From Octopus vulgaris (taxonomy: Eukaryota): a stretch of DNA of 64,000 nucleotides. The stretch lies in assembly GCA_951406725.2 (NCBI GenBank), contig OX597814.1, positions 179,862,001 through 179,926,000 on the forward strand, in the 5' to 3' direction. The position numbers and the translations under genes are program-made. The notes under the pieces were generated by a model that searched no databases, was not told the origin of the DNA, and worked only from the letters and a program-made list of their open reading frames with translations. Of the stretch, positions 1 through 64,000 are shown one piece after another; position 1 is the stretch's first letter; each line of letters opens with the position of its first letter.

Positions 1-164
1 AGGAGAGTAACTGTCTTTGCAGACTCATATTGTCGTTGAATGCTCAAAATCAGAAGTAGATGGACAGATGACAACTCATGAAGTATCATTTCTCTCTGTT
101 TACTTGTCTTGTTCTTACATATTTCATGTTGTTTGAACAGTTGGTGATGGCGTCCTGTACCCAC

Positions 165-206
<42 letters not shown>

Positions 207-257
207 CTTATTAATATACAGACATATATATATATTAATTATTATTTTACATATATG

Positions 258-361
<104 letters not shown>

Positions 362-599
362 TGCGAATATATTTCGGAGAGTATAAATGTATGTAGGTAG
401 GTAGATAGTCAGGCAGACAAGCAAGCTGGCAGGTTTTAAATTATCAAATTTACATCTCAGAATTATTGTCTTTTTCATTTAATTAAATTTCACATGGTAC
501 CGCATTGAAAACTTAAATTGCCGACGCAAAATTGTGTCATCTTGAGTACAACGTGTTTCACCAATATAACACGATATATACTACTATATTACATACAAA

Positions 600-3430
600 G
601 ACTACTTTTCTTTTTACATTTGGTATCTGAGAAATCTTTAATGCTTTCCTCGAATTGTATCGATTTTAGAACACCACCCCAAATGCAAAGAGTACTTGCA
701 TGGGTAATGGTGGTTCTCAGCCAATGTTTATATCATTCCCAATTTTTTGAATGGCCTCTCTCCTGGACAGCTAGAGACCTTCAAACTCAAATATATTCCA
801 AGTGCTGCATCAACAGTGGAAAATATTTTAGTAACCTTTTCATTGCGGATTAAAACGGGCTAGTTTAGATAGGGTGAAACAGGACTTACGCTTACAAAAG
901 GCAGCAAACTGTACAATTTATTCTTTGAACACATTACCTAAATGAAAGGGGAAAGCGGTGATAAGTTTTACAGCTTCAGATCAGGAAGATCACTATAATT
1001 TTGAACTTGCCATGCACAAATTGATAGGCTTCCCTCTGTTTGTGAAACCTGACAAATAACCGATTTAAAATGATATTGAAAACCCCGCAATTGAATTTTT
1101 CTCTTGCCGAAAGAACAACTTTCTCGTAGGTTTATGCTAGATTTGTATCCTGTTTACTTCTCTTCCTAGGTATATCTGTCATTGATTTATAGTTTGTTTC
1201 CGCACATGTTCTTTGAATCCAGTTCCTACTCTTAAAACTTATGCCTATATGATTTCAGAAAGTTTTCCAGAGAATCAATTATATCCACCGCTTTATTCAG
1301 ATCAGCTTCCACCCCATGAAAAGTTTTATTTGTACTGTTAAAGCGTACAAAAATTAAATTCCAGATCTTAACCACCAGAGCACTTTCAAGACAAGTCATT
1401 TTGTCTGCCAATATCTTATCTTCATATATTACTCCATGTATTTGTTCTAAATCATCTGCAACATCTCTGAGTGATTTTGAATGAATTATATCCATCAACA
1501 TGGTGTCAAAACAGAAAGTAAAATGCGTACGAAGACAAAATAGCTAACAGCTTCAAAACAACGAGGAGCAGCAGCTTCTCCAACAAGATTCAACAAATGA
1601 GCAACACAATGAAAACCGTAGCCAAATTTATTTCCTCATAGTCTGGCTCCCATTCTTCAGAAGCGACAGGATATATAACTGGCCTGGTCATTGGACTGCT
1701 TCTGTAATCGTCAAACTTTCTATCGTATTTTTTAAAGAAATTCTAACACAAATATAGCTAATACTTCCGCTTTGTGGGAACCAATCTTCAGGAAACTTAA
1801 AAGTCTTTTTTGTTAGCTTCCGGGAAACAGCTTAATGCGCAAAAGCTTTAAATGACAAATACTTGACAGCTTTAATTTCTACTTCAATATGATTAACATA
1901 TTTTGCCAACAACAAAACAATTTCTTCGTAGATGGTAATGATACGTACGACAGTATAATCCATTCTGAGATTGCGAAATGCTTTCAATTGACTCATTAAA
2001 ATGGATCAAATTGTACCACAATTACCATAATTGATCTCTTCACTACCCCTAAAAGCCAGGCGTCTCTCGACAAGATTTATTGTCATGGGCACAACACAAT
2101 GCAGTATTTCAGTCCAATATTTCTTGTTTTCCTGTACCTGTTTTTCTTACTCCCTATTATCATGAGAAAATTCCCTACACAAAGTATTGAACTATAATAG
2201 AGTTTCTGAGATGTTGGCTTTGTTCTTGTGCTTTCATTTTCTCTTCCGTATTTTTCCCGAATATTAAAGCTATGCTTATTGGAAAAACTGATTTGGCGGC
2301 TTGACATTGAAACACATTAAAAGAAATAAACTGCAGTTATTCATGGGCTGTACAGGAGCCCCTTTCTCATACGCTGTTTACTATTGTCACCAATAGTATA
2401 AATCATTGAATCTTTAAAATAATGAGTGCCTTCACCGCTTCGCTTTTCCTATGATGGTGCCAAGCTTCTGGGTAGGAGAATAGATGACAACTGCTTTTGA
2501 TTGAAAAGCATGAGCACATAAATTTCTCTACCAGAAAGCAACATGGCTTGGTCTAGATCTCATGCTGGAACTTCACTAACCATATCAGTAAGATGCAGTG
2601 GTACTTCATCCTCAATATATTGAGTTGATATATTCCTCATATTTTTTGCAGATGTTTTTGAGAATCCAACTAGTTTCTCAAAAGACACATCAGTTACTGA
2701 TTCTTCATTAACTTTTAAGTTTTCCTTTTTCGAAACAAAAAAATCCTTCAAGGCATTGTCTATTTGCCAATACAATAGCATCTTTTCACTTCTTTCTTTG
2801 GAAACTTTCCTGGAGACAGCCAAATGTTCCTGGATAATTCGCCTGAGAATATAATCTGAATAAAAGCGAAAAGAAAACAATATTTAAGATATAATAAGTA
2901 AATAGAAACTGATAACAGCCATGTAAACTCACTTCGTTGAATCCAACCAGTAGCATAATTAAGCCGAGTTTACACATTCCTCGATTACTCTTACGTCTGT
3001 GACAGATAAGGAGGCCTGAAGCCAAAATAATTCAAATGTTAAGAGAAAAGAGTTCAAATGATTAAAAGCAAATCGAAGATTACGCATTAAGGATTTCATT
3101 TCCATTAAATTACTTTTCTTCAAAATTGTTTCATTTTTATGGGGCCTTGGAAGAGAAGAACTACCATAGACACTTCAGCAAAGTGATAGGTTTGAGAAGG
3201 TATAGTGTACTTCACGGATCCCTTTTAAATTCAATTATGTAACGATATTTGAGTGTACAAATCTACTTCTGTGGAGATCTTCTGGATCTTCTGGAATATT
3301 TTGGATTGCAATAAAGATGTACTGGTGTTGGTGATGTTCTTGAGCTTATTTTTTATGTTTTGATATTTTTTCCTTTTTTTTTTTCAATCAACTATTTATG
3401 CCCAGGAACTCATCGTAGTGGACATCCGCT
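600..3430 (-). pseudogene. Decayed hAT (ZMYM1/TTF-type) transposase fossil
   Basis: Minus-strand translations give LVERRLAFRGSE (~2040-2075), FHCVAHLLNLVG (CxxH motif, ~1580-1620), ORF 1232-1501 (VKIWNLIFVRFNSTNKTF) and a hAT C-terminal dimerisation-like segment AALGIYLSLKVSSCPGERPFKKL (~740-810). Many stops and frameshifts; ends approximate. Confidence 0.75.
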
Positions 3431-3804
3431 GAAATAACAACCAATGTTCACCAGAGCTGAAAATTGATAGCTATTGACAAATTGAAAAATAAAGTTGAAG
3501 AATAGCGCCGGTTGTAGTGATAAATACTAATGCACTAACATTCGTGAATTTCTTTAGCGAAAATAAATACGAAAATAACAATAACAACAAATCGGTAGGC
3601 CAATATCTCGAATGAGCTTTAACATAAAAGGGTTTGGAGAAATATTTTTCTACTTCGTCAATATTACTATACCAGTCAAAGCGACGAAAATATTTTGACA
3701 AATTAAATTTAAATGTTGAAGTGAATCTAACGGTTTTTTTTTTGTTTCTTAAATTGCTTATAAACACCTTCCACGCTGCTACTGTTTATATATATATATA
3801 TATA

Positions 3805-4950
3805 CTAGCTGAAGGTGACCCGCACTACGAGCGGGTAAGAGTGTGGTTGTTACTTTCTGTTGCTTCCTTTCAGCACGTAAAAAGCACCATCCGAACATGG
3901 CCGATTGCAGCGCCGCCTTGACTGGCTTCTGTGCCGGTGGCACGTAAAAAGCACCAACCGATCATTGACGCTGCGAGCCCCCCTGGCACCTGTGCCGGCG
4001 GCACGAAAAAAGCACCCACTATACCCACAGAGTGGTTGGCGTTAGGTAGGTCATCCACCTGTAGAAACACTGCCAGATCAGACTGGAGCCTGGTGCAGCC
4101 TCCTGGCCTCCCAGACCCCGGTCAAACTATCCAACCCGTGCTAGCACGGAAAACGGACGTTACACGATGATGATGATGATTATTATTCTCCCTCTTTGTT
4201 TCTCTCTCTTTTCTCTCTCACTTTCCTACTCTCTTACTTTGCTTTTCTCTCGGACTCTCCCTCGCTTTCTCTTACTCTCTATGTTTATCTATCTCTCTCC
4301 CATTCATAAACAACAAAAGATCTTGAGTAAGTTGAGAAATAAAATATTTAGAAAGATCAATCATAAATATCAGGCAGTGGCAATGGAAAGGTCTGCTTCA
4401 AGGCAGACAGCAAAACGCTAACATTTAAAAGGGACAGACGAACTTGCGAGCTGAATAAAAATAATAATATATTGGAAACCAGAGTTTGAAGGGATAGAAT
4501 CTGAGGATAATAGAGTCACCATGGCTGGCATTTCTTAACGACGGACAGCAACGTATTGACAGTTTAACGGCTGGCGTAAAATTTTGAACTTGATGTAAAA
4601 GAAAAATCGTAAACACCAAGTTTTGAAGTGATTCTTTCTCACGACAGTAGACTCACCATGGCAAGCATTCAAAACTTCATCATGGACGGCAACACATTGA
4701 CGATTAAAAGGCTGGCACAATTTTTTTAGCTTGATGTAACAGAGAATTGCTAAACACCCGATCCTTTAAATTTTAATCCCCTTCCAACCCCATTTATACC
4801 CCTTTTCACATTTTGGTTAATATAAGTCGATTTCATTCGGGTCTACTGGGGCCACATTTTATAAGATGAGGAATTTTGTCCTAGAGGTCACGCCTTTCAT
4901 TTGAGGAAAAAAATAGTTGCCATGCAAACTTGCCAGCACTTTTAATATAG
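3805..4950 (-). mobile_element. Non-autonomous Helitron (reverse orientation) interrupted by a SINE
   Basis: 3' CTAG at 3805-3808 with subterminal hairpin acccgc-actacga-gcgggt (3818-3836); 5'-like end ctatattaaaagtg on the minus strand near 4950; degenerate ~137-bp internal tandem duplication (4511-4617 vs 4648-4758). Confidence 0.55.
3871..4185 (+). mobile_element. SINE 3' portion (ggcacgtaaaaagcacc repeats, (GAT)n tail)
   Basis: Three internal gcacgtaaaaagcacc-like repeats, gtggttggcgttagg..catcca.ctgtagaaac body, ggacgttacacg(atg)n tail. Confidence 0.7.
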
Positions 4951-5052
4951 GTGTGCATATTTTCAGCTGAACCGACCGACCACATAATGCACACATTATA
5001 TATATATATGTATATATGTGTGCGTGTGTGTGTGTGCACGCATTATATATAC

Positions 5053-5087
<35 letters not shown>

Positions 5088-5757
5088 AAATTAAATTAGA
5101 GATAAAACCACTAATAGGCAAATCAAACAGTGAAAAACCAAAAACAAAGACATAAAAATAAAAATATAATATAGAAAATATATAAAATATAAAATTGAAA
5201 AATTTAAATTATTCAAATTTAAAATAAAAATTATTAAATTATATTTATAATTTGTTTAAAAATATATATAACTATCAAAAAGTATTAAAAAGTTTAATAT
5301 ACATAAATACAGATATATACACTTTGTATATATACATTATATATACATATTTATATATAGAACACACACACACACATATATAAAAATGAACGCAAGAAAT
5401 ATCTGATTCATAATATTTGTTCTCAGGATTGTGTGTTGTTTGTGGCGATGATAATTCTCTCTATGAATGCAGACAGCGAGACAAAGAACGCCGTTTGACG
5501 AACTTATAAAGGGAAACTGAAGGGGAGTTAGAGGGGAATGGAGGAAATAGCATGAGTGAGGAAGACAGATACGTAAAAGAATGGGAATGGACTTGTCAAA
5601 GTGGGTTTTTGGCCCTAGCAACGACACCTTTTAAAATAGGGATTTCTAACGTAGCCCACGGGCATCGTCACCTCATTTTACATATCCCTGTAAATTTTGG
5701 AGTCAATCCAACGGGATGTAGTGGCCTTGAAAGCGACCCAAGCGGTCCAAATGCATT

Positions 5758-5820
<63 letters not shown>

Positions 5821-5902
5821 ATAATAAATATTAGGGAATAAATCCAAATTTACAGGGAAAAAAATCAGATTTAGGATTAAATCCAATTTTATAGTAAAAT
5901 AT

Positions 5903-6156
<254 letters not shown>

Positions 6157-6273
6157 TAGTAAAAAGTGAAAAAACTACAGAAGGCTTGTTTTAAAGGGTT
6201 AAAAAATATATATTTGAGTCAATATGTCTGAAGAATATTATAAATTTTTTTCTTACAATGACATAGTTTAGAA

Positions 6274-6309
6274 GAAATGACCGGTTTCGCGTTCAGCTTT
6301 TCAAATTCC
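6274..6309 (-). ncRNA. Minimal type I hammerhead ribozyme, U3-A8 variant
   Basis: Minus strand ggaat-TTGAAAA-gc tgaac gc-GAAA-ccgg-TC-atttc: stem I ggaat/atttc, palindromic stem III accggt, GUC cleavage triplet. Confidence 0.65.
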
Positions 6310-6420
6310 TTACATCGTTATGTTTATGTTGAATAGAGTTATCGTTATGTTTATGTTGAAAAGAGTTCTAGATAAGGGGAGGTAATAAGTGATTTCTTCC
6401 GGTGTAAGGGAGATAATCGC

Positions 6421-6900
6421 TTAAAATTTTTTGCCTTTCCTTTGGGGTGAATTTCTCTGTATAAGTATGTTGGAACGGTTAAGTCTGGGCTTGTACTTTT
6501 CAATGAAGAATGTTTCCTTGTTTAGTCTAATTTGTGTTGGTGTTCCGATAGCACATTGGTAAAATGGAAAGATAAAAAATTGTGGTAGTAGTTGCTTTGC
6601 GCATTTCTCAATGTGCTCACTAAAAGGTATCATTCTGTATTCTGGGAATGCAATCTGTTGTCGATGCAGTGTGCATCTACGTCTGAGTGATAATCCCGTG
6701 GATCCCACGTAGTCTTGGTGGCAGCCCGAGCATTTTATGACATAAATTATGTTTTCAGAGGCACAAGTAAAGTTAGATTTGATCTTGAATTTCTGTCCCT
6801 CTTTGAAGAGGAATTCTGATCCTTCTAGCAGGTTTGGACATGTTGCACAGTTCGGTCTACCACATTTTTTTACTTTTGCATCCGTAATTTCAGAAAACAA
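6421..6900 (-). CDS. GIY-YIG endonuclease domain of Penelope-like retroelement (C-terminal fragment)
   Basis: KKCGRPNCATCPNL Zn-knuckle linker, FTCASENIIYVIKCSGCHQDYVGSTG (GIY-YIG bipartite motif), RRRCTLH, RLNKETFFIEKYKPRLN. Confidence 0.85.
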   Translation of the reverse strand: MFSEITDAKVKKCGRPNCATCPNLLEGSEFLFKEGQKFKIKSNFTCASENIIYVIKCSGCHQDYVGSTGLSLRRRCTLHRQQIAFPEYRMIPFSEHIEKCAKQLLPQFFIFPFYQCAIGTPTQIRLNKETFFIEKYKPRLNRSNILIQRNSPQRKGKKF

Positions 6901-7059
6901 TTTTGCCTTTGTGAGAACTTTTTAAGTGATTTAGGTTGTTTGTAGCTTTTAATGATTTGGTGTATGTTTAGAATTTCCTTTAATTTGGGATCCACGGGAC
7001 TATCACTCAGACGTAGATGCACACTGCATCGACAACAGATTGCATTCCCATATAAATAA

Positions 7060-7143
7060 ATAAAACTCTTCCTGTTCAAAGTCCTCTCTAATGCTTGGCA
7101 TGACAGACTGTTGCAGCAAGTGTATACATTTTTTTGGGACACC

Positions 7144-7149
<6 letters not shown>
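7060..7149 (-). mobile_element. Tc1/mariner-type terminal fragment
   Basis: Reverse complement begins TA-cagggtgtcccaaaaaatgtatacac, a typical Tc1/mariner TIR start, at a (TA)n tract. Confidence 0.5.
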
Positions 7150-7231
<82 letters not shown>

Positions 7232-7233
<2 letters not shown>

Positions 7234-7534
7234 AGGCGCAATGGCCCAGTGGTTAGGGCAGCGGACTCGCGGTCGTAGGATCGCGGTTTCGATTCCCAGA
7301 CCGGGCGTTGTGAGTGTTTATTGAGCGAAAACACCTAAAAAGCTCCACGAGGCTCCGGTAGGGGGTGGTGATCCCTGCTGTACTCTTTCACCACACTTTC
7401 TCTCACTCTTTCTTCTGTTGGCCTGCTCGCTTAGCCAGCGGGGTAGCGTCATTCGAAGGCTAAAACAATGCGAACGCATTGTGACCAGCGACGTGTAACA
7501 ACATCTGATGGTCTGGTCGGTCACGTGATCACGT

Positions 7535-7536
<2 letters not shown>
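7232..7536 (+). mobile_element. tRNA-derived SINE, family B (Arg-tRNA-like head; octopus OR-like)
   Basis: A box tggcccagtgg, B box ggtttcgattcc; head near-identical to 57592 copy. Confidence 0.8.
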
Positions 7537-7588
<52 letters not shown>

Positions 7589-7854
7589 GCTTTGCTATCC
7601 AGAGGACCCAAAAAGCAGGTAAGGCTATGTAAGTGCTACGGAAGAACTACTGTTAGACTCCCGGTTCGATAATTGTATGAGTGAGAAGTCTAACGCGGTT
7701 TGTGTGTGACCGTATATATGTTGTACAATAAAATGAGACAACAAAGCCAAGACAGTGTGAAATTTCTAGGACATTTATAAAGAGAGAGGTAGTCTCGTTC
7801 TAGAAATTTCACACTACCTTGGTTTTTTGGTCTTATTTTATTCAACACACACAC

Positions 7855-7894
<40 letters not shown>

Positions 7895-8609
7895 ATGCAG
7901 TTAATTGAAAGATACCTCATCTTTTATGTCGTGTTGTAGAACTGAATATAGAGCAATGGCGATGAGGCTTTCTTGAAACGCAATCAGAAAATACTTTTAT
8001 TTATATACTTTAGACGTGAACTCATCTAACACGGTAATGTGAATTGACAAAGATCTGGCTACTGTTGATGGCAGGTCGGAAATGTCTTTGGTGACATGTT
8101 TGTTAACTTCCGATAGCAACAAAAATAAATGCGACAAACTATTAGAAGCTTTCAACATCAAAGTGGCAGTCACGTCCGTCATACATAAATTAAAACTCTT
8201 TTCCACACAAACAGATATACACATTTGCAAAGCACTGTTTTTCGCAAACTTCCACTATATATATATATGTGTTGGTATGATTGTGCGTACGTCTCATTTG
8301 CCTGTGTATGTGTGTGTGACTGTCTGTGTAACTGTGTTTGTTTATTTCGATCACATACTTTCATAAATATACCTGTGTGGGTGTGTGCATATGAGTGTTT
8401 GATGTGTGTATATGTGTGAGTGTATGAAGACAGAGACAGACAGAGAGAATTATATACGCATACTGACACACACATACACACATATGTATGTATTTTCTGT
8501 ATCATATTATTGTTTCAGAGTGATCTCTTTCTGCTCGTGTAAATTTCAAATGATATTTCATCAATTAACATGATGAGGGCGAGGTAATTTACATAAATAC
8601 ATACATGCT

Positions 8610-9610
8610 CCTGCCCACGCTGTCGCACTTGCCCTTACCTCTCCAACACCACCCTCCTCACCGGCACCCATCATCGACTCTATCACATCACCGACTCCTT
8701 CACCTGCACTTCTAACAAAGTCATCTACTGCATCTCCTGCTCTCTCTGCCCTTCTCTATACATCGGGCAAACAGAACGCCACTTGGCTGCCCGGCTCGCG
8801 GAACACCTCCGAGAATCCGACTCGGCAATGACACCCTGGTCTCGCGCGATTTCCGCTCTACCGGTCACTCTTTGCAACACCTGTCCTGTTCGGATTATCC
8901 TAGCATTGGGGCCATCCGGACTCTTGTTTGTGCCGTGAACAGGGATTAACCTTCTCTCATCGCTCCTTTGCGCCACGTGAGCTCAACTCTCATCTTCTCT
9001 TAATCTAACCTCCCCCCTCATACGCACTTCCTCCCACGCACCTTCCCTTTCTTGCTCCGACTCCCACATACTCTCTTCACTCCTACCTACCTTCTCCTTC
9101 TCCCCTTCTTTCGTCACCCCTCCCTGGTAAGCCCACTCCACCCCTACACATTCCATCCCTACCCTTCCCCATCCCACCCCACCCCATATCTTACACCTAC
9201 TCCCGCATACGCCTCCTTTACCCCACCGTCAGCTTAACACACACCCTAACCTTGCTTTCCCTACTCTCGCCTCCCCACCTCCCAACACCCTCAAAGTACA
9301 CCACACACCACTACACCTTACACTACCATAGCACTCAGCACATCACATTACAACACACCACCACGCACACATCTGCACTGACCACTTCCTAAACCCACAT
9401 TTTACATACGCACGCGCACCTTTGTTTGGGGATAACCACTACTTTATTATCTCCCCTTCTCCCTAGCTCTCCTGTGTAACCCTTCTCTTCGGCATTCGCC
9501 ATGATAGATCTTTAGCTACTACACATTCACTATTTTCTCTCCTTGTATCTTTCTGTGTTCCTTTCTGTGGAAGAGCGTAGGCTCGAAACGTTAAAGATCT
9601 TTTCACTACA
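8610..9610 (+). mobile_element. Penelope-like element 3' fragment (decayed GIY-YIG, pyrimidine-rich 3' UTR, hammerhead)
   Basis: From ~8699 the + strand translates FTCTSNKVIYCISCSLCPSLYIGQTERHLAARLAEHLR; HHR-like motif 9561-9596; ends at (TA)n; 3' part homologous to 61097-61290. Confidence 0.8.
9561..9596 (+). ncRNA. Minimal type I hammerhead motif, CUGUGGA variant core
   Basis: cttt-CTGTGGA-a-gagc gtag gctc-GAAA-cg-TT-aaag; stems I and II intact, palindromic stem III acgt. Confidence 0.55.
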
Positions 9611-9611
9611 C

Positions 9612-9763
<152 letters not shown>

Positions 9764-10392
9764 CTTTATGTATACATACATATATATATATATATACATA
9801 CGTACGTACATTCATTCATACATACATACATAAATACACCTATCCATGCTCATATGTGTAGAATATTCGTGTGTGAGTAAAAAGAATATCTTTTCTTTTC
9901 AACTCGTTTTGGAAACGCAACTACTTTCTCTGATGTTGCACTTGTCTAGCCAAAATAACAGTTGGAATTTACTAGTAGGCTAACTATGCGCCTATAACAA
10001 AGAGAACTAGCAACACACTACATCACACAATATCAAATAAAGCTGGTTAATCAAACATTAACGGAAAATTCTTCTGCACTTTATCGTCTTTCTCACAGAA
10101 ATGGAACTCTAGCTATGGGAACAACATTGATATCGCAGCCTTTGCTTACAATTGACATACACATACACACGATAAAATTGCAAACTGAATGGTAGAGAAA
10201 TCTAACATCGCACTTTTAAGTTATAGTAGAGGGCGTCTACTATAAATATGGTTGCACAAAAGTCAATAAACGTTATCATCCTGAAGATGTAGCTTAGATA
10301 TCCAGGAAAATTTAATTATAAAATTTACATAAAGAAGATATTTCAGAAGTTTTATTGTTGCAAATGATCTCAGGTATCTCTTAAATAGTTAC

Positions 10393-10720
10393 GGTGAAGG
10401 TGCGTGGCTTAATGGTTAGTGTACTCGGTTCACGATCGTAAGGTCGTAAGTTCGGTTCCCAGCTGCGCTTTGTATCTTTGAGCAAGACTATTTACTTCAC
10501 GATGCTCCAGTCCATCCAGCTCGCAAAAAGGATTTGTACCAGAAATTTCAGGCAGTCAACGTTATCACATTTTTTGTCACGTTGAATCTCTCTGAGAACG
10601 ATGTTGAATATATGCGTGCCTTTGGAGTGCTTAGTCACTTGCATGTTAATTTCAGGAGGAGGCTGTCTCATTGATCGGATCAGCTGGAACATGTCGCCAT
10701 TGTAACCGACAGAGTACTAG
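10393..10720 (+). mobile_element. tRNA-derived SINE (family B/C, old copy)
   Basis: tggcttaatgg A box, agttcggttcc B box, ttgagcaagac..ttcacg.tgctccagtc body shared with 47931. Confidence 0.65.
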
Positions 10721-10831
10721 TTATTTTTATATAGATATGAGAAAACTTTAACAAAATGGTTCAACATAATATAATATATACATACATGCATACATTTATG
10801 TGTGTGTGTGAATGTCATGCGTATATATGTA

Positions 10832-11215
10832 TGACTGTGTGGTAAGTAGCTTGCTTACCGACCACATGGTTCCGGGTTCAGACCCTTGGGCAAGTGTCTT
10901 CTACTATAGCCTCGGGCCGACCAAAGCCTTGTGAGTGGATTTGGTAGACGGAAACTGAAAGAAGCTTGTTGTATATATATATACGTGTGTATATATGTTT
11001 GTGTGTCTGTATTTGTCCCCCAAATATCGATTGACAACCGATGCTGGTGTGTTTATGTCCCCGTAACTTAGCGGTTCGGCTAAAGAGACCGATAGAATAA
11101 GTATTAGACTTACAAAGAATAAGTCCTGGGACCAATTTGCGCGACTAAAGGCGGTGCTCCAGCATGGCCAGTCAAATGACTGAGACAAGTAAAAGAGTAA
11201 AAAGAGTAAAGAGTA
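10832..11215 (+). mobile_element. tRNA-derived SINE, family A (octopus OK-like)
   Basis: gtggtaagtagcttgcttacc..ggttcag head, ccaaagccttgtgagtggatttggtagacggaaactgaaagaagc body, internal microsatellite, (gtaaaaga)n tail. Confidence 0.85.
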
Positions 11216-11501
11216 TACATTTATCCTTACAGACATATGTGGGCGAGTGTATATAAACGCGAGTGCCTGCGTGAATATGTTCAAGTGTGTTTCATGTAGA
11301 TAGAAATTACATTCTTCATGTTACAAATCGTTTATATACAAAACTTCAAACAGACCTCCAACTATTCTAGTTGTGTGACTTCACTCGTTCATGACAAAGT
11401 ATTATATCATGAAAACTGAAGCAATAACCATCTTATGAATTCAGTTTCTTTTAAGTTGACACACGCGCGCGTATATATGTTTGTATGCATGTATGTATGT
11501 A

Positions 11502-12784
11502 TCAGGTCATCACATAAGTTCTGTCCGATTTTACCTTTTTTAAAATTGAATGAAATCTAATAGTCTTTTAGAATGTCTAATGGAATTTAAAATTATTTTT
11601 ATGCATTTGTGTACATTTAAACTAATTAAATATTATTTTACAGAATAACAGAATTAATATTTCTTTGATTAAAACCCTTTCTACCATGGACGTATCCAAA
11701 GAGCTTTTAAGGCACATAATGCTTTATGAGTACAAAATAGGAAACTCTGCAGCCGAAGCGACTCGAAACATACACTCAGTTTATGGGGAAAATGCTTGAA
11801 TGGAAGAACTTGCAGAAAATGGTTTGCAATATTCAGAAGTGGAGATTTCTGCCTTGAAGATGAAGATTGAACAGGACGTCCAGGTGAGTTTGATGATAAG
11901 CTCCTTGGGGCATTACTTGACGAAAATTTTGCATTATCAGTTGAAAAAATGGCAATAAAGCTTAGTTCAAACCATACAACGGTTCATCTCATCTTCAACA
12001 ACTTGGAAAGGTTCCTAAACTTGAAAATGGGTGCCTCATGAATTGTCCGAAAACAACCGCAAATCCCGAGTTGACATCTGCTCTTCTCTCCATTCTGGCG
12101 AACTCATTTCACCCTTTTAGGATAGACTTGTGACTGGTGACGAAAAGTAGATCTTCTATCGAAATGTTAAACGTTGTAAACAGTGGCTTGGTAAAAGGGA
12201 AAAAGCTCAACCACAATCGAGAAGGGAACTTCATGGAAAAAAGGTTCTTCTCTCTATCTGGTGGGATTGCAAAAGAGTAATTCACTTTGAATTGTTACCA
12301 CCTAATGCAACAATCAATGCTCAAGTCTACTGTTAGCAATTAGAGCGTTTGAATCAAGCTTTGAAGAAAAAAGACCCGCTTTAGTGAATCGAGAGGATTG
12401 ATGTTTCATCAGGACAATGCGTGACCCCACGCTGCAAAGATCACATCAGAGAAGATCGAAGAGCTTGGTTGGGAAACAATTTCTCATCTACCTTATTCTC
12501 CCGACCTTGCTCCTTCAGACTACCATTTGTTTCGTAGTTTACAGAATCATTTGGGGAACATAACATTCGCAAGCCAGGTAGAGGTCGAAACAGACATTTC
12601 TGAGTTCTTCGCTTTGAAACCAAAATAGTCTTACATTGATGGGATTAAAAAGCTTGTAAATAGATGGATGGAAGTAATAGATAATCAGGGAAAGTACATT
12701 AATGATTAAATTTCAATTAAATATAACAATTGATCACTTGTTTTCGTTATTCAAAATTCGGACAGAACTTATGGAATGACCTGA
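11502..12784 (+). mobile_element. Full-length decayed mariner (DD34D) DNA transposon, 1283 bp
   Basis: TIRs tcaggtcatcacataagttctgtccga / tcggacagaacttatggaatgacctga, flanked by TA on both sides. Confidence 0.92.
11686..12709 (+). pseudogene. Mariner transposase pseudogene
   Basis: ATG at 11686; motifs WVPHEL, VTGDEK*, HQDNA*PH, YSPDLAPSDY; multiple stops and frameshifts. Confidence 0.88.
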
Positions 12785-13553
12785 TACGTACATAAGTATT
12801 TGTATACATACGAGCCGGTGCTCAAAAAAAACTGGAATTTTGCAATACTATTTTATTCACTTAGTTTTACATATTTTCACTTTTATCGCCTTCAAAGGTA
12901 TAAGCACGTCTTGTCTTTAGGAAGAAAATGGACAGAAAGATAGATTTCCTTTGTCACGTGTCAGCGATGAAAGAGTCAATGAGGAAGAGTGAGAGAGAGG
13001 GAACGGTGAAGAGGAGAGGAGAGGAGAAGAATAGACAAGGGTAGGAGAGAAAACCAGAAAGAATTAAGAACAAGAGAGGAAGTGGACAAGACGTGCTTAT
13101 ACCTCTCTCCTTCATAAGCTCGTCTTCATATCGTTCATGATAATTTTTCTATCGTCTTGGCTTAACAGCCTCACCGTTTGTTTTTACTATCTTGTTCTCA
13201 TTGTCACGTTCTTGTTATCACATTCACCAGCTGCAAAAAATCTCAAATGTTATTTAATTTGCTTTGCGGGAAGGACTGTTTCAACGAAATCGCGTATTGT
13301 CCTTACCTTGGAATCGCGGAGTAGATGAAACCGGGACAACTGATAAAGGGCAATATTCTTTATGTTCCATGTCACGTTTCTCTGTTTGTTTTCTTTTTCG
13401 TTGTTCGAAAAATGTTGTTTTCTATGTTTTTGTTTTTATGTTTTCGTTTCTCATTGTGTTCAACTATTCTTTTTATTCCTGTACCGATATATGCATGTAT
13501 ATATACATATATATGCAGGCATGTAGATACACGTATGTACATAGACATATATT

Positions 13554-13607
<54 letters not shown>

Positions 13608-13614
<7 letters not shown>

Positions 13615-13860
13615 GTTGTATACTGTCAATCTAACGTGAACGTGACAGTAGGGGGTTACATCACCGCTGTTTAGCCCTAGGAAGCATCGACGCCTCCTGA
13701 TGTCTTTGACACATTTTTCCATTTACGAAGGGGAGACACTGGACACAGGAAAAATGTGTCAAAGCCATCAGGAGGCGTCGATGCTTCCTAGGGCTAAACA
13801 GCGGTGGTGTAACCCCTTACTGTCACGTTCATGTTAGATTGACAGTATACAACCATTCTA
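13608..13860. repeat. Long hairpin: 113-bp inverted arms, 27-nt loop
   Basis: 13608-13720 vs 13748-13860, 4 mismatches; left end abuts (TA)n, right side reaches (TA)n 45 bp later. Confidence 0.92.
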
Positions 13861-13899
13861 TCGCCCCACCACCGTTCATATCTCTATGAGAGATTTAGA

Positions 13900-13988
<89 letters not shown>

Positions 13989-13998
13989 TGTATATATA

Positions 13999-14088
<90 letters not shown>

Positions 14089-14299
14089 TGGTATTCAGAA
14101 CGGAGGTAGTCAGGGTTTGGATAAAAATCTATATATTTAGTGCTTTCGGCCTTTTTAGGGATTCACCATTAATGATTTCTTATAGAAAATACATACTTTT
14201 TATATGTATGAGTGAGTTGGGAGAAAAATCTGGAGTTGAATTTGTCTTTCTTTCTTTCATTTTGTTTGTTTAGAAACTCACAACACGCACGTACTTGCG

Positions 14300-14340
<41 letters not shown>

Positions 14341-14588
14341 ACACACACACACACACATACACACACACACGCACACACACACACATATACACAGCCACAT
14401 AGTTTCAAAGTCACAACTAATATCTCAAATAACCACTCTCAAAACAGCCCATTCAAATATATATAAAAGGTGTCAATGTTCTGTAAGAAATCAATTATGA
14501 TGAATCCCTATAACGAAAGCGTTATGAAAATAGTATTCATCCCAATTCTGATTACCTTCTTTTTCTTTATATATATATGTGCGTGTGT

Positions 14589-14620
<32 letters not shown>

Positions 14621-14657
14621 TGCATACATACATACAAACATGAATATAAACACATAA

Positions 14658-14819
14658 GCGCAGGAGTGGGTGTGTGGTAAGTAGCTTGCTTACCAACCAC
14701 ATGGATCCGGGTTCAGTCCCGCTGCGTGGCATCTTAATCAACTGTCTTCTACTATAACCTCGGCCGACCAAAGCCTTGTGAGTGAGATTTGGTAGACGGA
14801 AACTGAAAGAAGCCCGTCG

Positions 14820-14888
<69 letters not shown>

Positions 14889-15089
14889 ATGTATTTGTGT
14901 GCCTGTGTTTGCCCCCCCCCCCAACATCACTTGACAACCGATGCTGGTGTGTTTACGTCCCCGTAACTTAGCGGGTCGGCAAAAGAGACCGATAGAATAA
15001 GTACTAGGCTTACAAAGAATAAGTCCTGGGGTCGATTTGCTCGGCCGCAGTCAAATAACTGCAACAAGTAAAAGAGTAAAAGAGTAAAA
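14658..15089 (+). mobile_element. SINE family A
   Basis: Same head, body and tail as 10832 copy; internal (TA)n(TG)n. Confidence 0.85.
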
Positions 15090-15649
15090 TATATATACAT
15101 ACATACATACATACATATATACATACATGCATACATACATACATACATACATACATACATACATACATACATTCATGCATACCATACATGCGTGTATGTG
15201 TGTAAGTACGTGTGTTTGTGTGCGTGTGTTTGAAGAAATAACCGCAAAGTCAGACAGAGAGTGTGGTACTTACATAGTGTATTGGTTTGTTCATTTTTGT
15301 CTTTTTTTTCTCTTCGCGCGCACTTTCTCTCTCTCTCTCCCTCCTCCCCCTCTCTTCCTCTCTTCCCCCCTCTCTCTCTCTCCCTCCCTCCCTCCGCCCT
15401 CTCTGTCTTCCCGTTGTTTTTATTTTAACTGATATAAAAGTGCCAACTATTGAACGACATTCACGAAGACAGGAAAGCTACCAAACGGCAGTTATGCACA
15501 ATAGACAATACAAAATACTAGCAGAGCGCAGACAAGAAAAAGATTCTTTGAATAAATTTGTCGAAGGAGGTTATAATGCTGAAGGTCATGGACAATATAC
15601 AAATAAATCTATTTATTATCACAGTTATATTACAGTTCTTTTTGTTCTT

Positions 15650-15665
15650 CATGTAGTAGTAGTAA

Positions 15666-15739
<74 letters not shown>

Positions 15740-15792
15740 TTTGTTGTTGTTGTTCTTTGCGCTACCACTAACTTCAATCATAGTCATCATCC

Positions 15793-15841
<49 letters not shown>

Positions 15842-15942
15842 TATCATCGTGGCTGCTTTTGTTATGGTGCTGACGTCGTTATTCATTATCATATACTGAT
15901 TATATTCTGCTTCTATTGTCATTTATATTATTATTATTATTA

Positions 15943-16003
<61 letters not shown>

Positions 16004-16236
16004 CATTATTATTATTATTATTATTATTATTTTTATCATTATTATTATTATTATTATTATTACGATCATCATCATCATCATCATGATCGTCGCCGTCGTC
16101 GTCATCATCATCATCGTTATTGTATTATTATTATTAGTAGTAGTAGTAGTAGTAGTATTATCATTATCATCATCATGATCGTCGCCGTCGTCGTCGTCAT
16201 CATCATCTTCATTATTGTTATTATTATTATTATTAT

Positions 16237-16274
<38 letters not shown>

Positions 16275-16359
16275 TCATCATCATCATCATCATCATCATC
16301 GTGATCGTCGCCGTCGTCGTCGTCGTCGTCATGTTTTATTATTAGTAGTATTAGTGTTG

Positions 16360-16420
<61 letters not shown>

Positions 16421-16489
16421 TATTATTATTATCGTCGTCATCATCATCACATTATTGTTGTTGTTGTTTTATTAGTAGTATTATTGTTG

Positions 16490-16536
<47 letters not shown>

Positions 16537-17039
16537 GTCATCATCATCATCATTATTGCTACTACTGCTTCACAACTGCTATTATCATCATCATCATCAT
16601 CAGCATTATTAATATTAATTTTATTATCCTTAGTACAACTGATGTTGTTGTTGCTATCGTTGTTGCTGATATTGCAGCAGAACACGATGTTCTTACTTTT
16701 GTTCATGATGTTGTTTTTGACATATTTGTTATTTTTGTTCTTGTTTTCAGCGCCCCACATTCTTCTCATTACCCTCATCTCCCCTATCGACATAATCACA
16801 ATCATCATCGTCATCATCATCATCATCTTATTATTGCCACTCTTGTCCCTGTCAACTCCCTTCCGCCAACAAATGTTACCATCAACATCGTCGCCAGCTC
16901 CACACCAACACCAACACCTTCCCCATCACTACCACCACTACTACCTCTACAACCATCACCACCACCACCACCGTTACTACTACTAGTATTACTATTGATA
17001 ATAATGATAATAGCAATAATAATGACGATGTTTATGATA

Positions 17040-17077
<38 letters not shown>

Positions 17078-17412
17078 AACGTTGATGATAATTAACAATA
17101 ACTACAATATACTACGACTACTACTATTACTACTATTACTACTACTTCTACTACTACTACTACTGTTAATAATGATTGCAGCAATAATAATAATGATGTT
17201 CATGATGGTGATGATGCTAATAATGATTAACAACAACAACAACAACAACAATAATAATAATAATTATAATAATAATAATAATAATAATAATAGTAAGAAG
17301 AAGGAAAGGAAGAAGAAGAAGAAGAAGAAGAAGAAGAAGAAGAAGAAGAAGCAGAAGAAGAAGAAGAAGAAGAAGAAGAAGAAGAAGAAGAAGAAGAAGA
17401 AGAAGAAGAAGA
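15650..17412. repeat. 1.8-kb compound trinucleotide microsatellite array (TAG, CAT, TAT, GTC, GAT, AAT, AAG)
   Basis: Direct reading; explains the poly-V/H/Y/I/L/K ORFs. Confidence 0.95.
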
Positions 17413-17962
17413 GCAGCAAGTACCGTCACTGCGAATATTATTAGCAATATACTTCACTTTACGATGAAATGTGTCATCCTCACAACTTAACTTTAAATGA
17501 AGTAAAGAGGGGGAAAAACAAAAGGAAAGAGGGTGAGGCAGAGAGAGAGACAGACAGGCAGAGATAGAAAGAAAGGACGAAATGAATCAAGACACGAAAA
17601 GAAAGAAGAAAAGAAACAAAGAAAGAAAGAACAGAAAGGATGATTATTTAGCAAAACAGAGCGATATCGCTACGAGAACATCACGAATACTCTATCAATC
17701 TCTAGAGGTTGTCTTTGTACTTCCTAACAATGAAATATATTAACACAGACAATTTTAATGTTTTTGTCATAATGCATTTTTGCGAAACCGTTAAATATCA
17801 CAACGAAATTAGAGCGTAAGTTTGTTTTATATTTCTTCAAGCAAACAATGGTCTGGGTTAATTATATAATGCACTCATTTACGCCCGTATACACTCAAAA
17901 ATGTGCGCGCACACAGAAGCAAGCTGACACACACATAAGCAAACACAGGAAATATATATATG

Positions 17963-18170
17963 GGCGTAGGAGAGGCTGTGTGGTAAAGAGCTTGCTTACC
18001 AACACCATGGTTCCGGGTTCAGTCCCACTGTATGGCACCTTGGGCAAGTGTCTTCTACTATAGCCTCGCACTGACCAAAGCCTTGTGAGTGAATTTGGTA
18101 GACGGAAACTGAAAGAAGCCCGTCGTATATGAGTGTGTGTGTTTCTGTGTCTGTGTTTGTCTCCCCACCA
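17963..18170 (+). mobile_element. SINE family A, 3'-truncated
   Basis: Head and body present; sequence then switches to a Penelope-like fragment. Confidence 0.8.
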
Positions 18171-18180
18171 CTCCTCTTGC

Positions 18181-18930
18181 CGATTATTTATTCTTTCTAT
18201 TTAACCTGGCTATGATGGTACCTATATTGGGGAGGGTAGAATACGAGATTCTAATTGTCTTACGGGGAAATATTCTATGGGAAGCAGGGAAGTTTTTTTC
18301 AAAAATTGCCATAAATTTCTTATATATGTTGGTAGATATGGTCAGTTGAAGGGAACATTATACCATATCAAATCATTATTTTCAAACCTCTTACGTGTAT
18401 AAGGGCGGAACCTACCTAATCTTTCACCGCCTTCCAAAGTCCTGACTTGATTATTAGGTATAGATATACTATCAGTATTTTTCTTATCATTAGAGGGTGG
18501 CATAATCCGCTCAATCGCTTCACTACATTTATTCTAAACTATTATTTCTACTGGTTATAGCATCTAATTTCCTGTTGTTACTTGTCTTTTTATTTGAATA
18601 GATGGGTTTATTGGATACTTTCATAGTAGGTTTGTTTTCCCAACCAAGTAGGCTTGTATTCCCCCACTCACTTAAATTCTCATTATTTCTACAATTAGTA
18701 GGTGCTATACTTTCTGGATTAGGAAAAGTAATTCGATGGTTGTAACTTGCATTAGACAAAGTGAAGTTATAGTGGTTGGAATGAGTATTTAACATTTCTT
18801 TATTTGCTGATAATTTCATAATTCTTTTAGAAATACTTTTGACTACTGATTTTAATATATTAGTGGGTTGATTTGAAGATTTGTTCTCATACCTCATAAC
18901 TTCAACTGGTTTCCTATAGGGGTGGTATCT
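18181..18930 (-). pseudogene. Penelope-like RT thumb/linker fragment
   Basis: ORF 18529-18897 (SSNQPTNILKSVVKSISKRIMKLSANKEMLN) and further minus translation FEKNFPASHRIFPRKTIRISYSTLPNIGTIIARLNRK match the SNHP...KISYSC.PN signature of PLE ORFs. Confidence 0.7.
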
Positions 18931-19297
18931 AATGTAGTATCCAAAAGATTAATACAGAAGACAGAGTGTAACAAGAAGCCTTTATTAGCACAGAAAACGT
19001 TTCAGCTTCAAATTGCACTGTGTATTTCATCTGGTGTCATTGCATTGTTCCACGACCACTGGGGAGCAATGTATTATGAATCCGAAACGATTGCTTTACT
19101 AATAAATGCTTCTCATTATGCTCCACCTTCAGTGTTAATCTTTTGGTTCCATGTTCAGTCACGCTGTATGACACCTTGATCGAGAATCTACTAACATAAC
19201 CCCGGGCCTACCATACACATTTAAGTGAATTTCGTAGACGGAAACTGAAAGACCTCCGCCGCATAATACATATATGCTTATATATATATATATAATT

Positions 19298-19720
19298 GGC
19301 GTGGGACTGGCTGTGTGTTAAGTAGCTTGCTTACGAACCGCATGATCCCGGGTTCAGTCCCACAGCGTGGCACCTTGGGCAATTGTCCCCTACTATAGCC
19401 TCGAGCCGACCAAAGCCTTGTGAGTGGATTTGGTGGACGGAAGCTGAAAGAAGCCCGTCCTGTATTTGTATGTATGTATGTATGTATGTATGTATGTATG
19501 TATATGTATGTATGTATGGGTGTCTGTGTTTGTCCCCCTAACATCACTTGACAACCGATGCTAGTGTGTTAACATCCCCGTAACTTAGCAGTTCGGCAAA
19601 AGAGACCGATAGAATTAGTACTAGAATACGTCTTGGGGGGGGGGCGATTTGCTGGACTAAAGACGGTGCTCATGCTTGGCCACAGTCAAATGACTGAAAC
19701 AAGTAAAAGTGTAAAAGAGT
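19298..19720 (+). mobile_element. SINE family A
   Basis: Full head, body and tail; internal (TATG)n. Confidence 0.85.
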
Positions 19721-19783
19721 ATATATATATGAGTGTGTGTGTGTGTGTGTGTGTGTATGTATATGTATATGTATATGTATACG

Positions 19784-19845
<62 letters not shown>

Positions 19846-19859
19846 GATAGATAGATACA

Positions 19860-19892
<33 letters not shown>

Positions 19893-20704
19893 GAACATAT
19901 ATATATATACATACACACACACATATGTGTGTGTGTGTGTGTATGTGTGTGGATTTTAAGCAGCAGATGTAGAGAACAAGTAAACAAGACAGGAACGGGT
20001 GAAAGTTATTAAATATAAATGAAGTTTAAAATAGAGTTGTTGTTTCTTTTTTTCAAAACAGGGTGTCGAAATGGAGAGTAAAAGTAGTTTAAATTAAAAT
20101 TTTGGCATAAGTTATATTTACATAGGGTTGCAATATGAATAAATGTAACATAAGTAACTATTTCTGGAGAGGAACGTGAGAATTGCCCGTTATTTATTCA
20201 AAGCAAAACACAATGCGGTATTTGTAAAAATATAAAACAATCAATGCATGATCACTAAAGGTAGAACATTGAGTTTACACGTGTTGTCAGAGATGTATTT
20301 AAAGCTACATGATATGAATAAACAATGTGAATTTCTTAGGTTACATTAAACAGTAAGGCTTGCTCTCAAGCGGAAATATATTTTACACAAAACAGGTTAT
20401 ATATTTGACTTAGTTTGTAGGGAGGAGAATAAAATAGTTTGTAAAAAGTAAAAGAATAAACATATATATATATAATTGGGGATGTGATTATTGAGGAGCA
20501 AAAGTGAGGTGAATTGCACAGTAAAGAGTTGATGTAAAAGGAGAGAGGTAAGTAAAATGAAACGCAAAGCATTTGGCATGAAATGAGCGGGTTACAAATA
20601 TTGATGAATATTATTACTAATTAGTGCGTTTATATCCGGAACAACGCGTATTCGCGCAGAAATACAAATATATTTAACAACAAAAATCGATGCATATTCA
20701 TATA

Positions 20705-20755
<51 letters not shown>

Positions 20756-21018
20756 GGAATCATCTGTATGCGCTTCTACAGCTGCACACAAAGATATACA
20801 AAAGCACTCATACATACATACACACAGATATGCATCTATACACATATACTTATATATGAATGAATACTATGCGTATGTTCATTAATATATATATAGATAT
20901 ATAGATATACAAACATACGCACGCACACGTGCGCAAACACACAAACACGCACATACGCGCGCGTGCACACATACACACATATACACAAACACAGATATAT
21001 ATATACATATATATATAT

Positions 21019-21078
<60 letters not shown>

Positions 21079-21080
<2 letters not shown>

Positions 21081-21429
21081 TTTTACTCTTTTACTTGTTT
21101 CAGTCATTTGACTGCGGCCATGCTTGAGCACCGCCTTTTAGTCGAGCAAATCGACCCCAGGACTTATTCTTTGTAAGCCTAGTACTTTCGCCGAACCGCT
21201 AAGTAACGGGAACGGAAACACACCAGCATCAGTTGTCAAGCGATGTTGGGGGGGGGCAAACGCAGACACACAAAACACACACATATATACGATGGGCTTC
21301 TTTCAGTTTCCATCGACCAAATCCACTCACAAGGATTTGGTCGGCCCGAGACAGTTGCCTAAGATGCCACGCTGAACCTGGAACCATGTAGTTCGTAAGC
21401 TAGCTACTTGCCACACAGCCACTCCTGCG

Positions 21430-21430
<1 letters not shown>
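21079..21430 (-). mobile_element. SINE family A (reverse orientation)
   Basis: Reverse complement of the family A consensus with small internal deletions. Confidence 0.85.
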
Positions 21431-21485
<55 letters not shown>

Positions 21486-21489
<4 letters not shown>

Positions 21490-22097
21490 ACAATCAAGGA
21501 ACGGCCATAATAGGCCATTCACCCACTAGAAATAACAGCCAAAGCTTCAACCGCAAATAAAAGTTAATTCTGTAAACCAGGAGAAAATTCAAAAAAACAT
21601 TTACCCTGTAATTTCTTATACGATATACCGTTTCATCTGCTGATTAATGGTAAACTAACCTGATTAAATTAAATCAAGCCAATCTTCCACAGGCCCTCAG
21701 ATTCTTCAGTAAGAAATAGCCCAAGACGGAACAGATATTTTCACGAGGCATTTCCGACCTTGCCAAGTTTATATCTGACCTAAAATTTTCAAATCGTCGC
21801 ACTCGCGCCAAATTTATCGGCAGCAAATAAATATAAGCCGTCGATTCCATTACGGAATTAACCAGAAAATTCATAATTAATCAATATAGGGTGGCAAAAA
21901 AAATTTTGTAGAATTCTTTTGCCACCAGCGGCCTAGTAGGAAAAAATTAAATAGTCATAGACCATTTTTTAGGTTCAACATCAACAATCAAGGAACGGCC
22001 ATAATAGGCCATTCACCCACTAGAAATAACAGCCAAAGCTTCAACCGCAAATAAAAGTTAATTCTGTAAACCAGGAGAAAATTCAAAAAAACATTTA
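21486..22097 (-). mobile_element. Candidate retrozyme-like non-coding element: 494-bp unit with 118-bp terminal direct repeat and a hammerhead
   Basis: 21486-21603 identical to 21980-22097; HHR at 21611-21717; no recognisable coding capacity; abuts (TA)n. Confidence 0.6.
21611..21717 (-). ncRNA. Type I hammerhead ribozyme with extended stem II
   Basis: Minus: atttctta-CTGAAGA-atctg-(58 nt)-cagat-GAAA-cgg tata tcg-TA-taagaaat. Canonical core, 8-bp stem I, 5-bp stem II, stem III, GUA triplet; predicted cut between 21619 and 21618. Confidence 0.85.
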
Positions 22098-22418
22098 TAG
22101 CAAAACAAGAGATTGGAAAAAAGTGTGGTGCTATTAATTCACCATTACACATGCTTCATTAGCTAATAGAATTTACAATATTGTACATGTAGGAAAAACA
22201 TGTAAAATATCTCCTGTTAGAAATCCTTGAATGTGACAATTTTGATTATAATTCTGTAACCCTTATTAACAAATGAAATGTATGTAATTAGTGAATAAAT
22301 AATAACTTCTTCGAATCTACTCTTTTGATATATAATTACTCTGCAAAAAATATTTTCCAAGAATTTTCAACTTTTATGCATACCTCACGTAAATATAACA
22401 TCTACATAGCGATTTTGT

Positions 22419-22722
22419 GGAGGCACATGTCCTAGTGATTAGAGCAGTGGCCTCGCAGTCGAGGGATCGCGGATTTGAATCTCAGACCGCGTGGTCTGTG
22501 TGTTTATGAGCGAAACACCTAAGCTCTACGCGGCTCCGGCAGAAGGTAATGGCGAACTTCTACAGACTTTTTGCCACAACTTTCTCTCACTCTTTCCTCA
22601 TGTATCTTGCAGCTCACCTGCGACGGACCGGCGTCCCCTCCAGGTGGGGAACCTATACGCCAAGGAAACCGGGAAACCGGCCCTTATGAATCAGGGATAG
22701 CTCGAGAACGAACAAAACAAAA
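22419..22722 (+). mobile_element. SINE family B
   Basis: Degenerate A/B boxes, gagcgaaacacctaagctc, gaaaccgggaaaccggcccttatga 3' part. Confidence 0.75.
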
Positions 22723-23467
22723 AAATATAGGGATTTGGAATATTAGAATAAGCCGATGTGCTTCAATAGAACACTGACATGTATTGATAATAAAAGTGCA
22801 TGATGGGTAAAATTCAGATCTCTCAAGTGTAGGGTTGTCAAGACCTTCTGATATACGGCAAATGCGTGGTTCGCTTCCCGGGGTGCGTCCCTGCCAATGT
22901 TTTTAGTCTAAGGATGTATTTATCCGATATGCTACAGCTATTATAAATAGAAACATTTTCATATGAGTAACTTCGTGAAAGTAATTTTGTATATTTTTCT
23001 CTTCGATCTCTTAGTTAATATGGCGCTTCATTTTCAGTATGCCTTTGTAGTCATGTCTCAGTTGTGGCTACTCCTTCCCTCACGGTTCCATTCAAAGCAT
23101 GATATAGTTAGAAAGTAAATATCCAATGCTGTCATTCACCCTGTCATTGACCATATTTATTCAATCAGATCCAAACACCTCGAAGACGCATTTTCAACAT
23201 CTACGTCAGTAATACAACGTCTTGCTATGAACACTATGTTCCTACCAACAAGGAGTATACTATGCAATCCCCCAATCTTATAGAAATAACAATGAACCCT
23301 CTCTGAAAACCATTCTGTCAAGGAAGAGCAAATTTGACAATATAGTCCCAGAATCTCCATGTCTGAAGATAAGATAGAATATATATGGCGGCTAAGACTT
23401 TAAACCTTTTAAATGTTTTGATTATTCTGTCATATGTCATGCCTGTTTATTCACATTGTTTTGAATA

Positions 23468-23886
23468 GGCGCAGGAGTGACTGTGCGGTAACTAGCTTGC
23501 TTACCAACCACATGGTTCCGAGTTCAGTCCCACTGCGTAGCACCTTGGGTTAGTGTCTTCTACTATAGCCTCGGGTCAACCAAAGCCTTGTGAGTGGATT
23601 TGGTAGACGGAAACTGAAAGAAGTCCGTCGTATATATGTATATATATATATGCATGTGTGTGTGTCTTTGTGTGTGTTTGTATCTGTGTTTGTACCCCCA
23701 ACATCGTTTGACAACCGGTGCTGGTGTATTTACGTCCCCGTAACTTAGCGGTTCGGCAAAAGAGAACGATAGAATAAGTACTAGGCTTACAAAGAATAAA
23801 TCCTGGGGTCGATTTGCTCGACTAAAGGCAGTGCTCCAGCATGGCCACAGTCAAATGACTGAAACAAGTAAAAGAGTAAACGAGTA
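23468..23886 (+). mobile_element. SINE family A
   Basis: Full-length head to gtaaaagagtaa tail. Confidence 0.88.
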
Positions 23887-24485
23887 ATTAATCATGCATT
23901 TTGTCATAGCTCTGAGATCTTGAGGATGCGATTACCTACTTTTAGACTGACATTATATAATCGGTGCGAGAAGCTGGATTTGACCAGTTTTAACATAAAA
24001 GACATGGAGAATATTTGTGCCTGATAAGATTAGTTTAAATGCTTAAGGGTTAATAGTGGTCGTGTTCAATCAGGTCGTGATCTGAATTTAAACAAACAAT
24101 ACCAACAGTAAAACTATGCTTCACACTCTTTTCATAGACACAGGAAGAGCACATGCATACAAAGGTAACAGTAGAATCAATACCGTCCGTTCGTCACACG
24201 TTTTGCGATTGAATGCACGTCACCGATGAAAACTGCATTATGAAGCAATAGTATACAAACAAAATATGTGTGATATTCAGCAATATGTTCGCTTCTTTCA
24301 CTCTGATACGGAAAAATTCAAATCCGTTCAAAGAATCCGTTCAACTTAGATTGGCCAATTTGGCGAATTTTTAAAATGTGCATATATTCTGATCGCTATC
24401 CAAAATCTCAAATGATAATAATAATGAAAAATAAATAAATAGAAAACAAATATTACCACTACAGGTGGTAATAACATGTTTTAAA

Positions 24486-24582
<97 letters not shown>

Positions 24583-24736
24583 CAATAAAGCACCTGGTAT
24601 ATATAAATATATGTATATACATTATATATATATAAGCATGCTTTTACATACAGGCATGCGCACACATATCTATCTATAGGTGTGTGTGTCTGTGTGTGTG
24701 CGTGTGTGTGCGTGTGTGTATACATATACATATATA

Positions 24737-24849
<113 letters not shown>

Positions 24850-26429
24850 TCGTAGTTACACATATTTGTACATATGTCTGCCCTCCTATACGTTATTCTT
24901 CTCCCTTTGTTCATGAAGAAATGTATTCTGAAAGAAGTTCATTGTACAGTGTTTGCTATTTGTGTATTTGAAAAGGATAGCAATCAGTAAAGGAATGTAT
25001 TCATGACACTGTTCAATAACATTATTAACTTATGAATGAGTATACACAATATGAATATCACAACATTGTAAATCACATCTAGTATTAATGAGTATATCCT
25101 GCTCGTAGATAAAGCAACGTAGAGAGTTGGTGACCAGGTCATAGATGAACGACGAAAGACTTTAAGACCTAATACTATATTTTATAGGTATTTTAATAAT
25201 ATATCGATCGATCTAAGAGATAGCCAAACATCTACGAACTTTGAGAGGACATTAAAATCAATTTCGTCAACTCCTGTACATAAGTATCAACCCTGAAAGG
25301 ATATAAGACAAAGGTGATGCTGGTGGTGTTTAAATTTTCGCTGTAAAAGAACAAAACTAAATAATACAATGTCCAACTGCTCATCGATTCTGCATTTCAA
25401 TGCCCCAGATATGTTAAGAATATACAATACTCATATATTGTTCATAATTTATATTATATGATATTAATACATATATAACAAAACTATTATTGTTGATCTG
25501 ATTATCATTTTTATTATTTGCCATTCATCCTTTTGGTGGTGGTGAGATCAATGAAATAAAGTACCAATCAAATAACGAGTTTTACGTAGACGAATAAATC
25601 TTATAATAAAATTATATGATGTCGAAAAGTGCTAGGATTGCATGAATTTTAGAAAAACTTGTACTCGTGAGTACTCGATAAAATCCTATAGAATTTTGTA
25701 TTGCATCAGCTTCTACACTTCCATGTTGCAGAAATGTGTGCAGTGTTGTGTGTGTGCGTGTGTGTGTCTTTTTTCTTGGTGTGGGGGTGTGCAGACGCTT
25801 CCTGATATCGTATTGCGTGAGTTTCTTTTTTTAATGAGGTATGGTGCAGTCTTTTATTGTATTAATGTTTGTATTGGGTCGCTCCATGCGAAATCAACGT
25901 AGGTGCCGAAGGTGACTGAAACCGATTTCTTTCAAACTCTGCATGCTAAATGATCGTCATATGAAACATTTAAATATGGCATATCGTTTCCCTGACTCAA
26001 ATATTTGCTGAGTTACAACCATTTGAATTTTTCCAAAAAGCGACATTTTTTTCGGTTACTTAAAATTTTTGAGAACCCATATCTCAGCTACTACTTGAGG
26101 TAGAAAGCTTAATATTTATTTCATTTTAAAGCATTTAAATAGATCTACAACTTATGCTTTGACTATTTTTCCTTACACTAAACAACTGACCTAAAATTTG
26201 ACTTCTGACCTTTCATAGGTCAAAAGACGCAGTCATCGATTTTTTGTAATTTTCTCCAAATATTGCCCTACTTAGTTACAACTCACATACAAAAACCCAT
26301 ATTGGGATCTGAGTGGGAAGTGTCGTTATAAGGTCTCCTACTAACTATGGTTGATATAATACAGCCTAATTAAATTACTTTTTTTTCAGATTAGATATAT
26401 ATGACCATTTTAGTTAATTCTTGGTTACA

Positions 26430-28140
26430 GATGGATGCAAAAGAAAGACATTTAGCTAAGCAAGAAAAGTGTCGTGACCAATTTAAAAAGCATAAAGCAC
26501 CGGTGAAAATGGTTTAAGTACAATAGCAGCAGATTTTGCAACAAAATATCCTAAAGCAAGCTTAATTGCTGGACACAAAATATGTGACTCTTGTAGAAAA
26601 AAATTACCCACGTATCAAATTGAACCATCATCAGAAGATATGAGAGGTTGTACATCAACTACCACTGAAGCGACGTCTTCATCGACAGATGCCTTCGTTG
26701 CAGAAAAGGCAGAATTAGAGATACTCAACAATGCTCTGTCTGAAACTGGAGAACTTTCAATAAACAAATAAAAGATAGATACTATCATCATATACGGTGA
26801 GGAAACAAAAATCAAAACTGCTTATGCTTAAAATATGCAAATCCTTTCACTTAGAAGGGAAGTCGGTGAATCATCAAAAGAACTTAAAGATCATCTCCCT
26901 GAAAGTGAAATAGTAAAAGAACAATTCACAACAATATAAAAAATATCAGACAACTGCAAATTTTATATACACTAATACGATTCTGCCAAAAAGTTTATCT
27001 GAGAAAAATCCTAAAGGAGTTCAATGTGCCTGATTTACATGACTAGGTAAAAGGCTGGTCAATGAGCAAGGAATTTTATCACATCCTGGCCCTAGAAAAA
27101 GCACGTTTTCTCAAGAAATTGCCAATTGTGTTTCTCACTTTTATAATAATGAAGTAAGCAGAGTTATGCTAGGAGAAAGTACTACAAATCAGTAAAAACA
27201 AAATGGTACCTCATACCTTGTAACTTAAAGGAAGTCTTGTTTGAAGCAAAAAATCTTGAAACCAAACTTAATTTCTCAAAACTTTCAGGGTTAAAACTAA
27301 AAGAATGCATACATGCAGGTAGTGCTGGTAAACATAATGTATGTGTATACACCATTCATCAGAATGCCAAACTGGTGATTTCTGGCATGAAAGCTGATTT
27401 AACCAAGGATATGAAGTTTTGCTTGAATTATTATAAACAATGTTTGGAATTAATTACTAGCAACTCAACAAACGACTGTCACATGGGCAATTGTTCAAAT
27501 TGTAATTCTTTGCTAGAAAAGCTTGAAAAATTTTTCTATGAAATTTTTAATGTGAATATGATTGATGAAGTACAATATTAGCAATGGCTAACAACAGACA
27601 AAACAATCCGAGAAAATATGTCAAAATCAACAGATAACTTTGTTGAAATTTTCTGTCAAAATCTTAAAGCACTTAAAGTACATGATTTGATTGCAAAGAA
27701 ACAATCTACATTTTGTACTTCAAGAAAAAAATCTTTAAGTGAAGGAGAAATCTTAATCATAGCAGATTTTTCAGAGAATTATTCATTCATCTTGCAAGAT
27801 GCCGAACAAGGATTTCATTGGAACAATGCCCAAGCCACTAACCAAGTGTTTATCTGTTATAAACGAAACAATAATGTGACTAACATCAATGCTGTTATTA
27901 TATCCGACTGTATGAAGCATGATACAGTAGCAGTCCATCACTTCTAAAACAAGCTGACAGATATTCTTTGGGGCAAAGTCTTTAATATCAACAAAATTAT
28001 CTGTTTTCCAAATGGTGCTGCTTCACAATATAAACATTGTAAGAATTTTATAAATCTATGCTACCATTCTATAGATTTCCAAACTAATACACAGTGACAC
28101 CTCTTTGCTACTTCTCATGAGAAGGGAGCTTGTGATAGCT
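26430..28140 (+). pseudogene. Sola2-like DDE transposase fossil, truncated at a LINE insertion
   Basis: ORFs 27237-27581 (HNVCVYTIHQN, CHMGNCSNC) and 27618-27947 (ADFSENY, QGFHW, ISDCMKHDT); downstream NGAASQYK and FATSHEKGACD. Family assignment from motif recall. Confidence 0.65.
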
Positions 28141-28171
28141 TATTATGATTATTATTATTATTATCATCATT

Positions 28172-28968
28172 CAGTAGTTTTATTTTTATAACGAGTTTCA
28201 CTTCACTACCGAGCGCAGCTCTGTGTGCCTTGGGTATTTGCTGTGATTTTTTGGGATGCTCTGATGGTTACTGTATTGAAAGTGTTCTGCGTAGAATGTG
28301 TGCAGTGCCTAGTAGTGCAATTTTCTGTATGTTATATGTGTTTGTTAGTCCTGGTGTTTTTGTTATGTACTTGTCTGAATATTTTTTCATCATGCCTCAT
28401 GCACCTACTATGATAGGAATTGTTTCTCTTTTTAGATTCCACATTCTAGTTACCTCTATTTCCAGGTCTTTGTATTTTGAAAGTTTCTCCATTTCTTTTA
28501 TAGAGACGTTGTCATCTGCTGGTATTGATACATCAATTAGAAAGCATTTTTTCTTCTCTGACAACTATATCTGGTCTGTTGGCCTTAATTTCTCTATCTG
28601 TGTGTATTGGCATATCCCAGAGTATGGTTGCTTTCTCGTTTTCTGTGACCTTTTCTGGTGTGTGCCTATACCATCTTTTTTCTGTTGTTATTCCATAATG
28701 TTGGCATAGCTCCCTGTGTATGTAGCTCCCAACTCTGTCGTGTCTGTGAATATATTCATTCTTAGCCAGGACTGGGCAGCCAGAGATAATATGATTTATT
28801 GTTTCTTGTCCATCTCCACATATTCTGCAGTTACTTGTTATATTTCTTTTCATTACATGTTTTTGGTAATTCCTAGTGGGGAGGCTTTGGTCTTGCGCTG
28901 CAATTAAAAATCCCTCTGTCTCTGCTTTGAGTCCTGAGCTTCTCAACCATTGCTGAGATTTTTCTTCT

Positions 28969-28970
<2 letters not shown>
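28172..28970 (-). mobile_element. R4/Dong-type non-LTR retrotransposon 3' fragment (CCHC + REL endonuclease)
   Basis: LKAETEGFLIAAQDQ, CRICGDGQETINHIISGC, RHDRV, KANRPDIVV, IQKIALLGTAHILRRTL; (TAA)n on both sides. Confidence 0.88.
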
Positions 28971-29062
<92 letters not shown>

Positions 29063-29111
29063 CATTATCCTCATCATTATTATTAGTAGTAGTATTAGTA
29101 TTAGTATTATT

Positions 29112-29730
29112 GAGTGAGAGTGCAGTGCATGCCATCAAAGTGACACTAAGGTAAAATATACGAAGCCCAGTATACCCATCATGACTACCCGTTTGATAAG
29201 GGTACATCAGTCACATGCATCACAACCATATGTGCGCGACATGGTGATTTCATATCAAGATAAACAGCGCATGACCTTTCAGGTAGGGCCCAGTTAGAAT
29301 TTTCTTCTGGTCGAGTAGCCCATCCCGCTCAAAAGGTCCCTGAATAAGGATTGTTTAAGGATGTTGAACAAACTACCCATGTTTCAAAGGTGAATTATCC
29401 AAACCTCTAAGAATTCCTTTCAACACACGGCTATGATGCTCCCACACTACTTCTGCTTGTGATCAGAGATGCACATATCGTCAGCCACTAAGGGACATGA
29501 TCAACTGGATCAGGTCAAACAACTGACAAGCAAATCTGTGGTATTGAGCAGAATATTTGCTGTAGCCCATCTGATAAGTGTACACCAGGCACATAGGCGC
29601 TACATAGTGATTTCATATCAAGATAGACTACGTATGACCCTACAGGTGGGGCCGAATTATTCAGCACCCAATGAATTCCTCTCAAGAAATGGTTATATTA
29701 CCCCTCTACTACTCCTGCTCGTGATCAGAT
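29112..29730. repeat. Interspersed repeat of unknown class with partial internal duplication
   Basis: 29194-29290 (tgataagggtaca..catatcaagata..tgacc) recurs at ~29572-29655. Confidence 0.4.
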
Positions 29731-30494
29731 TCTCTGATACACAATGCTGCGATAAAACATTGGCAAGAAAAGCTACTACATGGACAATATTAGAAACATC
29801 TAAATACGGAAGAAAAAATAAAATGATTCCTAACACTTACCGAGATGTAAAGGATTCAACGCAGTGACAGAATGTTTCTTGATGGCGGCGACGCAAGACT
29901 AAAGCCTCCACACCAGAAAGTGCTACAGATAAATAATCTTTTCTACTATAGGCATAAGGCCTGAAATTTGTGGGGCCGGTGTTTCACTGGCACTCAATTT
30001 ATCGACCGCAAAAGGATGACATGGCTAACTAAAACAAATACTGTTGTCAATGACCACCAGCAAAAGAAATGAATCCTCATCGACAGAAGAAAATCTATCT
30101 CGAAAGAAATAGAGAAATTTGCCAAATATAGACCTGGAAATACAGATAACTTGCAATTAACGTCTGCAAAAAAATTCCCTACAATGATAAATATTTGGGG
30201 AATTATCAAATAATATTTTTTAAAAATGCATAACCGAGACCCCAGCATTCCAAATATTTGTAGTACACACAGTTATGCACTGCACACTTCTTACATAGCG
30301 TAATTTGGGTCAATGTTTTTTTAAAAATCGCATAATTCTGCGCACATACTGAACATCTTGCTCGTATATTGAACATCTGCAATAATTCAAATGAAAGAGT
30401 GTTTCTCTAAACCAGATAAACGTTATTATATTTATATTACACACATACACACAGGCACACATATAGACACGCTCACACATATACACACGTATAT

Positions 30495-30539
<45 letters not shown>

Positions 30540-31030
30540 ACCACAAACGCACACACAAATATATCTACATTACATATGTAGATAGGCAAGTAGATTCATA
30601 AAAAAAGATAGATCTACACATATATGTACATATATAAACATAGATTACGTATATCTAGATATAGATGTGTGTGTGTGCATGTGTGTACATACACACAAAC
30701 TCATATATAGATGTGTGTGTGTATGTATGTCTATCATACTTTTCATGTGTTCCATCTGAAATCGATGTGATGACAATGAAAATAAAAAGACGCATTATTA
30801 GTGTAAAAAATATTAAATTTTTCATCCTTTTATTTCGGAGATATCAGACACCTGAATCGTCTGACAAATGAAGGTGCAAAAGTTTCATTTTTTTTTTTTT
30901 TATCTTTCATTGTTTTTTTTAGATATATTATTTTAATTGCACTCTATAGCTTTTTACAACGGTTCAGACATACGCTCTGTAATCATTTCTTTTTCTTTCA
31001 TCGAAATCGACCGAAAAAAGATAACACTTG

Positions 31031-31085
31031 AAATTTTATTTTTACTTATGAACATTGTTATCGTTGTGTATAATATATGCAACAT

Positions 31086-31121
<36 letters not shown>

Positions 31122-31123
31122 GT

Positions 31124-31158
<35 letters not shown>

Positions 31159-31207
31159 CATATAGTATAGACAATGATAACAATGTTCATAAGTAAAAAT
31201 AAAATTT
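31031..31207. repeat. Palindrome centred on (TA)n
   Basis: aaattttatttttacttatgaacattgttatc (31031) is inverted at 31176-31207. Confidence 0.85.
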
Positions 31208-31227
31208 TACTTATGTATATGTATATA

Positions 31228-31333
<106 letters not shown>

Positions 31334-32156
31334 TACATATATATATATATATACATGTGTAAGCCGTATGTGAATGGATATATATATATGCACATACACC
31401 CCCACACATATATATACATATGTGTATGTGAGTACACGCGTGCGTGTGTGGGTTTGTGTGTGTGTGCGCGCGCATAATTTCATTTTATCAGAAACACACA
31501 GATACGTTATTTGTAATTTTCAATAATCATTAACTTCTTAATGTATTGTGATGAAAGTCTTACAGTATAATACATGCGACTAATATATATGTATACGCAT
31601 ATATTTATGTATGTCATACATACATACATACATACATACATACATACATACATACATACATACATACATACATACATACATACATACGTAAGTACATACA
31701 CACACATATATAAAGGGTGAACTGGTGGAACACTTTGTTGCCTAACATACAGAAAAGTACGCAATACATTTCAACTTATCTCATTTTCTTCACCCAATTA
31801 TTTTTGTGATGGTCGTATAGAAGCAGAGTCCTCACAGAGTCCTGCGCGAAGCAACCTTTGAGAATCAACCGTCTTTAATTGATTCAGTATGAACCCCAAA
31901 CGAAATCAGCGAAGATCATGGAGAAAATTACTAAACTGGTGACTGACGAGAATAAGACCAACAAAAACTGGTGGCAGTATGATTAGAAACAGGAAAAGTG
32001 TTCACAAAGCTTGCATATATAATTAGAAACGTAAGTTTCATGGAAATTTTCCCTGTGTCATAAAATGTGTTAGCTTCCTCTTGAATACCCAGGCTTGCTC
32101 GAAATCAGAGCAATGATATACATATTCAAAATCGTGGATTTAGCTTTTCGATTATA

Positions 32157-32680
32157 TCTATATATATAAAACTGTAGTTGTGTGAGTGTCTGTCCCCTTC
32201 GATTTAGATTCCTAACTATTCCCACATTTTGCGGTGCAGTTTAACCAAATTCGGGTATCTTATAGTCGTGATTCATATCAAGCCCGTCTGAGTATTAGCG
32301 CGTCTACGATGAGTCTACGATTTTTAAAATAATTTAACATCATTTTTTATTCCATTTTAATGCATAATTTTTCGTGTGTCGATGGAGTGTCGGCGTGTCG
32401 GCGGAGTTGGCGTCCATGGTCACACCTGCACCTGTTTGCTTCTCCCCCTTCTTCCCTCCCTCGTGAAGCTGTAGGGAAGGGAGTGTAAGGAAACCAACGT
32501 CGTAAAGCGTTGTCAAGGAGACCAGCGTTCTTTTAGAACAACGACTTCATGGCTTGAAGACACCAAAACAGAAATGGGTAAGAAAGCCCAAATTGGCATC
32601 TATAAGGGAAGTAACTCTCTAAAAATGCTTATATAGTTATTTCCCTTACAAACCCGAGCAACGCCGGGCGATACTGCTAG
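32157..32680 (+). mobile_element. Non-autonomous Helitron
   Basis: A|TC start, 3' hairpin cccgagcaacgccggg then CTAG|T; ends shared with 39609-39994. Confidence 0.88.
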
Positions 32681-33429
32681 TTATATATACAATACAGAAA
32701 TTTAAGTGTTGTGTATACAATATAGTAATTTTCTCTCATTATTTATGTACATTGAAGATTTTGCATTTCAATGGTTACTCAGACATACGCATGTGCATGC
32801 ACTCAAACACGCGCGCTTAGACATGCATACATACACACGCGCGCTCACACACTCAGACACACGCACACATGCATGCGATCATAGAGATTTGTTAGGGAAA
32901 CTGAGTTGGTGGAAATTACTTGGAAGCCAGTGGGATTGGCTACACTTGTAATTTAAAAGGCCAACAGTGACCCTGCACTGTCATACTCATTCTGCACGTA
33001 CTTCAAAGCTACAAATCTTTGCAGAATGCTCAGCAGCATGAAATATAATTTAATGGATAGTAATCAGTTCCGCTAGAAGAAAATTTGTCATCAAATCAGA
33101 TGGCTCCGTATAAATTGCATTGAATCCCCTTGGTTGGAGTGTAAGCATTCATTTTGAATACAGGTTAATTCATTGCGTACATAGTTCATTGGAACATTAC
33201 TCTGAACGTTGCTAAGTCGATGTCGATGGTAGAGTCCATTATATGCGTGTGTATGCGTGCATCTAAATATATATGCATATGCATATGTATATGTGTGTGT
33301 GTGTATGTATGTGCCTCTCTCGTTTTCTCTCTCTCTCTTTCTTTCTCTTTCTCTCTCTCTCTATCTATCTCTTCTTTCGCATACATACATACATAATACA
33401 TACATACATTTCGTTTTCGTGCTGCTCAT

Positions 33430-33810
33430 TTTAAGGTCTACTGATAAGCTATGAGTGTCAAGCTCAACATGGTCTGCAGCTAGTCTGTGTTTTTAGTGAT
33501 AAGTACAATGTCGTCTGCGAATCGGAGGTGTGTTAGCTGTTCGTCATTCATGTTCGCACCTCGTGTCCAGTCAATATTCCGGTTGAATATTTCTAGACAT
33601 GCGGTAAAGAGCTTTGTAGAGACGGTGTTTCTTTGCTTAACACCCTTCCCAATTGGAACCTTTACTGGTGGTGATACCAGAGATATATAGATTGTGCGTT
33701 CAGAGTTTGCATCTATGTGAAGTTTAAACTATTGTATCTCAACACCTTATATTTCCAGGGATTTCAACACTACCTTCATCTCGACAATACCGAAAGTCTT
33801 TTCGTAATTG
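33430..33810 (-). pseudogene. RTE-clade LINE reverse transcriptase remnant
   Basis: Minus translation VPIGKGVKQRNTVSTKLFTACLE and HLRFADDIVLI. Confidence 0.75.
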
Positions 33811-34085
33811 ACAAAAGAAGCCCATCGTGGGTGTGGGTGTTTCTGTGTATGTGTGTATGTGTATATCTGTGTTTGTGTGTGAGTATTGTCTTTGTATCTG
33901 TGTCCCCCACCACTGCCTCAGAACCGGCGTTAGGGTATTTATGTCCGCCTAACTTAGCTGTTCCACAAAAGGACCAATAAGTAACACGCTTTAAAAAGAT
34001 AAGTACTGGGGTTGATTCGTTCAACTAAAATTCTTCAAGGTTGTGTCCCAACATGGCCACAGTCTAATGATTGAAGCAAGTAAAA
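33811..34085 (+). mobile_element. SINE family A, old 3' half
   Basis: aaagaagccc, taacttagc, taagtactgggg, catggccacagtc..tgaagcaagtaaaa. Confidence 0.65.
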
Positions 34086-34317
34086 ATTTTTACGTTTCGA
34101 GAGATTGTCCTCACAATGTTAGGAGATGGTGTGAGATGAATTTTTATGAATCTCCACCTACAAATTATTATAGATTTGTGAATGGAGAAAACGTTTGTGG
34201 GCGCGAATTATTTTGTCTCCTAGGCAGTTACTTAATTCAAGAATACATTTGTGACCCACTAAATAGTCTTGTTTCTCTGAATCATTATTAATTGACAGAA
34301 ATTTTATTTAAACAATA

Positions 34318-34523
34318 CAGTAATTCCTCGACTATCGCGGGTGTTACTTTCCAAAATCCCCCACAGAAATAATTAAAATATTTAAAAAATATAAATATCT
34401 ATCGGCCGCAGAAACCCGGGTATACTGAGGAGTCTGCGCTATAAATTTACATATCTTAGCCAGAAAAATCCGTGATGTACTGAGTGCGCGATAGGAAAAC
34501 CGCGATATGGCGTGCGATTACAG
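34318..34523. mobile_element. Tigger/pogo-like MITE
   Basis: TA-cagtaattcctcgactatcgcgg ... ccgcgatatggcgtgcgattacag-TA imperfect TIRs. Confidence 0.65.
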
Positions 34524-35029
34524 TAACTTGTTCTTGGACTGTTCTAGGACAGACGTTTCAGTACTAATGATCCCAAATTAACATTAAAAAATTAATCAGA
34601 AATATTATGAAGATGAATATTGTCAAAATTACTGGTTGTTTTACTATTTATAATTCCATTAGAGGCTTGACGAGTTACGATGGAACAGCAGTATTATTGG
34701 ACTAAGAATCAATTAACGCTGCTTGATTACAACCACATTAAGACATTATTCGTTATCTTCATCATATAGACACGTCGCTATTGCATATCATTTCAACTCT
34801 ACCTATATAGTTTATCAGGTGTCAAAAGAAAATTCATTAGCTGTATCTTTGCCACGATGTCGTGTGTCTATGTCCTTTAAGTAGTTCAGCTGTCAAGTAA
34901 TTTATGAATCATGAATCTTTAATTTATATCTTCATCTGCAACCTTAACCTCATCAATTTCATTATTTTTTCTGAAGTTTTAAACTTTTTCTGCTATTTCA
35001 AAATAATCCATCCTTCCGGGTTCCCATCA

Positions 35030-35700
35030 TTAGAACTAATGATGGGAACCCGTTCTTGGATTGCAAACGCATATTTTTCAAAGTCGGAAGTAATAATCCG
35101 GCATGATAAACTGCTTTGATAATCGATGTTACTAGCATCACGGAGCTTTCTACTGACATATCCATGCATAGCATTCTGCTCATATAGATTCATACTTCCA
35201 TCCGATGATACGTTGCGATAGAGTCGTGCGACTTCTTTGGGCATGTATTCTAGGTTATCAGGCAAAAAGTGTTGCAGAACGAGCTGCCTTCCAAGTCATA
35301 TGATGTTATCAGCCTCATGCATGCAAACTTGGTCAAGGGATGCATTTCGACAGTTGGTGGTTCGATGTTGCCGATGGGATATGATGCGACGTTTATTAAT
35401 GTTAAGCCTCTGCCGCCTTGTTTTCGTTTTAGGTAGTGGCGGTCTACGCCACTGTTTATGTGGAAATTATGTATGCTGGTAAGTATTTTTCGGGTTTTCA
35501 CATCAATGGCACGTATTTTATCAAGCGTCTAATCAAGCAGCCCAAATGTTGGTATGTGTACTGGCACTGCAAACACATTTTTGGCTACTGTTTTATTGAA
35601 CGCAGAGAGTTCTGAAGTTCAAATTCGGCTGTAATATTTTTTAGTGACACGTATTTTGTTATAGATGCCATTGAAAGATATATTTTCATCCAGCTCTAGA
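35030..35700 (-). pseudogene. R4/Dong-type LINE remnant (RT C-terminus/thumb)
   Basis: KTRKILTSIHNFHINSGVDRHYLKRKQGGRGL; AMHGYVSRKL; SDFEKYAFAIQE. Confidence 0.75.
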
Positions 35701-35704
35701 TACC

Positions 35705-36062
35705 TGTATGTATGTATGTATGTATATATGTATGTATGTATGCTTGTATGTATGTACGTATGTATGATTGTATGTATGTATGCATGTATGTATGTATGTA
35801 TGTATGTATGTATGTATGTATGTATGTATGTATGTATGTATGCTTGTATGTATGTATGTATGATTGTATGTATGTATGTATGCATGTATGTATGTATGTA
35901 TGTATGTATGTATGTATGTATGTATGTATGTATGTATGTATGTATGTATGTATGTATGTATGTATGTATGTATGTATGTATGTATGTATGTATGTATGTA
36001 TGTATGTATGTATGTATGTATGTATACATGTATGCTTGCATGTATGCATGCATGTATGTATG
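35705..36062. repeat. (TATG)n microsatellite
   Basis: Direct reading. Confidence 0.95.
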
Positions 36063-36120
36063 TTTAGTTGAATTATCTCTTCCATTTTTTAATTATTTGA
36101 AGTTATCCTGTAGGGAAATA

Positions 36121-36330
36121 GAAAGCTCTGTGTTTGGAATGTAGATAACAAAAACAAATTGACACACTGAACTGGTGAATATCTTACATATTGTCACTAT
36201 TCTGCTTACAGGTTGTATTTGTAATGTTCATATTAACAGGATGGTTTGTTTTCCGAAAACCCTAGCTTTTCCAAATCGACATTTAGGCATTTACTAATAA
36301 AACCAAGTGCACCAATTATTATTGGTATAT
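36121..36330 (-). pseudogene. REL-endonuclease C-terminal remnant of R4/Dong-type LINE
   Basis: IPIIIGALGFISKCLNVDLEKLGF. Confidence 0.55.
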
Positions 36331-37010
36331 ATGTGAATGTATGTATGTATTCTATGTATATGAGTAAATGTGTGTATATGTGTCTGTGTGTGTGTGTGTG
36401 TGTATGCGTGTGTATGTGTGTACATAGTGAGAGACACACAGTATCGATTTTCTCGATATTACGTCCATAAACAATTTTATCTTACTGATATCTTCTGAAG
36501 GAATCATAAGTTTGAAGAAGTAATGTCGGTAGATTTTACGAGTATAAGTTGGTATACACGCTGAATTTGAAATGTATACAGGAATATCGATTGCGAAGTA
36601 AAACCAGATAAGATAAAACATGTCCGATTTACCTTAGCACTTCTACTATTCACATAGAGATATTATTTCAATTATACCCGTTTGTCTAAGAAATGACATA
36701 ACTAAGTGTATAAGACATCGCAATAACACTTCACATGTCTTACGTTTCAAACTTCTACAAGTATTTTATAATCTTTCTGAGAACTTAGTCAAGCAGTCAA
36801 GATCAATTAGCAGTATGTTTTTTTAATTTTTTTTTTCGGAAACATTATTTGATTTTCCTTTCTTATCAAAACAAGGTAACTATAATATTACTCCAGTGCA
36901 TCTTTCATCCGAAAATCTTGTACATATTTCAAATAGAACTTTTAAGGAATACCGTAAAATTAAATGCTTCAGAATCAATAGTATTTTATTATTAACTTTT
37001 ATTTTAAGTT

Positions 37011-37216
37011 GGCGAGCTGTTAGAGTCGTTAGTGCGCCGAACAAAATGTTTAGAGACATTTCGCCGGTCTTTAGAATTTCAGGTCAAATTCCGCCAAGGT
37101 CCACATAGCTTTTCATTTTTCCGGGGTCGATGAAATAAGTACCTGTTGATTATTGGAGTGGACGTTATCGACTAGTCTCCCCGTAAAATTTCAGGCTTTA
37201 TGCCTATGGTAGAAAG
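37011..37216 (+). mobile_element. tRNA-derived SINE, family D
   Basis: ggcgagctg..gtcgttag head, gcttttcattttccggggtcgatgaaataagtacc domain, tgcctatggtagaaag tail; same family as 42754. Confidence 0.65.
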
Positions 37217-37368
37217 CTTTGTTAACTTAACTGCTATTGCTTAGACCAGTTCCAATTAAATTCTTGACCATGTTGTAATTCTTATTTAGCCATAGTGTAT
37301 CTAGGAATCATATTATTTAGTGGGTGGTTCATTTTTTTAACATTCAAATATTATTTTGATTAATTATA

Positions 37369-37787
37369 GGCGTAGGAGTGGCTGTGTGGTAAGTAGCTTG
37401 CTTACCAACCATATGGTTCTGGGTTCAGTCCCAATGCGTGGCACCTTGGGCAAGTGTCATCTACTATAAGCCTCGGGCCGACCAAAGCCTTGTGAGTGGA
37501 TTTGGTAGACGGAGACTGAAAGAAGCCCGTTGTATATATGTATATATATATATGTATGTGCATGTGCGTGTATATGTTTGTGTGTCTATGTTTGTCTCCC
37601 CAACATCGCTTGACAACTGATGCTGGCGTGTTTACGTCCCCGTAACTTAGCGGCTCGGCAATAGAGGGCTATAGAATAAAGTACTAGGCTTACAAAGAAT
37701 AAGTCCTGGGGTCGATTTGCTCGACAAAAGGCGGTGCTCCAGCATGGCCGCTGTCACATGACTGAAACAAGTAAAAGAGTAAAAGAG
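37369..37787 (+). mobile_element. SINE family A
   Basis: Full-length. Confidence 0.88.
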
Positions 37788-38514
37788 CAATTATTGTAGC
37801 ATATCTAGAGTAATAACATATAAACGGAGAAATATTTATCTTTGCGATAATTTTTTCTAAAATAGAGTCACAGCCTGAAAACCGGGAGGCTGGAGTTAGC
37901 CAATTAAATTGACCCCAGTGATTGCCTTGTACTCTATTTTTTGGACGTCGAAAAGATAGAAAACAAAGTCGATCTCGTCAAGGTTTAAATCCAAAATATG
38001 AAGTATCAGAAGATATTTCAAACGATTATTTCTCGTCACGTCCGTATTTATCTCCATAATAATGACCGCGCCTGTCATGTTTACTACAGACGGTGAATTA
38101 AATGACTCTACTGAGTGTCAAACAAATGAAAAATGTCTTTCGGCGTAATACTTGTTCCAGCTGTTTTCGTGGTACTTGTTCTAATACGACGATTCATTGT
38201 GGTAAAATATACTTGTCGAAGTTACCGTGAGATTGAACCTGAAGTCTTACTTAATCATATGAACATAGCGTTTGACCAAGCATCAGAGCCACAATACTAT
38301 AAGTTACTGAAAATATGATTTTCTATTAAGAGAATATTTTATATTTGTCTAGCTTCAATCGATTATGAAGATAGTTTCTTTCTCCTACGAGTTCATTTGT
38401 TTGTTTATATTGGCTTCCAAATTAAGTAATATACATTATATAATAAATACATAATGTAAATGTAGAAATATTAATTCGGGTAAATGTATATACATACATA
38501 CATATATGTATGTA

Positions 38515-38563
<49 letters not shown>

Positions 38564-38706
38564 GTGTAGCTAGAAGAAGCACAAAACTTAAAATTGGTGT
38601 TTTGAATGAATTTACTAAACACGTTTTGTTGCAGTTATGTAATATTACCTTTGATACTTCAGTCGACATTTCAATGTGTATAGCTGTATATGCGTGTGTG
38701 TATACG

Positions 38707-38766
<60 letters not shown>

Positions 38767-38818
38767 CAAATATATATATGTATACATATATACACATATA
38801 TACATATATATATATATA

Positions 38819-38876
<58 letters not shown>

Positions 38877-38883
38877 CTATATA

Positions 38884-39017
<134 letters not shown>

Positions 39018-39608
39018 CATACATACACATATATACATTGATGTTTATGTAAACTGAATGAAAATTTCCAGCAAAAATATTCGACAGCAACCGATTAATG
39101 TAATAACTCTCAAGTAATCAATTACATTATAAACGAAATTACTTCGTAGAATAACTTTCGCTGACAACAGCAATTGTAATATGTTTTATTGAAACTGGCA
39201 CCAGAAGGTAAGGGAAACGAAATAGATTCAGCTCTAGTAATCACCTCCTTATGCACGCGTATGTGGTGTGTGAGAGTATATGAGTATGTGTCTGTCTGTG
39301 CGTATCAACTGCGGCTTCATACCAATATTCGCCCTACTTTTCGCTGAGGTTCTTATAGGCATTCATTGATGAAAAAATGATTTAGTATAAATTGGTTAGT
39401 CATGGTTACCATTAGTTTTATATGCAGGCTCATGTGCCTGACCACAGTATACTAACCGGAACAAGAGCTATCAACTTTTCAATGCCGTTTGATGAAGTGA
39501 ATCTAGAGAGAAGTAAATGCTTGTCATAAAGCCTGCATAAATAAATCACTCTAGTGTCGTCCTTCTTTGCACTGCAGAAAAATACTACATAGTCACAAAA
39601 AATATATA

Positions 39609-39994
39609 TCTTTATATATAAAAGTCAAGTTGTGTGTCTGTCTCCTACGACTTAGATTCCTAACTACTCCCACATTTTGCGGTGCAGTTTAACCAAAACT
39701 GGGTATCTTATAGTCGTGATTCATATCAAGCCCTTCTGCGTATTAGCGCGCGTCTACGATGAGTCTACGATTTCAAAAAAATTTTGCCATCATTTTTTTC
39801 CATTTTAATGCATTTTTTCGCTGTTATATAAGGGAAGTAACTCTCTAAAAATGTCTACGATGAGTCAACGATTTAAAAAAAAATTACCATCATTTTTTTT
39901 CCATTTCTTTGCTATTTTTTGGCTATAACTCTCTAAAAATGCTTATATAGTTATTTCCCTTACAAACCCGAGCAACGCCGGGCGATACTGCTAG
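39609..39994 (+). mobile_element. Non-autonomous Helitron
   Basis: A|TC start, the same 3' hairpin + CTAG|T as the 32157 copy. Confidence 0.88.
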
Positions 39995-40185
39995 TATTCT
40001 ATAAAAGTAAAATGAGGTTATATCACGATGCAGACACCAAGATTAAATTAAATTCACTTACTGGTTCCAACCCCAAACGAGATAAAACGAACGCCAAAAA
40101 GTCCACACAGGTAGAAATAAACCTTAGATGTATATTTTATGTGTATACAACCGTATACATAAAATTATGGTTCAAGCATATATAG

Positions 40186-40369
40186 CAGTGGTTTCCAAAC
40201 TATGAGTCGCAAACCCACAGATGGGTCGCGAACGGAATCTTAGTGGGTCGCAAAAGTTATAAAATTACGCATTAGCTTTCATTAACTGCTGTCTATCGAG
40301 ATAGTTCAAGACTTATAAACTGCTGTGATAAATAGTGGGTCGCGACTCTAAAAAGTTTGAGAACCACTG
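40186..40369. mobile_element. hAT (Charlie-like) MITE
   Basis: TIRs cagtggtttccaaact / agtttgagaaccactg, internal gggtcgc subterminal repeats; TSD not recognisable. Confidence 0.75.
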
Positions 40370-41223
40370 ATGCCATACCATACCACCCACCCCGAATACT
40401 TCAGCCTGTCTTAAATAAAACCTATACACATAATATACCAACTCAAATGCACATGTGTATGTATAAGCATATATTTCTACAAACATGTAGAAGAAACAGT
40501 ATACCCATAGATACAAATAAATACCTCCTCAAAGCAAGACACAAAATTCGATCCCACTCTAAGCAAAATCCCGCTGCAGCTACACTAAACACACTCATAC
40601 ACACGCATATTATGAACATAAGTAACATATACTTACTCATTAAAACAGAAACATAAGGGACGAAAGTCATTCGTTCATAAACACACCATTCATTAAAAGC
40701 ATATCCTTCCACAATAGATATATACTCTTCATAGCTAACATCACTCATAATCACTGATACAGAAACTCACAAGCATTCGCATCATTTTTCTTCAATTTCT
40801 ATGACCACTGGCAAAGAAAACACTCATCGCAGATTTAGACATTAGGATACCAAATCCTGATAACCACAATCAGACGTGCACCATACAAATATAAAGATTT
40901 CCTCGGGGGAATATCCAAAAACACAGTTCTAAAGAAATACAAACTGACATATCCACAAATACACAAAAACGCATATACACACACAGACACACAGGGAAAT
41001 ACATGCAAGCACACACGCATACAAACAATTATCTAGAAACCAAGGCTCATATACGTGCGCCTGAGTACGGGTATATACGTGTATATACATGTACATGTAT
41101 ACACACCCATATCAATGAGTGAATAAAGCTTAAATGAAGGCAGTTCTTAATTCTTTCTAGAGGCAAATTGATAATTCTTTTATACTTTCTGTGTGTCCGT
41201 AGCAAAGTATCAGCCAGTCAATC

Positions 41224-41351
<128 letters not shown>

Positions 41352-42673
41352 CGTGTGTGCGTTGACATATATATCGATTAAGAAAGACAGAATCGTTCAA
41401 GCGTGGTTATTATTCTTTGCTTGTACGACATTTTCCCTATGTTCTTTTCGATGTTCACTTAGAAAGTATATTGCCTTATAATCCATTTGTATCTCCGGAA
41501 AAAGATGTATCCATATATTTCTGACTGTAACGATCACAGTATCGCGTATCGATATATTTGTGATCATATCAACTGAACGGAAGAACGCTGTTCAGTAAAT
41601 GACACACAGGACTTCGCAAGAAACATTTAGAATAGCTAATAAATATCAAACTATTTCTTAATCAAATGACAATTACTGCATCATTAATTCGCTCTAAGAT
41701 ATCAACAAGTTAATGTGACCTCACAGTGACCTCTACCGGATTGAAGCAAGACAAGGATTAAATCTTACTTCTCATATATACAGGCTCTTGTATAGAGTCT
41801 AAACTATCTTTCTCGATTCTCTCTCATTCTGCTTTTCTTTCTATCTCTTTGTTTCTCTATCTTTCTCGCTTCACATGCACTCTCTGAAACGCACAGTCAC
41901 ACAGTTCGATTTATCTCATTCACGATTTCCCTCGGCTGCTCGTCACTCATTTACCTAGCCATCTCTTGCTTTTCTCGCTTAACTACCTTCAAGTTATTGC
42001 ATCGCTGTCACTCAACTAAAGCCAGTGTAGCCAAGAGAAATTAATTCCTTTGTCATCGTCGTCGTTGTCATCACCACCACCACCACCACCACTACACCAT
42101 CATCGTTATCTTCATCAAAATCATCACTGTCATTCCTAGTGACTGTTCTGTAAAAATCGATAGCGTCCGCAATAATTACATAATTACATAATTACCTCAC
42201 CATCTTTATTATTATTATTATTATTATGGAAAAAATATTTTTTCTTAATATGTGTTTCATTTGCACATTGTCCATTGGATGCCACCCAGTCGCCTGAAGT
42301 AGACAACGGATATTATATTCATAATATACTTGATAAGTGAATGATGTCGAGAAATGGTAGAACTAGATGAAATTACTTAAGTACATATGAATGTTAAATA
42401 AAAAATTCTAAAGAAACTATATGAAATTTACGCTGAGAATACTCTTCGTAAAATGTGCACAATTTCCATTAATGCTAAAATGTTTTATTTCTTTCGAGCA
42501 TATCTATGAATTTATCGTTTCCTTCCCTTATCACTCCGAGTATCCCTATAATAACAGGTATCGTGGGGGTTTGCATCTTTCACATTTTGGCAATCACCAT
42601 ACCTAGGTTTTTGCATTTCTACATTTTATTAAATTCATCATCATTATTATTATTATCATTATTATTATTATTA

Positions 42674-42753
<80 letters not shown>

Positions 42754-42755
<2 letters not shown>

Positions 42756-43050
42756 GGCAGAATTGTTAGCACGCCACGCGAAATGCTTAACGGTATTTCG
42801 TCTGCCGTTACGTTCAAATTCCGACGAGGTCTACTTTGCCTTTCATCCTTTCGGGGTCGTAAAAATAAGTACCAGTTAAATACTGGTCGATGTAATCGAC
42901 TTATCCCCTCCCTTAAAATGCCAGGCCTTGTGCCTATAGTAGAAAGGAATATTATTATCACTGGAAGGATTATTATTACTGAAAGGCGGTGAGCTTGCAG
43001 AATCGTTAGCACGCTGGACGAAATACTTAGCGGTATTTCGACCGTCGAGA
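42754..43050 (+). mobile_element. SINE family D: one copy plus a second 5' partial copy, within (TAA)n
   Basis: aaggcagaattgttagcacg..gttcaaattcc..gcctttcatcctttcggggtcg; second head at ~42983. Confidence 0.75.
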
Positions 43051-43063
43051 AAGATTATTATCG

Positions 43064-43130
<67 letters not shown>

Positions 43131-45057
43131 CATATGTTTGACTGTTGCTTTACAAGTTGGCTCCAGGTCTCACCCACAGACCTCAAGAGACAACTTGAGA
43201 TTACATAGAAAGTATTTTGAGTGGGATATGGGCAGTTCCCATGAGCACTAGCTTTTGAATTTCTGCCATTTTGGGGTTTCCTGGTATTTGAGCTAGGTAA
43301 CAATCAGTCCCTTTTGCCATCATTTCCAAGGGCACCTATAACAACAGGTATTGTTTTAGTCTTCAGGTTCCACATTTTGCTATTTCAAGATATTTACACT
43401 TGGTCAGTTTTTGGTAGGTCTTGAGAGATACATTTATATCGATTGAGACAGTCATATCAATGATGCGGCATGATTTTTGTCTGAAGTCTTTCAATATGAT
43501 GTCTGAACTATTTGCATCTATCCTTCTGTCAGCTTGAAAGGTGAAGTTCCAGAGGAGTGAGATGAGATAATTTTCAAGCAGTGAAGGTGGTTTGTGTTCC
43601 CACTAGTTTTTATCATGGGACAAGTTCAGGTTTGTGCAAATTACCCAGTGAATATATTGTGCAGCTCTATCATTCCTGTTGAGATACTCTGTAGGCGCAA
43701 AAAGACTGCACTTGGAGACAATATGATCCATGTTGAGCTACTCTCGTTCTTTAATATGTTGGCCTGGTAGTTTCATGTAGGTAGGCATTGAACTTGGGCT
43801 GCTATGATAAACCTTTCTGTTTCAGATTTTAAGCCAGAAACCATTAGCCATTGATAGGTAAGGGCTTTGTCAACATCGGCATTATTAGCTCTCTTTGAGT
43901 ATTTGCCATTGAGAGGTTTTTCTTGTCATTTATCAGTAAGAATATCTAAGGCAGCAGTTTTAGCACGGGTTTTCATACGCTTAGCTTTTTCTGCGCTTGT
44001 TTCTTGTATGTCTAATTCTGGAATTTGTTGTATTTGGAATTCAATTAGATATTCCTTTGCCTGTTTCGTTACTGAGTATGATACTTTCTTGTTTTCATGT
44101 TTTGAGACAAGTTTTAATATCCAGTCCTCAAAGTTTTCAGGTAGGCTAATTGTAGCAACCTTCATTGTTAATGCCAGTTGTAAAAGTCCACGGTCTCCCT
44201 CTTTTCTTGGCAGGTAAACTCGTTATATATCTGCCTTAGGTGGTACATTCTATGCATTGTCAACAGTTTTCGTATTTTTCTGTCAAGATTGCATATTTCA
44301 GTAATTGACGAGTTAATGATATTGAAACTGTAAGTCTCGACTGGAATGGCTAAAGCATTGATCGCTTCGATCCTGTTTCTTGCATTCAGCTCTGTCTTGA
44401 GTATTGCTCTTACTCTGCGATAATATTCTCTCCTGATCCTTTCCTTCATCACTGAATGCCTTATTCCGTCCCCTTCAAGTACTCCTAGGTATTTGTAGCT
44501 CTCTGCTGGTTCTAACTCTTTTATGACATTCTGCTGGTCAAGGTTAACGTTAGATGTTTCTGTCATTTTTCCTTTGATAAAGGTAGCTTTTTCACATTTA
44601 TCAAGGCCCAATTGCATTCTGATGTAATCACTGAATTGCTTAACAATCGCTAGTAATCCCTTGAGTTGTTGGTCATTTTTTGCCTAGACCTTTAAATCCT
44701 CCATATAAATGAGATGATTTATATTTTTATCAAACATTTTATCACCTTACTATGCATCATTGAGCAATTTTGAGAGAGGTATTAAGGCTAGACAAAAGTG
44801 GAGTGGTGATAGTGAGTCACTCCGGAAAATGCCATATGAAAGTTTTACATCTCCAGCATTTAGAGATTCATTGTCACTGTTCAAAGTCAGTGTGGTTCTC
44901 CATGATCTTATACTTACAGACAAAAGGTTTTGCATAGTAGGCGCTATTTTATACATTTCCAGACATTTCTTAATCCAGCTATGTGGTAGGCTATCAAATG
45001 CTTTTTTTATAGTCTATCCAGGCAATTGACAAGTTTTTGCGTAGTTTGTAACATTTG
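43131..45057 (-). mobile_element. R4/Dong-type non-LTR retrotransposon, 5'-truncated, decayed RT to REL
   Basis: AWIDYKK, GIFRSDSLSPLHFCLAL, LGLDKC, YKYLG, AINALAIP motifs; long (TAA)n at both junctions. Confidence 0.9.
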
Positions 45058-45194
<137 letters not shown>

Positions 45195-45235
45195 CATTAT
45201 TATAATTATTACTATTATTATCATTATTATTATTA

Positions 45236-46282
45236 TTAAAACGTCAAGTATGAACGAGAGCAACCAGCGTCCACATGTTAATGGAATGACATCATCAGTT
45301 TTTAAGTTACAATTTTATAACAGGCGAAAAGAAAAAAGACAGAAAAAAAACAGAAAAAGATGACGACAGAAAAGAAGGAAAGAAGAGAGAAAGAAGAATA
45401 TTTAATCAAACAGTTTTGTATAAACTTGATGATATTCTCCTGTCATCTTATTCATTCCTCCAGGGCGTGATGTTGATAACCCGCAAACATATTTCTCCTC
45501 ATACATTCTGAGAAGTGAAAGCGAAGCAGATTCAGAATATTTTCTGAGAATATGCACTTTCAAGTCTTCTTCAAAATTGCAGCCGCTTGAAACGAAATGT
45601 TCAGCAAGTTCTGTCGAAATACTGTTATTGTGCCTGACGTCGAATCTGTGCCCATTAAACCTTTTTGTTTAATTGTTCTGTGGTGCAACCATCTTAAATT
45701 GTGTTTAGTGCAATATGCAGCGTACACCAAATGAGAATCTTTACATGTTCCACCTTCTGTATAAATCATAACATTTCTGTTATGATTTGTGATGGAATTC
45801 ACTTCACTGATGTTGTTACACAATGAACAGGGCTTACCTCTCTTGTGGCTGTTCATACGTATAAATACTCCAATGTTCGTTTTCTTGGAGTCAGATATAG
45901 AGGTCAATAATTCTCTTATATTCTTATTCCGTCTAAAGGCCACAATAGGCGGCTGAGGAAATATCTGTTTGAAACGAGGATATTTCTTCGCTACATGCTG
46001 GTAACTTTCATGCAACGCTTTTGAAATGCCAGCGAAATGCCGGTGCCAGCTAATCACAAAAGGAATTCTGTTATCTATTGTATTGCGTTTGCTAATATTA
46101 TGCGTGTAGGTTTGACTATCTTTGCTAATCTTAGCTATTTCCTTTAATCGTGATTCACTGTAACCGCGTTTTATCCTCATTAATGGTAGGTACATATACT
46201 TTTTTATATTTTTAACAAGAAACTTCAGGTAACTTCCTACAATGCGTTTGACGTTTACCTCATACAGAGAGACAAAGGACAT
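45236..46282 (-). mobile_element. Penelope-like element 3' part (thumb, linker, frameshifted GIY-YIG, 3' UTR)
   Basis: ORF 45560-46282: RGYSESRL, RIPFVISWH, PPIVAFRRNKNIRELL, CSLC, TCKDSHLVYAAYC; C-terminus in another frame. Confidence 0.8.
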
Positions 46283-47325
46283 AATCTTATTTTCCTGCTT
46301 CTGTTTATATATGCCTCAAGACAGTGTCGCGTTAGATAAACACATTGACGAAATAGATGTGAAAGTGAAAATAACTACATAGAAAAAAAATTTGAAATAA
46401 AAAAGAGAAGAAATTAAACACAAGTACAAAAAATGTCTCCAGGTTTTGACATCCACCAGCAAAAACACGAAAACAGATGTAGACAGAAACTTAAAAATGC
46501 TTCTAATTTCTTCCACCTCAGAAACTTCTCACTCGGTGACATCTCGGTGCAACGAAGCGGAGAAACGTAAATTTATGTTTTTAAATAATTACTTTAACCA
46601 GAAAGTCAGGATAGAAGAAAAGTAGTAGTCTCCACATTTAACAAGTGATAGTGACACATATTGATCCTCATCGCAAGTAAGCCCACCGGCACAAAGAAAT
46701 ATGTAAGCACATCATCAACAAAAACATGGAGTGGAAAACATACGTACAACAACAAAGAAATAATAACAACTTCAACACCAACAGGCAAACACAGCAAAAT
46801 CACACAACACTATGGGAGTGGATACAAGCGGTGAACTAATTATTCGTGACGAAGAAAAAGTGAAAAAAAAGAGACTTTTTTCTATCGAAATAGTCTTCTC
46901 GTAAACAAAAACAAATGTATGCAGAGTTACCACCCAAATACTTAAGGATGTTCCAAAAGAAAGCTAATAATAGACGCAGTCTGCCAAGAAACCTTAGACG
47001 TCAGAAAACCTAGATAACTAGTTATTCAAGAAGACCAATTAAGGTAACCTTACCCTCATTTCATTCGATATCTGACCATTGTGACGGTACTCATTGTAGG
47101 TAATATAACTGCATACGAAGAAGGACCATATTCGTAGCAAAAGTACTACGTCAACGTCTTCAGATCATGGTGTATAAATGGATGAGGTAGCAGTCAGGCA
47201 GGCCAGGATGGTAAGTCGGTAGTGCCGGACATGATCAGTAGTAGAAACAGTGGCATATTCAGGGCAACCGGTTTTCCTTAAGCGGTTAGAAACGTTCATG
47301 GGCTCCTCATTATTTTCTCTCTTTC

Positions 47326-47448
<123 letters not shown>

Positions 47449-47930
47449 CAGAAGTTGGTTGCTTCACTTTTATGTTATTGTCGATGCTGAGATTAAATGA
47501 CTTCTTCCCGGAACTGACTCGAACTGTTCTGTTAAGCGAGGTCTTTGATTTTGAGGATACCAAAACTTTGTGTGATGACGGACAACCTGCTTGAACAGAG
47601 ATGCAGCAAAGCCGGATCAGCATACGAGAAAGATCCTTCTGACTAATACAGTAGTAGACAGCGTGCTAACAAGATGTTCAGAATCTATCATGCAGCCCTG
47701 AAATTGAAAAAAATACACATAAATGAAAAGCTAGAAGTATAACTTCAAAATGAAAATCGTATTGTCGAAATATATTTGATTTTTGGCCAGATAATGTCCC
47801 CGATGGTGAAATAAAATTAATTAGTAAGGAATTTGTATATAATAAATATGACTCAAGAGAAGTATGAGTTCAAGTAAAGAATTATTTGGTGTTAAGATTA
47901 ATGACACTGGAACAGGATCCACTATCACTA

Positions 47931-48172
47931 ACGTGGCTTAGTGGTTAAGATGTTGAACTCATGATCGTAAGGTTGTGGTTTCGATTCCTGGACCGGGCGA
48001 TGCGTTGTGTTCTTGAGCAAAACACTTCATTTTCACGTTGCTCCAGTCTACTCAGCTGGCAAAAATGAGTAATTCTGCGACGGACCGGCGTCCCGTCCAG
48101 GTGGGGAATTTCTATGCCACTGAAACCGGGAAACCGGCCCTTATGAACCTGGCATGGCTCGAGAAGGAACAA
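47931..48172 (+). mobile_element. SINE family B/C
   Basis: tggcttagtgg A box, ggtttcgattcc B box, gaaaccgggaaaccggcccttatga. Confidence 0.75.
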
Positions 48173-48529
48173 TAATATTTTAGGAATATTTAGCAAAAAT
48201 TTCTTTCAAGTCGGGGCGACTGCTTAGAGGCTTCTTTGTTCTATCGATTTAGCTATTTCATTAGGGTTGACCTGATCCTACACAACGGCAATAAATCAAT
48301 ATTGCCATCTACAAACATTATCTCCAGTAGAGACACAGCATATGTATTTTACATGATATATAAATATGAATAAAATAATAAATATTCGAATCACTCAGAT
48401 GAAAATGGAATAGAATGTAGACCTTCCCATTAGCTTAATTCTTTAAAACTTTTTCGCAGCTCACTTAAATTATAAAAGTTCATGTAAGATATCGTGGACC
48501 GCATCTAGGAGAGGAACTCTACTTGTGGA

Positions 48530-48845
48530 CTCACGTTGTACCTTCCGATTCTAAGCTTGCTCTCCGCTTTTCCTCTTTTCTCTCGCAGCTATAATTTCCT
48601 CTGTACCTCGTATCTGGTTAATTTTGTATCTTCTCCATTCAAGCATACCCTACTCACTCGCTTCTCTAGACTCATCAAACCCTTTATCGTATCCAACCCC
48701 CAAGACCCAGTACAAATCATTATTCCCAATCTTTACACTCAAGAACATCGATCTTCTGGAATCTCTTCTCTGCTCATGTTCTTCCTAAGGGTGCAAAATT
48801 ATGAACACATCCCTTTTGTACAAATATGTTTTGAATTTCACTCTT
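48530..48845 (+). pseudogene. Old LINE (CR1/Jockey-like) ORF2 C-terminal remnant
   Basis: Translation resembles the TR..F.V..P..SF..RTS.LWN.L C-terminal pattern; heavily decayed. Confidence 0.4.
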
Positions 48846-51800
48846 AGATGGAAAAAGAAAATATTTAGCGGCAATTGCAAGCGACTTCCAAAGTAATGTA
48901 GAGATGATATCGAGAAATTTGGAATTTATCTCTAATAATGTATTTAAATACTTCAGAAGAAAGGCTGATATTTGCCGGGAAGAGACACATATATGTATGC
49001 TTTCATCTATTACTTTTGCTGTTGTTTAGCTCGGAGTCAGCTCTGAGAAAGTTAACCTATGATCCTTAGTGTGACCACTTCTTCCTTTGTTTATAATAGT
49101 TTTTCTATCGTGTTTTAATACAATAAGTTACTCACTAATTGAGGAAAATTTGGCTGCGATTTCTAGTGTCAGGTGATTATTAGTGGTTCTGAACTTGGCA
49201 ATGAAGTCAGAATCGCAACTACCAGAGAGCAGCAAGGTTAGACATCAGTAGTAAACCAGCATCTTTGAATTAGGTTTATTCTGTTTCATATTTAATGTCA
49301 ATCGGTTATGGTGTGTTTACTAACAAATAATTCCATTGACCACATCATACTTTAGTAATCATCTAGAAGTTTAATTCCCTTTCCGTTACAAGTTTGAAAG
49401 ACTTCTTTGCCAATAAATAAATGATGCTAAACGAATATTCGAAGTTCGTTCAACATGTGAACAACAAGCCATTTGATGCAAATACGTTCCCCTATCTCTC
49501 CTACTGATGTGAAAAAAAAGACACACAAAACCTCTTGACATTCTGTGGTCTGAAATAAGCAGAATGTTTTTGCTTTTGTTTCACTCAACTAGACTTATGA
49601 TCAGCGGTTACCTGCTATGTCTAATAGATTGAGAACCAAATTTGCTCTGTGCATCAGTTACTGCACTGTCATAGTAGACTGTATATTTACACATTGTAGT
49701 CATTGATAGAATCAAATACAGTAGAATTAATAAAGCATAGATCTTTCTATGAACTGCACTGATCAATAATACTGGTACTGAACTTTGGTTTATGTTGTCT
49801 TTAGTCTCACCCCTCCCGGCTTGAGCTCATGTATATAATAGGCTGTTGTGCAGAAATATATGAAACCTGCAGAAACATTTCTAACCGAGAGAGGCAACAA
49901 GTCTAACTGAAGTAGATTTGAGCTTACGTACAATGATATGGTAATTAAATACCATATTCATTCGGCCATTATGTCTTTGAATAATAAAGTTACTTTTATG
50001 GCCTGTCCAATTTCTGGCTTATTATAGGTTAAACAAATGTTGCTACATTTCGTTAAACTGTCATCGTTAGTAATTTTGTTTTCGGTTATGGAATACCTTC
50101 AAAAATGTTTCCAAAAGAATAGGCATAGAATCATTTCACAATAAAATACTTCGGCTTATTCCTCTTATTTTTCTATTGTAGATTAGATTTGACACCAAGA
50201 AGATTAAAGATCTTCATCATATAGGTATTTTACATATGAGTTTTCTTATTCACTATAACATAAAAATCCACACATCTCAGTGGGAACATAATTTAGTTTT
50301 CTCTGAAAATAGCCTCTCTAATAATGACATGCTTTAAAGTTATTTTTTGACATTTTATTTGATCTCAGTAAATTATTTAACAAATATCAAAATTGGATTT
50401 GACTGAGTATATACAAGCAATGAATGAAAATAATTTCAATCGCCTTTAGTATGTCAGTCTTTCAATCTCCCGGGGAGGTGCTCCACAGTAACAATTGTAA
50501 AAGTTGTAAGAAACATTTATATTGATATGCTGCGAGGATTAATATATACGTCTGTAAATTTCACATATTCAATATATTAGAACATAAACGAAGAGGCAAC
50601 TAAATGTGGTTCTAGCTCTGAATTATATTGTTTCTTTACTGTCCAGAGTTGTTAAACTAGAAAAATATTCTGATGTTCGTGTACAACAAAACGCTCCAAT
50701 TTCCCTTGGTATTAAAAATCGAATTTGCTTTCATATTTGTATTTTGACCCAAACTAAAATTCCCTTACAAAAATATTTCATGACTAAAAGTTAAGTTCAT
50801 TCTTAAGTTGATAATATTTTATCTGAACGAGGAACACATCTAAAAACAGAATTTATTTCACTAAGAAAAATATACATGTGATCAATATTCTTGGAATACT
50901 CTGTTCAAATAATATCGTAGAGAAACAGTCAGTGTTCAGGCAGCTTCTATTGTCCGTTTAGTTTATGGTTTAGAACATATATAAATATATACCAAATTAA
51001 AGGCATGCCAGATCTCATAAGAGGAAAAGGAAAGTAATTGTTGAGCTGAACAATTAAAATTATTTGCTCATCTTCTACCAATTGTTTTTTTTTTATGTTT
51101 TGTTGTCGGGTGTACTGTTGAGTAATAGCAATACAATTAAAAACAAGGGAATGTCTATTATATTCTACTTCCATGGGTATTTAAACACTGCTCAGATGTG
51201 TTCGAATTTAAATTTTATTATGGTATCACTGTTTAAATCCAGATCAATTTTGCTTGAGAAAACCAACTATCAAAAACATTCCTGCCACCAAAATCCAGGT
51301 TTTGTAGCTCTGTCTTAGACTGTAATGTTGTTGCTGTTTTTGTAACGCTGTCTGGGTCTGGTAAGGCTACCTACTACTATACTAGTACTTCCATCTTTGT
51401 CGGGCTATCTAGAACTCTACTAGTTTCCATCTTCGTAAGGGTTGTTTGCGATTATATTATGCTTTCATTTGTTGCTTTAAACAATGTGGTACGATTTGAG
51501 AATAATATGGCTGTTGCGTCTAACATGTCGAGCGATCATGTTATGGGTCTCCATTTTTTATCCGTCTAGAGTAGATATTTTACTAGTTTCCTCAAAATTT
51601 CTTATTTCTAAATAAAAGCTAATCGATATTTCACTTCAAATTTCTGTAAAGTAATCAAAAGTTGTGTAGAAAAGTATCCTCCAGACTGCTGACATTGACG
51701 TTCTTTATATTCAGTTTGAACATCTGCAGGTTTATTAAGTCCTTAAGCCCCAGACGAGCCTTTAACAAGCACACGTATGATTAAAGGCAAACCAGTACTA

Positions 51801-52301
51801 ATAACTGACGTTTTGAAAGCAATCCGAAAATATATTATTTTATATGGCTTTCACTTTTTAAGGCGGTTGAGTGCTTTATGAGGAACAGTTGACTTCTATT
51901 TCTAACAGGTCATACAACAATGTAGAGTAGTGATTCACCTTGTGTTTGACATCACGGACCACAGGAGATTAAGTAAAATAGTGTTGATGCATACCTTTAC
52001 ATAGAAAATTAAAAACTATTTACATAATTCGTATATAGTATGGATGCAAGATACAAGTACAATAACTGCAGAAATTCAGCTGAAATTTAAATGTACTGTG
52101 CACAAGAGACTTCATATATCAAGAGCTGAAGGGGTCAAGCATCTAAACTCACGTGATTACGGAAAGAAAGGTTGACCGAAGATCTACCTACGCGAATATG
52201 GTCGTGCAAGATTCAATGAAGAGAAAGTGCTTTTCTCATAATAGAGGGCAATCAGCATACATACAAACACACACACACACATACACGCATATACATATAT
52301 A

Positions 52302-52762
52302 TGCGTGGCATCTTGGGCAAGTGTCTTCTACTATAGCCTTGGGCCGACCGAAGCCTTGTAAGTGGATTTGGTAGACGGAAACTGAAAGAAGCCCGTCGTA
52401 TATATGTATATATATGTGTGTGTGTGTGTGTTTGTGTATGTTTATGTGTCTGTGTTTGTCCCCCCAACATCGCTTGACAACTGGTGCTGGTGTGTTTACA
52501 TCCCCGTAACTTAGGGGATCGGCAAAAGAGACCGATAGAATAAGTACTAGGCTGTTGTGTGGACGCACCCAGACGATGAAGTAGGCTAGCCCAATACGTA
52601 GATATAAAGGGAGAAGTCTAGACGTCGGGCGTTGAGTAGACATCATCGGAACGTGCGATATAACATAGGCTTACAAAGAATAAGTCCTGGGGTCGATTTA
52701 CTCGACTAAAGGCGGTGTTCCAGCATGGCCACAGTCAAATGACTGAAACAAGTAAAAGAGTA
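52302..52762 (+). mobile_element. SINE family A, 5'-truncated, with nested solo LTR
   Basis: Consensus gtactaggcttacaaag is split by a 113-bp insert. Confidence 0.85.
52553..52665. mobile_element. Solo LTR (113 bp) with 5-bp TSD TAGGC
   Basis: TG...CA termini (tgttgtgt / atataaca), TAGGC at 52548-52552 and 52666-52670, internal tataaa. Confidence 0.8.
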
Positions 52763-52999
52763 CATATATATATATGCAACATCCAAGGATCGAGGCGTAG
52801 GAAGAAGGTTAGCACCAAGCAATCCGTAGAAAATATAAAAAAACAACTTTCAGGGACAATAGTGGTTTATTGAGACAGAAGGTTGTGGATTTTTCATATC
52901 AAAGTACGATAAATTGGAAAAAGTTCTTTTTATATCTCACTGTAGGCAACCAGGGTTGCAGGGTATGCGAATAAGAATACAAGAATTAAGGAAAGAATT

Positions 53000-53105
53000 A
53001 GATAAGATCCGGGCTACCTATATTTCATAGCGAGCGAAACCTCGGAAGTGGTAAATATTCAAGCGAGAATTATACCACAGGCTGCTCTTCAGGCCAAGGT
53101 TATCT
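53000..53105 (-). ncRNA. Type I hammerhead motif with extended stem II (partly decayed)
   Basis: Minus: ggc-CTGAAGA-gcagc-(49 nt incl. gtggta/taccac stem)-gctat-GAAA-tatagg-TA-gcc; outer agataa/ttatct pairing. Confidence 0.55.
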
Positions 53106-53182
53106 TCATTAAATGAAAGTTTACATTGTCACAAGGAGGTACATGTTAACACATGGAAGATTCAATCAGAATATATATATTG

Positions 53183-53263
<81 letters not shown>

Positions 53264-53422
53264 TTAATAGATGAGAGCCAAATATTCTTTGTATAGAATA
53301 CACTGACTAGTGCACAAGAGACTTAAACTTGAGCAGGTATAGAGGAAATGCAGGGATAAGCGAATTAGAAAGATCGATTTATAAAGTGTATTAAATGCAT
53401 GAAATACAAAAAATGTATGCGT

Positions 53423-53551
53423 GTATACATATAAAAAGCTCCAACTTACACAGATTAGAAATGATATAGAGAATTAAAGGAGTGGAGGAAAAGTGTTTAA
53501 TTATCTGTATGATTTCTAATCTGTGTAGGTTGGACCTTTTTACATGTATAC
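53423..53551. repeat. Imperfect hairpin, ~56-bp arms
   Basis: 53423-53478 vs 53496-53551. Confidence 0.8.
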
Positions 53552-53713
53552 ATACGTGGTTTAATCAATAAGTATACATACGTGATCTGATCAATAAGTA
53601 TCGGGTCTATTGTTTATGATGGATAAACAATGTTTGGGCGCATACAAAAATAATATCGTAATTCTAACCAGAGATCTTTATATATATTCGGTATTTGCAA
53701 AAGCAATAAATGG

Positions 53714-54157
53714 AGTATAAGGAAAGGAAAAATTATAGCCGTAGACGATATTTAATTCCTAATCCAGGTTGGTGCAGGACCAATAAACGTTCTACAAATT
53801 GTTTCGGAGTCTAATTAATTCCAAAGACAAAAACGAAAAACTCTTCTTGAAATAAAAAGTAGATTCTTCTTGAAATAAAATGTAGATTCTTCTTGAAATA
53901 AAAAGTAGATTTTGTTGTTGTGAAAGACCTTTCATAACCGAGACGGGAACGAACAAATCTGGGCTGTCGTAATTATTCATACCAGTATGTAATATCTAAC
54001 GAAGAATCAAATTTTTATTTCAAGAAGAGCTTTTCGTTTTTGTCTTTGGAATTAATTAGACTCCAAAACACTTTGTAGAATGTTTATTGATTGGTTCTGT
54101 ACCAACTGGATTATGCATTAAAAATCGTCTACGCCTACAATTTTTGATTTCCTTATA

Positions 54158-54159
<2 letters not shown>
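53714..54159. repeat. Fold-back element: ~140-bp imperfect inverted arms around a spacer, with 22-bp tandem repeats
   Basis: agtataaggaaa...ccaaagacaaaaacgaaaa vs ttttcgtttttgtctttgg...tttccttatact; tcttgaaataaaa.gtagatt x3; ends at (TA)n. Confidence 0.8.
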
Positions 54160-54190
<31 letters not shown>

Positions 54191-54351
54191 TTATATATCG
54201 ATTGTTGCCATAGCATCGAAGCTAAAACACGCAATATAAAGACATTTGGCATATATTGACCTTCAGCTCTGCTCTGGATGTGCACTAGGTTTTAACATTC
54301 TAGCTCACTTCCTCTGTTTACACCAATGCTTGGAAGGAACGAGTGTAGCGT

Positions 54352-54555
54352 GTGATCGTCACAGTGACTACGATAGAGAAAGATGAGCAGAGAATCTGCA
54401 TCAAATTTTGCCAAAAGCCTGGCGATACCTGCTCAGAGGCCTACGCAAAGTTGCAGAAAGTGTATGGAGAGGAGTGTATGAGCCGTATACATGTGTACGA
54501 ATGTTTAAGACGTCCCCAAGATGGCCGAAAAATTATCGATATTGACGAACGTTCA
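54352..54555 (+). pseudogene. Mariner transposase N-terminal HTH fragment
   Basis: EQRICIKFC..GDTCSEAYAKLQKVYGEECMSRIHVYE..RR..DGR...D.ERS. Confidence 0.8.
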
Positions 54556-54970
54556 AAGGAACAGAAGCCGTTAGAACGAAAAGAGCGTCTGTGAGTGAGT
54601 GTTAGTTGCAATATTCGTGATCAAGTCTTTGACAATTAATTTATCACACCCACAAAGTGTTTGCTAATGTCAAAATGATGAACGAACGACATGAAGTACT
54701 GAATTAACAAAATTAAAATATTAAAACATAACATATTTAATTAAATAATTCGGTACTACGTAAATTTCATTTATTTATGAAGAATATGATGGCTTTAACA
54801 TGAATAACACGGGAGAGCAAAGGAATGGATAAAAATATAAAAAAAAAAATACGGCGGGTTATTCTGTGCGTAAGATTGTAATTGTGAATAGTTAATAATT
54901 CGTTATGTGATTTTGGTTGTTTTTATGGTGCTTAGAAGGAGTGGTAGTAGAAGTAGTGTTGATGATGTAA

Positions 54971-55019
54971 TTGCGATACAATAGGTAGTGAGTTTATTTA
55001 TTTTGTTGTTGTGAAAATT

Positions 55020-55067
<48 letters not shown>

Positions 55068-55114
55068 TTTGCGATACAATAGGTAGTGAGTTTATTTTTT
55101 TTGTTGTGAAAATT

Positions 55115-55161
<47 letters not shown>

Positions 55162-55295
55162 TGCGATACAATAGGTAGTGAGTTTATCTTTTTTGTTGTG
55201 AAAATTGTAGTAGTAGTAGTAGTAGTAGTATTTGCGATACAATAGGTAGTGAGTTTATTTAGTTTGTCATGAAAATTGTAGTAGTAGTAGTATTA
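54971..55295. repeat. Four-unit minisatellite with variable embedded (TAG)n
   Basis: ttgcgatacaataggtagtgagttta at 54971, 55069, 55161, 55232. Confidence 0.9.
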
Positions 55296-55375
55296 GTATT
55301 GGTGATGGTGATTGTGGTGGTATAGCCAGTGGATTCCATTCAACTTTTTGTTGTTACAGCAGTATTATTTGTGAC

Positions 55376-55448
<73 letters not shown>

Positions 55449-56776
55449 ATAATAGTTCCGTTCTTTCTTTTTTTTGTCATTCTAATTTTTATTTTAAGAA
55501 CGTAAAGACGCAACAAAAATCAACACTTTCAAATTGCTTGAATATTCGACAACTACTGTTGGAAGAAGAATTCTTGTTATTTAAGCTGTTTTGCTATAGT
55601 CAGCTTCGTGTTTGTTCATGATTTTCTTACATATGTTCTGATAATTTTATTTTAAATTCTGTTATTTATTTATTTATTCATTTATTTATTTTGGCTTCCA
55701 TTATTTGATTTTTTTCTGTGTTAAATACATTTGTTTTCTTTTATTAGTAAATTCAAGAAAAATTAATTAAAATAATTTTGATACATTATGAGAAAAAAAA
55801 ATTGAATTTTCTATCGGTTGCCAATTCTGCTTTTTATTATTATTATTATTATTATTATCATTATTATTATTATTATTATTATTGTATTTCTTTATTTGAA
55901 TTCATATTACTTTTATTTATTTGTTATTTATTTATTTAGAGAAAAAATTTCCTTATGATAAAGTTATTTTATTGATTTCTAAAAATTACTTCAAAATTCT
56001 ACATTTGCATGTATTTCCTTTTTTATTTTTGTCATTCTTTACTTTTCTTTTCTATTTACCTTCCTCTCTCTCTCTTCTTCCTTCTCACTCATCTTCTGTC
56101 TCTATCTTTCCCTCTCCTTCTGTCTCTGTATCCCTATATTTTTCTCTTTCTTTCTCTCTCCTCTCTCTCTCTCTCTCTCTTTCTCTCTCTTTTCTTTCTC
56201 TGTTACACTTTATTTTTTTTTTACTGGCATTTGGTATATTTCAATTTTTAGCTGTTTTAACACTGGGATATTTGTATATTCTGAATATTGCATTTCGATT
56301 ACTCGTCATTATTTAAGCAATAAATAAATATTAAAAATAAATAAATATGACAAATAAACACAAATAATTTGTTTCCTGAAGCTCTCATTGATCTTTCATA
56401 ACGAAAGGGCAATGAAATAGCTGATACCCTACAGCCTGGGACTATATATGTCTTAAGTGTTCAGTTTCGTCTTCCTATAATCTGAATCTAAATCAAGTCT
56501 TGATCAATAAAATAAAGTCGAATTAATTGAAATCAAACTCATAGCCCTATTTTAATAAAAGAAATCCCAGCAATCCTTATTGTAACACAGTGACAGATAA
56601 CAGATTAACTGGATCAGTGAAGGAAATTAAGCTGTCACCGGTTTTAACACTACTTCGTGGACCTTGAGTGCCTTTAACAGCCAAATTTGACCATATTTGA
56701 TCCGTTTCTTCTACCATTATCAGGAATCCTAAAAGGTGTCACTTGTGCTATTTTGTTACGTCGCTTAACTGGTAAA

Positions 56777-57160
56777 GGCGCATAGCCTAGGGATTAATGG
56801 TTTTGTACTCGCGATCGCCAGATCGTGGGTTCGATTGCCGGAATGGGTGGTGTGGTGTTGTGTGTTCTTGAGCAAAACTCTTAATTTCACGTTGCTCTAG
56901 TGTTATATGGGGAGCGGCATGGGATAAAAATAGACCCAATATTTCTACCACGGTCGTAAGAGGCGACTAAAATTTGAACTCCGACCTCGTAGAACTCTCA
57001 TCAGCAACGACTACCTATAAAAGACCCATGTTGGAGAGTTGACACCTGAGTAGTGCAATGACGTCATCTGTCAAGAGAAGGGTATCACCAATAAGAGGTG
57101 GATGGAGCAACACGCTGTTACAGCACATGACCCCATACTAATACTACTACTACTACTACT
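56777..57160 (+). mobile_element. tRNA-headed SINE with cgtaagaggcgactaa domain and (TAC)n tail
   Basis: gggttcgattgcc B box, ttcttgagcaaaac body, tail repeat. Confidence 0.55.
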
Positions 57161-57591
57161 TAATTTCTGAGCTAAAATTCAACACATTCACACTTGCATA
57201 TCTCATTCGTTGAAAAATATGCCGGTAGGACACAGGGGGGAAACTTTACGAGTAAAAACAGCAGCCTAATCTCGCTCAAATTGTTCTTCAATCTCAAAAG
57301 AGTAAAGACGTTATATTTGACTTCCTCGGAATCACACCCTGTCTTTAAAAAAACCCAGAAAGGACAAATCTTACATACAATCAACGGCACTACAAATAAA
57401 CCTACCCTGTCTGAAGAGACGAGATGTTCACGCCTTGAATGCTTTTGACCGTTTATGTCTCTTCAGGGATGATATTTGGGGTGGAGTGGGGACCTATTAG
57501 ATCGTCTGAAGGACAAACTGAAATATGTAGACAAACTAAGTGCTGCAAAAATATGGGATAATCATATTTGTCATATTTACTTTTTTTATGT

Positions 57592-57895
57592 GAAGGCACA
57601 ATGGCCCAGTGGTTAGGGCAGCGGACTCGCGGGCGGAGGATCGCGGTTTCGATTCCCAGACCGGGCGTTGTGTGTGTTTATTGAGCAAAAACACTTAAAA
57701 GCTCCACGAGGCACCGGCAGGGGGTTGTAGCGACCTCTGTTGTAATCTTTCGCCACAACTTTCTCTCACTCTTTCTTTCTGTTTCTTGAGTAACGCTGCG
57801 ATGGACTGGTGTCCCGTCCAGCTGGGGGGCAATATATACGTCACAGAAACCGGGAAACCGGGTCCATAAGCCTGGCTAGGCTTGAAAAGGGCGAC
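57592..57895 (+). mobile_element. SINE family B
   Basis: Head near-identical to 7232. Confidence 0.8.
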
Positions 57896-58624
57896 GTTTA
57901 TCGTTATTTATATATTTTTGCACCATTGATCATAAATCCGACGGATCGGAGTTAAACTAGAATAGTAAAATTTTGCCCAATGCTTCACTCTTTATCACAA
58001 TTAAAAGATGACAATTAAAATAAATTTGCTGCCATATCTAATATATTCAGGTCAACTCTAATAAGACACATCTACGATTAAAGGAGTCGAGCTTTTTCGT
58101 TTGGATAGAGATTCTAGAGACGCATGATTCAACTATTCAGTTTTTAAGAATGTAGGATGCAATTTTGAAGGGGATTTAACCATTATTTCGAGCAGATGGC
58201 GTGATCGTTTAATAGTTGAACTCTTGATGAAACCATGAAATTCTAAGATCTGGTGAGCTAGTTTCCTGTATTTGTTTTAATTTGGAAATATACAACTGTA
58301 CTGTACAATCCAGATCACATATATTGATGCGAACGTGTACGTATGAAAAAAGGTTGCGAAACAGTAGGAATCCTATGGAAGTCACGGAATTAAATAAATC
58401 TATATTCGCCCCGCATACCTTCTGACTTGATGTTATTTTTTTATATATATGTTATTTTTTATATTATATAGAATAATATTATCGGAATATCTGAATTACC
58501 ATTTACATGGGTACTTTACATTGCGCTGTAATTGTTTATTTTGTGGCCTGATAGCTGAGTCAGTACGAGGACCTTATTGTGATAGCCGAATACTTTTCTG
58601 AATCCATATCTTATACAATCCATT

Positions 58625-58741
<117 letters not shown>

Positions 58742-59432
58742 GTATTTTTATACCGTATAAATATATAGAATTGTCAGTTTCATATGATATTCAACAGGAT
58801 TATTGACTTCAAAACTTATAATTTAAAAGTAGAATTTAGCCCAAATTCAGCTTGAAATGATATAGTAGCATGCAGTATTGAAAAGTAGCATATTCCTCAT
58901 TTCAAGCTGAATTGACAACCCTGCAAGCCAAGAAATTTTACTGATTGAATCCTTTGTATTTATTAATTGACGATGCAAATTTCCTCAGACCTCAAAGAGT
59001 TATATATATATATATAGTTGGCTGTTTAAGCTCAAGTTTTCCGTTCCTTTGTATCAAGATATATAAAATTGTTTCTATTCAGTATCTGGATGGATTTACT
59101 AAATAAATTGAAGAGTAAGTGGACGCTTTATTGTACTTAAATTGCACGTGTCATGTTCACAAATAACTGATTTCTGTTCCCAAGTATTTTCCGTTTACCC
59201 TTCATCAATAGAGTAGATACTGCGAAATGCTGCAGCTGGTCCAAATGTTAGTCAATATCCACCTCAGTACAACTAGATCACTGAAGCGCGAATATAAATA
59301 GATATTATAACTTGCATATGAGAAGGCAGGAGTAGTACAGCACTCTTCAGGATATTATTACTATGTCCCTTTATTAAATATTGATTTTTAAATTTTATTT
59401 CGCTTGCGCCATATTCTTGCGACTATTATATA

Positions 59433-61075
59433 CTAGCAGTGGTACCCGACGTTGGTCGGGGTGTGAACACTTCGTCATTCTAAGAACACTTATTTTCTAG
59501 TCTAACGACCAGCATTGCCGTACTGAATTCCATTCCAAAATGTACCAAAATTCACAAAAACGTACAAAATATTTTTGAAATGTGTCACAACCGCAAAAAT
59601 AAAGAAAACGCCGGTTTTTTCTTAGAAAATTTAAAATATATGGGTGTGTAATGACTTGAAATTGATGAAAATACATATAAAAAAGAAAGAATATTGAAAT
59701 TCAAAATCTGTAAAACGTATAATGTAGTCAATTTTTCAGTAAACATATACAAAACTTTACTACACGAAGAAAATTTTGAGAGAGAAAATCGGTTGAAAAC
59801 TGCTGAAGTTTTTAGAGAAAAACCCATGTAAAATAACGCTTTTCACGTCTTCTTGCTATAAGCGGGAGCTTTGGACAAAATGTTATAGTGCATGACCAGC
59901 CTTGGCACATCGGCAATGCGTGTGTAAAGTTTGGTGAAAATCGGTTGAAAGCTGTAGAAATGTATACACACTACACAGACACAGACACACAGACATTTGT
60001 TGGGAGAATGTACAAATACCGTAAAGACAAAAATATTTCCGCACAACAAAATTGAAATATATTGAAATCAATTTTTAGACAGTTGTGGCAACACTGAATT
60101 GAAATACATTGGGTGAACAAAAATGAAGAATAACAATTATTTTTCAGAGAGAACGTACAAAACCATAGGAATAGGGATTTTTACGCACAACTAATAGAGA
60201 ATGAAGTCAATTTGTAGACAGAACTTGCTAAGTTCGTTTGAGAGTATAAAGCTCTAGAAGAAAATAGCTTCAGTGAAAAAAATTGAGCCGCTGTAGGATA
60301 GCTTTTTCTAACGCATCACAGCTCAGTGAGGTGATTGAAATCTCGTTAGTTAGTAATAAAGGCTTATCGGCGGTCATACGTACGCATGCACGATGGCACG
60401 CCCAACGGTTTTTGATAGAGGGAGAAATGTAAATGGCGTATTTAAATAGACGGAGTGCAAAAAAATCAAAATAAGTAAAGTTATGTTGTAGGGAGAACGT
60501 ACAAATACCGTAAATACAAAGATGTTTATACACGAAAAGAATTGAAATACACGGAATCAATTTTTAGGCAGATGAGGCAAAACTGCATTTAAACACATTG
60601 GGTGATCAAAAATTAAAAATAACTCAATTATTTTTCAGTGAGAACGTACAAACACCGTAAGAACAGATATTTTTACGCACGACTAATTGAAATACACGGA
60701 AGACAATTTATAGACAGACGTTAGTGTGTGAGTGAGTTAAAGAGAGAGAGAGAGAAAAACAGACATAGACTAAAAGAGATGAACTATTACAGGGGGTGAG
60801 AGAGAATATGTGTAAGCAAGAGAAACAGAGAATGAAAAAAAGAGAGAGAAGAGAAAAATAAACAGAGAGAGAAAAAGAAGAGAATCGGTTAAAAGTTTTT
60901 AGAGAAAAAACGTGTAAAACATCGTTTTTCACGGTTTCTGGCAAAATGTTATAGTGCATGACCATCCATTGTACATAAGTAATGTGTGTAAAGTTTGGTG
61001 AAAATCGGTTGAAAACTGTAGAAATGCATACGTACTACACACGCAGACATACACACGCAAACATTCATTTATATA
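59433..61075 (-). mobile_element. Non-autonomous Helitron (reverse) with internal duplications
   Basis: CTAG at 59433-59436, hairpin cccgac-gttg-gtcggg; 5'-type end tatatataaatgaatg..cgattttcaccaaacttt; 59800-59990 resembles 60880-61050 and 60000-60220 resembles 60490-60715. Confidence 0.7.
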
Positions 61076-61096
61076 TATATATATATATATATATAT

Positions 61097-61290
61097 GAAG
61101 GGAAAGTTTAACGAAAATAAACAAAAGACGAAGGCAGGTGGAGTACAAACAAACAAATGTATTAGTATAGCGCTCAGGAATAGAAAAAGTCTTTTACGTT
61201 TCGAGCCTACGCTCTTCGACAGAAAGATACACAGAAAAAAAACAAGGAGAGAAAAAAATGCGTGTAGGAGCTAACGATCTACCATGACGT
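61097..61290 (-). mobile_element. Penelope-like terminal (pLTR) fragment with hammerhead
   Basis: Homologous to ~9495-9610; abuts (TA)n. Confidence 0.7.
61190..61227 (-). ncRNA. Minimal type I hammerhead motif, CUGUCGA variant core
   Basis: tcttt-CTGTCGA-a-gagc gtag gctc-GAAA-cg-TA-aaaga. Confidence 0.6.
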
Positions 61291-62252
61291 TACTAAAGGC
61301 TTTTATTTCCATGTAGCTAGGTTTTGTAAGATTAAAACAATTGTATTATCTCAATATATAAAGGGATCTTTGCAAATTACATTTCTAAACTATCTTCTTT
61401 TATAACTTTTCTTATTCTTTCGCTGACTTTTATCCTCAGATGAAATATTTTACTTGTAGGAGGAAGAATCGGAATAAGAAGAGAAAGCAACAGAGACGAG
61501 AAATAGAAAATATGAATTGAGGGATATTGATAATGTTGAAGCGTTAAAAATACATATAATATTAACAGTGTGACAGTACATTGCTGCATTATAGTATCAA
61601 CTGAAGAGGTAAAAAGAGATCAAACATTTATGATTGGCAATATCAATCTATTTTATTTAAATCCAAAGGATGTGCAGTTTGAATTATTGCAGATTAATAG
61701 AAGATAAGGATGTTCAATTTGATAGAATGTTCAATTTGAATTATTGAAGATTAATGGAAGATAAAATATTGGCGATGAAAATGGATGGATGCAGTCGTGT
61801 GGAGAAATGACTTGGATAAGTGTTTAGTACATTAAATTATGGATTGTGAGAAAATCAAATGAACATATCTACTATGTTGATCAATCAATCGCGATGATAT
61901 ATAGCAGAAAACATCGTCTGTGGTAAAAAAAAAAAACTTCAGCCATACTGTTTCATCGTAAAACAGATTGCCAACGTCCAAGTAATATAGCATCTTAATC
62001 ACATACACTTTTTTTAATATCAGCAATTTAATATATTTTATAGAATATACTGCAAAATTCTTGTCGCATTCAACGAAAAGTGCTGCAATATATCTCACAG
62101 GAGCTTGTTGACAAGAGTTACAGTGAGAACCTAACTTAAACATTTGAACCTAATTTATGAAGCCGTATTTATTCACTTAGCTGATTACTCACATTTCTCT
62201 GTATTCTTTGTCTCCTGTTTTATTATATTGTTTATATAACACTAATGGATAT

Positions 62253-62379
<127 letters not shown>

Positions 62380-63279
62380 TGTATATATGTATGTATGTAA
62401 ACGTGTTTGTGTGCGTGTATCAGGGACTACATTACTACAATGTGTTTTTTTTTTTAGGGAGAATTGGCTGCATTTTGTAGGTTGAGTAATCACGTAAAGT
62501 CCCAAACAACCTCTGATGTTGAGAACACACTCCACAAAAGAAAAATCATAAAAAGACTCAGAAAATTAAAATCATATAACCTAATTCTAGAGTCAGAAAT
62601 CAATATTATATTTTATGCATCCTTCTCGGTTTCACTGCCAAGTGAACATGACAAAGAATGAGTCAGGAGCACATGACATCATTTTATAAGTATAGTTGAT
62701 CCGATATATAAGCCAATTGAACAACCATATAGTTGAAAACGAATACATAGTTGATAATGTAAATTGTCCGCTTGGTCGTTCTACAACGATGCTATCAAAC
62801 TAATAAGTTCTCGAATGTGTATTGTCTTGAACAGATATTCAGAATGTTAAACGTTATTTCACAAAAGCCACACTTTGATAAGGTTCCCTCAGTGTGGTAG
62901 TTATAGCGTTCAAGAAGAGCATTCAAGAAGATATAAAAGTAACGTTCAGTTGTTTCTCGCTAAATTTATTCAATATTTCGTCAAAGTTAATAGGAAACCT
63001 AAGATTTAGTAAATTAAATACTTCTTGATTTTCTCAGCTATTGAATAACTTAATCACTTTTTATCTGGTATTTTCATCTCTATTTCCATACGGTTTAATG
63101 TATTCAGAATATAAAATAGGAATTTGCATCATACAATTTTAAACTAACTAATCTAACAGCTGATATCTAAATTATGTTTATATCGATTGTATGTTAATTG
63201 GAAATACAGTGCGTTTTTATTGCTTCCATTTTTAGCATAGGAACAGAGTCACATTAAATTGTAGTCAAATTTGGATATA

Positions 63280-63820
63280 CAGTGGTTGGACAAAATAATG
63301 GAAACACCTGAAAATTTCAAACAAATTTATTTTGATATGGGGTAGGACCACCTTTGGCAGTGATTACAGTCTGAATTCTACGAGGTATGGACTCGTAGAA
63401 AGCTTCAATTGTTTGCAAAGGAATTTATGTCCATTCTTCAGCTAAAACAGTATCCAGTTCTTGTAGTGATGATGGTGGAGGATATCAACTCCTTAATTGT
63501 TTTTTTATTACTAAAATACACCATAAATGTTCAATAATATTGAGATCTGTGAACTATGGTGGCCAGATAAGATGTTCCACTTCACTAGAATGTTCTTCGT
63601 GCCATTCAGTAACGACTTTAGCTATGTGAATTGGTGCAGATTAAATGCTTAGATAGTCTTGGCCATTAATTCTGCCATGAAAGGAAACCATTGGGCTGGC
63701 GGATTTCCAAGATAATAGCCCCCTCCCCAGATCATCACAGAACCTCTTCTGTGTTTAACAGTTGGAAAAAACCAGTCTGGGTCAAATGCTTCTTTTGGTT
63801 GTCTCCACACGTATACTGGA
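63280..63820 (-). mobile_element. Tc1-like transposon 3' end with decayed transposase C-terminus
   Basis: TA-CAGTGG terminus at 63280; minus translation WPP*FTDLNIIEHLW. Confidence 0.75.
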
Positions 63821-64000
63821 GAACTAATCCTTCAGATCTCCACCCCTTAAGGATGATTCGATCAGAGAGTACGCAATTTGGCGTTTCACACAGGTGAAAT
63901 GATTCTAAATATCTTATCCCTGTTATTGTATGTAGAATAAGACATGAAAATCAAAAACGAAATTGTAAGTATTCATCAACTAATCTAAGTAAATATGAGT

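Follow-up and report, generated by a model that had tools for sequence, protein, structure and literature searches.

The DNA analyzed here, referred to as the window, is a stretch of 64,000 nucleotides from Octopus vulgaris (contig OX597814.1, positions 179,862,001 to 179,926,000). The window insertion comprises 1.24 units of a repeat, in a single arm with a single hammerhead ribozyme. Its features are given below in window positions. Positions within the unit are expressed as q, the window position minus 21485, which places the predicted ribozyme cut at q133/134.

21431–21487, no strand: (TA)n microsatellite that serves as target, beside which the arm has its fixed start; the same context is found at 412 and 673 exact end matches genome-wide
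21486–21490, plus strand: fixed start site S ("q1"), which in the RNA lies 133 nt downstream of the cut
21486–21979, minus strand: one full 494-nt unit, non-coding, 36% GC; the RNA sense is the minus strand
21611–21717, minus strand: type I hammerhead, read from the sequence and recovered by a descriptor scan
21717–21710 with 21618–21611, minus strand: stem I, 8 bp
21709–21703, minus strand: core CUGAAGA
21702–21698 with 21639–21635, minus strand: stem II, 5 bp, closing an insert of ~58 nt with a long hairpin
21634–21631, minus strand: GAAA
21631–21620, minus strand: stem III, weak and palindromic
between 21619 and 21618, minus strand: predicted GUA^ cut, 15 nt before 21603
21873: second fixed start site T ("q388"), unused in the window copy
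21873–21979, plus strand: 107-nt "tail" between S and T, with the 21890–21926 hairpin
21980–22097, minus strand: partial second unit of 118 nt, where the arm stops; junction bridged in DNA runs X1 and X4

A preliminary description of this DNA had reported a perfect 118-bp terminal redundancy with a period of 494. Direct comparison of positions 21486–21603 with 21980–22097 gave 100% identity over 118 bp at that spacing. The repeat is thus real, but it is not a fixed terminal repeat: the second segment is a partial tandem unit, which abuts unique flank directly, with no TA tract and no second arm on the far side, and which ends 15 nt short of the next predicted cut. The same description had proposed that the unit is non-coding, contains extra stems and ends in (TA)n, in all of which it was correct. 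No open reading frame (ORF) of 100 aa or more overlaps the insertion, and a natural 8-unit array of the family remains free of stops for at most 68 aa. The hairpin stems at 21890–21926 and 21844–21858 are present, the TA tract occupies 21431–21487, and the 494-nt unit, with a GC content of 0.358, folds better than its shuffles (z -4.6; 0/100 shuffles). It had also raised the possibility of an assembly artefact. The right junction is not one, as it is bridged in two DNA runs of different studies (X1, which may be the source sample, and X4) by 299-nt contigs that span 22054–22352 with 0 and 1 mismatches; among the contigs listed, none covers the entire insertion. High-copy SINE-like repeats flank the insertion at 21090–21430 and at about 22420–22720, and the left one displays very high contig depth both in DNA runs and in runs guessed to be RNA.

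The insertion belongs to a dispersed family, which excludes the single-copy alternative. A search of the genome (2.8 Gb) gave 898 candidates, and the 40 that were scored contained 161 matches, mostly 97–99% identical, arranged in tandem and located on many contigs. An exact 17-base pattern of the ribozyme core matched 1,412 times (control, 1), and a looser core pattern that admits other subfamilies matched 3,120 times (control, 783). Exact end patterns adjoining (TA)4 or more were found 412 times for S and 673 times for T, compared with 0 for the reversed-pattern controls, giving at least 673 insertion ends in the family. Units are 490–494 nt long (about 493 nt), older subfamilies are ~90% identical to the window unit, and insertions reach about 8.8 units, with single arms of up to 6.5 units. 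We fetched 100 loci, consisting of the 40 best, which are biased to long arrays, and 60 on contig C1 that were located through exact matches to the end patterns, a set without four short paired loci of that contig. Animal non-LTR retrozymes are expressed as both linear and circular RNA, have target-site duplications of more than 4 bp where any are present, and lack a primer-binding site and a polypurine tract. In the arrays of this family no pair of LTRs was seen, and the (TA)n target masks any target-site duplication at the insertions. Judged by the 97–99% identity between dispersed arrays, the family is young and recently active. This agrees with the recency that had been deduced from the identical repeats of the window copy, for which the 118-bp identity is a weaker basis. 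The window locus itself is an ordinary truncated one-armed copy of this young, protein-free repeat family. It contains only one hammerhead because its second copy stops 15 nt before the second cut, at q118, and with one ribozyme it could not release a full monomer and is a dead end. The family is more informative than the window locus, and it offers testable genomic evidence on the mobilization of retrozymes by Penelope-like elements (PLEs).

The minus-strand hammerhead had been predicted to cut 15 nt before the repeat, and our analysis places a type I ribozyme there, with its cut at 21619/21618. Rfam scans reported no hammerhead family for the unit, likely because of the long stem II insert. 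Dispersed and tandem copies that retain the hammerhead, for which the preliminary description had proposed a search, were found: the core CUGANGA is intact in 235 of 238 full copies. N7 and H17 are hammerhead positions that tolerate change. In the 238 full copies N7 is occupied by all four bases (A132/U70/C22/G11) and H17 only by A or C (A199/C39). The stem III loop reads TATA in 180/257 and TGCA in 76/257 cases, a double change that preserves its self-complementarity, and intermediates are absent (0). Among 25 distinct copies, 99.0% of the cells are paired versus 32–45% in slid controls; two changes are two-sided, and as the copies are related these represent few independent events. The pattern of variation, in which N7 is free, H17 is only A or C and the stem III loop remains palindromic, strongly indicates that the hammerhead is under selection. 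The calculated energy of the stem III hairpin is -0.2 kcal/mol, versus -13.6 kcal/mol for the intermolecular duplex, and a palindromic stem III of this kind is described as a dimeric hammerhead arrangement in PMC4209133. Neighboring hammerheads would thus probably pair via stem III, and since this stem is too weak for the monomer fold, cutting may be incomplete.

Comparison of the fetched loci revealed how insertions of this family are organized. Beside (TA)n, arms begin at one of two sites, either S (q1; older subfamilies, q5 or q7) or T (at about q388), and extend towards the inside of the insertion. In the RNA, T lies 107 nt 3′ of S, and both sites are internal to the cut monomer, at 133 (S) and 240 nt (T) from its 5′ end. 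Site S of the window copy (21486–21490) would be the point at which reverse transcription initiated. Family sequence is present on both strands in 76 of the 100 loci, and 72 of these combine a T arm with an S arm, compared with none for T plus T, one for S plus S (L047) and three for T plus an internal piece. The 24 one-strand loci include five with a short stub of the other arm by eye and one that exceeds the fetched region; the window locus is among the few that lack both a second arm and a far-side TA tract. This pairing of S and T is the "tail" signature described for Penelope elements, with one start per strand.

Inverted arms of tandem units and homogeneous arrays are also what a foldback-type DNA transposon or a recombination-amplified satellite could display. 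In a foldback DNA transposon both ends carry the same terminus and copies share the same structure. In this family, however, one end is S and the other T, arm lengths as well as junctions vary among loci, 13/15 locus-rare alleles are common to opposite arms, and the ribozyme pattern is conserved at the RNA level. We therefore consider an origin of this type hardly credible.

Another way to obtain an inverted arm is snap-back (self-priming) of a single cDNA, in which case the second fixed end would be a resolution site. Self-priming has been proposed for PLE palindromes (PMC3846280), and 15 of the 72 two-arm loci have arms that end within 25 nt of the same template position, compared with a mean of 2.9 and a maximum of 10 in 20,000 shuffles; six of these 15 end at q107–135, and several are near-perfect hairpins (this paired-end test omits L047, L086, L092 and L102). 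Co-terminal arms are expected too, however, if two reverse transcriptases reach the same RNA end. Moreover, the arms differ by more than 25 nt in the other 57 of 72 loci, in both directions and by up to several units. The longer arm is T in 29 and S in 28 of the 72 loci, and since either can be longer, neither arm is always a fold-back copy and each can be templated independently. In addition, the PAc protein primes at both sites in vitro (PMC11167929). Snap-back as the source of the inverted arm is thus improbable in our view, and we favor two separately primed arms.

Some junctions contain additional sequence. Short reiterated A/T insertions that resemble templated end-joining patches are found at the inversion junctions of L090, L122 and L128. 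At L047 (501–2009) a ~1.26-kb fragment adjoins a short T arm and by eye resembles the 3′ end of a LINE reverse transcriptase; this LINE-like fragment is followed by a microsatellite and then by the sole S plus S insertion.

The length of the window copy had been taken as the mark of a circular template. This length does not single out a circle, as the same 1.24 monomers would equally result from a linear dimer that is uncut internally and has its 5′ end made by the ribozyme. Where the arms end is more instructive. Altogether, 34 of 167 arm ends fall at q100–135, where 12.2 are expected; beyond q135 their number drops sharply. Among the 90 arms of the C1 census, 17, from 11 loci, stop in this interval on their first pass (hazard 0.19 versus a background of 0.06), the two arms of one locus not being independent observations. 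Region q100–125 is A/T-rich and contains short palindromes that are used at junctions, and microhomology may inflate the pile-up. On the strength of these positions we read it as reflecting linear, ribozyme-cut RNA that served as template in a minority of events. Most arms pass the cut site; 82 of 166 are longer than one unit, up to a maximum of 3,190 nt. On later passes 15 of 142 stops are near the cut over all loci (6.2 expected); the corresponding excess in the unbiased C1 census is not significant (4/52 versus 3.1 expected). The window locus and four other one-armed copies stop at q112–129 on the second pass. Later-pass stops near the cut fit linear oligomers or reopened circles.

The sequences of the units within an insertion bear on the same question. 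Units of one insertion diverge by 0.2–0.4%, equally within and across arms, compared with 1.2% (young) or 5% (old) between loci; many young arrays have a nearest other locus that matches their units as closely as these match each other. We scored 91 loci (seven complex loci were left out) for rare alleles, defined as those seen in at most two loci. Twenty of these, in 14 of the 91 loci, are fixed across two or more passes. Five are heterogeneous, one being mirrored at one pass only and four being present in a subset of passes; the remainder consists of 85 single-unit and 15 uninformative alleles. The presence of rare alleles fixed over passes and arms favors repeated copying of one monomer, as occurs on a circle. 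Young homogeneous source arrays would, on the other hand, also give uniform passes and oligomers.

The same element and enzyme could indeed have used linear templates, namely monomers released by cutting and oligomers in which cutting was incomplete, both transcribed from existing arrays; circles, if made, would be by-products. The pile-up of ends before the cut on first passes (and on later ones when all loci are counted), the second-pass stops of the window locus and its four one-armed counterparts, and the weak stem III, as a result of which cutting may be incomplete, are all in line with this view, and oligomers are present in axolotl (PMC7229834). In addition, four loci (L036, L082, L098 and L113) have heterogeneous passes, which a monomeric circle does not predict. 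One of these, L098 (2592–5041), alternates two unit variants, A-B-A-B in one arm and B in the other; this single case is what a dimeric circle or a two-RNA template would give. Against exclusive use of linear templates, only 1 rare allele is mirrored at a single pass, versus 52 single-unit alleles that are absent at the mirror position of the other arm and the 20 that are fixed across passes. Locus-rare alleles are fixed in up to 6 units, which requires repeated copying of one monomer at some step. Finally, all 257 matched units have a precise junction at the cut site, as judged with a pattern that would miss larger changes. We regard the linear-template explanation as unlikely, though a serious one, and lean towards the circle as the template of most long arrays. 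Most likely the templates are a mix of circles, cut monomers and oligomers.

To find a partner, we searched the genome for GIY-YIG domains. Of the 6,136 candidates the best 150 were scored, and these are dominated by one young PLE family with intact 781-aa frames that contain the reverse transcriptase (RT) and GIY-YIG domains, and with a CX4CX2C motif before the nuclease, a motif tied to Neptune, Nematis and Naiad (PMC8557442). This PLE sits in (TA)n and has pLTRs of ~500 nt, inverted arms and two 3′ ends 38–39 nt apart. When the unit was compared by blastn with 20 PLE loci nothing better than E 0.29 was obtained, and an nhmmer search with a 9-unit profile against 50 PLE loci, representing a few families, matched only L133, where a 57-nt stub of the family lies ~1.1 kb from an unrelated PLE fragment. 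Suitable machinery is therefore active in this genome, and because the dominant PLE and the unit have no detectable sequence in common, this PLE is a candidate partner only.

The tail, the inverted arms and the TA target are PLE features (PMC8557442, PMC11167929), and of 57 Xenopus retrozyme families 24 correspond to annotated repeats, which are almost all PLEs (bioRxiv 10.64898/2026.07.22.740005). These observations would also fit if the unit were simply the pLTR of a coding PLE and the arrays its truncated copies, a possibility noted in the preliminary description. In the 100 loci, however, no ORF lies in or adjoins the arms and no arm enters one; matches to PLE proteins occur in just 5 of the 100, all about 380 nt or more outside the insertion. 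The arms, furthermore, repeat the unit up to 6.5 turns, and no similarity was found to the pLTRs of the 50 PLE loci (from the 150 scored of 6,136 GIY-YIG candidates). This explanation is thus very improbable.

Several other sequences were noted in the course of this search. The copies of the dominant PLE at L161–L172 (e.g. L164:1544–6790) have an upstream open frame of up to 479 aa and, in their 38–39-nt tail, a hairpin; about 95 nt before their 3′ end lies a hammerhead-like core of the U3-A8 type, the stem I of which is not canonical. A separate imperfect palindromic insertion beside a PLE end (L162:6850–7240), with a minus-strand CUGAAGA hammerhead-like motif, is probably another family. The window itself contains broken PLE fragments of the GIY-YIG region at 6478–6992 (minus strand) and 8597–8854 (plus strand; tblastn, E 1e-44 and 2e-7, respectively), and a 225-aa frame at 28533–29210 (minus strand) that matches zf-RVT (E 4.9e-6) and is likely part of a LINE.

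The family belongs to the already known animal non-LTR retrozymes. These were defined in PMC7229834, which demonstrated RNA circles in coral, mussel and axolotl and named PLEs as strong mobilization candidates; the words "inverted", "microsatellite" and "target site" have 0 occurrences in its main text. Like them, the family consists of non-coding, low-GC (<50%) dispersed tandems with a type I hammerhead per unit in a genome where PLEs co-exist. Its 493 nt are within the 51–972-bp range of the retrozymes of Li, Clavereau and Pollet 2026 but exceed the 170–400-nt RNAs of Cervera and de la Pena 2020, and the ~58-nt stem II insert is an addition. In vertebrates, co-occurrence of retrozymes and PLEs and homology to pLTRs have been reported (bioRxiv 10.64898/2026.07.22.740005), with cleavage in vitro in one of nine elements; that study sampled no mollusc and names the mobilization mechanism as open. 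According to PMC7229834 and the 2026 preprint, plant LTR retrozymes are likewise non-autonomous hammerhead retroelements, theirs having a circular RNA as intermediate, but they have type III ribozymes, LTRs, PBS/PPT and 4-bp target-site duplications, where this family has a type I ribozyme and partial tandems.

The likeness extends to EN+ PLEs (PAc/Poseidon, Neptune, Naiad and the non-autonomous Chlamys, e.g. MRC1), which also have two internal starts bounding a tail, an inverted 5′-truncated arm, an AT-rich or (TA)n target, a hammerhead and head-to-tail copies (PMC11167929, PMC8557442). Inverted truncated copies, tails of 30–40 bp and a preference for (TA)n are described in PMC8557442. According to PMC11167929, the PAc protein acts on AT-rich DNA, of which it cuts and extends each strand, two internal RNA starts bound the tail, and ribozyme cleavage is unneeded for insertion in vitro. 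The family differs from these elements in having no ORF, where that of EN+ PLEs encodes RT and GIY-YIG between pLTRs; in its tail of 107 nt, versus 30–40 nt in described PLEs; in its full canonical hammerhead, versus a minimal one; and in the strict pairing of one site per side, where for PAc no start-site difference between strands was seen (PMC11167929). An incomplete literature search returned no description of a cephalopod retrozyme or of a two-site, two-arm retrozyme insertion.

In agreement with the preliminary description, which had proposed a non-autonomous hammerhead retroelement with Penelope-type mobilization, the dispersed copies, the S and T ends and the (TA)n target make it very probable that the family is a PLE-mobilized retrozyme. 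We also think it probable that the window locus is a one-armed truncated copy of such an animal non-LTR retrozyme, likely reverse-transcribed into (TA)n by a PLE enzyme, and probably often from a circular monomer. In the scheme that we infer, as to cleavage, ligation, enzyme and order of steps alike, tandem arrays would be transcribed from the minus strand, and adjacent hammerheads, probably paired through stem III, would divide the transcript into monomers of ~493 nt, and a fraction of these would be ligated to form circles. A PLE RT/GIY-YIG protein would then cut both strands of a (TA)n tract, and both of the resulting 3′ ends would prime cDNA, one strand at S and the opposite strand at T, which lies 107 nt further 3′. 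Copying of a circle could extend each arm to as many as 6.5 units; on a cut linear RNA both arms would stop at or shortly before the cut site. Host end-joining would finally unite the two cDNA ends, giving tandem arrays with one inversion. A more specific version, which we advance tentatively and doubt slightly more than we believe, is that one PLE complex primes the broken (TA)n at S and T of the same ~493-nt circle, so that two rolling-circle reverse transcriptions proceed simultaneously. If true, the genome would record three proposed steps, namely PLE mobilization of retrozymes, rolling-circle cDNA synthesis and template cleavage in vivo, and two-site priming would also explain the tail and the inverted arm of PLEs generally.

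Mobilization of animal retrozymes by PLEs via RNA circles has so far been based, in the sources cited above, on co-occurrence and pLTR homology. Hundreds of young insertions of the present family carry a mechanistic PLE footprint, and the same genome contains an intact TA-targeting PLE. With a 493-nt RNA, mapped starts, a (TA)n target and a candidate protein, the PLE insertion mechanism becomes testable in vitro.

Expression of the family is weakly indicated. Contigs of two runs guessed to be RNA (X2 and X10) cover the unit, at a depth that is low relative to the flanking SINE-like repeat; in run contigs a circle looks the same as a tandem. No promoter was found in the unit. An snRNA-type element had been suggested by 8 bases that match the U2 upstream motif, but we rejected it: with a promoter matrix built from the U1 and U2 upstream motifs, 213 of 300 shuffles score at least as high as the unit. 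A short upstream motif common to the U1 and U2 genes themselves (L181–L207) is located at about -56 to -60, and their promoters come in at least four variants.
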